Part shown: one piece after another, positions 1-64,000 of the stretch
How positions within the stretch are numbered: position 1 is the stretch's first letter
Layout of the letters: every line of letters begins with the position of its first letter
Assembly (NCBI GenBank): GCA_003427395.1
Contig: BFEA01000014.1
Location: forward strand, 5,804,223-5,868,222
Source of the DNA: Chara braunii
Taxonomy: Eukaryota > Plantae > Charophyceae
Direction: 5' to 3'
DNA length: 64,000 nucleotides
Translations under genes and position numbers: made by a program
Notes under the pieces: generated by a model
What the model was told of the DNA's origin: nothing
Database searches by the model: none
The model's input: only the letters and a program-made list of their open reading frames with translations

Positions 1-394
1 CCCAGAGTTAAACCGGGACTACAGCCGACCCGCCAACAGCCTATCTCGGCTGTTCGGAACTCGCCTTCCAACGAACCATGACACTCTACCACCCTCCGCC
101 CTCAGCTGCCTCCTCGGCGCTATCCTACCCTATATGAGGAACCGAGGGCCCTGGTTCCCCTCAGAGTCTCCACCTCTACTACCAACCCCCGTAACTTCAG
201 ACGCCTCTTCTTTCTGACTACTTCTTTCTGATGTGTCATTTTAAATTCGGTAAATAATTATGATGTGACCTTCAGGCAGAAGTTGTGCAGGTGGCCCGAC
301 TGGTATGCCCGGGACATACACGAAAACCATGAAATTTCATGGCGTTCTTAAAACGGATTTGTGCTGAAACTTGCGGTTGTAGCTGGTGTGAAAC

Positions 395-520
395 CGTGAA
401 AACAGCACATTTCCTTTTTTTTTTTTTTACTGCACCACTCTCCACATGCATAAAAAAAAAGAAAAGATGGCAAGGTATCTTTCCATGTTCTAGCAGNGGA
501 TTCAGTCTCATTTTGCACAT
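395..520. repeat. Dispersed repeat, with further copies at ~2810-2920 and ~3010-3085
   Basis: The block tactgca..actctccacatgca.aaaaaaaagaaaagatggcaa.gtatctttccatgttc.agcag.ggattcagtctcattttgca recurs three times, the third copy partial. Confidence 0.75.
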
Positions 521-927
521 GTAGATTGCCGTAAAAAAAGTTCAACTGTGCTATAAGCAGGGAGAAGAATGTCTCTTTTCTTAATGTAGTCCCCGCATAA
601 TGTTAAAATGCGAACTTTGCGGATCGGGCATTGATTGTAGAAGTAGAATGGAAAGATACACCCCGAAGCACAGTGCGATCACATTGCAGGGGGAGACATT
701 TTGATGTAGATTGTGACATAGACTTTGACATAAATCCCGATACACACTTTTACATTGACTGACATGCTGAGTTGGACTGACAGTTGGGATAGAGCCGGGG
801 TTTTTGACTTGTATTCAGATTCTGGGAATCAGATTGCGACTTAGGCTTTGACCCACATTTTTGCAATTAAACTAAAGATTTTGACACGGCCTTGGACGCA
901 CATGCAGACCTGGACTCGAACTTTTCC

Positions 928-1052
928 AAGCTGGGGTCAAGATGCGGATCTAAGTCATTCTGGCTCTGTCGTCCGAGCTTACGAGCATGTAGAGTCTATT
1001 TATACACAAATCTCATTGTGTGTGTGCATGTGTGTGTGTGTGTGTCTGTGCG

Positions 1053-1141
<89 letters not shown>

Positions 1142-1370
1142 CATTTTGTTGTTTTCTATTGTTCTGTGTGCCGTCTGCCCTGTGGCGCCCACGTGCACAA
1201 TGCAACAGCTAAACAACCTGCACACCTCCGCATTCGAAGTCCAACTTGACAAGGTCTAGGATCTGTATCCGAGCTGGGGTCAAGATGCGGATCTAAGTCA
1301 TTCTGGCTCTGCCCTCTGAGCTTATGAGCATGTAGAGTCGATTTATAGACAAATGTCATTGTGTGTGTGC

Positions 1371-1402
<32 letters not shown>

Positions 1403-1774
1403 NNNNNNNNNNNNNNNNNNNNNNNNNNNNNNNNNNNNNNNNNNNNNNNNNNNNNNNNNNNNNNNNNNNNNNNNNNNNNNNNNNNNNNNNNNNNNNNNNN
1501 NNNNNNNNNNNNNNNNNNNNNNNNNNNNNNNNNNNNNNNNNNNNNNNNNNNNNNNNNNNNNNNNNNNNNNNNNNNNNNNNNNNNNNNNNNNNNNNNNNNN
1601 NNNNNNNNNNNNNNNNNNNNNNNNNNNNNNNNNNNNNNNNNNNNNNNNNNNNNNNNNNNNNNNNNNNNNNNNNNNNNNNNNNNNNNNNNNNNNNNNNNNN
1701 NNNNNNNNNNNNNNNNNNNNNNNNNNNNNNNNNNNNNNNNNNNNNNNNNNNNNNNNNNNNNNNNNNNNNNNNNN

Positions 1775-1832
<58 letters not shown>
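928..1832. repeat. Two tandem ~90 bp units, each followed by (TG)n/(AG)n microsatellite
   Basis: agctggggtcaagatgcggatctaagtcattctggctctg...tcattgtgtgtg at ~929 and ~1272; (AG)n at 1060-1139 and 1775-1832. Confidence 0.8.
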
Positions 1833-1834
<2 letters not shown>

Positions 1835-3407
1835 TCCATGCGCGCGGTTTTTTTTTTTTTTTTTTTCCCTTAAAAGGATGACTTTAGATTCCAAGAATGC
1901 TCATGAAAGAGGCCGGGGACCTCACAATTCTACCCGGAGTTATCCCGGCAGCATCAGCCGGTTAAGCTTAATAAAACCCACATCCTCACATTATATCCAG
2001 TCTACCTCTAACTAAGCTAGAGCAAAACCCACCAAACTATAAACCAGCTCTCAGCCATCAGGGCTGCAACTTATAAGATCATCTGTATATTACCAAAGGA
2101 AACCGCCAACATAAGCCTATTCTTACTGCCCTTTTCACGGAACACACACAAACTCATCCCCAACCACTAATCCAAGTTGAAACATTACTATCTTAATAGT
2201 ACACCCCCTAGTACACCTACTACTGAAAACACTAGCTTTACAACCACTACTATCAGTAACACTGCTAGTAACACTAGAAACACTAGTACACAGGCCTAAC
2301 ATGGCCTGACACCGGCCTACTACGGCCGATTGGAACTCCTGTTCCCAGTAACCGCTGGCACTCTCACGCCCCCCCACCCTGCTCGACCTACTGTGGCCCA
2401 CACTGGAACCGAGCTGCCCTAGTTCCCCAGATCACCCGGTTCCACCAACGACCCCACTCAGCCTTGTAACCATGAGGCAATAACTAGGCCTTTCTCCCTA
2501 TGGACACCTGCCAGGGTGTTCCTAATTGCCCAAGTCTGCAGGAACCACCAGAGTATCTTCCTGGGAGCCTAAATACGCTGCATCTGTCTGCACTGCGAAA
2601 CCGAATCCTCGATCGACGAAAGCCTCTGCGGTGCGGCCGACCCGATGCGCCTTCTTCGATATCCAAAATGAAAATGAATACTCCGCTAAACCACGGAAAG
2701 ATACATTGTATACTACGAAACCGAATCCTTGATCTTTTGTGGAGCAAGGCCCATATACTCCGCCTGCCCGCAGTGGAGTGCCTCCCAAAAAAAATGGCAC
2801 GTTTCCTTCTCTTTTTTTTCCTTTCTCCTTTTTTTTTTTTTACTGCAGTACTCTCCACATGCACAAAAAAAAAGAAAAGATGGCAACGTATCTTTCCATG
2901 TTCTAGCAGTGGATTCAGGAGACTGACACACTTTGCATCGACCAGCTCTCTCCACTGCACAACGGCGACAACGCTGCACATGCATTTCGACACTTTCCCA
3001 AAGAGGAAACAACACAAAAAGAAAAAAGAGATGGCAATGTATCTTTCCATGTTCCAGCAGTGGATTCAGTCTCATTTTGCATTTTCTTGGTTTCACGACG
3101 GCCGCCGAACGTTGTTACAAGAGCGACCGCCCCAAACCGCGGCGGTCGCTGAGCGACTAAGCTCTGAGACGACCGCTCGGCCTACTGGTCCTTTTCATTT
3201 CCCCGACCGCACCCTTCCCACGCACCTGTCGACGCGCTCTAAACCCCGCTTAACCTACGAAAACCTTCCTGAAAAAGGAGCTGCGCTAGATGACAAAAAA
3301 ACGAACCGGGTAAGGCGCAGCGACTGTTCTCTACCCCTTCATCCATCAAACTGTCTTTTGTTGTTGCATTTGTTTGTTTTAAAAAAGATGTACTTGTGAT
3401 GAGACTA

Positions 3408-3960
3408 TGCTGCAGGGACCTCCTACTGAGGCCAGAATTTAGCCCGAAGAAGAAGCCAGCAGCCTGATTTGTTTGCCTACTGGCGATCTAAAGTAGGTGA
3501 TAGTATGCTCAGATCCCATGGCTGCTACTACATGGAAATGAAGGCAGTTTGAGTGTTCTGCTTCACTCCCTTCGGCCATCTAACAATCCCTTATTGTCTC
3601 TGTCTCACGACCCACTGCTATGAACCTTGCTCAACTTCCAGTTCCAGTAGGCATGCCTGCCTCCCATTCCCCTACCCCCACCCTTTCTGCTGTTGTTGTT
3701 GCAGTGGCTTATGTAATCAAAGTAGTTTATGATGACAGTAAACCGCAGGGACCTCCTGCAAGGCCAGGAATAAGCCTGTAGGAGGAGTGCCCAGCAGCCT
3801 GACGTGCTTGCCCATTGGCAGTCTAGCGTGTGTGATAGTATTCACAGATCCCATGGCCAGTACTAAGGAATTGGAGATAGTTTGACTGTTCTATCTCAAT
3901 CTCGGGGCCTGGTTCTATCTTCAATGCTTAACTTACAGTTCCGGTTCCAGTAGGCTAGCC
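3408..3960. repeat. Diverged ~335 bp tandem duplication; second copy interrupted by the solo LTR and resuming at 6493
   Basis: gcagggacc.tcct...cagcagcctga...cagatcccatggc...gttccagtaggc..gcctgcctc.ccattcccc occurs twice. Confidence 0.75.
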
Positions 3961-5433
3961 TGTGACGCCCAACCTCACGCCCAGTGGACTTCCTGTTTCG
4001 GAGTGTTAGTGGGCCTGGAAGCGCGAAGAGGGGTGTGCCAAGGATTTTTGGAAAGTGGGGGTGGAGTTCCAGGTCGGAACTGGAATCTCCTGTGTCAAGT
4101 TTCAGGGGTAGAAGTGCAAGTGGTTCCTCTAGCTCAGAGTTGGGGTGGGCGCCGTTCCTGCGGCCGAGGCCGGGAAAGAGCCGGGTGCACGAACCGGGTG
4201 TTGCGGGCGTCGCTGTGGGAATGCTCGTACCTCTGTCGTCCGATGCAGAACTCAGGGTCAGAGTCTGACGAGGAGGACGAGCTGGGTTCTCGTCGTTCTC
4301 TCCGGGGAGGAGTCTGACACGTGGCCCCCGTCTGTTCCTACTCGTTGGGCTGCTGGCACTCCGGGCACGGAGGCCGGGGCCAGAATCGGGATATGGAGTC
4401 CCAGGGGTAACTAGCAGTCGGTGATACGGGAGGACGATGTAATGGGGAGGGAAGTTAGTTGTGATAGCGACGAAGCCTGGTATTGCTGGTGTCTACTGTC
4501 GGGATACTCAGGGATTCAGGAGTCCCGGTTGATTGCCAACTGGAAATCGCCCCTACACAGTCGCTCGTGTTCCGTTCGGCAGGGGTAATCAAGGCTCCGC
4601 AAGTTTTGTTGCCGTCTGATCCATCGCTGTCGGACTTGTTGCCGTCTGATTTGTTCCCTTTCCCAATATGCCCTGTACTCGGGATCTCTCAAGCTTTCGC
4701 GGTCGGTAATCCAGAAAGGAGTTTCGATCGCCATATCCGGATCAACGGGACTCGCTCACACACATCATGCCTACGTGGCGGATCGTAACTAGCCCCTGCA
4801 TGCGTGCGTGTTGATTGCAAATCCGTCGACGAATTGCTGTCTTCCACGCGCGTACGCACTGGCCAACTAGTTAAGTCCTAAGCTGCGCGTCCCAATGGCG
4901 GAACAATCTATTGACTCGCTGGTCCGATTATGCATGCAGCCCCGTTCTCAGAACAGCCCCTCCCTAGTTATACTTTTATGCATCAAAGGAAAGGGCCATC
5001 AAACATTCGAAGAGTAGACATGCATTCCCCATAATTCCTGTAATCTCGTACACAGGTTGAGCGCAAGTGCTTGGGCTAATCCCGCGCAGTGAGCGCACCG
5101 GCCAGATCTGAGAGAGCTCAGACCCGTAGACCAATACATGCCCTGCAATGCCGAACGTTGAAAAAACGACGAAGTTAAAACCTTGCTAATCTACTGAACA
5201 AAACAAAATGAAAAAGCAAAGACAACTTGCGAGAAAGAATGCTAGATCGCTCGTCCCCATACATACATACATGCATCACAACAAAGAGATCTGAGAAGGT
5301 TCACACAGGAAATTCGACCGCAACAAAATTGGCCAACGTTGGAATCAAAATTTACATAGAAGGGAGGGAGGAAAAGACACTGTCCCACCATATCCCTCGT
5401 CTCTCTCTCTCTCTCTCTNNNNNNNNNNNNNNN

Positions 5434-5500
<67 letters not shown>

Positions 5501-6492
5501 GGGCAGTCCGTCGCCGCGCATCCCAAAGCCCTCACAGAGTCGTCACCCCCCTTAGCCTGAGCGTGCAAGCCAGGTTCGCCCACGTGCCACAGTCCTTCGC
5601 GGCCACGCGTCAACCCCGCGCACCCAGCACCAGCTCGTCAGATCGCCCAACTCTTTACTCACCGTCTTTCTGCACATTAGCCGATCCTCTCCACCGCGCT
5701 AACTCCCAAGTAGATTAGAGAGTGAATTAATCGCGCTTGCGGAATTTATAGCTTGCTAATCAGCGTGCGATAGTCGTGATTGCCAGAGGAACGGGAAAGA
5801 AGGGAGAAAGGAAGTGCCTACGAGTACATGACCGGGCCGCGGCGTGGGAGACGTAGCCTCACTCGATGCTTCGATCCAACCATGCAACGATCCGGCCAAT
5901 GAGATAGGATGCAAAGTGCGAGTGTAGTGACGCGGGAAGGGAATTTCAAGAACGGGGAAGATTACAGTTTACAAGAAGAGGTTACAATTGAGATAAGAAT
6001 TTAGGCGCGGCAAGAACAGAGCGCAGGTCCTTGTGCAGCAAAGTGCGAGCGCAAACAAAAAGGCGGTATGCAGCTACGGGCAAACATCCCGACGCACCCA
6101 ATTTCCTAGTCTAATTAAAGTCCTAATTACAAAAAGAAATTCCGAGAGCCCGCATGGGCTCGTTCTAAATTCGAAAATTTTCGACGGAATTACCCGCGCG
6201 ATTATCGCGCCAAAAAGACTGACGCCTTATTTGAAAACAAAAGGAAACAAAAGAGAAAGAGAAAGAGGCCATAGCCGAAATTGTTTCCCCCCCGCCCCCC
6301 GCGCTCGCTAAGGCGAGGGCCTACTGTCCCAAGGTCCATACTAACCGCCACTGTCTCTTCCCGGAGGACCAAGGAGAAAACTTCGAAAAATCAAGAAAGA
6401 GGGACCGCCATGCAATTTATCCCCGATCCCTCTGTGCACCCCCAACCCCAGTTGCGCAAAAGATGGCGCCTTACAGAAAGTAGTTCGTCACA
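3961..6492 (-). mobile_element. Solo LTR (~2.5 kb) of a Ty3/gypsy family, with 4-bp TSD AGCC
   Basis: Termini TGTGACG...CGTCACA; AGCC on both flanks; removal restores the upstream tandem repeat copy; homologous to LTRs at 6862 and 16482; internal (CT)n. Confidence 0.85.
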
Positions 6493-6861
6493 AGCCTGCC
6501 TCACCATTCCCCCAACCCCAGCTTCATTATTCCCCCAAACTCCCTCCCTTTATTTGCTAAATGAGTCATTTTATCTCTCTGAATCAATAATGTTGTAGAT
6601 CTGTAGCCTGAGCAGAGTCGTTGAGCAGTTGAGGTGATAATGTGTACTGTTTGTCTGACACTGTGGTCCTGTCTGTGTCCGGGACCACATTAGCCCCTTT
6701 GCCTCCCTAACATCAGGTGTCAATGTTTGGTCTCATTTTGTCTCAATCTTGGGTGCCTTCTTCATGAGGATGGACCAGCTGGCACTTTCTAGTGGCGGGG
6801 GCAGTGTTCCTTGACTTTCCTTCTTTGCCATTGGTACTCCTTTCCAAAATCTGCACCTGGC

Positions 6862-7861
6862 TGTGACGCCCAACCTCACGCCCGGCGCGGCTTCCTGATC
6901 GGAGTGGGATGTGGGCCTGGAAGTGCGAAAAGGGGTGTGCCAAGGATTTTTGGGGGTTTGGGGTGGAGTCTCAGGTCGAAACTGAGATCTCTTGTGGCAA
7001 GATTTCAGGTGCATAGGCGCAATGAGGCTAAGGGACGGGTTACCTTCGGTCTGATGGCGGTCGATGTCGCGCAGCATAGGGCAGATGGCATGCGCGGTGC
7101 ATCTTGGACCGTCCGACCCGCCTATTTCAGTGACGACGGTTCGGGGGAGGTCCGTCCGCGGGGCTTGTGGGGGACATAGCCACTCTCTACGCATCGATCG
7201 ATCATGCAGCCCGCGGGCCAACTAGACACATCAAAGAAGAAAGAGGGCGGGAAAAATGAAGCTTAAGAAGAAAGATATAGTTACAAGGGCGTCCCGCCCA
7301 AAATTACAGTTACGCGCAAGATTAAGGGCGTCGACTAATCAGAGCTCCGTTGCAGCCGCAAGAAGAAACGCACGAGCAAAGAGCACCTCGCGGCAAAAGA
7401 AATTCTGAAGTCCTGAATTCCTATTTTTCTATTTCCCTATTTACGGAGAAATACAAAAAGAACTGTATTAAAGCACAAATCCCGAAAAAAAAGTCCGAAA
7501 TTCCGAGAGTCATCGAGGGTTCGATAAGATTCCAAAAAAAAGAAATTTAAAAAGAAAGAAGCAAAAACTCCTGCGCAATTACCGCGCCGAAAACGCGACA
7601 GCAGAACAAGAAGGAAGCGACGTAAAACATTATTAATCGCGCCCCTGTTGGCGCGCCAGCCATTCAATCGACCATCTCGGGATTCGCCCATCCCTAGCCC
7701 CAGCCATCCAAAAGGAAGCGACGTAAAAAGAAGATCAAACAAGGACACGGATGCAATTTCCCGTCGATCCCATCTCCCGTAATTGGCCCAACCTTCCCAT
7801 CTTAGGACCCCTCATTGTCATCGCGCCGAAAGTCGCACGGCACAGAAAGTGGTTCGTCACA
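6862..7861 (-). repeat. Internally deleted LTR (probable 3' LTR)
   Basis: TGTGACG...CGTCACA termini; near-identical to ~16490-16765 and ~18280-18720 with the middle missing. Confidence 0.8.
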
Positions 7862-8856
7862 TATGTGATGCCCAGGGGGTTCCAATCTTAAGCAAGCTCC
7901 CGCTTGCTTGACATTACGACACGTGTCGATCTTTCTAAACGATCAACAACGCGAAGCTTTCTACGTGCCACTTACCGTGTGAAAGAGTGTGGAAGTCATC
8001 AAGTGTGGCGTACGTGGCTCTCTCCTACAAATTCCCCAGGAAGGGCTCTATCCATCGGAGGAGGGGATCACTCATGCCATCTTTGCGACACGTGCCATGC
8101 AATCGCCCAACAGTAACTAGCATGGAGAGGAAAGGGAAGGTGGTACATGGGGGCGTGTTGAGGGGGTGGGTCAGTTAGGAGTGGGGGTAGGAAGCTTTCC
8201 ATTCCCACGACTGTCACCGAAATCTCCTAATATCGGACGATCCAATGGAACTTGAAGCGAGGGAAGCGGGTACCGCCATGGGGGAGAGACGTGAGACAGT
8301 CGGGGTAGAGGGTTGCAAAGGTGCGGAGGAGGGCCGCCCGGAATCAATCATGGTTTTCGCACGCGGGGATAGTCCCCGTGATCATGCAATAGACCTCGAT
8401 CATGTTGTGGCCTCGCCACGCAGCACTGAAGATAAGGACATGGAGGCAAAAGACAGGGGTGGCATACCGAGTAGAAGGGTGCGGGTGTATCGTGACAGCG
8501 AGGCGGGTAGCGTAGAAGTGGCGGAAGGTGTCGGTGGGGAAGGGGTTGTGGGGGAGAGAGACCGGGATGGTAATCTGGCGGAGGGTGAGGTAATCAAGGG
8601 GACGGTGGGATAACAACCGGGGACAAAGCCCGATGCCCCGCATCGACTCGTGTTCGAACTGGGGGACGGGGGGATGGGGAGGGGGATCGGCTCCGTCGCC
8701 TGGGCGCCGGTGCGCTCGAAGCCTCGGCAACAGGGTCCCCATCGTCGTTCTTGGGTGGCTCGGGATCCTTAGTCGGGTCGTTCGGGATCGGCAGATCCGC
8801 ACCACTCACGTACTCTAGCGGCTGCTTCCCGGCCTCGATCTCTTCTCTTCGTCATG

Positions 8857-10130
8857 CTACCGCCTCGGGATCCTCCTCCTGAGCTTTTGCGCGATCCGCC
8901 TCCTCACCCAGAGTCTCCCACTCAGATCCTTCCTCTTCTTCCAAATGATCTTCTTCTTCTTCTTCTTCTTCGCTCTCCGTCCCCGATTCTTCCTCACTGT
9001 ACTCCTGTAGCTTCCTTCCTCCTCCGTGGTTTCTTCTTTGCTTTCGTCTTCCACCTCCGCTTCCTCAGCTACCGCTTCCTCTTCCGCCGCTGTTCGAGGC
9101 TGAAAGAAAAGGATGTCGATGATCCCCCGGGGGTTCAGATACTTCGCACGCAATGGGTAGCTGTCACCTTCCGTTCGATCCTCTAAGCAGGCTGACCACT
9201 GCAAATACGGAGTTAATCTTCGCGAAAGAACGTGCGGCATTGGGCTCTCGTCACACTGTGATATAATGTCGAGGGGGAGGTCGTCGACCAGCTGCGCAAA
9301 GGGGATCGTGAGTTCCCACATGATCGTCTGCCGATGGCCTGGCTCTACTGCCCCGAAGACGAATCCGAGGAGATCTCCTTCCACCTCTGTTCTCCAGGCC
9401 TGGATAATTAGCAGCTCCACGTTCTCCCTTGCGGCGCGATGCTCACTGTCCCATGTCCACGTCAGCTCCACTTCGACCAGACACAGCGAAAGAGTGAGGT
9501 AGTGTTCAGACCAGATTTCCTAGTGTCTTGGCTCGATGAGGGGAACGGCAAGAGGCTGGATACAGAAAGAAAGACGGGGATGGAGAGCAGATTGCCAGAA
9601 AGTGGGGAAGAGAGAGGGGAGGGTAAAGGTGGAGAACTGGGACCGGTTCATTGAGGGCACAGGAAGGGGACGAGCTCTGGGAGAGCCAACGCCGGCTCGC
9701 GTCGGGACGTGCGGAGCCCGCCGACGTCGACGCTGTTGGTGACGACGAGGTTGTCGCCGTGCCGCACAAGCCACCGACTCCACTCCAGTGCTAACTGTTC
9801 ACCCCACTCTCTTAGCGACGTCCGGATGGTCGTATGCCTTGTAGGATCCAGCGCGCTGATGTCTCCACTAAAGATGACGACGGTAGACACGTGGCTGACC
9901 CCTGGCGCCGAAAGCCCTCGATAAGCCGATGCCTCGGCCAACACAAGTGTCCGGCTATGCGCCGCAAAATGGAACTCTGCTGCCGCATACACCCCAGTGG
10001 TGCTGAAGAACTGTGCAAATCGGAGAAAATCCAGACTGATTCGTGGATGATGGACTTGTCTGATTGCCGAAATATCGCCACGTGGTGCCAACATGTGCTC
10101 GCCAAGAACCTGCTCGGTGGAAAAACTCAT
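8857..10130 (-). pseudogene. Extra ORF(s) of unknown function 3' of integrase
   Basis: Co-oriented ORFs 9648-10130 (160 aa) and 8857-9471 (204 aa) with globular-looking sequence and an acidic tail. Confidence 0.45.
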
Positions 10131-11420
10131 GGCGATGGCGACGGGGACGGAGTATCGGCAGGGGAGCGAGACAGAGAAGGAGAGGGCGATAAGCAGTCAT
10201 CGTCCTCTTCCGTGCCAGAGGAGGGGGCGAACGAAGGTGGAGATGGAGAGGAAGGGAGAGGCCGCAGATAGGACACGTGGCGAGTGATTGGGCGGCCAGA
10301 TTGGTTGTCGGAGACCTCAGGCACGAGCCGCACCGTGTTCACTCCGTTCGGACCACGCTCGACTACGCGAAATCGCCCGAAGAATCGTGGCGCTAGCTTA
10401 CCCTGGCGAGCACATTTCCTCACCTTCACGATGTCCCCTATCTTATAATGGGCCGTGGTCCCGCATTCCCATTCCGAGCCGCGTAACTATGGACCTGTCG
10501 GTCATGGGCCAACTCAATCATTTTCTGGCGCTTTCGGGCTAATCAGGGAAGAGACCACTCCATCAGCTCTAGGTGCCGCTTGGCCATGTCTCGAACCGTG
10601 GCCCTCGTGGGCCGTCGGTTCAACGAAGATTTGTTTGGGAGGCTCGGTATCGAAACGCAAGCCACACTATTGGTCCGTAATTGAAAAGGGCTAAGGCCCA
10701 TTGATTCGTGAGGAGTCCCCCGATGGACCGCCACGATGTGATCCACGATGTCAGGCCAGGGTCTCGGATCCCGTGCCCCGATGTTTCGTCGTAGTGTAGT
10801 CTTAATCACCCTATTTGCGTTATCTACCAACCCGTTAAACTGTGACATGTGGGGTGCAGTATTCCGAATGGTGACGCCGTGTATGACAAGATTTCTCAAA
10901 ACTTCCCCTCTGAATTCCACCCCATTATCGGTCAGGATCTCCTCTGTGTCCTGATGCATTCCTAGGAAACAGTTGACGTATCGTGCGATTTCAGCCACCT
11001 GTCGCGTACGACACAGATATGCCTCGATCCATTTCAAGAAGTGGTCTATGAATACCAGTAGGATTGAATACTCACAGCTATTAGGTCCAGGGGGTACTAC
11101 AATATCGGTAGTGTCCATACTAACCCTCTGAAAGGGCCGTTCGACTACCGTCGGCACTATCGACCTTGGTGGTTGAATCGGCGTTTTGTCGGCAATGCAG
11201 ACTTGACAGTGCTGGACGATGAATTTAACATTGTCACGAATGTTGGACCAATACCACTCGTTTTTGTCGATTGCCGCCTTCGTAATTCGGACGGCAAAAT
11301 GGGCTGCGGTTTCCTCATGTGTCGTCTTAACCCAATTATACCTCATGAACGGATGCGGCACTATCATCCAAATCCCGCTACCATCTGTCTTCCATTTCTC
11401 TAACCGACCCTCGTTCCAGC
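10127..11420 (-). pseudogene. Gypsy-type integrase (degenerate)
   Basis: HHCC (HEETAAHF...CQVC); RPFQRVSMD; FIDHF; ILTDNGVEF; SQFNGLVDNANRVIK (catalytic E appears as D); GPY/F-like KLAPRFFGRFRV. Confidence 0.9.
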
Positions 11421-11609
11421 GATAGTCCCGAGCCCTTTCATTGGCCCTCCTCCGGTCCTCCTTAGTGAAGTCCTGGAGGGGGTTACCTACGAAGGTGGCA
11501 ATTAAAGCAATATTCGTCCATACCTCAACCCTTCTAATTTTTGGGTCTTTTCTAACCCTTCTGACGTGGCGCCGAGAAATCGAGACTCAGTCGGGATCTT
11601 ATCAACTCG

Positions 11610-11762
11610 ACACAAGGGGCACAACCAAGGCTTGTTGCCATTTCGATACTGAATGCAAGAGTCATGGGCTCGCGCGACACACTGCCGACAATCTACCCAC
11701 TCGACATATCCTTTCCCCGTAGGGTGCATAGGGACGGAGGCATGGGCTTCGCAAAAATAGCA
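11610..11762 (-). other. PHD finger (C4HC3) coding segment between RNase H and integrase
   Basis: CYFC-x19-CRQC-x4-H-x2-C-...-WLCPLC, read in the frame of ORF 11502-11729. Confidence 0.85.
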
Positions 11763-11933
11763 AAATTTGTCGGGAAGAGAGAGAAGAGATGAGGTGAGAG
11801 GGGAGAGAGGGGTGTTGTAGGATTACCTCCGTCCCCCATTGCCACTTGTCTGGTTTTTGCCACGTGGAAGGACTGCCACTTGTCCGTACTTGGGTTCGTT
11901 CGTCGATTCGGGCTCCTTGCATGGAATGATTTC

Positions 11934-13400
11934 TTAGCCTTTAGGTACCTTAGCTGGTCGATGCAGTCGTGTCAACCAGTTGGCGTTCCCGTGCCTCTCC
12001 GTCTTTTGATAGACAATGTCGAAATTGTACTCATGTAGGCGTACCGCCCAACACCCAATCATCCCGGTGTAGTTAGTGAGCCTTTTGAGAGCCAGCAATG
12101 GCTCGTGGTAAGTCACAAGAAGAAACTTATGTCCGTAAAGATACGGATGGAAGTGCTGGATTCCCCAGACCACGGCGTAACATTCGCCTTACGGGGCCGA
12201 ATCGTTCCTCCGCTCGTCTGACACCGTGTGTGACGTGTATTCGATGACGTGTTCTCAGCTGTCGTTCCCCTTTTGCGCAAGAATGGCGGAAATTGCCTCC
12301 GGTTGCCAGTCCGTAATGAGAACGAACTGCTTCGTAGGGTCCGGCCGGATCAAAATAGGTGTTGTGGCCAGGGCGTCCTTGAGGGTGGCGAAAGCCTGCT
12401 CGCACTCGGCGTCCCAATTGAGAGGCTGGTCTTTCCGCAGCAAGTTCGTCAGGGGCCTTGTTATCGTGGCAAAGCCCTTGATGAAACGACAATAGTACGA
12501 CGCCAGTCCCAAGAAGGCTCGAACCTGCGTCAGTGATGTGGGAACGGGGGCATCCTTCACTGCTGCGACCTTTCTTGAATCTAGCTGCAGTCCTCCCCGC
12601 GTCACCACGTAGCCTAAGAATGAGATCTCTGATAAGAAAAACTCGCTCTTCTCGAGCGCAATCTTGAACCTAGCGTCTCTCAGAGCTCCCAGTGTCCACT
12701 CGATATGTTGTGCGTGCCCGTGATAGGTTTTCGAGTAGACTAAGATGTCGTCCATGTACACGATGACGCAGAAGTTGATCATTCCTTGAGTCAGCCGTGT
12801 CTTGTTGTCAAAGTTCTAAAACGTCATATTCATAGTCCGTTGAAACGTGGCAGGCGCGTTGCAAATCCCCGACGGACACCGGACCCACTGCCACGTGCCC
12901 TCAAACAATACGAAGGCCATTTTCGGTCGGTCTTCCTCCTTAACCAGAATATGATGGAAGTCGTGACGGATATCAAATTTACTAAAATAATTAGCACACC
13001 CAATTGCATCCAGCAAATCATCAATCCGGGGAAGGGGATATACATCTTTGATCGTGATATCATTCAGTTTCCGATAATCGATGCAAATGCGAATCGACCC
13101 ATTCTTCTTCGACACTAATACTATCGGGAATGACCATGGTCCAGTGGCGGGTTCGATCCAACCATTAGCTTCGAACTCCCGAATCCGCTGAAGCGCCGTT
13201 TTCCGCTCCACTAGGGAATATCTGTAAGGTTTACAGTGGATCGGGGGGTGGTTTCCGATTTGAATCTCGTGCTGTATGACCAGTGACAGTCCAATGTCTA
13301 TGTCTGTCACGCTAACCGCTCCCTGGTATTCCTTTAGGATGTCCGCGATGAGGTGGTGGATCTCGTCGTGTACATAGTGGGGCACGGGCAATTCGTACGA
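11934..13400 (-). pseudogene. Gypsy reverse transcriptase plus RNase H (degenerate)
   Basis: RICIDYRKLN, YPLPRIDDLLD, NAPATFQR, YMDDILVY, VRAFLGLASYY, VWGIQHFHPYLYG, HGNAN. Confidence 0.95.
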
Positions 13401-13840
13401 CTGGTTCCATATCCGCACATCGATTTGTTTCGTACTTACCTGCCTAGTGGGTTCAGGCGGGGGTGCGAAAATAAACGAGTNNNNNNNNNNNNNNNNNNNN
13501 NNNNNNNNNNNNNNNNNNNNNNNNNNNNNNNNNNNNNNNNNNNNNNNNNNNNNNNNNNNNNNNNNNNNNNNNNNNNNNNNNNNNNNNNNNNNNNNNNNNN
13601 NNNNNNNNNNNNNNNNNNNNNNNNNNNNNNNNNNNNNNNNNNNNNNNNNNNNNNNNNNNNNNNNNNNNNNTCGTACGACTGGTTCCATATCCGCACATCG
13701 ATTTGTTTCGTACTTACCTGCCTAGTGGGTTCAGGCGGGGGTGCGAAAATAAACGAGTTATCCGATATCGTAGCCATCATTTGCGCATATTCTTCTCGGA
13801 TGGCTACGTGTTCTTCTGGGGTCACTCCATCGCGAATGTC

Positions 13841-14788
13841 TTACCATGACACCGATTTGGTCGCGATTTTAATTCCGAGTCCAGTTTCGGGGCGCCCAGG
13901 GGGTTCCAAAGAATTGGCCTCCGCCCCTAAGCGTAGCAATTGTATCTCTTTTGCAGGTGGCACAAGAGATCGCGGGAGGCTCGTGATGTCGCAGAAGTGT
14001 CTCTTGTCGTTGTATCGCGCAAGGAGAGGGGAGATACCTTCGTACAGGGTTCGAGGGGGTTCCAAAGAATCGACCATCCTTGATATCTGTACGAGAGGTT
14101 CTCCCAGAATCATCGTTTGTGTTCTTTGCAGGTTTCGATCAGTCAGGTTCAACGGTTTAGCGTTCACTCGTTGCGCAGGGTAACAAATGTGTTGTCGCGC
14201 CAGCTCCAGAATTGCCGCATCATCCTTGTCACTGCTGTCCGCATCTTCCGATGATTGCTCATCGTCCGCGTAGTTTTCCCAGGTGATCACCCGGAGAGTT
14301 CCCGCCATTACTTGAGAAACTTGCGAGGCTACATTAACATACGTACGAAGGGTCAACCTCATAGGTATGGCGTAGGGTTTTCCTCCCGTATTTCGGAGGA
14401 TAATCGATCGTCTTTCGAAGTCCAAGTTGGCTCGCAGAGCCATAAGAGCAGGTAAACCCAAAAGAACATCATAAGTGTTGACGTCTAACACTACGACATC
14501 TCCCAGAGCGTGCACCTTTCCCAGTTGAAAAGCAACATTGGTCATTCGTCCCACTGTTTTGATATTTTATTCATCTGCAGAGATGAGCTGATCCTTCTCC
14601 GTAAGCATAATCAGATCTTTCTTTCTTCCTGCTCTTTCGACTACTCGTAGTGAGATAGCTAAGACGGCTGCTCCAGAATCAATAACGGCGTTGTACAGGA
14701 CTCCCCATACTTCGATATCACATTCTGCGGATTTCCACGGAATTGCTTTAATCCGCAGGAAGTGATCATCTTTCTGGATTAGTCCCAA
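13841..14788 (-). pseudogene. Retroviral-type aspartic protease and linker (degenerate)
   Basis: AVIDSGAA active-site motif; YDVLLGLP. Confidence 0.85.
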
Positions 14789-16330
14789 TCATATGGGGTC
14801 CGAAGTACCAGCAGCGTATTCATCTGGCGGCAGGTTTTTAGCTTTTGTGTTTGCTATTCGAGCGAAGGCGAACAACTTCCAGTTTGCCTTACAATGTTGC
14901 AACATGCGCTCATTGGCTTGTTCTGATATCGAGAGTAGATGACCCTTCAGAAGAGGAATCCGATGATCTAATACCCATACAATGTTTAAGACGTCGATTT
15001 CCCCAGTGACGAAGGTGGGTCCTCCCGACTCCATTTCTCCTGGAGAAGGTCGCCATTCCGCCACTTCCCTTTGTTCCGGGGCGGGTCTGATCGTTCCAAT
15101 CATGCCCAATCCCGGGTAACCAAGCGTGACGTACTGATCAAACGGAATGAGCTCGGCGGCTTCTTCCACCGTAGCTAACGTGTTTCCCCCTCCTTCCATT
15201 TCCTCCATTAACGCTCCTACTCGTCCCAGCCCGTTAGCGATCGGGGCTGCTGCCACCGGTGCGGCTCCGATCCGTGGTTGTGGGGGTCGATGAGGGCAGT
15301 CCCAGGCTATATGCCCAGGTTGGTGACACGTGTAACAAACGTTCAAATTACCAGCGGCCCCTCCGAGAGCGGGTGCTGGAGCCAGCCCGTGTTGAATCGG
15401 GGCGACACGTACTGCTATCGGTCGCATCAACCTCATCATCGCCTTTATTCGAGCATTGTGTTCCCGTTGTTCCTTTTTGCTTTCCTGGATCAGATTAACC
15501 AGTGTTTTGCTCAGTTTCAATAAGGCGGTTGATTCATTAGGTCGTGCAGGACTTTCGATCGAAGGTGCGGGTGTCGTCATCACGGGAACTGGCATGCCCG
15601 TAATCACACTCGGGGCTGGTCGTTTGGGGTTAATCTGTTCCAAATAGGTGACCGGGCCAGACACAAATCCCATGTTTTCTTACTTATTCTGTCGCGCGGC
15701 CATCTCGGCTTTAGCTCTCGCTAGTTCGGACGAGTCTCCTTCCCTAGGATAATCTTTTCCTTCTAGAAAACTTGCAACAAATTTTCGTTCCATCTCTTCT
15801 GCGGCCGCTATGATCTGTTCCAGCGTGTGATTGATGGGAGAGAACTGTTTTCGCAGTTTTGCCCTCATTGCTCTGCCGCGAAGTCCGTCAATAAACAAAT
15901 TTCTACCTACCTGTTCGCCTCGTTCTGTGTTTACAAACATTTGGTAAAATCGATCTCGGTACTCGGTGACAGACTCGAGGGGTTTTTGGACTCGATCCTT
16001 AATCATAAAAAGGGCCTGTTCCGGATGGATACAGTCGAATCGGTTCAGAAAGTCTCGTTCGAAGAGTGGGAGATCCACCCATACATAGGTGCTGAACCAA
16101 TGATGAGCGGTCCCCCCTAATCGAGCGGGGATGTTTACCTGTGCCTAGTTGTCATGATACTGCTGAGCTCGGAGCGTGGCCAACCATGCTCCAACAAGGT
16201 GAAAAGCGGGATCGAACAGATAGAGATCGGGTGGAGCTATGGGTGCCCGCGCTCGTGGTACGGCCTGATTAGGATTTAGCTGTCGGCTGGGGTTCTGTTG
16301 TGGATTCGGATTCAGTTGATTAGCGTTCAT
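14789..16330 (-). pseudogene. Gag (degenerate)
   Basis: QKPLESVTEYRDRF retrotransposon-gag motif, FIDGL, CCHC knuckle CYTCHQPGHIAWDC. Confidence 0.9.
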
Positions 16331-16469
16331 GTTAACTACCCGTCGATCCGCCGACAGGCTTCTTGTAATGACGGGATCGCGTCGATGCGCGTTCCAGGGT
16401 TGGGGTCGCCCTCTGTTAGCCAGATCGCTTCGATCTCACCCTACGAATCCTATAACCCTGCCACGTGTC

Positions 16470-16481
16470 GGCTCTGATACC
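16470..16481 (-). promoter_or_regulatory. Primer binding site (initiator tRNA-Met)
   Basis: Minus strand reads GGTATCAGAGCC, adjacent to the slightly end-deleted LTR. Confidence 0.85.
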
Positions 16482-17877
16482 GACCTCGCGCGACTTCCTG
16501 ATCGGAGTGGGATATGGGTCTGGAAGTGCGAAAAGGGGTGTGCCAAGGATTTTTGGGGGGTTGGGGTGGAGTCTCAGGCGGGAACTGAGATCTCATGTGG
16601 CAAGATTTTAGGGGCATAGGCGCAATGAGGCTAAGGGACGGGTTACCTTCGGTCTAATGGCGGTCGATGTCGTGCAGCATAAGGCAGATGGCATGTGCGG
16701 TGCATCTTGGACCGTCCGACCCGCCTGTTTCAGTGACGGCGGTTCGGGGGAGGTCCGTTTGCGGGGGTTGCGAGTTCTATGGGTCGGACCTCTGGGTGTG
16801 GACACGTGTCGATTGACGTCGCGTGTTATGGTTAGGCTCCGTAGTTCAAAAGGCTCGGCGGTTGCCACATCGTCCGCAATTTCTACACGGCATGTGGGGC
16901 CTATACGGGGCTATGGAGTTCCATGGTACCACCGTGAGTTGGTGGTATGGGAGGAGGATGTGGAAGGGAGGGAAATTGGTGGTGATAACGACGAAGCCGA
17001 GGGATATGAAATATTGCGTGTTATACGTAGTTGGGTAGTCGGGAGCCCTCGGGTCGCTGGTTATGGCGCGGCGAAAGTCCCTGGGACAACAGTCTGTCGT
17101 TCTTGGTTAGACAGGGGAATTTGGGATGCCTCAGCCTAAGTTGTTCTCATTCCCAATATTCTTGGTACTATGAGTTTCACAATCCTTCCCGATCCCCGAT
17201 GTACGACATCTTATCATTTCGGCAATTCACTAGTTGTAGCGTAGTGGGAACCCTCTGCACGTATCGGGATGTACTTCGATCGGCAAGGGAATTTCCGGGC
17301 ATGGGGCCGGAAATTCCTACCGGCTAAAAAAAAGGAAATTTTGCGCTTATCCCGCTACAGGAGGTGCCAAGTTCATCAGTGATCGTGAATCGTCCGCGTG
17401 TGGACACGTGTAGGCCACGCTGATCAGATCTTGCTTACACGTGCGCGCACGAGGTGTTCGGTCGTACACGGGCCTGTTGGCTGATTCTCGTGCAAAAGTG
17501 AGAGTTCAATCCTTCAAGCAACATCGTCACGTGGCATAGATACCCACCCAACCATCTAATCATTCAGTGATCCCGCAAACAATAATTTCCGATCATGCGA
17601 AATGACATCGCACACATCAGACACCGCAACAACATCAAACACTATTTATGATGACAGTAGATCAAAGTGACAAGCAACGATGATGATTAGGCAAAAATGG
17701 CAAGCATATCATTCCATCAAAACTCGTTCATCCAATATACACGAAAGAGGAAGGATCGAGACCGAATGAGACAAAGATGTCAAAGGAAAATAAGGGCGAA
17801 TTGCCCGAGCCGCAATCAAAACTTATATACAAAAGAAAAGGAAAAGACAACGAAAATTACAACTCACGTCCATCCAT

Positions 17878-17919
<42 letters not shown>

Positions 17920-18720
17920 GTGGACAGTCCGTCGTCACGCACCAACCCACGAAGTTATCACCCCACTTAGTCCTTCTGTGCCCGTCGGGTTCGCGTGCGC
18001 GTTACAGTCCGTCGTAGCCCCACACGTCAACCCCGCACATTCGGCACCAGCTCGTCGGGTCGTCCAACTCCCACTTCAACTCACCTCTTACTTCGCTCGT
18101 GAGCCAACCCTCACTGATCGCGCTACCCCGAGCTTCCAGCAACTGTTTTAAGAGAGCTATCTACTCGCGCAGTCGAAATTTATAGCGTGCATGCATGCAC
18201 GAAGAACACAGAATTGCAAGGACTTAGAAGGAAAGAAGGGGAGGGAGTGCCTACGTTCTGCATGGCCAGATCGCGGCGTGGGGGACGTAGCCACTCTCCA
18301 CGCATCGATCGATCATGCAGCCCGAGGGTCAACTAAACACAGCAAAGAAGAAAGAGGGCGGGAAAGACGAAGCTCAAGAAGAAAGATACGGTTACAAGGG
18401 CGCCCCACCCAAAATTACAGTTACGTGCAAGATTAAGGGCGTCGACTAATCAGAGCTTCATTGCAGCTGCAAGAAGAAACGCGCGAGAAAAGAGCACCCC
18501 GCGGCAAAAGAAATTCCGAAGTCGTAAATTTCTAAATTCCTAAATTCCTATTTTTCTATTTTCCTATTTTCCTATTTACGAAGAAATCTAAAAAGAACTG
18601 TAGTAAAGCACAAATCCCGAAAAGAAAGTCCGAAATTCCGAGAGCCATCGGGGGCTCGACAAGATTCAAAAAAAAAAAAAAAAAAAAAAGAACGCAAAAC
18701 TCTCGCGCGATCACCGCGCC
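16482..18720 (-). repeat. 5' LTR running into an assembly gap
   Basis: Homologous to 6862-7861 and 3961-6492; internal (CT)n at ~17884-17915. Confidence 0.85.
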
Positions 18721-19084
18721 NNNNNNNNNNNNNNNNNNNNNNNNNNNNNNNNNNNNNNNNNNNNNNNNNNNNNNNNNNNNNNNNNNNNNNNNNNNNNNNN
18801 NNNNNNNNNNNNNNNNNNNNNNNNNNNNNNNNNNNNNNNNNNNNNNNNNNNNNNNNNNNNNNNNNNNNNNNNNNNNNNNNNNNNNNNNNNNNNNNNNNNN
18901 NNNNNNNNNNNNNNNNNNNNNNNNNNNNNNNNNNNNNNNNNNNNNNNNNNNNNNNNNNNNNNNNNNNNNNNNNNNNNNNNNNNNNNNNNNNNNNNNNNNN
19001 NNNNNNNNNNNNNNNNNNNNNNNNNNNNNNNNNNNNNNNNNNNNNNNNNNNNNNNNNNNNNNNNNNNNNNNNNNNNNNNNNNNN

Positions 19085-19146
<62 letters not shown>

Positions 19147-19149
19147 CGC

Positions 19150-19581
19150 TCAATCTCGCCCTGTGCTATATTCCGGTCGGAGTGTTTTGGCTTGGGAAAG
19201 GTAGCAAAGATGGGGTGTGCCAAGGATTTTTGGAAATTTGAGTGCGGGGACATAGACAGAACTGAAATCCCCCGTGTTGGTCCGACTGGAGCAGACGAAG
19301 GTCCATCGCCGCGCGGGTTTGACGGGAGAAAAAGGCGCACAAGGGACTTGCACGTATGGGAAATTCAATTCAAAAAGTATCGTTGAACTTCCCAACCAAC
19401 CGTCGCTTTACGTTTCGAGTGAAAAGGGGCAGGTACACACATCGTATCCCGTTTGCGGATGAGGTCCCTTCGGCGTTCGCTACACAATTTCAAATCCGAC
19501 GTGGGTGGCCTCAATCGAGTCGCTCTTTCCTTGTGCTCGTCCTCGCCACGTGTGCGGTAGTGGAATTTCTTGGCAGTGACA
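19150..19581. repeat. Diverged LTR-related fragment
   Basis: Shares ggggtgtgccaaggatttttgg and flanking similarity with the LTR family; ends ...TGACA. Confidence 0.45.
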
Positions 19582-19594
19582 ATCTTTGCACAAA

Positions 19595-21328
19595 TTATTG
19601 GGCCGGAAGAAGAAGGGGGAAGTGGAGAGGAGGGGGGAGACAGAGGAGGGGAAGATGGACAAGAAGGGGGAGGAAAGGCGGAGGAGGGGAAGATGGAAAA
19701 GAGGAAGGGGGAGAAGGAGGGGGAGAGGGAGAGGGAGAAGGAGAAGCGAAGGAAAGAGGAGGAGAAGGTGGAAGAGGATGATGCACGGACCAGCGAAGCA
19801 TACGTCGAAACCATTGTGTAAGACGAGTTACATGTATAGGTTGTCGACGTTGGCGAGCACGAATGTAACAAGTCCATCCACGGGCCAATGTCGAAAGAGC
19901 ATGGCCACGAGAAAGCAAACGGCGGACAAGCATGGTTGCCGCAGTTCTGAAAATTAATCATGCCAATTGTCACAAATCCGCTCAAACCGCGTAAGCTGGC
20001 TGGTGAACACACCTGCAGGCTGATGAGACGGAATGTTTGACGTTGCACTAGGATATCGCATAACAGGAAAATCCTATGCAACTGTCTTGTCAAACACACT
20101 CAATCGGAGAGATCCATCTGCTCGTGTCTGCAGTTTCGCACCTAAAAAAGTGCAAGAGCCATCAACTGCAGTGGTCTCCTTCAATTCAAGGTCATAATAG
20201 GTTGGCGATGGTGGCAGACAACCAAAGGTAAGAACATCATCAATGAACCGATAAGTGAAAACATATCGGTGAGCTGCAGAGGGATCCACAGGCTGCAGGT
20301 TGTCCACGTACTGTGCCTCATCCCAATAGAGTGTGAGGTTAGCAATCTCAGGACCAACGTTTGTACCCATGGAAATACCCACGTCTTGATGACGAACAAG
20401 GCCATCCGCTATATATAGATATGTATTAGTAACAACAAAACGAAGATGTTGACCGAACAAGGCCATCCGCTGTTTATAGATATGTATTAGTAACAACAAA
20501 ACGAAGATGTTGAAGAATGCCAGACACAGAAAGGGCGTCAGATCCCATATCCGTAGTCCATTCCCCTGCACGCAGTCCACGGACCACCATACGAAGAGCA
20601 ACACAGGATGAGTGTGTCCGTGTATGCTGCTATGCCTGTGTAAGAGCATCGGCATGTGCCTCATCAACAGCCTTAGCAACATTGTCAAGAATCCGTTGAT
20701 GACAAAGATTAGTATACATAGTAGTGAAATCGACTGTATGGGGGCCCAGACCTCGGAAAGAAGCTTTATTCTTTTGAGGTCAAGCATGACCTCGTCACTA
20801 CTCTGGACAATCCAACATCAACGAATACCTTCGGATTGGAAGAGTTGATTATCTTTTTCACGAAGAGTACGGATGACGCCTTGAAGTGCCGCACTCAAAC
20901 AAGCCGACGTATGTGTCGTACTAGCAACAGGCTTGTGAGGCGGTCGGTGATGCAAACGCTGGACTCGTTGGGAGGGGCGCAGGTCACTTCGCTGGGCCGT
21001 ATGAGAAGAAGAAAGATTGTTGCGGGCAGTGATACCAAGAATAGTACAGAGTGTGGGAGGAGACTTATGGGCCTTAAACCACCAGTANTTGGCCCAGCTA
21101 TCGNCCGCGGCGCTTTCCCGTTAACGCGCCGCGGCTTTAGGGCTTCAGGGTACCGGACCTCAATGGCTGGAAGCGCCAGCCAAAACAATTTTGAAACGGT
21201 ACCCCGGCGCTTCGGCGAAAATCGGTGTGCAGGGGCATTCCAGGCTCGGCATCGATAGCTGGGCCAAGTACTGGTGATTTAAGAGCACAATAAAGATACG
21301 GCAATGTGTCAGCATGAGGATAATTCCA
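19595..21328 (-). mobile_element. Penelope-like element fragment (Naiad/Chlamys-type RT)
   Basis: LPYLYCALKAHKSP (after removing the MITE), WIVQSSDEV, DFTTMYTNL, GISMGTNVGPEIANL, YRFIDD, FLG...SVFDK, YPSATSNIPSHQP, thumb WFRRMLRW followed by an S/P-rich linker; 61-bp tandem duplication at ~20395-20512. Confidence 0.88.
21078..21278. mobile_element. 201-bp MITE with TTAA TSD (piggyBac/Kolobok-like)
   Basis: ~26-bp TIR A(C/T)CACCAGTACTTGGCCCAGCTATCG; TTAA at 21074-77 and 21279-82; excision restores the PLE RT frame. Confidence 0.85.
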
Positions 21329-21329
21329 A

Positions 21330-21640
21330 TGAACTAAAGTGAAAACAAAAAGTAAAAAGTGAAAAAATATGTGGGCAAGCACGTTTTGACACTGCCATCT
21401 TTGGCGATTTTTAATTCTCATTTGGCTTAGCCAAATGACTTGAAAATTTACAGGCATGTACCTCACGTCATAGAGAAGTCACGAAAAAAAAATTCAGAAA
21501 AAAATAATTAATTTTAGGTCTTGAAATATTTTTTGGCGGGGGCCGAACGCCGTCGGGTTCGGACCCCGTACGGGACCCTGAACGCCCGTACGTACGGAGG
21601 TCTGCCCGGGGATCTCCGTACGTACGGGCTGGTGACCCTG
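21330..21640 (-). mobile_element. Partial hAT-like MITE (CAGGGTGACC terminus, CGTACG subterminal motifs)
   Basis: Reverse complement of 42793-43100; abuts (TA)n. Confidence 0.7.
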
Positions 21641-21660
21641 TATATATACGTATATATACA

Positions 21661-21778
21661 TCATCAAACAGAGCTGCCCGGTAAACCGTAGGCAGAGAGG
21701 GAGAAAAGGACAACAACCGAGGGGTTGTGACAAACTGTTTCGTCGGAGCTTCACCGACTCATCAGGAGGCTTAACCCT
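21661..21778 (-). ncRNA. Hammerhead ribozyme-bearing PLE terminal fragment, 5'-truncated at the cleavage site and flanked by (TA)n
   Basis: AGGGTTAAGCCTC-CTGATGA-GTCGG-tgaagct-CCGAC-GAAACAG; lacks the 5' stem III strand and GUC present in the intact copy at 50000-50055. Confidence 0.85.
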
Positions 21779-22392
21779 ATATATATATATAGTCAAACAG
21801 AGCTGTCCGCTAAACTTTTTTTTTTTTTTTTTTTTACCCTGAAAATTTGCTAGGAGAGGTGACATGAGCATCCCCTCTTAGCAGGTTTCCTAGTTGTTCC
21901 AATCTATTGGTGGGAAGTCGGCGAGCCGCACATGCTAGAAATCGGGTCCAGCGTCCCATCTTACATCAAACAGATACTTAGAGGATTAATTGTGCAGGGG
22001 TACCGCCTATCAGCATTGATTGCTCTGGGTTCCAAACGATTGACTGAACAGGACATTTGAAGGGGGAGAACCGCTTCACCTGCTATCAGGCGCCATATAG
22101 CTACCGATGCTCACCAGTTCCCCCCCCTCTCTTCCCCCCTTTTTCTCTCCAGTTGTACTTGTCTCTTGTCTGTTCAACCTTTCCCTTGCTGGTCGGCTTT
22201 GTGGTTTCTGTAGTTTCGTTAGTTCTTCTGCGACGTCTAGACCTCCTTTCGCTCGTCACCAACCTTTCTCTAAGGGGGACCAGAGGGTTGGTGTTTGTTT
22301 TACTATCCTAAAGCCACCGCGCGTTCCAGATCTGACTGTAAGCCAGTCCCAATGCTTCTTAATCACCATACTAAACATTCTCAACCTACATT

Positions 22393-22886
22393 GCATAATG
22401 TACATGTACGGGGGCTTTCCGTACAAAACGTACGGGATCTGTATGGTAACCTGTACGTCTTGTACGCCCCCGTACGAAAAAGCAAAAAAAAAANNNNNNN
22501 NNNNNNNNNNNNNNNNNNNNNNNNNNNNNNNNNNNNNNNNNNNNNNNNNNNNNNNNNNNNNNNNNNNNNNNNNNNNNNNNNNNNNNNNNNNNNNNNNNNN
22601 NNNNNNNNNNNNNNNNNNNNNNNNNNNNNNNNNNNNNNNNNNNNNNNNNNNNNNNNNNAAAAAAAAAAAAACTAAGGTCATTACAAAAATCCGAAAAAAC
22701 AAAATGTGACGCAACAGCACAAAACAAGCAACATTTGGCTAAGCATCATCTTCAGATTCTTATTAGAATTTGAAAAACAAATAAAAATAATACTGGATTA
22801 AAAAATAATAATAATAAAAAGAAAACTTGTACGGGGCTCTTAGCGTACGAGTACAAGAGTACGAATCCGTACTCGTACGAGAATGC
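22393..22886. mobile_element. MITE with CGTACG motifs inserted in the LINE 3' region
   Basis: Imperfect TIR GCAT...GTAC..GTACGG; possible 3-bp TSD ATT; internal sequence resembles the hAT-like MITE backbone; contains a gap. Confidence 0.5.
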
Positions 22887-25800
22887 ATTGTCAGGGTGTT
22901 TGGGGGGAAGGGGTCTGGGTAATCTTGTGGGGGGCAGTGGGGTATTATCGGGTTAACGTCCGTCCAATTGTTGAAAACTACTTCATAGTCTCTATGTAGT
23001 GTCCCCTTATTCCCCTTGGTTGGTCCCTGCCCATTCCCTCTACACTTACCCTCCTATTACCAATGTCATTCATCCTCTTTGTTCACTCCTCAACCATCCT
23101 CTGTTGAAGGCATCGATTTTCGTTTGTTTCTAAGGTGTCGTTCAGGAGGGTCCGCTTCTCTACTACATCCGGACACCTTGATTGCAATTCTGTTTGTATA
23201 TGTGATTTTATTTGCTCAGTTGTTTCCAGTTAATCCACCCTCACCTTGTCTATGGCCAATATACACCTTTTCCACCACAGTGTCCACATGATAGCTCGTC
23301 TGCCAAGCTGAAACATATTGGATATGGAACCACATGACTGGCCTTGGGGCCAATGCCCCGTGAGTATCGCTCTCCATTCCCAGGGCCAATCCTCCTCTCC
23401 CAGTGTTTTTTTCCATATCCGGTCCCACCATCGTCAGGTGAGGACTGCTCGTGGGCATTGCATGAAAATGTGTTCTATGGTTTCTAGTATTTTCTTGTTA
23501 GGAAAGTTTTGCAGACAGTTGGGACACCAAGGGGATGCCAACCCCTTCCGTTCTAATCTGGTGTGATCTATCAACCAGTTTTGGGTAGGAAGGCACCTGT
23601 GTGTGATCTGCCACTGCAGAGATGTCATCTTTGCCGGTTTCCTTTTTATTTTCTGGAACCACTTGATTGATTTCAGTAAGTCTGTTGACACATTGAGGTG
23701 CTTTGCCCATCTATCATTGATGTTGTCTACCATTTTTTTTTTTGGTCGGCGCATCCGATAGGTGAATTTGACTGAGAGTCTATGAAAGAATAGGGTTTTC
23801 TTTAACCCTTTAGGAGGGAGTTTCGATGGGTCCATTTCCAATTTAGTTGGTCAAGGGTAATATGGCAACTGAGGTCTCCGGTAGATACGCCTGTCTTTCT
23901 ATTCCATCTTTCAGCACCTTGATTCTAAATATCTGTTTTTTTTTAAACCATTGAAACGGATCGTGGCTGCCCTCCAACCGTTTTCCTCCTCTTACTGCAT
24001 ACAGTTCGATTAGTGCATCCTCAGGGTGAAGCTCATGAATCTGGGTGATTCACCCTTTTTTTTCAGCTACTAGCCTACTGCGACCCAGTCCCCCTCCTCC
24101 AGTTTAGGTCCCTTCTGAGTACGTGATACCAATCCAATGAGACTGAGAAGATCAGTTCCTCTATACGGTTCTTCATCGCACGAGCATACTTAAGCTGAAT
24201 TTTTAGTTGTTCCACTCTTTTTCAATTTTGTTCTTGTGCGTCCCACAAATTCCTAACTCTGTTAGTTTCATTTCTCACCCAAAATTTTCAGGGTGTAGTT
24301 GTGTTGTGTAGAACCTGACCCTTTGTGTTTGTGACCCACCTGTTGCTGAACAGGGGCTGCCTGTACACTTATTTCCATCTCTCTGGGGGCAAGGGTAATC
24401 TTCTCCAGTTCCATATGAGGTCCAACGAGAATGTGTCACGGGTTCTACTTGTTCTACTGTTAGGTCGCAGGAGAGCTCAGTATCTGCCTTCCAACCACAA
24501 CAGGGGGTCGACAGAAGAGGGTGCTTGTGGAGCTAGGCGTCTGGTTTGATCTAGTGTTCGCGCGCTTCATGGGGATTGTGGTTCTAATAAAAGCTTTTGA
24601 ATCCATTTTAGGCTGAGTGTCCCTGTCTGTGTGGTCGGGTCAATGATGTCTAACCCTCCTTGAGACTTGGGTTGAACGACTGAGTCCCAGGTAACTCGGC
24701 TGATTGCATATGGGGATTCGTGGTCCCCTCTCCATAGGAAGGCGGCCACCTATTTTCGCAGTTTTTTTTGTGCTTCTTTACTTAGGAGTCATATTAACGA
24801 TTTGTACCGAAGTGCCGCTAATACCACGTTATTTATCACCAAAGCTCTCCCAAACAATGATGTATGTTTCCCTTTCCATGCCACCATTTTCTATACAGTG
24901 GGTCCTGTGATCCATTCGTCGTTCGAAGTTGGGCGGCCTTCTATTGTCATTTGGACCCCTAGGACTCTGACTGGCGTATTATTGTCCAGCCAATTAATTT
25001 CAGGTTTTTCCAGCGGTCTGCCACCTTGGGAATATATCCACCATCCTTAGGAATGTATCCACCATCCTTGGGTTTTGTTTCCCAATTTACCGCCATGTCT
25101 GATATTTTACAAAATTTATCCATTAACTTACGGATTTTCTCTAAGTTCTCTTGCGTGGTTGTTAGCACTATTGTCAGGTCATCTGCGAAAAGAGAGCAGA
25201 TTGGGATTGTTTCCCCAGGGATGGTTGTCACCTGAATCTTTCTTAGATGCTTATACTGTCTTATGTTTGCGGCCAGGGCCTCCATTATAATTACAAAAAG
25301 AAAATGTGCTATAGGGTCCCTTTGTCTCACTGATCAAGCCAGTCGGATCTCAGGTGCGAGATTGTCATGTTTTTCAACTCTTGTGGTCACATTCTTGTGC
25401 AATATTGTTGCCCACCTCCTGAAAGTCGTCCCAAAGTTCATCTTGTAGAGACATCTGTCGAGAAAGAACCAATCTACATGGTCGTATGCCTTTTCAAAGT
25501 TAATGAAGATTATGGCCGCATTTTGGTTGGTTTGTTTGGTTAGCTTAAGAACTTCATTCACCAAGAGGATATTTTCTTGGATGTTCCTATTCTGGATGAA
25601 TGATGGCCTCCATCACAGGGATTATCCGGTTAGCTAGACTCTTAGCCAACATTTTGTAAACTACCGTTATCAATCTTATTGGTCGATAGTTTCAGATGTT
25701 TTTTTTTTTTTTTTTTTTTAAGTAGGGTCAGGACTCTCTGACCCACCAGTTCCCCATTTCCTTTGTTTCCCACACCTGTCGATAATATCTCATAAGGTCC

Positions 25801-27611
25801 TCATCCAGTACATTCCACATGGTTTCCCAAATTTCCTTTGGGAAGTCGTCGATGCTGGTTTTTTTTTTTTTCTTCCATTTGCATCAATGTCGTTCATACC
25901 TGCTTTTTGGAGAGGGTGACCTCGAGATTGTCCCTTTGTTGTTGTATGAGACGGTGTTGGAGGGGACCAAAAAAGTCCTCCACCTCTTTTGTATGCTTTT
26001 CTCCCCTGGGATCTGCAATGTGGGAGGAAAAGAGGTCCCTAAAGAAGTCCCTTGTGATCTTGACGTACTGTAAGTTGGAAAGACTCGGGGGGTCATCGTG
26101 TACCTAGGGGTTCATCAACCCTTCTATCGTTGTTCTTTTTATTCTGACCTCGGCCATACTGAAAAAAATGATGTTAATTGTTGCCTTTGTTCGATGCTTT
26201 GTTAGTTTCCTTCTGATTCGGGTTTCATTTCATCTGTGTTTTGCAAAGTTCAGGAGTTTTTCTTTTAGCTTTGCTACGCCTGATTATCAGTTTGAGTATG
26301 GTCTTTCAACTGTTGAATTTGGTTTAGCAGTGTCATTTCTTGTTTATTTTTTTGTGACGTCAGGAGTTCTGAATAGTCTTTGCAGTGTTGCACTTTTTTG
26401 CTAAAAATAATAAACCTTTATTAAACCAGGTTATTTCTGATTCTATTATTTTATTTTTTTGTTTGCCAATAAGACCAAACATCCGTGATATACGTTTGAA
26501 ATTGGTTCTTTTTAAGTAGGGACGTGTTTAATTTGTAGTAACACGGCCCCTAATCCGGCCTTTTCTAGAAGGTCAATGCAATCATGCATGTCTTATAGTC
26601 CGGACCTGTGTATAGACTGGAGGGGAGGATTGTCGTTATTTGGAGGGCCCCCTCGAGGTCCTTTGATATGAGGACTATGTCTCTTCTTGATTTGGCCTGT
26701 TGAGTCAGGGCACTATTCTGTAGGCATGTGAAGACGCTCTCTTTTGGATGAGATCGGCGATATTTATCGTATACACCAGTAAGTTGCATAGCTCATTGAT
26801 GGTTCTTTCATCTTCTTCCATGTACCATAGGCATGGAGTAGGGGTTTTCCATATGTCTAGCCCCCGATCTGGGGCTGCATTATAATCGCTTGCCCAGATG
26901 ACTGTGACTCTGCGTGGCAGGCGTTCTTTTATTTTTCCAAAAAATTATCTCCTTGCACGAACGTCATTTGGGGCATATAGGCACACCACACATATGAGTT
27001 TGAGCTCTGGCATCACCAATGTCAATACCCACCTTCTTTCCATCTGGTCTACTGTCACGTACACCACCCGCTCGTGATTCCGGTGGGACCCATACGGCCA
27101 CTTCCGCGCTCCAAGGGCTGAGAGCGAATGCCTGAATTTTTTGGTGTGGCCATATTATTTTATGTGCACGCTGGTGTTCAGGTTTGTCCATAGTGTGGGT
27201 TTCCTGCACACATATTATATCTGGCCATGTTTTTCCCCCTACCCCACGCATCTGGTCCTAGATCGCCTGTGTTTTGTCCAAGGTAATAGATGCTATATCA
27301 TTGACATTGATGGACCACAAGTCGAGGTCTGTTGCTCTCAGTAATTGTCTCCAATGTTTATTTTTCGGGTAGACTGACTCTATGAGATCCATTTGATGCA
27401 GCAGACTTCCTACAGACGTGTCCAGTAAGTTTCATCCCACTTGACAGTGTGCAGTAGCAATCCATGTTTTAGGATGGAATAAAGTATTGTCAGCAGATCC
27501 CGTTCTATCCATAATTTGCTTGGTTTTACTTTCAGGATCTGCAACTCTAACAGTTTTTGGTGTGTCTACCATCTCATATTAGCTTCCTTGGTGGCCTCGA
27601 ATTTGACGTAC

Positions 27612-27834
27612 AAATTGCCATTTCGTTAAAATGAACATTTTTTATTTTTTTTAACGAAATTGAAACCGAGTTTTTTGGCCGAAAACTCGTCAAAATTTGT
27701 TGTTCCTGAGGGTCCAGCGTTTTACAAACGCCGGTCCCTCAGGAACAACAAATTTTGACGAGGTTTGGGCCGAAAAGTCGGTTTCAATTTCGTTCAAAAA
27801 ATAAAAGATGTCTATTTTGATGAAATGGCAGTTT
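27612..27834. mobile_element. Foldback palindromic insertion (~220 bp hairpin)
   Basis: Arms of ~110 bp are near reverse complements around a ~3-nt loop (agcgttt-tac-aaacgcc). Confidence 0.85.
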
Positions 27835-30587
27835 ACAATCGTTGGTCACAATGTGAGTTTGGTATGTCATTGTGTACATTGCATTGGCCTCGGGTTCATA
27901 TTTCCTGATATAAACTCCATGGCTGCCCACTTGTACAACAGTTCTGCCACCTGATATCTTATCCAACTCCCTGCTTTCACCCAGCCCTGCAGCGTGACAC
28001 CTCCATACTTATCGTCCCCTGCTTCCTTGGTCATGCCCGCTTCCCATCTTCCTTACTTCTTTCTGATCGGGAGCACCAAGACCCCCTCTACGGAGAGTTC
28101 CTTCTCATATTGTCCTCTCTCCACTAGATGTCTCACGCACATTCGTTTAGTCGTCATTTCTTCCTCCCCTATCCCTTCTTTTCCATTTCCCAACCTTTGT
28201 TCCTCCCCTTGTTGCAACTTCTCCCTCTCTTACGTTGTTGTCGGGACTTGAGAGGGAGGGGCTGGGGTGTTTGAGTGAAAGTCTTGGGTGCGTGTGGGGT
28301 GGATGATAGCCGCTTCATTGGCTTGGGGGCATGTAAATTCCGTCTGGATTTTTGTTAGGATTTTGAGAAAGACCTCAGCCTAGGGGATCTCACGTGGTAG
28401 CCCGTTTGGTAGCCCGTTTTGCAATGCTTCCTTCAAATTGGGGCTTGAGTCCAGTAGGTCAAAAAGTTTAACATAGGATTGATCCCAGAAGTCTGTCGTC
28501 TGTCCCGGGTGTCTTTCCTGCGGTCTCAATACCAGCCAGATTGCTACAGTGATCATTTTTGTTTTAATTATGGTCTGTGGTTGACCAGGGATGGTCGGGT
28601 CTAGGGGTTTGTTGTATATTCCTTAATGTTCTCGACAGGGCTTTTTTTTTTTTTTTTACTTGCTTTCTCTTGTGCTTCAGTTCCTTCAGTCTTGTTAGTC
28701 CTTTCACAGGTGCATTCGAACCTGATAATGTCTGGTGGGGGAGGTAAGGGTGTGGTGTGTGCCAAGGAGTCTCATCGAAGTCCATTGGACTCAGTCCAAA
28801 GATCCATTTGAAATGATCGTGACCTTTTGTTGGTTTCGTTGTCGCCTTCACCTGATTTTGTTCCTCTTCCTTCCCTGGTTTTGTTTTTTTGTCTCTTTTC
28901 TTGTTTTCCCTCATTATCCTCTTAACCTCAGGTCCGTCAGGCTGACTTTATCAACGTCTCCTTCATTCAACTCCCCATCCTCCAAGCCTTCTTCTTCTTC
29001 CTCTTCCTCCTCTTCCCCTCCCTCCTTGTTCAGTGGTCCAAACCAGTTTTCAGAACAGATTTGCATAAGTGACCCTCCATCTTTCAGGCTTGGTTCATCG
29101 TTCTGGTAAGGCACCTTTTGGGGGAGGTTTTTCGAGCTGATCTCGATATAATTTTCAGGGTTTGGCTATTTTCCCTCTTGAAGTTCTTTTTTCTTGTTCA
29201 CTCCATTTTCCTCTTTCTCCTTCCTCTTATTTGTCTGTCATGTTGGTACTATTGTGTTCTCTTTTGATGTTCCTGTTGTGACACTCACATGCATTTCGAC
29301 CGGTTTTGGAGGCACCCACTCGTCCGGGGGTTTGGTGCTCCATTCTGGTTTTGTCTGTCTTTCCCATGTCCATCCCATCTTTCCTCCTTCCTTCTCTTGA
29401 TTTATGAATCCCCAACCTTCGTGTCCAGGCTCAGTTGTTCTCCAGTTGTCCATCTTCAAGGGGTCTTGCGTCAGTCTCCCTGTGATCCTCAACTTCTTGC
29501 CCAGGTGCAGCGGGTAACCCTGTTCCGTACAAAGGTGGTCGTATGCCTTGCATTCCATGTACCATGGTCTTAGTTTATGTGCGTTTAAATCTTATATTCA
29601 CGGTCGCCCACCCAATACGGGATCACATCATCAATCGAAAATGGTTGGTTCGGGGAAAGTCAAGTGTTAGCATCAGATAGTTTATCTCTTCAGGTCACAT
29701 AGTTGGGACGGGGGTCTATGAAATCGATGATGTCAAATTTCTCCTGAAATTCTGCACAAAAGCAGCTTGGATTTCGATGGGAATGTGGCGAAATTATATC
29801 CAGAAATGATCTGCCATTAGTTTATCTCTTCGCTCCTCCGGTTTGGCATGCTCTTGGGGGGACCACGGGTAGAGTCGGACTTCGGGTGAAACGCATTGGA
29901 TGCATCCCCATCTGTCCATTGTTTTTTTATCGTCTACATACATGCTTAACACAATGAAGATTGTTTTTGAGACTGGGTGGATGAGGAACGAGTCTGTTGC
30001 GATTTCCTTGCTTCCGTTAAGAGTTTCCAGCTTCTTCCTAAGCCACCCAATTTTGTCGTTTGTGGATTTGTAGCTTGCGTCATCGTGGAATACCCAGTTG
30101 GTTGCATGTTTTGTGTAGATCCGGTCCCTTACCCTCAAGCTCGCATTCAGGAAGTGCGTGATCATAGCCGTTTTTCCCCCTTGTTCCCTTACCGATTTCT
30201 CAGAAGCGGTGAGTACTAGTCGTGACATGAAGAACGTGCTGGTTGAAGGCAAGCCTTCAAGAGGGACCAACAAGTCCTCTTCACTTGTCTCCCCTCTCGA
30301 ATGTCTCGTAATAGTTAATGTTTCCTGAGTGAAGGGTCTCCTGACCTTTTCTGCCCGCGTGTGAAAGGCGTTTGTCCCTTCCTGCCCTTAGTAGCCGCCT
30401 TTGTCGTGTGCTTGTTGTATCTGTTGCTGTCCCTCTTTTTCGTGTGCTTGTTGTGTTTGAGTTTTCCTGTGTGCTTGTTGTGTTTGAGAGGTAGTCCCGG
30501 TCGTCGACGTGGATGGGCCGGCCATTAAATGTGCCCCCGGTTGTGCCGAGAGCCTTTGTGTTGCGTCGTGCCTCATGGCACCCTGTT

Positions 30588-30690
30588 TATTAATAAATAA
30601 GAACACATACCTACTAGTTCCCAAAATATATATATTCGAAATAAATTATGACTTAGAACAAGTCCTAACATAGAAGTTGTAAATAGACTC
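30588..30690 (-). pseudogene. ndhF: Nuclear plastid DNA fragment (NUPT) of ndhF
   Basis: [34 protein letters not shown] matches the conserved NdhF segment; AT-rich relative to its flanks. Confidence 0.85.
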
Positions 30691-32664
30691 GCACATAACA
30701 TTTTCCACCTTGACAAAGGTTCGAAGAGCAGACGCTTCGCGTCTGAATCCCACGGGCTCATCAGCAGAGTTGCTCCATCCAAGAAATCACATGAAATACT
30801 TCTTTCACAAACTCATTTTGTAATACAATCTCACAAAGGTTCCGTTGTACACCGACCCACCAGTGTTTTGGTTCCGTTGATTTCAGGCTGGAAAAACAAC
30901 TTCAAGTTTTCAGAATGCTCTGCAATCTTTCACCGTACGGATATTCGGATATTTCAACAACTTTAACGTGGCACTGTTTTTTTCTTTCCTGTGACCTTTG
31001 CATTTTTTGCTTCCTTTTCCACATGGGGGATATTATGTTTTTTTTTTTTTTTTTTTTTTTTCTCTCTCCCTTGTTGTCTTCCTCCCGATGTTTTCCTTAC
31101 CGGTTCTTGTTATTCTTCCTCTTCTATCCCAGGGATAGTAGAGTTCATATCCCGTTGGAGGGAGTTTTGGGGAGGGGGTGTTGGTTGAGTATTTACCTGG
31201 AGGATTGTATCCCTTTTTCTGCTGTCCGTACACCCCACCACCGAGTATTAAAACTGCCCGGGGCCCCAGAGGGGGTCATACCGTTTTACCCTTCACGTCC
31301 TTGACTGGGATCTCCTAGTCCGCTCCTTCGTCAATGCCCCTGTCTCACTCTTTCGTGTTGTTGCCCTCTCTTCCTTCTTCTCTTACTGTTGCGTGTTGCT
31401 TTGTTACCTTTATCCCTTGTTTGGTATTCCTCTCGCCAACTGTCTTTTTCCTGTTCTTGCGCTTCTCCTCTGACCGTCGTAAGTCTTGACTCGCTTGGTC
31501 TTGGTGGTTTCTCACCGTTTGCGGGTCCCTCACAGCATCAGTACCTTCGCCATCTCTCTCTATCTCCCTTTTTCTTTTCACTAATCCTCGAGGCCGCCTT
31601 CTGCGAATTCTGGTTTGATTCTTCCACTTGCCTCAGTGTCCCCGCTATGGCTTTCCCTTCTTTGTTTGTGTATTCGTCCCTTCTTGATGTGTTGTCGTGG
31701 TCGCCTCACCTCCCGTAGCACTAGGTGATGGTCGTTGGTCAGCTCCCTCGTCGTCGCGAGCCTGCCGTGGCGCGGGCGTTAGGTAGCGTTGTCGGAGCAA
31801 AACCCTTACAAGGGTATCTGCTCGGGTTTTTCAATGTCGGACGTTGTCCGACTTTTTCGTTAAATTGAGGAACTTGATAAGACTGATATCTGCCGGAAGT
31901 TTATTCAGACTAGCCTATGATTGAGAAACTATAACTTTTTTTAACCTTAGTCCGGACATATGCAGCATCTGAAAATAATGGCGGTAGTCGCCAATTTCTA
32001 ACAGGGCCAGAGAGAGGAACAGACGTGGAATGTTCAGACTAGACCTATTTTACTTAAAATAATCCCGCGCGGTTGCTAAGTCGCGCGATTCAAGGCTAGA
32101 AAGATCGAAAAATTAGCCCTAGGGGTGCGGCGACGGATAGAAGGGCTAACACGACCAAATTGCCATGTCATTCTAAAAGGATGGACGGTCAGGGGTTCGA
32201 GGGCAAATAAGGAGTGGATTGTCGGGCCTACTAGACCAAGCCCAGCCGGGTGGATGGCGGGGCGACTACCTTTGGAAGGGATAGGTGGACTACACCTGCC
32301 TAGGCCAAGGAGTAGGCGGACTACACCTGCCTAGACTAGGGAGTAGGCGGCCTACTGGGTTGTAACCCTTCAAATAGAAGGGTGGCAGGTACAACTCCCG
32401 TGATAGGAGCTATCACAGTAGGTACTGCATTCAACTTTCACCCAGCAGATGCTGCGGTCGAGCCAGGCGATACGCTGCATAGGCTAGCTCCTTTTTGGAG
32501 CTGCTCTCCAGCTAGGCGCGACCGTTTTTTGCCGCGAGATCTTCAGATCTTAGGGCCAAAAACGGCCACGCAGATACAACATGGCCACTGCGCGAAGGAT
32601 GACGCGCATAAATCGAGAAATGACCCATATTTTTTGATCCCCCGTTGGGATCGAACTTGGGTCC

Positions 32665-33166
32665 GGGACCTGGGACCATTCCCCTCGTCTGATGTAGGGT
32701 GTGTAAAGGGAAGTTTGGTAATGGGACGCGCCTCGGGGTTTTGTCTTTTTTGGGGGGGGGTTGTTTGTCTTAGGTGGGTTTTTCGGAACTCAAGTAAGGC
32801 CTGAGGAAGGCTACCGGTTGAGATGGTTTGTTCGCGTGTTGACCGTAGGATTGGGTCCCTCACCTTCTCTGCCGGACCAGGCTTGGGATCGCCACCCTTT
32901 TGCTTTAGGATATTAAACGGCGAACGGTCGGTTTGACTCCTCTTTGGTGGACCGCATTTGGCGGCACCAGAATAGGAGTCAGCAGCGCCTGCGTGACTCG
33001 ATAGGTTGACGGCGAGATCGGTGGTTCATTGGGTGTTGTGGTCTGTTCCGGTGGCGTTTTGCGCGTTTGCGCTAATTTTACGACATTTTCTTAGCCGGGC
33101 TACTCGATCACTTGCAGGTGTGCGTCTGCATGTCGTGTTCAGGTGTCGTGTACTGTTTTTGCTTCT
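32665..33166 (+). repeat. 5' pseudo-LTR
   Basis: Highly similar direct repeat of 37623-38123. Confidence 0.95.
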
Positions 33167-33351
33167 AGCTATTGGCGTCGTAACCTGCTAGGAAATTATA
33201 CCTGGAGGGGGTGGCGACAAAGTTACTACAGGGAAGAGAGAGAGAAGGGAGGATGAGAAAGTGAGAAAGAGAGAGGGAGAAGAAGGGACGATTAGACCTG
33301 GTGATTGGCTTGAGTGGTGAGATCCGGTCACTGGTAGGCGTGACAGGGAAG

Positions 33352-34538
33352 ATGAGTAGGGAGAGTGCCGAGAGTGGACCCAATGCATCGGGTCGATCAG
33401 AAGGGTCGACGGAAGGCGGAGGAGGGAGATTACCACGACGAGGTAGTGAGAAAAGGATGGCGGGACGGACATGCTTTCGGTGCGGGAAGCCCGATCATTT
33501 TGCGAATGTTTGCGATGAGTATTGGGATGCTCGGGATAAGGGCATTCCTTTTGTTCCGCCTCCACCTCCGTACGCGCAGAGCGGCCGCACTATGGCCCCA
33601 AGTGTTGAGCGACGGAGCCACTCGGCGACTACTATGGATCGAGACGTGAGACGGGGGAAGTGAATAGCATGATGAGGGTTTATTTTTTCGAGATGGCGAA
33701 AGAGTGTGAAAAGATGAAGCAGAGATTAGCGAAGGAAGAGCTGCAGCGTAAGGAAGACGAGGCAAGAAAAGAGAAAGAGAGGAGGAGGCTGCAGGAGTTG
33801 GAAGAAAGGAAACGGGCGGAGGATGAGAGGGATGCACGTCTATTGAGGATCATACGGAGTGAAATTCACCATGAGAGAGAAAGAGAGAGTGAACATACCA
33901 GTCGAGGAAGTTGGAAGACGAGTAAGCGGAACGAAAAATGTGAGACGGTGGAGGAGGAGAAGGAGCGGTTAAGGCGCATGATAGCACTTCAGGAGGAGAG
34001 TGATGAGGATGTTGAATAGATCGCGTTGCGGCGCCGGGCAGTGGGACTTGAGATCAATGAGAAGCGAAAAAGAGGGAAGGAAGTAGCGGTAGGCGACAGC
34101 CCGCCGATGGTGACTCCGACAAAAGGGCAGCGAACCGGCTTGGAAACAAGCATCAAATTGAGAATTGAGGAGTTGCGGGAGACGGGGCGCGTTGCGAGTA
34201 CGTCGTCACCGGTGGCTGATCAGATTGGTAAGATCGGCTTGTCGATCAAGCATGTGACCGCAAGGGTTGGTCCTGGCGCGCGCGAGATATATGAAGAGGA
34301 AGTATGTGCCGTGTACGAAGCCTTGACTATCGAGGAGCTTAAAGAGGCGTGTAAGAACGAGCGGATAACCTATGGGAAGCGGGAGCTGGCGATTAATCGT
34401 TTGGTGACGCGTCGCGTTATCAAGGCGTATGATCCGGTCAATGTGTTGTTGCCAACGACACCGCTCCCGAGGAGATCGACAAGGACGTCTAAGGACAAAG
34501 AAGGTGAGGGTCAGGATGGCGAAGGAGCCTCGGAATGA
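33352..34538 (+). pseudogene. PLE ORF1, gag-like (zinc knuckle, coiled coil, SAP-like)
   Basis: CFRCGKPDHFANVC; E/K/R-rich coiled coil; YEALTIEELKEACKNERITYGKRELAINRL; one frameshift (~33660) and one stop (34017-19). Confidence 0.8.
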
Positions 34539-34628
34539 GGGAACGAACCTGATGATCTGTGGCGGGATATCGATGAACAGACGAAGCTGTGAGAGGCACA
34601 TGGGTGCAAAGGTAATGCTGAGAGTCGG

Positions 34629-37501
34629 ATGAGAGCGCTGGTCCTAGGATTGATTGTGGTTGGTGAGTTGCGATGGGGGGAGAAATGTTTGGAGTTGTGG
34701 AGGCAGGAAGCCCGCTTTGGAAGACTAGACCTTCAATCCCCACGGAGTTGTGTATATGTGGTAATATCTCCGTGGTATAAACAGATTTATGTGGGCATGA
34801 CGGAAAGGAGTCTAGCGGAGAGATGGACAACACACTTGAGGTGTGTAAAGCAGGGTGATAAGAAGCGTTCGCGGAACCTGTACAACAGGTTGGGCAAGGT
34901 GGGGGTGCACATGTACGTAGTGGTATCGGTATTCTTTAGTGCGGATAGAAGGGAGTTGGAGGCAGTTGAAAGAACATTGATTAGAATGTGGTCACCGTCC
35001 CTCAACTCAAAGGGGGTAAAGCGAAGATCAAGGAGGCGTAGGAGACCAGGAAGGAAAGAGCGACGAGAGGCTGTTGCGAGCAAGGTGAAAGGGAGTGGGG
35101 AGGAGAAAACAGAGAGGAAAGTCGAAGGGAACAACACGATAGTAGCGTTGAGAAGGGATGGAGGGGAAAGGACAGTAAGGGTGATCGAACTTCTACGGAG
35201 TTTGGCAAAGGTCCCGCGCGGAGTCAAGACACGTATGTGGTCGGATGGCGGGCGGAGCTGGGCGGACAATTGGCGAGTTGTACGACGAACCTTTGGGGAA
35301 TCACGGGTGATAGTGGGCAAACGCACTAGGCCGTTACGGAAGTGCAAGAAGCTGTTCGGGGTGGAAGGATGGATTATGGTTCGGGATGTGGTGGAAGCGA
35401 CGCCAAGAACATTGAAGCTGAAGCAGGAGCTGGTGAGTATTTTCAAGGACAGGCGGAAGATGCGGCTGCTGTACAGCAAAACGCAAGAAGAACTAGTCAA
35501 CTATTACGCGGCGGCGAAACTGTTTTCTGAAAAGAGGAGTAGATCCAGAGGGAGACGGGTGATTTCCGACGTGTTAAGGAGGAGCTTTGGGCTGAGCATT
35601 CGAAGGAGGATAGTTGTGAAGGTCGAGTTTGATGAGAGGATTAAGAAGAGCAAGGTAGTGAATCTGACGCGGCAAGGGATTGGGAGACTGCCTCTCAATA
35701 ATGCGATTGCGGGAATGGTGCGTAGACGCAATCATGTCGTTTGGACGAGAAGTCCGAACGTGGGTGATATAATCCATAATCACCGACGTTTTGCGGCGGA
35801 TGGAGTCTCTGAGTGCATCTGCACTAGCATGCCCCTCCCAAAAGAGGGTGGGCACGTCCATTTCCGTATTGGCAATTGGGATGGATGTCCGACGATAGCC
35901 CGTAACGCTAAGAATGTACCGCGGAATGTGAAGGATGGTCTGGTGGCGAGACTGTCGAAGAAACTAGCTGACAACTTTGCTGACCTGAGCTGGTTGGGAA
36001 AGGGAATGGGACAGATGGAGTTTGCGCAGGAGGAGATTGAGATATGTGTGTCGAAGAGTAGGACAGACAACTGTGATGATGCAGACGCGGTTCAGCGAGT
36101 GCGTGAAGGACTGAATGGGCTGGTGTGTTGCCCTTTGGATCGCAATCCTGGGGACACTCTGGTCATGTGTCCGGTCACGTACGCAGAAGGGATGAAAACG
36201 ACCTCTACAGCTAATGATGGCTACGTAATTCGAGAGGAATCGGAGGACGAGATTATCAATCTTTTGCACACTGAGTATGGAAAAAGGAAATTTGGGCAGA
36301 TTGGAGAATGGAAGAAGGATGGAAAATTGGGCAGGGCTTATATTCTTCCTAAACATAAGGATACGGCTAAATATCGGCCAATCTACCCAACTTTCAGTGA
36401 GCCTAGTGGGAGGGCTTGCAAGAAGGTGGCTCGTGCTTTGAATGGAATGTTGTTCTCGGTCCCTGAGAGTAAACATTTTAATTTGAAGTCTGTGTCTGAG
36501 TTGTGTGACCGCCTTATCGGAATTAATCAGCGTATGCGTCGTGCTTATAAGGATGTGCAGGTGTTGAGCGACTCCTACGATATCAAAGATATGTTTAGCA
36601 GACTCCCCCATGCGACGATTGTGAGTGTTGTGGATTGGTTCATTTGGTGGTTTGGGTCGAAAGGCCTACAGGGTGTCTTTGTTAGCAAGAGGGGTAAAGG
36701 GACGATGTTTAGCAAAGGGAAGAGTGTGGATGGTTTTCAATTTATAAATTTTGGGATGATTCGGGAGTTTGTTCTTTTTGAATTGGGAGGGTGTTTCACA
36801 GTGGCAAGGAGGGTAATCCTGCAACAGGTTGTCGGTATTCCCATGGGAAAATCGACTAGCCCACCACTTGCATGCATGATGTGTGCGAAAGCAAAATGGG
36901 ATTTTTTTGTTACACTAGGGAATGACAGACGTCTTGTGGCAAAGCTTCGCTATGTGGATGATCCATCGGTGTTTGTAGCCTTTGATTCCCGACGACCGGA
37001 ATCGAGAAGGAAAGCAGAGGAGATCATTGAAAGCTTTGAAGTTTGCTACAACAAAGCTTTGCCCTGAGGAAAACTGATGATGGGAAGGATTCCTAGGATT
37101 TCCTGGGATGTCGCTTGAGGGTAAAGAAGGAATTTCCTTTCGTTGGTTGTTGTCTAGCTATGAAAAATGAGAAAGAACTACTTAAGGGTGAAGAGCTGAT
37201 TTTCAGGGTTTTTCAGGACTTTGAGTCGTGGGCGAGTAAGAAATCAAAGATGGCCGTTGTGATGAGCACGTTGCACAGGATCTACCAGAACTCGATGACA
37301 AGCATGGAGTTGATCGAGGTGCTCCTGTTGTTGAAGCTGGAGCTGAGAAGAAGGAACTACCCGATCCATTTTTTCGGGAGGGCCTTGAGAAGCTTCGCGA
37401 GAGACAAGAGTCTTGTGTGGAAGTTGCTGGCTGAAATGCTGGGAGGCGGCTGGAACATGAAAGTCTTGGGAAATCCGGGATGCACGAGAGACCGATGCTA
37501 A
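34629..37501 (+). pseudogene. PLE ORF2: GIY-YIG endonuclease plus reverse transcriptase
   Basis: CVYVVISPWYKQIYVGMTERSLAERWTTH...E...LN; AYILPKHKD..KYRPI; YDIKDMFSRLPH; QQVVGIPMGKSTSPPLA; RYVDD; thumb continues at 37115-37501 after a frameshift/stop. Confidence 0.92.
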
Positions 37502-37622
37502 AGTTGAAGAAGTAGGTTTGCTTTGTTAGAATTGTGGTCTGTAATGAGAATTGTAATTTAGGATTATAAGTGTGAATGTAATCTGGTCTATTGATGGATT
37601 GCGAACTGTGGCTGGATGATAA

Positions 37623-38123
37623 GGGACCTGGGACCGTTCCCCCCGTCTGATGTAGGGTGTGTAAAGGGAAGTTTGGTAATGGGACGTGCCTCGGGGTTTT
37701 GTCTTTTTTTGGGGGTTTTATTTGTCTTAGGTGGGTTTTTCGATACTCAAGTAAGGCCTGAGGAAGGCTACCGGTTGAGATGGTCTGTTCGGGTGTTGAC
37801 CGTAGGATTGGGTCCCTCACCTGCTCCGCCGGACCAGGCTTGGGATCTCCACCCTTTTGCTTTAGGATATTAACCGGCAATCGGTCGGTTTGACTCCTCT
37901 TTGGTGGACCGCATTTGGCGGCACCAGAATAGGAGTCAGCAGCTCCTGCATGACTCGATGGGTTGACGGCGAGATCGGTGGTTCATTGGGTGTTGTGGTC
38001 TGTTCCGGTGGCGTTTTGCGCGTTTGCGCTAATTTTACGGCATTTTCTAAGCCGGGCTACTCGATCACTTACAGGTGCGCGTGTGCATGTCATGTTCAGG
38101 TGTCGTGTACTGTTCTTGCTTCT
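37623..38123 (+). repeat. 3' pseudo-LTR
   Basis: Direct repeat of 32665-33166. Confidence 0.95.
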
Positions 38124-40399
38124 TGAGTCCGCTTATCGCAAAAAGGGGGGAAGATAGCCGTTGGTTTATGCCAACGGCATCCTTAAAAAAAAAAAAAAAA
38201 ACAAAAAAAAAAAAAAACGAGGCAACAGCCNNNNNNNNNNNNNNNNNNNNNNNNNNNNNNNNNNNNNNNNNNNNNNNNNNNNNNNNNNNNNNNNNNNNNN
38301 NNNNNNNNNNNNNNNNNNNNNNNNNNNNNNNNNNNNNNNNNNNNNNNNNNNNNNNNNNNNNNNNNNNNNNNNNNNNNNNNNNNNNNNNNNNNAGAGGGGA
38401 AATGGGAGGATGGGAGAGAGGAGGACCCACTCCTCCATGGGAGAGAGTTGTCAAAAGGGGGGAAGAAAAAAAAAAAAAAAAAAAAAAACGAGAAAACGAG
38501 ATCAAAATTTTTGAAAATCTGTACTTTTTGGTTTGCGCCAATATTTTTTTGGTGGCGTTAAAAAAAATTGTCGGCCTTGAAATGTTTTCTGCAGGTAGCC
38601 AGGCACCTAGGCCATGCGCTTGATTTTTATTTTTTTTTTATTGGGTGAATGTGTTTTCAAAAACCATCAAAGTTAAAGAATGTTTTGCACCCCGCTTTGA
38701 GCCTATCGGGATTTGAACTGATAAATTTTCACGAGTTCTTTCCCTACCTCTCCCAACCTGCAATTGCCCTCCCCGTTTTCAGGGGAGTGCAGAGGACAAG
38801 GAGGGAGCGCTGTTGGTTTCAACAACGTGCACCTGACTGAAGTAAAGGTCGAGTGCATTGTAGTTATAGTTAGTTTTATTTTCATTTTTAGCTTGTCTAT
38901 TTTTCCTTATTTTTTTGCATTCTCGTGATGACACTTGTCTTCACGAGGTGTTACCTCTAGTAGAAGCTGCCAGAGATAACTGTGAGGCTCCCGTTTTTGG
39001 AGGGAGTCTGAAAATTGAGGGGTCATAAAGGAAAAGGTTAAGTACAACCTTTTCCCCAATGTATCTGCCCTGGAAAAAGGGTTGAGGTACATCAAACTGA
39101 AAGAGACAACCCCTTATCAGAAAAATAAAAGAAACTTAGAAAAGCAGATTTGGAAATGGCAAAAGCTCAGCTATCTCGTGAAATTCCAAAATAGTTGAGA
39201 TAAAGAAAATAAAAATAAAAATGAGGTAGTTGAGGGAACTGCCCCCACTAAGGCTGTGGTTGTGGTGCGGCCACAGTTAGCCCTGGATCTTGATCAGATC
39301 AAGGGCTCACTGTGAGCTCGTGATTTTGCTTGGGGGCTGGAGTGACGACCAACACTCCTCAACCACTATAAAAAGGGCAGTTGTCCCCAGTTGCCACACA
39401 GAAGCACTTGTGTTGCCAGTGTGCAACAACACACTTGAGTGTCGTCGAACTGTTGGAGGTGCTGCTGGAGGCAGCGCTGGAGGAGGTTGGAGGACTGCAG
39501 AAGAGTGTCGAACGAGGAGGATGATAGTCATAACCGAGGCAGGGAGCACTCTGCTTCATCCTTAGGCTGTTGCTGGGCCTTTGGAGTAGTTATTGGGACC
39601 GCCCCGCTGCACCGAGACTATGCGGCAGGAGTTGTTCTTTGGGCCTGAATTTTCTTCAGGTTCAAAGCTTTATTAATTTGACGGCGAGACTTCCTCTGCA
39701 ATGGCAGGCTTCAAGGTGGCGCAGGTGGAGGTATCAACGGAACTGGATCACGACAGGCTGCTTCCCCACTTTTGTGGGGGTATGCTGCCGATTTTTTCGG
39801 CATCGACGGCGGTTGTTTTTACAGTGTTATGCTGTGGAATTTGCGGCGCGTCCGATGACACTGAATAAAGGGGAGGTGCTATCCACTTTGCGGCATAACG
39901 AGGTGCGGTCCGTTTTGCGGCAGGACAAGGTGCTGTCCATTTTGCGGTATGGCGGAATTGACGTTCCCGTGGGAATATGCTGCCGATTTTTCCCGGCGTC
40001 AACGGCAGTAATTTTTACGGCGTTATGCTGATGAAATTGGGGTTCGTAAGGCGGCACTAAGAGGAGAGAATGTGCTGGTTTTCTTTTGGTGCGTCGAGTG
40101 ACAAGTTGTCAATGTCGGTGAAGGGGTAAATTGCAGTGACACTGTTGTGGCGGTACGGCGAACGATATTAGTAGTAGTGGCGATAGTCTCTGTGTTGGAC
40201 CATGCCTATCAAGGTGCAACGATACGTCAATTTATTTATTTATTGCACACATCGGCGGCGGTGGGGTTATTTGACCCTGACCTAGTGGACTTAGGGACCA
40301 ACGGAGCGCGTGAGCGGGATTGATAATGCCGGCAAAGTGGAAACTTGAGTGTTCTATTTTCTTTTGAGAAGTGTGGTGGAGACTATTTTGGCGAGTGAC

Positions 40400-40760
40400 A
40401 TCATCAGATGTTGGAAAGCAATAGTGCGGGAGGACTTGGGACCATCTCGGATCAATTGGGACCACTTGGGACCATCGAGGGCCAGGTGGGACATGAGAGG
40501 GCGGCGCAGTGACCATTGGGAGCATGTGGCACTTGCGATTTTGACACCAGCGAGTGTTATTATGAATTTGTTAGAGCGTGGTGAGCGCGGTTTCGGCAGT
40601 TGGGACCATCTGAATGATTCGATGCTATAGGCGGTAGTGCGGGACCACTTGGGACCGCCTGGGATCAGTTGGGACCGACACGGGACGCCGTGGATTTTTT
40701 TGGGACAAGTGTTGCTCGCCATCTTCACACTTGGGATTGCCGCGAGTGGGACTTGCGAGT
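40400..40760. repeat. Cluster of TGGGAC(C) motifs, likely a DNA-transposon subterminal region
   Basis: About ten or more gggac motifs with a partial internal duplication. Confidence 0.45.
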
Positions 40761-42650
40761 CAAGAGTAAACTGAGACTAGCGGTTGACCCAAGACTTACC
40801 TCGGGACTGCGGTTTCTTCGGCGACAAGTATATTTTACTTGGCTTTCTTGGCTGAGCCTGGACATGTTCGGCACCACTTCACTCAAGGCCAGTCAGTTGA
40901 TCGACTCAGATTCCTTTCACACTTGTGTGAACCCACGCTTTGTTTGACCCTGTTCGTTTTGAATATTCGAAAAAAAAACTAGAGGAAAGTCGTGCAAGTC
41001 ATGCATGTGAATGGAAAAATCTGACTTGAGTATGAAATTGTACCGGTTTCCTCTTTGAACTTATTGTCTTTGCGTGCTGTGCAGATAGGTAGAGGGATGC
41101 TTGCAAAGGAGAATGGTTAATGACTTATGGAGATGAGGAAAAATATTGTTTTGTTTGTATCTTTCGTTTGCTTGCTTGTTAAAAGAATTTGTTGTTCTGA
41201 AAAAGAGTAATCAAGTGCATGTTGTAAAATGAATTCGATTGAAATAAAGCAGATAAGGTCAAATGGACTTAACATTTTCCTGAGTTTTACCCGTTCTATC
41301 TTGAATGACCTTATCTGCCTATACCTGTTCAAATGATTCTCATTCTTTATCTCCTCTGTCTTCTTTTCGTCCGAGTTATCGTGAACTCCGGAGAGCTAAC
41401 AATAATTGAAAGCTACTTGCAATGGATACATCCTATCTCTCAAGGAAGCGTATGGGGCTGTGGTTCGTTGCTTTAGTTGTCGACCCTGTCATCAACCCAG
41501 AGTGGACCGTTCTTAAGGGGGGTACTTCGCCGATTCGGTGAAGACGACCCGACTTCTGAGATCCGAGTCTTGTGCTCATGCGAGGAGGAGGAGTACCCCA
41601 GACCACTTCCTAGAGCGAGAGGCATGCAACACTTCAAGCAATGCATCTGATCAAGAATCATCCGCAAAGCAGCCTGTCATTCGAAAAGATTAGGAACGTA
41701 TGAAGACGAGTGTGTGCGTGCCTAATCTTAGGTCATCGATAAGATGAAATGAATGACTTTGGCATCGTATCTCGTGATCAAGTCAAAACTAGGGCAGTAC
41801 GACTACCATATCAGTTACATCTATGTTATTTAATTGTCAAAAGTCAACTGCTCGTTGGCGGTTGTATGATTTTTGTGGAGTTCGACCCAGGGTGGTCAGA
41901 TTTTATTTTGATCATGTGTTATTGGATGTATCTAATGATAATTTTGATTCTTTCGAGTATGGTCGATTCCTTTTAGTGTAATTATGCGTGATGGTTATTG
42001 TATTTTTTTTTTTTTTTTACCGGTGTCGAAAGAGACTAGGATACTGTGGGTTTCAAGCTTGGTTGAAATCGTCTTAGTCGACCGTCCACTTCGTACTTAG
42101 GATATCAGCGCCCTAAGGAACGGATGACGTACAAATTCAATAAGTGTTTTAACCGCGCGTACCTATACTAAAGCGAGCGAGCAAACGCCCTCGGCTGACC
42201 TACCTCTGCAATTGCATGTAAAAATTTTTGCACGTGGGTCAGTAGCTCAGTAGGGATACGCCCTAAAGATGATGAGAGCCCCTTAGGGAAAGCATATGCC
42301 CCGCGGGAACCTATCCTGTCGTAGGGGACCGTAGGATGTACTGCTGGAGCACCCGACTAGAGCGACAACGAAACGATGCTACCACGACTGCCTCAACAGT
42401 TCGCGGGGTTGTTAAATGTCGTACCCGAGTTATCTCTCATTTGGTTTGTGTTAAATCCTCCGTGACATGGCCAGGAGGGCTCCGACCTTTGCAAAAAAAG
42501 GCGGCAGTCGATGCGCTTGACAGCGCAATCCTGAAATCGGATCAGAAAATATTAATCTACTGCTTTCATCTTTTCAACATCATATGCCTTATCTCATGGT
42601 CAATCTAGTAGGCAAAAAGGGAGAAGGACAACATTATATATATATATATA

Positions 42651-42757
42651 GCCTCCTCATGAGTCGGTGAAACTCCGACGAAACAGTTTGTCACAGCCCC
42701 TCGTTTGTTGTCCTCTTCTCCCTCTCTACCTACAGTTTACCGGGCAGTTCTATTTGA

Positions 42758-42760
<3 letters not shown>
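42651..42760 (+). ncRNA. Hammerhead-bearing PLE terminal fragment between (TA)n tracts, with mutated core
   Basis: GCCTC-CTCATGA-GTCGG-tgaaact-CCGAC-GAAACAG...tttgacga(TA)n; homologous to 21661-21778. Confidence 0.8.
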
Positions 42761-42792
<32 letters not shown>

Positions 42793-42795
<3 letters not shown>

Positions 42796-43441
42796 GGTGA
42801 CCAGCCCGTACGTACGGAGGTCCCCGGGCAGATCTCCGTACGTATGGGCGTTCGGGGCCCCATACAGGGTCCAAACCCGACGGCGTTCGGCCCCCGCCAA
42901 AAAATATTTCGGGGCCTAAAAATAATCATTTTTTTCTCAATTGTTTTTTTTTTACTTCTCTATGACGTGAGGTACATACCTGTAATTTTTCAATTCATTT
43001 GGCCAAGCCAAATAAGAATTAAAAATCACCAAAGATGGCGGTGTCAAAACGTGTTCGCCCATGTATTCTTTTACTTTTTACTTTTTGTTTTCACTTCAGT
43101 TCGGGATCTAAACAATTTTATTATTTTTTGAAAATTTTTTAGTGGGTTTTGTATTATGTGAAGTAAACATCTGTAAATTTTCAGGGCATTTAGCTTTGCC
43201 AAAACAAAATGAAAAATCGCAAAGATGGCGGTGTCGAAAACATGCTCGCCCACTCACTACATTTACATCTCTTTTTATTTTTATTTATTTTTATTATTAG
43301 TATTTGTTTTCCGTATTTTATTTTTATTTCAAATTTAGTAAGGAAATCGGATGTAATGCTCAGGCAAATCTTATTAAGTTTATTTTTCGCCATAACATAT
43401 CTTTTTTTCAGATTTTGTTTATTATCTTTTTTTTTTTTTTT
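42793..43441 (+). mobile_element. hAT-like MITE (CAGGGTGACC) running into a gap
   Basis: Homologous to 21330-21640 and to the reverse complement of 44560-45178. Confidence 0.75.
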
Positions 43442-44380
43442 NNNNNNNNNNNNNNNNNNNNNNNNNNNNNNNNNNNNNNNNNNNNNNNNNNNNNNNNNNN
43501 NNNNNNNNNNNNNNNNNNNNNNNNNNNNNNNNNNNNNNNNNNNNNNNNNNNNNNNNNNNNNNNNNNNNNNNNNNNNNNNNNNNNNNNNNNNNNNNNNNNN
43601 NNNNNNNNNNNNNNNNNNNNNNNNNNNNNNNNNNNNNNNNNNNNNNNNNNNNNNNNNNNNNNNNNNNNNNNNNNNNNNNNNNNNNNNNNNNNNNNNNNNN
43701 NNNNNNNNNNNNNNNNNNNNNNNNNNNNNNNNNNNNNNNNNNNNNNNNNNNNNNNNNNNNNNNNNNNNNNNNNNNNNNNNNNNNNNNNNNNNNNNNNNNN
43801 NNNNNNNNNNNNNNNNNNNNNNNNNNNNNNNNNNNNNNNNNNNNNNNNNNNNNNNNNNNNNNNNNNNNNNNNNNNNNNNNNNNNNNNNNNNNNNNNNNNN
43901 NNNNNNNNNNNNNNNNNNNNNNNNNNNNNNNNNNNNNNNNNNNNNNNNNNNNNNNNNNNNNNNNNNNNNNNNNNNNNNNNNNNNNNNNNNNNNNNNNNNN
44001 NNNNNNNNNNNNNNNNNNNNNNNNNNNNNNNNNNNNNNNNNNNNNNNNNNNNNNNNNNNNNNNNNNNNNNNNNNNNNNNNNNNNNNNNNNNNNNNNNNNN
44101 NNNNNNNNNNNNNNNNNNNNNNNNNNNNNNNNNNNNNNNNNNNNNNNNNNNNNNNNNNNNNNNNNNNNNNNNNNNNNNNNNNNNNNNNNNNNNNNNNNNN
44201 NNNNNNNNNNNNNNNNNNNNNNNNNNNNNNNNNNNNNNNNNNNNNNNNNNNNNNNNNNNNNNNNNNNNNNNNNNNNNNNNNNNNNNNNNNNNNNNNNNNN
44301 NNNNNNNNNNNNNNNNNNNNNNNNNNNNNNNNNNNNNNNNNNNNNNNNNNNNNNNNNNNNNACCGGGCAGTTCTATTTGA

Positions 44381-44415
<35 letters not shown>

Positions 44416-44418
<3 letters not shown>

Positions 44419-45178
44419 GGTTGCCGGTGTTCGGGATGGGCCGAACGCCCGAACTTGAACGCCCGAACGTACGGGACCCCTTCGGGAGGCGTTCCGCCGT
44501 TCGGGCCGCACGCGGACAAAAAAAAAAAAAAAAAAGTTTTCAAACAATTCCCAAAAAAAACTCTGTTATGAAGAAACATAAATTAAACAACATTTGTCTG
44601 GGCACTACATCCAAATTGTTTACCAAATTTAAATTAAAAATCCAATACAGAAAATAAACACTGTGATAAAAATAAAAAAAAATAAAAAGAGAATTAAAAT
44701 CAGTGAGTGTGCCAGCACCTTTTCGACACCGCCATCTTTGCCGATTTTTAATTATTTTTCGGCATTGACAAATGCCTTGAAAATTTACAGATATGTAGTT
44801 TACATAATCAATAACTCATTAAAAGTTTTTCAAAAAATAATAAATTTTTTTAGGCCCCGAAATAAAGTGAAAACAAAAAGGTAAAAGGTGAAACAAACCG
44901 AAATAGTGAGTGGGCAAGCACGTTTTGACACCCCCATCTTTGACGATTTTTAATGTTTTTTAGGCTTAGCATAATGGCTTCAAAATTGATAGGCGTGTAG
45001 GTTACATCATAGAGAACTCACAAAAAAAACTTCAGAAAACAAAACTTATTTTTAAGCCCCGAAATATTTTTTGGTGGGGGCCGAACCTGGAGTTGTTCGG
45101 CCCCTGAACAGGACCCCGAACGCCCGAACATTCGGGGGCCAGCCCAGGGCCCCCCGAACGTTCGGTCAGGTAACCCTG
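44416..45178. mobile_element. Complete hAT-like MITE within (TA)n
   Basis: TIR CAGGGTTRCC at both ends; CCGAAC/GTTCGG subterminal repeats; (TA)n on both sides. Confidence 0.8.
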
Positions 45179-45192
45179 TATATATATTTATA

Positions 45193-45242
<50 letters not shown>

Positions 45243-45264
45243 GTTGTCCCACAACTCTCTATGG

Positions 45265-45570
45265 TCAGAGACATGTACAATGGCCATGTAAGGCAGGGAT
45301 GTGGGATGAAGGGTTAAACCACTCACCTGCTCGAGCATTGCGTAGTTCAAGTTGACGGTCCCTCATTGTTACTTGTAGGACAACAATGGTAAAGCCTCCT
45401 TCGCTGGTAAAATTACAATCCTCTGGCTGTTGTTGGGGAAGATCAGCATCAAGCTGAAAAGCGATTGCAAGGAAGTCTGATGGTGTATAAAACAGGCGAT
45501 GGAGAATGTGAAGACATATATTAGTTGTTGTCAAACCACAAAGATTGGTAAGGCTCTCAGGCTGGTTTGT
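45265..45570 (-). pseudogene. Josephin (ataxin-3-like) cysteine protease domain, truncated
   Basis: NLCG...FYTPSDFLAIAFQLD...QQPEDCNFTSEGGFTIVVLQVTMRDRQLEL...HGH versus ataxin-3 SLCA...FSPVELSSIAHQLD...QQPSGNMDDSGFFSIQVISNALKVWGLEL...EHW. Confidence 0.8.
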
Positions 45571-46374
45571 TAGATGTTGCCCAACAATTTGCAAATCACC
45601 CAGATGGCGTTGCAAGCCCAACCTGTGTTGGGTTGTTTGTTGGTCAGTCATTTGCAGATCACCCATGTGGTCTGCGTGTGGCGGAGCACAAAATTTTGTT
45701 TCATCCGAACAATGTTGGTCAGCCATTTGCAGATCCCCCATGTGGTCTACGCGTTGTGGGGTCAACTGCAATCCGGGTAGATCATGTTCCAATCTCTCAA
45801 CATTTAGGGATGCATCATGAGTAGGGATTATACCTGGAGTCGGGAGTGTACTCTAGGCAGCGGCTGCATTCTGAGTAGGGACTAGTGGCTGCCAGCAGGC
45901 AGCTGGACTGTTTGCAAGAGTCATAGGAGCTGATATTGTCGTTTGGAACAAAGGAACCGCAACAACCTATGGAGGAGGCACAATCAGCGAAGACAAAGAA
46001 ACAGGTTGCTGATCCTCGGACAAGTCACGGTGTCGCGGATGTCGTCGGTGATACACAACAAGAGGAGTAGTGGTGTTGCAAACAGAAGCTGAATTTGTAC
46101 CTAGCAACGCAGGTGGAACAAGGGGAAAAATGGAAACTCGAGAGTCTATTCGCAAGCGAGACCGTGGAGGAGATGGGGGTGGTGAGGAGGAACGCAGTCG
46201 TCATCGGCCAAGCACAGGCAAAGATGAGGTGGGGGTGCGTTGGGCAAGATTTCGGAGCAAAGGACGTGAGCGTCGAAAAGATTGTGATGTTCTTTGCATT
46301 AGAGCTGCAGGACATGAAGCTATAGCAGTAAAAACTAAAGTAGGGGGAATTACAGTTAGGAAACCTGCTATACT

Positions 46375-46625
46375 GAAAACTGCAGCAGTGGAAACTGGAG
46401 CGGCAGAAACTGGAGCAGTGGAAACTGGAGCAATGGAAACTGCAGCAAAGGAAACCGCAACAGTGGACACTGCAACAGTGGAAACCGGAGCAGTGGAAAC
46501 TGCAGCAGTGGACACTTCAGCAGTGGAAACCGCAACAGTGGACACTGCAGCAGTGAAAACTGCAGAAGTGGAGACTTCAACAATGAAAACTGGAGGAGTG
46601 GAGACTGCAACAGTGAAAACTGCGG
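46375..46625. repeat. 15-bp minisatellite (gaaactgcagcagtg)n in the PLE linker
   Basis: About 16 degenerate units encoding (STAAV)n on the minus strand. Confidence 0.9.
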
Positions 46626-47302
46626 TAGCAGCAAATGAGTAAGCAGGGGGCAGAACGAGAGCATCGTGGGGGCGAAGAAGAAATTGGATGATACAAGGAC
46701 CATCGCAACATGCGCCGGAACCACTTAGAGAGATGCGTCACATGTGTAGGATAGCGACGTTGGCGGAAGCGCATGTAGCAGGTCCACCCCTTAGCAAGGG
46801 TTGGTGGGGAATGCCCACGCGAAAGCATACAACGAGTAAGTGTTGTTGCCACAGTTCGAAAGTTGTTACAGATTTGTTCAAATCTGGTCAATTGCCCAAT
46901 GAACACACTAGCCGGTTGATGGGAAGGGATGTTGGAGGTCGCACTTGGATAACGAATAACAGTAAAATCCCAAGCAGTCGCTTAATCAAAGACGCTCATG
47001 TGAAGCGAGCCATCGGGACGGCACCATGGTCCATGCCATGATTGATGTCATTGATTTCTTACATGATGCTGTTTTCTTGCCACAACAAACCGTCTGCAAT
47101 CTTTTTTATGTCGAAGATCATTCCTCTGGCCCCGTGCTGCAGCAAAACAATGCACCAACACTCTGCGACCTTCTCCTTTGCACAACCACAAACACTGTTA
47201 CACTCAGTTGTAGCCGCCATTGTCTCTGTCACAATCACTACAATGACATGGTTTCGACATCTGCATGTGCAGAGGATTTTTCTCACCATTCATGACTGCA
47301 GG

Positions 47303-48219
47303 CAGGGTTGTCACGCGTGGGCCCCCGGGGGCAAAGTCGAGGTAGGGGTTTGACCCCCGGACCCCCGCCGCGGGGGTGCCTTACCCCCACCCACCCCAAA
47401 ACACCCCCGNNNNNNNNNNNNNNNNNNNNNNNNNNNNNNNNNNNNNNNNNNNNNNNNNNNNNNNNNNNNNNNNNNNNNNNNNNNNNNNNNNNNNNNNNNN
47501 NNNNNNNNNNNNNNNNNNNNNNNNNNNNNNNNNNNNNNNNNNNNNNNNNNNNNNNNNNNNNNNNNNNNNNNNNNNNNNNNNNNNNNNNNNNNNNNNNNNN
47601 NNNNNNNNNNNNNNNNNNNNNNNNNNNNNNNNNNNNNNNNNNNNNNNNNNNNNNNNNNNNNNNNNNNNNNNNNNNNNNNNNNNNNNNNNNNNNNNNNNNN
47701 NNNNNNNNNNNNNNNNNNNNNNNNNNNNNNNNNNNNNNNNNNNNNNNNNNNNNNNNNNNNNNNNNNNNNNNNNNNNNNNNNNNNNNNNNNNNNNNNNNNN
47801 NNNNNNNNNNNNNNNNNNNNNNNNNNNNNNNNNNNNNNNNNNNNNNNNNNNNNNNNNNNNNNNNNNNNNNNNNNNNNNNNNNNNNNNNNNNNNNNNNNNN
47901 NNNNNNNNNNNNNNNNNNNNNNNNNNNNNNNNNNNNNNNNNNNNNNNNNNNNNNNCACCCCGCTAGGCCCCACCCCCGGCCCCGCGCCCGCACTACCCCG
48001 GGCTCACGAGGGTGTGGTGTAGACCGGGGGGGGGGGCCAAGGTCTGGCCAAAACTGCAATATTGCAGTTTGGCCCAGGGGGTGCAGGCTGCAGCTTCGCA
48101 CCCCCCTGTATTTTTTTTTATTTTTTTATTTTTTTACTTTTTCTGTCGGGGCCAGGGGTGCCGACCCCCGGCCCCCGGGACCCCCGCCGGGGCCCCGGGG
48201 CCGGGGCTCGACAACCCTG
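47303..48219. mobile_element. hAT-like MITE with TIR CAGGGTTGTC and CCCCGG subterminal motifs
   Basis: CAGGGTTGTC...GACAACCCTG; internal gap; flanks do not form a TSD. Confidence 0.65.
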
Positions 48220-49184
48220 GTTAGAGGAGCTGCACAAGCAGTAAGACGAGCTCCTTCAGATGGATCAAACCCAGTTCGTCTCCCTTTGGAGCACCTGTTT
48301 TGTTTGTCCCCAAAAAGGAAGGAGAGCTGCGCATGTGTATAGACTATAGGGGTCTGAATGCGATTACTATGGAGAACGCTGAGCCGCTGCCCAGGAAAGA
48401 CGATCTTCTAGATCGGGTGCAGGGTTGTAAGTATTTCTCAAAGATAGATTTGAAGTCCGGGTATCATCAGATAGAAGGCCATCCTGATGACCAGTACAAG
48501 ACTGGACTCGTTATGGGCATTATGAGTTTATAGTGATGCCCTTTGGACTAACCAACGCACCAGCTACATTTCAGCATTGTATGAATGATCTATTTAGACC
48601 GTGGTTAGATAAGTTTGTAGTAGTCTATTTATATGATATATTAGTATTCAGCAGGACCCTCCAAGAGCATCAGGGTTTGAGGCAGGTGGGCCAAGACACA
48701 AATTTTGTACTTCGCCCACGTTTTAGACGGAGATGGCATTAAGCCTGAGGACAACAAGATAGCGGGAATTAGAGAGTGGCCAACGCCCCACACATTGACT
48801 CAATTGCGGTCGTTCCTAGGCCTAGCTAATTATTACAGGAAGTTCGTGAGGAACTTCTCCACTATCGCCGCAAGGGTCCCTTGCACAGGTTGCTAAAGAA
48901 AGCGGCAATCTGGCAATGGGATAAAGACTGTACATCTGCGCCTATGTTGCACGCCCGGTCACGGTCGGGGCCGAAAAATCGGCCGCGGCCACGGCCGTCG
49001 ACCAAATCGGTCGGGTCTGGCCACGGCCGACCAGCCAAGTTTGGTGCAGCATTTTTCTTTATTTTTATAACTCATCAAAAAAACAAAATGGGCGTGTAGG
49101 GCTAAAATGGGGCATTGTTGTTTTCTATTGCGTTAAAAAAAAAAAAAAATGAAAAAAAAAAAAACGTTTCCAAACCCCGCGCAA

Positions 49185-49241
<57 letters not shown>

Positions 49242-49999
49242 ACGGGTGAAGACCGGGTGGACTTACTGCAGGTCCACTATGTTTCAACGATAAACTTTAT
49301 TCAGATTTTCTTAGCGGACTTACTGCAGGTCCAGTATGTCGATTCATAGCGTAACCAGGCAAGCACATAGAAGATCGGGTGGACTTACTACATCACTAGA
49401 CCGTGGGTTTGAAGTGGCTCCAAAGTGCAGCTGTAGGAATCAACCCATCAGCAGTTTCTAGAGGGAGGTACCCTCCATGTGTGTGTTCAAAAATGATCCC
49501 ACGGTGAATCCGCCATGCAACTCCACTCTTTCAGTGGTACACCAGGTCCACCCATAGCCCATCACGTGCCGTTTCAACTGCCACCCATCCATGCTACCTA
49601 GCCAACTTAAAATGTTGGCCCACACGCAAACAAACTAAACAGGCAAACCACTGCTGTCACTTTACTTCTTTGAAGCTACCTCATATATCTGTGGCTAACC
49701 ACAACGAGTTCACTAAGCCCCACATAGGATGGAGGGCATGGGGGAGGTGGGAGGGCAGATGACATGCAATGACACCAGGTAAGCAATGAAAAGGCATGAC
49801 ATGATAAGGCATGGGATGACAAGCAACAGCGAAGTACAAAGGCTGGAGGGCACAGGGGAGGTGGAAGGGAAGACGACACAGAAACACACCAAGGAGGCGG
49901 GAGGGCAGACAGGAACAAGCACACAAGGCAGGCAAATCAGAAAAAATACAAGTCCATAAAAGTTTCAAAGATCGAAAAAAATAAAAATTGATGATGACA

Positions 50000-50055
50000 A
50001 GATTGTTTCGCCGGAATTGCACCGACTCATCAGGAGGCTGAACCCTCGACAATCT
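50000..50055 (-). ncRNA. Intact type III hammerhead ribozyme
   Basis: AGATTGT-C^-GAGG-gttcag-CCTC-CTGATGA-GTCGG-tgcaatt-CCGGC-GAA-ACAATCT: all three stems pair, the core is perfect and the cleavage triplet is GUC. Confidence 0.93.
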
Positions 50056-50129
50056 GCGAAATCCCCGTATTTGATGGTTTGGGTCATGAACCCTTTGACC
50101 CATGTTGAAGGCAGACTGTCCCCAAGCGG

Positions 50130-50600
50130 GACATAGCAGCGGGCAGCAACCCTGTGGAGCACCAGGCAACACAGTAGAGGCAGCCCAACTGCTTATCACC
50201 AAAGACGACTGCAAGGAACGACAAGGCAAGCGGACGAGCAACTGGGCAACCGTGCGGTGAAGCACAAGGCAACATCAGCAAGGCGACCAGACTACAAGGC
50301 ACGCAAGCAAGTAAAGGACGCGGCAGGCCAACAGGGCAAGCAGACGAGCAGCTCGGCAACCGTGCAGTGAAGCACAAGGCATCACCAACAAGACAACCAA
50401 ACTACAAGGCATGCACGCAAAGGACACTGAAGGCCGACTGGGCACACGGACAAGCAGCTCAGCAACCGTGCAGCGAAGCGCGAGGCAACGCCACAAGGCT
50501 ACCAAACCACAAGGCACACGAGCAGAAGACACGGGAGGCACGACCCGCGGGTAGGCGGCAAGGCAGCAGAGCAGCAAGGACGACCTGCAAAGCAAGCGGC
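50130..50600. repeat. Degenerate ~110-bp tandem repeats
   Basis: gcaaccgtgc.g.gaagc.c.aggca...ac.acaaggca recurs at ~50246, ~50357 and ~50462. Confidence 0.7.
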
Positions 50601-50931
50601 ACGGGCAGCCAGAACGCGGCAGAGTGCAGACAAGATAGTCTACACATCCAACACGGGGCAAAGAAGCACATGACCTACTCACATCACGATAGAACCCCAC
50701 AGACTGTTGGTTCCCACCACCCGCTGAGCCAGGGGGACACTCCGACGACCATCCGTCATCACCGACAGGCAACACAGACATCCTGAACCGAGTGGCCCCC
50801 CTAAGAGTGCAGTTAGCACTCCAAACGAGGAACCACAGACTGTTTGGCACTGCTAGAGGATGCTCGGCTAGAGACACAAAAAACACTTAGAAAAAATAGG
50901 AGAAAGAGGAAAAACAAGCATACCTAAAACT

Positions 50932-50967
<36 letters not shown>

Positions 50968-53900
50968 AAGGAAAACTGTTTGTGTGTGTGTGTNNNNNNN
51001 NNNNNNNNNNNNNNNNNNNNNNNNNNNNNNNNNNNNNNNNNNNNNNNNNNNNNNNNNNNNNNNNNNNNNNNNNNNNNNNNNNNNNNNNNNNNNNNNNNNN
51101 NNNNNNNNNNNNNNNNNNNNNNNNNNNNNNNNNNNNNNNNNNNNNNNNNNNNNNNNNNNNNNNNNNNNNNNNNNNTTATGTTTTTCTTTTTGCGAGGGAG
51201 GAGGGGAGCCCCCCCCGACTCGAAACCCGCTCCCCGCCCCCCAAACCCCCTCCCCGATCGGCCACAGCCTCGGCCGAACGTTCGTGGCCGGAGCGGCTAT
51301 GACCGGAGGGGTCCCGGCCACGGCCGGCGGTCGCGGCCATGCCCGAACTCGGCCGCGGCTGAGGGGTTACATATATCTGCGCTAAAGAGACTGAAGTGCG
51401 CGTTAATAGAGTATCCTGTCCTCAAGGTAGCAAATCCGTCCTTACCATTTGTCGTCACCACGACGCAAGTCAGTATGGTATAGGCGCCGTGTTGCAGCAA
51501 GACGACGGCAATGGTTATAGACCAGTAGAGTTCATGTCAGCGAGGATGCCCTCAGAGAAGGTAGCCACCTCAATGTACGAGAGAGAACTCTACGCTCTCA
51601 GGCAGGCCTTATAGCACTGGAAGCATTACCTACTTGGGAGGCACTTCAAAGTATACTCAGACCACGAAACTCTTAGATGGTTAAAGACCCAGGCCAAGAT
51701 GACACCTAAGTTGGCTAGGTGGGCCGCTGAGATAGACCAGTATGACTTTGAGCTCAAGCCAGTGAAGGGCAAGTACAAGTAGTTGCGGATGCTCTTAGTA
51801 GGAGATCAGACTACTTTGGAGCTATAGTTCACTATCTGGACATAGGAAGTGACCTGCAGGAGGAAGTTAGACAAGCATATGTCGCAGGACCCTATCTACA
51901 ACGACCTCCTCAAGAGAGTGAAGGAGGCCCCAGAGACTGAACCACACTACCGCACTACAGAAGGATTGTTGTTTGAGAATACTAATGTAGTAGACCGCCT
52001 GTGCATTCCCAACAGTGAGGAGATCCGTAGTCTGATCTTAGGGGAATGCCACGGCACAGAGGGACACTTTGGTTGGCAAAAGACTTTAGCCAATTTGATG
52101 CATGTGTATACCTGGCCAGGAATGAAAGCTGACTGCATAGAGTATGTTCGCAGTTGCAAAGTTTGCCAGAGGAATAAGACTACTACGCGTGCCCCTCTAG
52201 GCCTTCTCATACCCTTGCCTATTCCAGACCAGTCTGGGGATTCAGTCTCCATTGACTTCATCGATGTCGGTGTCAAGAGTAGACACGGCAAGAGCCAAGT
52301 CATGGTCATAGTTGATAGATTTAGTAAATATGCAGTTTTTGTTCCTTTGCCTGTAGAGGCGCGTACGGAGTTAGTCATTCAGAAGTTTTTTTATGATTGG
52401 ATTAGTGATCACGAAGTTCCGCTGTCTATAGTTAGTGATAGAGACACCAGATTCACGAGTCAGAACTGGCAGGAACTAGAGTCTATGGATCAAAGTTGCT
52501 GATGTCATCAGGCCGTCATCCATAGACTAACGGTCAAACAGAACAGATGAACAAGATCCTGCAGCAAGTTCTGCGCATGTATATTAGACCGGATCAAGTC
52601 AATTGGGACGAGACGTTGCCCAAGGTAGCCAGCGCATACAATAACAGCGTGCATTTGTCTACCTATCGCACTCCCAACGAGTTACACAAGGCCTTTAGAC
52701 CCCGCAGACCGTTTGAAGTACTTACCCGGGATCAGATTTACAGGCTACCGCCCGGTACCAGGGAGTTCGCGACACAGCACGAGAAAGAGCTAGCAACTGT
52801 TGTTGAAAACCTCAGGAAGGCCCAGCACCGGATGATAGAACAGGCTAATAAGCACCGTCGCCCATTGCAGTTTCAGGTAGGCGACCTAGTCTTGGTCAAG
52901 TCTAAAGAGTTTGCACCTGAGGAGAAAATCTCGCAGAAGTTACTGCCTGCATATAGAGGACCGTGGCCGTTTCTAGAAGTCAAGGGCGGAGAGGATGCAC
53001 GGTCCTACACTATAGAGATTTCAACACACCTCCACACCTACCTTGTGTTCTATGCTTCAAAGTTGTTGCCGTGTGTCACAGGTCAACAGTTCCCTTCAAA
53101 AAGATCCATGATCCCTCCGGATATGGATGGAAGATATGACATTGACGGCATTGTAGATGAAGATGTGTTTAGAACATGAGGTAGAGGTCGTCCACAGAAA
53201 CAGTACAAAGTCTGGTTTGCTTATCAGGAACCGGAAGACGACCGCTGGTTTACTAGAACATAACTTCTAGAAACAACTCCCGACATAGTTAGAGCCTATG
53301 AGCGTGATAAGAAAGGTAAAGGTCCCGCCTTGGACTAAGATATTTTCGGAGGACCTCGAATTTAGGACGGCGGGAGTGAAACGGTTTTCACCTTTTGTAG
53401 TAGCAGACGCAGATCCCAGGGCTTGATCCCTAATCCCCACCTTACTTGTGTACAGTACCGGTGTCGACCCGTAGAATTGAACCCACGACCTGTGTATTTG
53501 TAACAGTTTATAGGCTGTCGTAGGGTCCATAGGTAGCCAGGTTTCGATCTGTAGGTCTGTCGAATAGAAGTCTTAGTGAGTTCCAGAAGTCTTAGCTGTA
53601 GTCCTTCTAGCAGGTCCAGCAAGTGGGCAAGTGGGCAAGTGGTGGACCAACTGCAGTCCGTTCGCAGTACGATAGCGGTAGGATAGCAATGTGTCCCCAT
53701 GTAGTCAACGGTGCAGTCCAGTCAGTCCCAGTCCGGTCCAGCAAGTACCAAGTACCATGAGGGACTGTGTGCACCATGGGCCGATGGAAAGGGGCAGACC
53801 AACGAGCTTCAGAAGCATAAATCAAGAGGCAGCGTCCAGCCATTCATTCATTCCTGCGTGAGCCATGCGGAAGTGCTGCCACAGCGACTTGTGCAAGGAG

Positions 53901-54806
53901 GTCTGCAGTGAGCCCGGAGCCGAAGTGGGCGAGAGAGAAGGAGCGTAGCATAGCGATAGGGTAGTAGCGGCCATAGCCGCCATAGCTAGTGTTAGTGTGT
54001 AGTGTGTGTGTGTGTGTGTGAGTGCAGAGTAACGCGTGTGGGATATCCAGGGTAATCCATTGTATGCGAACAGAGATTTGTATGGGCGCTATATCGCCAT
54101 AGCCATTGGAAGTGAACTCATATCTAGGTTGCCGTATCTCTGAGTTTCGAGTGGGAACATGTCGCCAGTTTGTTGCTCTACTGTTTGCATGCATATAAAG
54201 TGTGAACGAAAGCAAGTCTGATTGCACCCATGTATTTAGAAAAGAATCGAGACAGCACCTGTGCCCTTGGCCTCCACTATGTCCCTCCTACTATGGCCAC
54301 CATGCCTACTACCACCCCCGGAGTCTTCCTTACAGGTGACCCCACTTGGGGCCTTCCAGAAGAGCTCCTCACATCACTCTCCTCCTTGTCTGTCTTCTTC
54401 TTCCTACTCATCCCCGGGATGCATGCTGACAAACACTCAGACAGGCACGCAGGTCAACAAGCACGCACACATACAGACTTAGAAAACCCGACAGAATGCG
54501 GGAATCTCAGCAAGGCATCCATTCCATCGGAAGAACTTCAGAAATCAGCAGTGTTCTCAGTCTGTGTTATGGCGGGTCATTACAGAACACTCTCTCCAGC
54601 TGGTGGGGATTCCGGTCTTGTCAATGCACTCTTCAGTTCTTAACTTCTTACTGAGTGTTGACTTTTGAATCCAGGCTGAACCTTGACTCTTTTGCTGACT
54701 GGGAAGTGTTCTCTGGCAGCTCTGAGGTTTTGTGACAAATCTGGGAACCCTTTTTTTTGTTAGTTTGTTTTTCGATTCGAGCTGGTGGGAATTCTGATGC
54801 TATCGT

Positions 54807-56210
54807 GATGGAGTTCTTTGCTCAGGAGCCTGAGCCGGTATGTAAGTAGGAGAGCACGGAGGATGACATCGAGTAGGATCGTTGTTGCTGGACGATTGAT
54901 GTGCACCCATATGAGCCTTGGCTTGCCTTTGTGACCGATGGATGGTCCATGGTCCTGCAGGTGTGGAACAATGAAGAGAACAGATCTGTTGCTTCTACTT
55001 CGGCACTGCCGTTCTCATGGAAAGCCACTAATCTGACTGCAAAGTTTGTTCTACGAGAAGGGTGGATTGCTGTATGGAATTATCGCAAGGGTGGCATGAT
55101 GATCTTCAAGATATGTAACTCGGGCTTGAAGCTGGTGGGTTTCAAAGAGCTCGGCGGTAGGCAGATCTTCGATTGCCATGTGGTGATCCGTCCGAGCCTG
55201 CCTTGTCTGTTGTATGCTTATGCTGGTGACATTAAACGCTACGATTGGGACCGGGATTGGGCATTGGTTTCCTTTTCTGCTGATACTTGCAATATTGGTC
55301 CCTTAGGGTTTCGTCCAATGAAGCCAAATATCTTTGCACGTGTTATAGGATAGAGAAAAGGTCTGTAATCCAAACGGTAAGCACCCGTGAGAGCATCCGC
55401 GGCATTGAATTTTTCATCAAGCATGAAAGCAAACGTCTTATCACAACCAACAGCTCCTGTGGAATACAAGTCTGGGAGTGCGAGAAAGGGTCCTTCATAT
55501 GCACTGTGTGAGGCAAGTATCCCGAGCATCCGAATGCCATCTCGACACAAAGTCTTGTTTTGCATCCCCGCTTTCCTTATTTCTTTGTTGTGTTTAGCGA
55601 TGGGATAATTGAGCTCTGGGACGACCGGCAGTAGAGGCTCGTGTACTCCTTTTCAACTGGCCTTCAAGCTACTTGTAGCATGGGGTTCGCTGTGGAAAGT
55701 CCAACAGGATCGCTGTTGGAGGTAAAGATGGAAGTCTACTGGTGTTGGGGGTGGTTCATCATGATTACATTGAGAGGAACAAGCAGAGGCGGCAATGTCG
55801 AAGCAGCAGAGCGGGGAGGTTCGACAATGAAGCATACCAGCACGTTACTCAGGGTGAGGGCCATGATGGGTCAGGATCGGCGACAATGGAAAGGAACGAA
55901 GAGCAGCAAGGGGAGGAAGTCAACACTGGGCAGCTTGGTCGTGATAAGGAAATCGAGCAAGAGCTGCGGAAGTTGAGGCTTGAAGTGGTGAAAACACATC
56001 AACATTACAAAGAGGGGTTCGGAACAGTGGAGAAAGTGGTGGTCCAGAGGCTGCAGCTGCTGGACTCTGAGAGGGAAGCACTGGTAATCTAAGTTTGAAC
56101 TTTGAGGAATGGAAGTCGAGGGTTGAGGAACTTGGGGAGAGGTTAGATGCTGATGCAAGGAACCTGTCCTTTCGTCACTTGCTGGAGCTGGAGTGTACCA
56201 GATAGCATGC
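54807..56210 (+). pseudogene. Intronless, divergent coatomer beta' (COPB2/Sec27)-like WD40 plus coiled-coil pseudogene
   Basis: IDVHPYEPWL, LQVWN, AKFVLREGWI, IKRYDWDRDW, IQVWECEK are colinear with the beta'-COP N-terminal propeller (VDLHPTEPW, AKFVARKNW, IKLWDWDKKW); stops and frameshifts; coiled-coil tail. Confidence 0.75.
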
Positions 56211-56211
56211 A

Positions 56212-57252
56212 TGTAACACAGATCACACGGATTGCAATGACTCGCACGAAGTTCAATGGAAGATAAATGGAAACCAGGAAGTGCAACTCAATTATAGTAA
56301 CCAGATCAAAGGAGGAGAATCATTATAGCGCCCAACAGAATTATAAGTCTTCTTCATCCAGCAAGAGTTCCAGTCCTAGCGCTCAACAGCGCCAGCAGCC
56401 TATCACCAGAATGGCGGTCCACAGGTAAGTCACACCATAGCTCTCTTCTCTCTCTTCCTTTCCTGATCTCTCTTCTCTCTCTATCTGACTATGGTCCTGG
56501 TCTACTCACACTCACTATGCATGCACACTCCCTATCGCACGAGGATCTACTCTTGAATACTACTCACTGGTCCTCTCTACTGACTATTCTTACTGCTAAT
56601 ACTAACTAGCACTGGTGCAGCTATGGCTGCCTTCCTTTCAGCCAGCGCCCAACTCTCTCTTCCTTCAGCGTAGCTCTCAAGCCTAGCGCTGCTCGATCAC
56701 ATCTGGCGCACAAGTGCCTTCAGCACTTCCACACTCTCATGCGAATGAGTATCTGCCGAATGGGGAGGCTGGCCAGTCCTTTATAGCGCTGGACTGGTCT
56801 GGCGAGGTCTGCTTTCGGCCTCCAAGTGCCTGGGACTCCTGCCTAGTACCTGTTGTTGCAAAGTGCGTGTCCCAGTACCCTTTCTCATGGTCTGCTGCTG
56901 CTTTGGCCGTCGGGCCTGTCTTTTGGACTCCTGGTCTGAGTCAGAATTGACTCGTGGGGCTGTGACTAGTCTAGGACTGTGACCTTTGACTTATTGCCGA
57001 ACAGACATGACCCTATCTCAGTCTTAAAATTTGAACCCAGTACCTGTTCGTCTAGGACCTGACTGTGACTATTCAAAACGACTGTTCATCCCACACTGGA
57101 TGCGACATTTGCCTCAGGGAAATTGTCTTTTGGAATGCTGCTCGTAGAGTTGATTTCTGGCCGAGAGGGCCCTTTTATGTTGGGGTCACATTTACGGGTC
57201 TGAATCGTAAAGGCCCTTTTACTGACCAGGCCTGGGCAGGTTCTTCCTGACG
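56212..57252. mobile_element. Possible solo LTR
   Basis: Starts TGTAAC; non-coding and LTR-like; separates the two WD40/coiled-coil fragments; no TSD verified. Confidence 0.35.
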
Positions 57253-57299
57253 AAATTGGTGTCGAACTGCAGAATGCTTCAGCTCTTCAATTGAGAAAA

Positions 57300-58100
57300 A
57301 GTGTCTCCTGTGGGGCTATAAAGTTATGGGATATAGAGAAAAACGGTTCTTTGGGTTGGCGATTCACAAAAATGATGACATCCTTTTCTTTTCTTTCTGC
57401 TCCTCTTCTTATCAGTGGGTACTGCTGTGGAGGCTTCAGCACCTGGTAGAGGAGCATGAAAGGGTTGAGGAACTGCTTGCCCAGGGGGTGCAGCCGCTGG
57501 AATCAAAGTGGGAAGAGCATTGGGGGGGTAGAGAAATTTGAAGACTTGAAGTTGATGGTTAGATGATGAAATGGAAGTCATGGGACTGTCAGACTACGTA
57601 ATAAGAACATCCAGAAGTGGAGCCCTCAAGGGGTAATAGATTAATAATGCTTTTCCGCAACTGAAAGAGTAGCATGGGAAAGTGGAGAGAGTGCTTGCCC
57701 AGAGTCTACCAGCCGGGCCGCCCGGGTCCCGGGTGGCCAGCCCGTGCAAGGACCAGGGAAGGTACCAGCAAAAAATCTATGTTATGCAGAAAAACAAACT
57801 AAACAACTTTTGCCTCAGGGTCACATCGAAATTCTTCACCAAATTTGGAATAAAAAATAAAAATAAAAAAAAAATATTTTTATTTTTATTTTTTTTAATT
57901 TTTTTTGGCCCGGCCGGGCAAGTGACCCCGGGCCACTCTGGTAGCCTAGGAGAAAGGCACTTTTTTTTCTTTTTTTAAGTTTTCTGTCTTTTTTTTTTAT
58001 AGAGAAGTTTGAAGAATTGAAGTTGAGGGTTGAGGAACTGCAGCAGGGCTGCAGGGGTGAAATGATGAGATCGACGGGCAGTGTATATAGTGAGAGCATG
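57300..58100 (+). pseudogene. Second WD40/coiled-coil fragment interrupted by a small MITE (~57700-57949)
   Basis: GAIKLWDIEK; EKFEELKLRVEELQQ resembles ~56100; MITE shares its backbone with 44565-44640 but has CCCGGG motifs. Confidence 0.45.
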
Positions 58101-58954
58101 CTCGATACGAAGTGCCTGACACTCCATAGCTTGGTTTGGGCAGTGCCCAAGAAGAGGGAAGCGAAGAGAGGGAGTAGAAGAAGGAGATAGGTAGAAAGAC
58201 TCGTAGTTGAGGAGAACACTCGATGGATCCCTCTTGCTGATAATATTGCTGTGAGCCAATTGCATGTAACTGAAGCTGTTTGACTTGCTCAAAATTTGCT
58301 TCTAGGACAATTCGGGCATGCTCCCTACTGTACAATGCAGTTGATGCAAACCAGCGCTCACTCAGATCATGTATTCCAGATAGACATTGCTCATTCTGTA
58401 GAGAATATTGTTTGCATATTTCTGCCAGTGGGCGATTCACATAGCGGTTTCTGCGAGCTGCGATTCACAGAAATGATGACGTCCTGATCGTTTTGGCTCC
58501 TCTTCCAATGAGTGCACACTGTTGGGAAGGCTTCTCCTTCCTTCTGAGGATCAGCATTGAAATTGATTCCTTTTATACAACTCGCAGGTCGACTAAATGC
58601 CACTTCTCATGGTCGGTTTTGCTTTTTTTGGGGAGTTATTCTTTGTTTTGAGAGGGATTCAGGAACGTAAGGGGAGGGTTTCAAATCGGTAGTATGGGTG
58701 CAACTGACAGTCGATCCTTCAGAATGGAAATAATCAATGATGTTGATTGGTGCCTCAGCCCTAGTGGGGGCATGTGTTTGAGACTTTGAGTGTGTCACAC
58801 TGTATTCTCTGACTTGCCGGTGGAATAGGAACCAGTCAAACTACCTTGTAGAATGGAACTGACTCAACTGAGCAAGAATCGACTTAATAAAATATATATA
58901 TATATATCGTTGTCAATGGCAGGGAGGGGCGAAGGAAGGGGGCTGTTTTTTTTT

Positions 58955-59016
<62 letters not shown>

Positions 59017-59029
59017 NNNNNNNNNNNNN

Positions 59030-59088
<59 letters not shown>

Positions 59089-59603
59089 CCTGTAGAACTC
59101 CAGCCCCTACCCTTCCTTCCTCCCTCCTCTTTTGTACTACTACTGAACGCATACGAGTGAGCATCACTACGAAAACAGGCAAAATATAAGCTGAAGATCT
59201 GAGGAAAAATGAACAGGAGATACCTCCCTCTGTGACTCCTTTCGTAGAATGTGAGTGGGCCGTTAGGGCACATGGGGGTCTGGGCAGCTTGCGCTCAACC
59301 ACAATCAACGTGGCAAGCCTTTTATGAGGCACAGTAAAAGGGGAGCAGCAAGAAGAAATAAAAGGGATACCCCAAAGAAAGTCAAAGTAAAGAAACGGAA
59401 GAAAGGACTGTACAAGGAAAAGACAATACAATGTTCTTATTGTGCTGCATGTTGTTTGCTGTAGAGGTAAAGCTGTTTGAAATTTGGCTCTGTCATCTTT
59501 CTGTGCTTCATGTTGTTTGCTATAGAGGTGAAGCTGTTCCAATTTTAGATCTGCTCATCTGGGTGGAAAAGGGGTTGTTGTGGTGACAATGTACGACACA
59601 CAC

Positions 59604-59792
59604 TTGATGAGTTGGTGAAAGTCCGACGAAACAGTCTGACACACTCATCCTTTTGTTTGTGAAGTTGTGTGTAGCGAACATGACAACACACACACTCCAG
59701 ATAGGTCAACGAAAGTTCGACAAAACACTCTGGCACAGTCATGCTTTTTCTGTGGAATTGTCACTTGTGTATAGCGAACATGACAACACACA
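59604..59792 (+). repeat. Two tandem degenerate hammerhead-bearing PLE terminal units, each ending in (CA)n
   Basis: TTGATGA-GTTGG-tgaaagt-CCGAC-GAAAC...agcgaacatgacaa(CA)n, plus a second more decayed copy. Confidence 0.7.
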
Positions 59793-62700
59793 CGAGGCAA
59801 GAATCCAAGTGCGGCCGTACGGCTCACTTCGCATAGGTGTATTTGATAAGGTTGAGGCTGGGACATTCCCTGTCATACATTATCCCAGTGCTTCCTCCAA
59901 TACCCCAGCTCATCAGCCTGCAGGTGTGCTAACGGGACAATTAACGAGGTTCGAACATATTTGTAACAATACTACCGACTTCAAAGCGACAGTGACTTCT
60001 TTGACATGACGTATGCTTGTTAGGGGGCATCCTCCTAGTGTCCTGGGCAAAGGCTGGACGACATATGTGCATGGCCTGCAGCGCCGGCTACCCACTCATG
60101 TCACTCGATATGTGCATGGCCTGCAGCGCCGGCTACCCACTCATGTCACTCGACTCTTAAATTGGTTTCGTTGCATGGTGCGCTGGGCCATTGCTCACCC
60201 ACTGCTGAATGCACACTCCACATACAGACCCTCCTCCCGATCACATGCAACAGGCCATCACCCAATCCCAAACACCAATTATGGCTGCAGGCGACATCAG
60301 CCCTCCACACAGCACGCGGTACAGCAGGTCTACCCCCTCCTGTTATTCCTGTTGAACTGGCAAACGCCAACGTGGATACGCCAGCCCAGCCGGAGAACGG
60401 GCATACCGAAAGGGTGCCTCCTTCCTCACTGCCGCTGCCACCACCACCACCATCACGACCTCCTCCTCGTCCACCACCACCATCACCACTACCACCTCCT
60501 CCCCCACCGCCACTACAATAGGTGTCCCCACCACCATCGCCACCGGCATCCCCACCACCATCATCATCATCCCCATCACCATCGCCAGCACCTTCCCCGC
60601 CGACATCTTCTACAGTATCCCCCCAGTCATCTAACCCCTCCTCTACTGCTTCTTCTTCCTCCCCTTCTTCTACTTCTTCTGCTTCTTCTTCTTCTTCCTC
60701 TTTTTTCTCTTCTTCCTCTTCCCTACCCTCTTTGTCATCCCCCCCCTACTCCTCTACCTTGCCTGATTCATCATCTTCATCATCGACACATTCCTGGTCA
60801 GATCAGCCGTTGCGGCGACCCCTTTGCCCAAGGCATCCACAGTCAAGTCGGCCATCCCAAACACCTCATCGGCGGAGGCACTCCCTGTCTTCACCACCAT
60901 CTCCAAGACAGCGACCTCGTTTGTCCATGTACAGCATGATCACCGCGCCCCCTGCAAGGGTTCGAGATCTGCTCCGACACTATGCCCGCAACTGTACAGA
61001 ACGGCGACGTCGAGCTCAATACACACTAGCCTGGAATAGTACAAATCGAGTCCGATGCCAAAAATTTGGCGACAATTTCTTCAATATTACGAGCCTGCGG
61101 GTGCATCAGACACAGGGTGCGGCCGCCTGTGCAGCTTTTGGGCGACTGCCAGCCACCTTAAGTACAAGTGCGGCTGATCAGCCGCCATTACCTGCATCTG
61201 ACCCACCCATTTCTCCCCCACCTGGCCTCGCATGCTTCCCGGCCCCAATGGTCAATGACTTGCCTTCTGATCATTTGATGGAGCCTTTGACTGAAGATGA
61301 CCTTTGTCCTGTGCGTGTGCTATATCCAATGCAGTTGACACGAATGGAGGAACCTGACAGAAACGATCAAGACCACAATGAATCTCCGCCTGCTGTGCAA
61401 TCCACATAATTGATTGAACTGCCCCCTGCCGCACAACACGCAGAATCAGATGATCTCATAGTGCGACAGCGAGGCCACTGTGCGTACTATGCTATCAATG
61501 GAAGTCTCCTCGCGTACAATTGTAACCCATACACCGTTTCTGATTTCGCGAATATTGTCTGCTGGATAGAAGAAGAGCACAGTGCTGTCTGCCCAGAGGA
61601 TGACAGTATGGGTCTTGGACAGCGTTCGGGCATACACATAGCTTGTGAACTACATATCGCCTAGTACGGGCTATATCCAGAAGTTTCCACACATGATGCT
61701 GATGTACATTTCGAAACATAGATTCACAGAGCATACACAGCCTTCGGGTATACGTATAGCTTGCAAACTACACATCGCCTACGGGCTACATACACAAGTT
61801 TCCCGGTGCGTACATACATACAACTATAATATCAGGCTGGGGGGGTCTAATCACTGGGTGGGGTCTAGTATCTGCAGTAGGTTCAGGTAGGGGTTCCTAC
61901 TAACATTCGGATAGAACTGTCTGGTGGCATATATAAGGCTTAGACACTAGGGTAAGGGTAGGGATATAAATCGCTCAGGCCAGTCCGAGTTCCACCTGAC
62001 CTTGGGTAAGCTAGGGGAAGGACGGGAAGACTGCTTCAGTGGGTGCTAACCTGTCTGAACCTAGGGTCCATAGTCTCTTGGGGCCTGTAGTAGATTGTCT
62101 GCCAGTGGGCCTGTCGTCGGAAGTTCCTGTTCGACAAGGCTGGCCCGATTCTGCTTCCAACAAAGCTGGGCAACCTATCAGCCCTGGTGCCTATCATTGC
62201 TGTTCGGTCCAAGTTGCCTGCCCATTGGTAGGGCAATGGTCCTGAGTGCGGGTCACACTGAGGTAGGATAGTGGGATAGGGAGTGCGCTAGGAGTAATGA
62301 CGTGAGGATGGGATGGGAGGTGGTCTCGTATTCCAGGACACCCGTGGCTCACAGCTCTAGGTGATCACTGTGCACTCAGTGACTGGCCTCTACAACAACT
62401 TGGACTTGGGTAGAAGACTATAACTGCAGCCTGCTCCCAAGAACCACATGCCAGACATGGACTCAAATATTTGCGCGTACATCCCTCGTTGTCCAGGTCA
62501 TTTCAGCTATGTGACCTTTGCAGATAATTCATGGGCCTTATAGGACAATGGCGCTAGGGTGCACATCGTAAGTAGTATTAACTCTTTCGATAACCAAATA
62601 GCAAATACTCACTCAATTTGGATTGCCGCCAGGAACAGTATGTTACTTCGCACCGACAAGCGCTTCCGTCTCTGAAGAGCAAAAAAATCCGGATGCACAA

Positions 62701-63200
62701 TCACCTTCTTCCCCTGCACATCGCCAAGCAGTGTCCCCTCCCTGTGTAGATCAGACAGATTCTGCTCCAAACAATGAAGGAACCCCCTTAGAAGATGTTG
62801 ATTGTGCCCTTCCATTTTGTGGCCACACAACCACAGTTTGGTTAGCATGCACAGTGCATAGTGTCTGCCCCGAACACTATGAAGGGATGGTCACTGCCAG
62901 CCTCTGTCGCGAAAACTGCGACTCTTTGTCTTGTCTTCATCCCCCCCACCCCCTAATCACTTGTCAAATATGCCGTCGTGGCCTTAATCTGCCATGCTTA
63001 AATAGTTGTGAACGTTAGTCTGCCTTCCTGCTGATATGTCAGCAACATGCCATGTGTCATTAATGTTTCCAAGAAGTTGTCATAGAAAGCCTGTGTCTCT
63101 ACTGCATGGACTATCCACAATGCCATCCTTCGCCACATCCTCTCTTAGTATGTCACATGCAGAGTTGGGCACACACTTGCTGCAAACGTCATTGGATTTC
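59793..63200 (+). mobile_element. PLE 3' part: RT thumb, P/S linker, zinc finger, Josephin-like domain (split by an insertion), Cys/His-rich region
   Basis: GSLRIGVFDK, YPSASSNTPAHQP, GQLTRFEHIC, WFRCMVRW; 45-bp in-frame duplication at ~60063-60152; CQK(F)-x12-H; QRGHCAYYAIN (61460-61500); PGHFSYV...WAL*DN (62490-62550). Confidence 0.85.
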
Positions 63201-63924
63201 CTTCGTTCTTGCCCCGAGGAACGACAAACTCAGCAGCCTGAGCAGGATAATAGAGTACCATATGAACCGCTTATAGAGCGCTGTGCTGAAGGGCTAACAC
63301 CACCAGAACGAACTGATGCATAAAAAATCCTGCAGCAGCCAGACAACCTTGTTTTGGATGACCCCCTCTTGCCACAGTCGTCGTCGTCATCGGACCGTAG
63401 AGAATGAATCAATGCCGACAATACCCAACTTAAAGACACTTGCTCAATCATTATGCCGTTTTGTGATGATCCACCTGATATTCGGCTAGCACGTGGGTTG
63501 CATGCATTGTGTCATGAGGATTATGAAGGTACAGCCCGTGCATCTTTTTGTTTTCATACATATGATGATAATCAATACTGCACTCAAATCCGGCACCCTG
63601 ACATGTCATGTCCAATTTATAAGTGATATTTGTCTACGCCTTTATAAGCGCGGTCGGCGTGCCTCTGTGTTCCTCGCCTCTGGGAGCCACATTGTCTGTG
63701 ATATTTGTCTACGCCTTGCCATTTGGTGCAGCAACTGCGACTGCGAGAATTGGATGCGATGCTTCCACAGTCCGCAACGGAATCAGTGCTGTCCAGTCCG
63801 TGTGGCCACCTACCATAGCCAATGACTACTCCTCGACAAAAATCATCCTGCAACCCGAACACTAACTGACCTCTCATATCATTCTAGAGTGATCTGCTCC
63901 AACGGTGTGTATAGAGAACCTACT

Positions 63925-63926
<2 letters not shown>

Positions 63927-64000
<74 letters not shown>
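63927..64000. repeat. (CT)n microsatellite
   Basis: Directly visible. Confidence 0.98.

Follow-up and report, generated by a model that had tools for sequence, protein, structure and literature searches.

The window is a 64,000-nucleotide stretch of the Chara braunii assembly that holds more than one copy of a retroelement encoding part of a reverse transcriptase (RT) and a Josephin-like domain. Copy 1 is laid out on both strands, and its features are as follows.

45179..45239, no strand: (TA)30 microsatellite, abutting the inverted segment (TRF)
45240..45290, minus: rest of the His box, frame-shifted, 'YMAIVHVSDHRELWDND', at the end of the inverted segment (tblastn and profile)
45291..45292, minus: position of a 23-nt deletion as compared with L001, a C. 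braunii copy (pairwise DNA alignment)
45292..45573, minus: N-terminal two thirds of the Josephin-like domain, with the Cys box 'NLCGLTTTN', 'YTPSDFLAIAFQLD' and 'GGFTIVVL'
45636..45799, minus: three 'HMGDLQM(A/T)DQ'-like repeats just upstream of the Josephin-like domain (direct repeat)
46055..46120, minus: finger-like CxxC-x11/12-H(H)-x3/4-C(C) pattern (regular expression on the translation)
46377..46623, minus: low-complexity (STAAV)n linker, a 15-bp tandem repeat of 16.5 units (TRF; self-blastn)
46580..47016, minus: C-terminal part of the RT including the thumb (tblastn, matching two further copies within the window)
47017..47130, plus: C-terminal remainder of the Josephin-like domain, 'DGTMVHAMIDVIDF...YVEDHSSG' (tblastn, L001 ORF)
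47158..47285, plus: first Cys/His-rich module, partial (alignments to other copies)

The original prediction had read, on the minus strand, the C-terminal part of an RT followed by an (STAAV)n linker, a CxxC-H-C finger and a Josephin-like segment ending in (TA)n, and this order was recovered at 47016-45268 with a (TA)30 tract beyond it. The thumb segment of the RT matches 19784-20010 (E 6e-23) and 59926-60213 (E 1e-21) in tblastn searches within the window. Copy 1 lacks its N-terminus, where Naiad/Chlamys PLEs carry a GIY-YIG nuclease and a CxC motif, because it is 5'-truncated inside the RT at ~47016 ('DGSLHMSVFD...'). Three stops lie between the thumb and the Josephin-like domain, and the finger-like pattern has only a degenerate counterpart in copy 2, near 61050-61110. 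Two of the direct repeats (45638-45679 and 45713-45754) are 90% identical, and similar repeats were found in P0001, the C. braunii protein CBR_g37361. Similarity of copy 1 to other copies is gone by 47304, ahead of an N gap at 47410-47955, while the other copies run on past the break in copy 1 (loose ends at 47255).

Josephin-like domain of copy 1 and its relatives

The Josephin-like ORF occupies 45792-45268 of the minus strand, an open frame of 175 codons. Its catalytic Cys codon is where it had been predicted, at 45540-45538 within 'NLCGL', and HMMER aligns this residue to Cys56 of P0004, an intact relative of 261 aa, and to Cys14 of ataxin-3. A profile built from outside sequences only recovered 45852-45268 on the minus strand (E 1.3e-30), 46966-47292 on the plus strand (E 2.6e-18) and the shifted-frame piece (E 2.7e-4). 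The domain is 54% identical to P0001, and its plus-strand part (47017-47130) is 69% identical to the L001 ORF (tblastn, E 9e-34).

The catalytic His, found ~100 residues after the Cys in this domain, is absent from the window copy. In the best DNA alignment with L001 as reference, one deletion of 23 nt, placed between 45292 and 45291, takes out the codons for 'CIVHGPGH', the catalytic His among them, and changes the frame. The 'GH' dipeptide whose His had been assigned to 45280-45282 most likely represents homologous M-A-I codons read out of frame after this deletion. Nor does the copy end before the third catalytic residue, as had been thought: the Asp at His+15 is retained in the shifted frame (codon 45248-45246), and the rest of the domain stands on the plus strand. 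An intron at 'CAG|GTGAGT' near 45310 would offer another source of the frame change; we rejected it, both because no AG acceptor precedes the His-box remainder and because the L001 alignment is that of a plain deletion. Judged from its sequence, the window copy cannot encode an active enzyme, because of the His-box deletion, the frameshift, the in-frame stops upstream and the division of the domain by an inversion.

Pfam and PDB phmmer searches with the window ORFs of copies 1 and 2 returned no Josephin match. The copy 1 ORF had no match in Pfam at E up to 10 and none in the PDB, and a 102-aa window piece used as query of the ESM Atlas gave no usable match. The Josephin assignment rests on the relatives, and the Pfam check suggested at the outset is borne out by these and not by the window ORF itself. 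P0004 matches the Pfam Josephin family (PF02099) with E 1.6e-5 as a whole protein; residues 40-205 align to profile positions 6-121 with 26.9 bits (cut-off 26; E 5e-6). This is its sole meaningful Pfam match, and no further peptidase family appeared up to E 10. The N-terminal half of the P0004 domain alone retains a Josephin match in Pfam (E 0.001), and P0001 matches with E 0.004. The triad of P0004 is Cys56, His152 and Asp167, with 15 residues from His to Asp; that of human Josephin-2 is Cys24, His125 and Asp140 (PMC7337049). From Cys to His there are 96 residues, versus 101 in Josephin-2. The residue at His+15 varies between Asp and Asn among copies, with Asn in L001, which keeps the His box ('GPGHY').

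The top three ESM Atlas feature matches were Josephin clusters (0.90, 0.89 and 0.88, with 165-174 shared features), the nearest being Josephins of giant viruses, and the best ten family-bearing matches all belonged to the Josephin family or its clan. A family profile run against 177,635 PDB sequences returned only 3o65 (ataxin-3-like, E 0.44) and 2dos (ataxin-3, E 1.9), both weak. The AF2 model of the domain, made from a 9-row alignment, was poor (pLDDT 55, pTM 0.38); with this low-confidence model the best Foldseek match was again ataxin-3 2dos (E 0.13), and VIA-align gave Z 3.9 for Josephin-2 6pgv and Z 3.6 for 3o65, with unrelated chains at Z 5-6. The C-terminal half of the domain alone had no Josephin match and a weak one to the USP12 His box (E 0.3).

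Searches for protein homologues of the family found one match each (P0001; P0002; P0004, which found itself only), not enough to build a deep alignment, and an exhaustive HMMER search with a C-terminal profile found only three proteins. Among these, P0003 is a gene model for a host HEAT-repeat protein into which a fragment of the domain was taken. A metagenome pattern scan gave 38 matches, none of them confirmed.

These comparisons support homology of the retroelement segment to Josephin-family cysteine peptidases, as predicted from sequence. As in the Josephin/MJD proteins (ataxin-3, ataxin-3-like, Josephin-1 and -2), the Cys box is followed by a 'Y-x-S/P...IA.QLD' helix, Cys and His are ~100 residues apart, His and Asp/Asn are exactly 15 apart, and the intact relative scores at the family threshold; the third triad residue is that of Josephin-2 (Asp) or of ataxin-3 (Asn). 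Unlike those proteins, the domain is fused to the C-terminus of an RT and followed by Cys/His modules rather than UIMs or polyQ, identity in structural alignments is just ~18-21%, and the helical-hairpin region is shorter, with a poor model.

A retroelement family with a published precedent

Linkage of the Josephin-like segment to the RT, part of the original prediction, holds in a diverged copy 2 at 59653-63822, where RT thumb, low-complexity linker, Cys box, His box and Cys/His modules stand in the same order. The same domain order was found in L001 and in the metagenomic contig L002. Copy 2 has kept the triad (Cys 61479-61481, His 62499-62501, Asp 62544-62546), and its end lies at a (CT)n tract around 63930. 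Cys/His modules follow the Josephin-like domain in L001, P0002, P0004, copy 1 (partial) and copy 2 (four), with the ligand order C-x3-6-C-x8-9-C-x2-H-x2-C-x2-(H/C) ... C-x2-C, which is RING-like by eye. The modules had no Pfam match and nothing relevant in a PDB profile search; an AF2 model of one had low confidence (pLDDT 58) and contained a beta-hairpin and a helix only, with no Foldseek match below E 2.9. Since neither profile nor fold matches a RING, we do not use that name for them.

The RT fragments had no Pfam or PDB family match, so their designation as a Penelope-like element (PLE) rests on the motif pattern and on agreement with a published architecture. Copy 3 carries the RT motifs 'VGISMG...P..ANL' and 'RFIDD', and a similar pattern ('VGIPMG...SPPLA', 'RYVDD') occurs in the GIY-YIG-linked RT ORF at 34593-37064; BLASTP found no match between this ORF and the RT pieces from copies 1 and 3. 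An N-terminal GIY-YIG domain was detected in another element of the window (PF01541, 23.5 bits, cut-off 22.6). Membership of the segment in a retroelement family with a PLE-type RT is supported by this pattern, as a prediction. No Rfam family was found in the whole window at gathering thresholds, and thus no hammerhead is tied to copy 1. DNA runs cover the family at the depth of a high-copy repeat, with thousands of contigs aligned.

The fusion had been thought unreported in PLEs. However, Craig, Yushenova, Rodriguez and Arkhipova (2021) described Chlamys-type PLEs of C. braunii with a C-terminal motif of 'weak homology to Josephin' followed by a Cys/His motif (Chlamys-1_cBra; PMC8557442, section 9), published as one ORF of ~1,800 aa. 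The Josephin domain in Chara PLEs is real, ordinary and already known since 2021. Copy 1 shares with Chlamys-1_cBra, an N-terminal GIY-YIG PLE, the host lineage, the high copy number and the extension after the RT in which a Josephin-like motif precedes a conserved Cys/His-rich motif; it differs in being broken and in lacking the nuclease and most of the RT. The family of copy 1 matches this published type, and may be that very family or a sister family. Added here are a Pfam score at threshold in an intact relative, a Josephin-like triad and spacing, the presence of the domain in two diverged lineages and in transcribed copies, and the recognition of this locus as a dead inverted fragment.

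A parallel exists among the Dualen/RandI non-LTR retrotransposons, for which a cysteine protease resembling Josephin has been described (Kojima and Fujiwara 2005, as cited in PMC8557442), and Craig et al. (2021) cite the Dualen parallel too. By that description, these are likewise retroelements of the green lineage with a Josephin-like protease as accessory domain, but of a different class (LINEs with two endonucleases).

The inverted arm

The 5' part of copy 1 (45240-47016) is inverted relative to the 3' part (47017 to ~47285), and the two arms overlap by 3 nt at the joint. By blastn, 47017-47304 corresponds to L001 10645-10934 at 81% identity, and in L001 both halves of the domain are contiguous on one strand. 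This contiguous form is also found, just before 47018/47025, in genomic contigs and 44 RNA-seq reads. We rejected a reading of 47017-47304 as the 5' end of an element in a tandem array, since the open frame of L001 runs through into the Cys/His modules.

The layout of copy 1 is the topology that would be expected from cDNA synthesis primed on both nicked target strands. Twin priming, reportedly described by Ostertag and Kazazian in 2001, is said to yield 5'-inverted LINE-1 insertions. Copy 1 resembles these in the succession of target, inverted upstream segment and collinear 3' segment, and in arms that join at one position of the element with a few bases overlapping. It differs in being a PLE, with the mechanism read from topology only, and in having lost its 3' end in the break and N gap. 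In vitro, both target strands can be cut and extended by a PLE protein (PMC11167929). Adjacent inverted copies with 5' truncations are a known trait of PLEs, and targeting of microsatellites has been described for Naiad/Chlamys PLEs (both PMC8557442). Copy 1 is like those elements in its 5' truncation, its inverted arrangement and its microsatellite flank. The (TA)30 tract is the probable insertion target, whereas (CA)n and (C)n are the named targets of Chlamys (PMC8557442).

Alternatively, the strand switch at 47016/47017 and the joint with (TA)n could be an assembly chimera of different copies of an abundant repeat. The family is extremely abundant, the assembly is gap-rich with 13 N runs, there is a dip in summed depth at bin 46948-47024, and no contig or independent high-identity read among those listed bridges the joint at 47016/47017. 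We nonetheless consider a chimera unlikely: the joint sits in continuous N-free sequence, adjacent inverted 5'-truncated copies are established in PLEs, and the arms meet at the same element position with the short overlap predicted by two-strand priming and not by a random chimera.

Origin of the locus and possible roles of the domain

The region is very probably a dead, rearranged insertion of a high-copy Chara PLE family of the Chlamys-1_cBra type that carries a Josephin-like domain after its RT. The long ORF of this family would encode, in order, the RT, a low-complexity linker, a finger-like motif and a Josephin-family papain-like cysteine peptidase (Cys, His, Asp/Asn), and would end in two to four Cys/His-rich modules. 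The insertion would have been 5'-truncated within the RT, its 5' part inverted through priming from both nicked strands in a twin-priming-like manner, and copy 1 would have decayed afterwards through the 23-nt His-box deletion, the frameshift and several stops.

Other readings of the domain fit the data less well. An unreported PLE lineage that encodes a functional Josephin deubiquitinase of its own here, and has lost only the extreme C-terminus, would agree with the Cys box and central motifs in an open 175-codon frame and with the family-level homology, the part of the original claim that stands; but the domain is already published in Chara PLEs, and copy 1 has a deleted His box, a shifted frame, a domain on two strands and stops from thumb to domain, which makes such a lineage highly improbable. 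Even less credible is a host Josephin gene fragment lying by chance beside an unrelated retroelement, for which adjacency alone and the P0003 fusion of a host HEAT-repeat protein to a domain fragment could be cited. Copy 2, L001 and the metagenomic L002 have this order too, depth is that of a high-copy repeat, and the fusion is published as a single ORF. Descent from another papain-like lineage (USP-like or processing), with the Josephin signal due to convergence of active-site motifs, would account for the match of the His-box half to the USP12 motif 'GHYIAIV...W.L.DD' without a Josephin match, and for the comparably weak scores of UCH, USP and PLpro chains in fold searches. We regard it as improbable, as the N-terminal half alone matches Josephin only, the Cys-to-His distance approaches that of Josephin-2 while USP catalytic domains are far longer, Pfam offers no other peptidase family, and the ten leading family-bearing Atlas matches are all of the Josephin family or clan.

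For intact members of the Chara PLE family, we slightly favor a deubiquitinase whose targets would be the protein or RNP of the element itself, or chromatin proteins close by, and which may let the element escape ubiquitin-dependent disposal. A non-catalytic role in ubiquitin binding is conceivable though doubtful, and self-processing of the long protein seems unlikely. Accessory enzymes of retrotransposons reveal how mobile elements handle host control, and a deubiquitinase on a PLE, if real, would point to ubiquitin-dependent restriction of PLEs in the green lineage. More tentatively, intact members might combine an active Josephin deubiquitinase with zinc-binding modules directed at the ubiquitin system in a 'ubiquitin-editing' unit, which, if true, would protect the RT protein or remodel target chromatin. 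This possibility is suggested by the triad kept in two diverged lineages, by dN/dS values of ~0.4-0.5 and by sense-biased polyadenylated reads over the domain. Comparison of the window copy with L001 gave dN/dS values of 0.49 (77 codons) and 0.41 (38 codons). Oligo-dT RNA-seq reads of 90-99% similarity showed, on both arms, a strand bias consistent with sense transcripts, assuming the usual first-mate-antisense library.

Anatomy and published family of the element

Copy 1, a fragment of a Penelope-like element (PLE), has its larger part on the minus strand at 45240-47016. The original prediction described there a reverse transcriptase (RT) thumb, an (STAAV)n linker, a finger, a Josephin-like segment and a (TA)n end, and this anatomy is present.

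47016-46580, minus: C-terminal part of the RT including the thumb, by tblastn to two other window copies
46623-46377, minus: (STAAV)n-encoding tandem repeat, 15 bp x 16.5 copies
46120-46055, minus: CxxC-x11/12-H-x3/4-C pattern
about 45799-45636, minus: three 'HMGDLQM(A/T)DQ'-like peptide repeats, directly upstream of the Josephin-like domain
45792-45268, minus: 175-codon open frame with the predicted motifs; Cys codon 45540-45538
45239-45179: (TA)30, adjoining the inverted arm at its outer end

The thumb is common to 19784-20010 (-) in copy 3 and 59926-60213 (+) in copy 2 (tblastn within the window, E 6e-23 and 1e-21). The 'HMGDLQM(A/T)DQ'-like repeats are conserved between copy 1 and a second C. 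braunii copy (residues 1-95 of P0001, the hypothetical protein CBR_g37361).

RT pieces gave no Pfam or PDB family match. The PLE assignment follows from the RT motif pattern (in copy 3, 'VGISMG...ANL' and 'RFIDD'), its recurrence in an RT frame of the window that carries GIY-YIG, and agreement with a published layout. That frame, of 824 codons at 34593-37064 (+), has at its N-terminus a GIY-YIG domain scoring 23.5 bits for Pfam PF01541 (cut-off 22.6); 'VGIPMG' and 'RYVDD' come after it. The frame represents a Chlamys/Naiad-type PLE from a different family, in which BLASTP detected no similarity to the RT of copy 1 or copy 3.

C. braunii has three kinds of Chlamys-type PLE according to Craig et al. 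2021 (PMC8557442, section 9), who report a C-terminal motif of weak Josephin homology, with a Cys/His motif after it, for Chlamys-1_cBra. They also mention Josephin-like proteases in Dualen elements, and the architecture of copy 1 is the one in that paper. The claim that no such PLE had been reported is therefore mistaken; copy 1 is genuine, an ordinary and dead member of a family already in print, not a new one. P0001 and its locus (L001) belong to the same assembly, GCA_003427395.1, and unrelated repeats around that locus match the window at 80-93%. The Cys/His modules of the element occur in two to four repeats with a ligand order that looks RING-like by eye. Pfam, PDB profile search, AF2 and Foldseek gave no support for RING identity, and we leave the modules as the Cys/His motif, the paper's own label (PMC8557442).

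The Josephin-like domain

The predicted Josephin resemblance holds for relatives of copy 1 but not for copy 1 taken alone, whose ORF had no Pfam match at E up to 10 and only one irrelevant phmmer match in the PDB, with no Josephin. P0001, 54% identical to the window ORF, has Josephin as its sole Pfam match (E 0.004). An exhaustive HMMER search recovered P0004, an intact 261-aa protein on a metagenomic contig, of which residues 40-205 match Pfam Josephin at 26.9 bits against a curated cut-off of 26 (E 5e-6, profile positions 6-121), and its N-terminal half matches by itself (E 0.001). Searched against all PDB sequences, the family profile returned exactly two chains, ataxin-3-like 3o65 (E 0.44) and ataxin-3 2dos (E 1.9). 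The three nearest clusters in an ESM Atlas feature search were Josephin clusters (0.90, 0.89, 0.88).

Residues Cys56, His152 and Asp167 of P0004 correspond to Cys24, His125 and Asp140 of human Josephin-2 (PMC7337049), with a His-to-Asp distance of 15 in both and a Cys-to-His distance of 96 in P0004 versus 101 in Josephin-2. Family copies carry either Asp or Asn at His+15, just as Josephin-2 (Asp) and ataxin-3 (Asn) differ there. An AF2 model of the domain, from an alignment of nine rows only, reached pLDDT 55; on this low-confidence model the top Foldseek match was ataxin-3 (E 0.13), and VIA-align placed Josephin-2 at Z 3.9 amid unrelated chains at Z 5-6. The His-box half by itself is equally USP-like (USP12 His box, E 0.3). 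Judged by sequence comparison, the domain is a true but distant Josephin family member, and the homology is stronger than 'weak', the word used in PMC8557442, suggests.

In the ESM Atlas, the two Josephin clusters closest to P0004:45-200 consist mostly of Nucleocytoviricota (giant virus) sequences, which gives a lead on where the domain came from and nothing more. Another protein, P0003 (1706 aa), is the model of a host HEAT-repeat gene; its final 55 residues belong to the C-terminal portion of the Josephin-like domain of the PLE, and it is probably an annotation run into a retroelement fragment.

Deletion and inversion in copy 1

Aligned with L001 DNA, copy 1 has a single 23-nt gap between 45292 and 45291, which takes out the 'CIVHGPGH' codons, catalytic His included, and causes a frameshift; alternative placements allowed by the local repeat cost three gaps rather than one. 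The 'GH' at 45280-45282, proposed as the catalytic His, is then most likely an out-of-frame reading of codons that are M-A-I in relatives. What remains of the His box, 'YMAIVHVSDHRELWDND', lies in the shifted frame at 45290-45240 (-).

Nor does the domain end in (TA)n before its third catalytic residue, as had been thought: the His+15 Asp codon is present at 45248-45246, and the domain resumes on the plus strand at 47017-47130 as 'DGTMVHAMIDVIDF...YVEDHSSG', after which a Cys/His module begins (tblastn 69% identity, E 9e-34; blastn 81% over 47017-47304). Both parts are contiguous on one strand in L001. With the broken pieces of the window searched separately as they stand, a profile from outside sequences only found all three (E 1.3e-30, 2.7e-4 and 2.6e-18). 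Compared with the element, 45240-47016 runs in the opposite direction and the sequence from 47017 on is collinear, the arms joining at one Asp codon with a 3-nt overlap. Likeness to other copies is gone by 47304, and an N gap spans 47410-47955.

Priming of cDNA synthesis by each of the two nicked target strands gives such a layout; for L1 this is called twin priming, and copy 1 may have formed in this way. In vitro, cleavage and extension of both strands has been shown for a PLE protein (PMC11167929), and PLEs are known to leave inverted copies with 5' truncation (PMC8557442). Genomic contigs and 44 RNA-seq reads with loose ends at 47018/47025 show that other copies have the collinear form. 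Because no independent read bridging copy 1's own joint was found among the matches listed, a chimeric assembly keeps a small probability as the source of the strand switch.

Recurrence, putative role and flanking repeats

Copy 2 (59653-63822, +), a diverged relative, repeats the order seen in copy 1.

Plus: thumb, then a low-complexity linker (Pro/His/Ser-rich)
61479-61481, plus: Cys of the Cys box
about 61660-62420, plus: internal duplication or insert
62499-62501, plus: His of the His box; codon His+14 is a stop, and Asp is encoded at 62544-62546
Plus: four Cys/His modules; a (CT)n tract (about 63930) lies near their end

Between copy 1 and L001, dN/dS was 0.49 (77 codons) and 0.41 (38 codons), both below 1, a rough figure from dead copies. 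Thousands of contigs from two DNA sequencing runs on this organism fall on the stretch and an oligo-dT RNA-seq run gave reads 90-99% alike, so the family is abundant and transcribed. No read reached 99% or more, giving no evidence for expression of copy 1 itself. The two arms show opposite strand biases, as for sense transcripts of related copies if the first mate is opposite to the RNA strand, as in most stranded libraries.

At the level of sequence, the family combines deubiquitinase-family homology, triad positions conserved in relatives and linkage to RT. Intact members would make a long RT protein carrying a putative Josephin deubiquitinase domain, which, on a reading we favor slightly, would strip ubiquitin off the protein or RNP of the element itself, or off neighboring chromatin proteins. 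A non-catalytic ubiquitin-binding role has perhaps one chance in four, and self-processing of the long protein is a little less probable still.

No Rfam family reached the gathering score in window 1-64000, the candidate hammerhead motifs at 50000-50055 and 21661-21815 thus being below Rfam's thresholds. Ty3/gypsy-type RT fragments ('CIDYRGLN', 'YHQI', 'MPFGL') lie at 48300-48900 (+), just past the N gap. A repeat unit that occurs in either orientation always adjoins a (TA)n tract (window 45018-45178, 42688-43131, 44362-44571 and 21641-21733; L001 9923-10014). Its copies in the window and at the C. braunii locus are up to 93% alike; it flanks PLE fragments in both and may be an insertion substrate or the end of another element.
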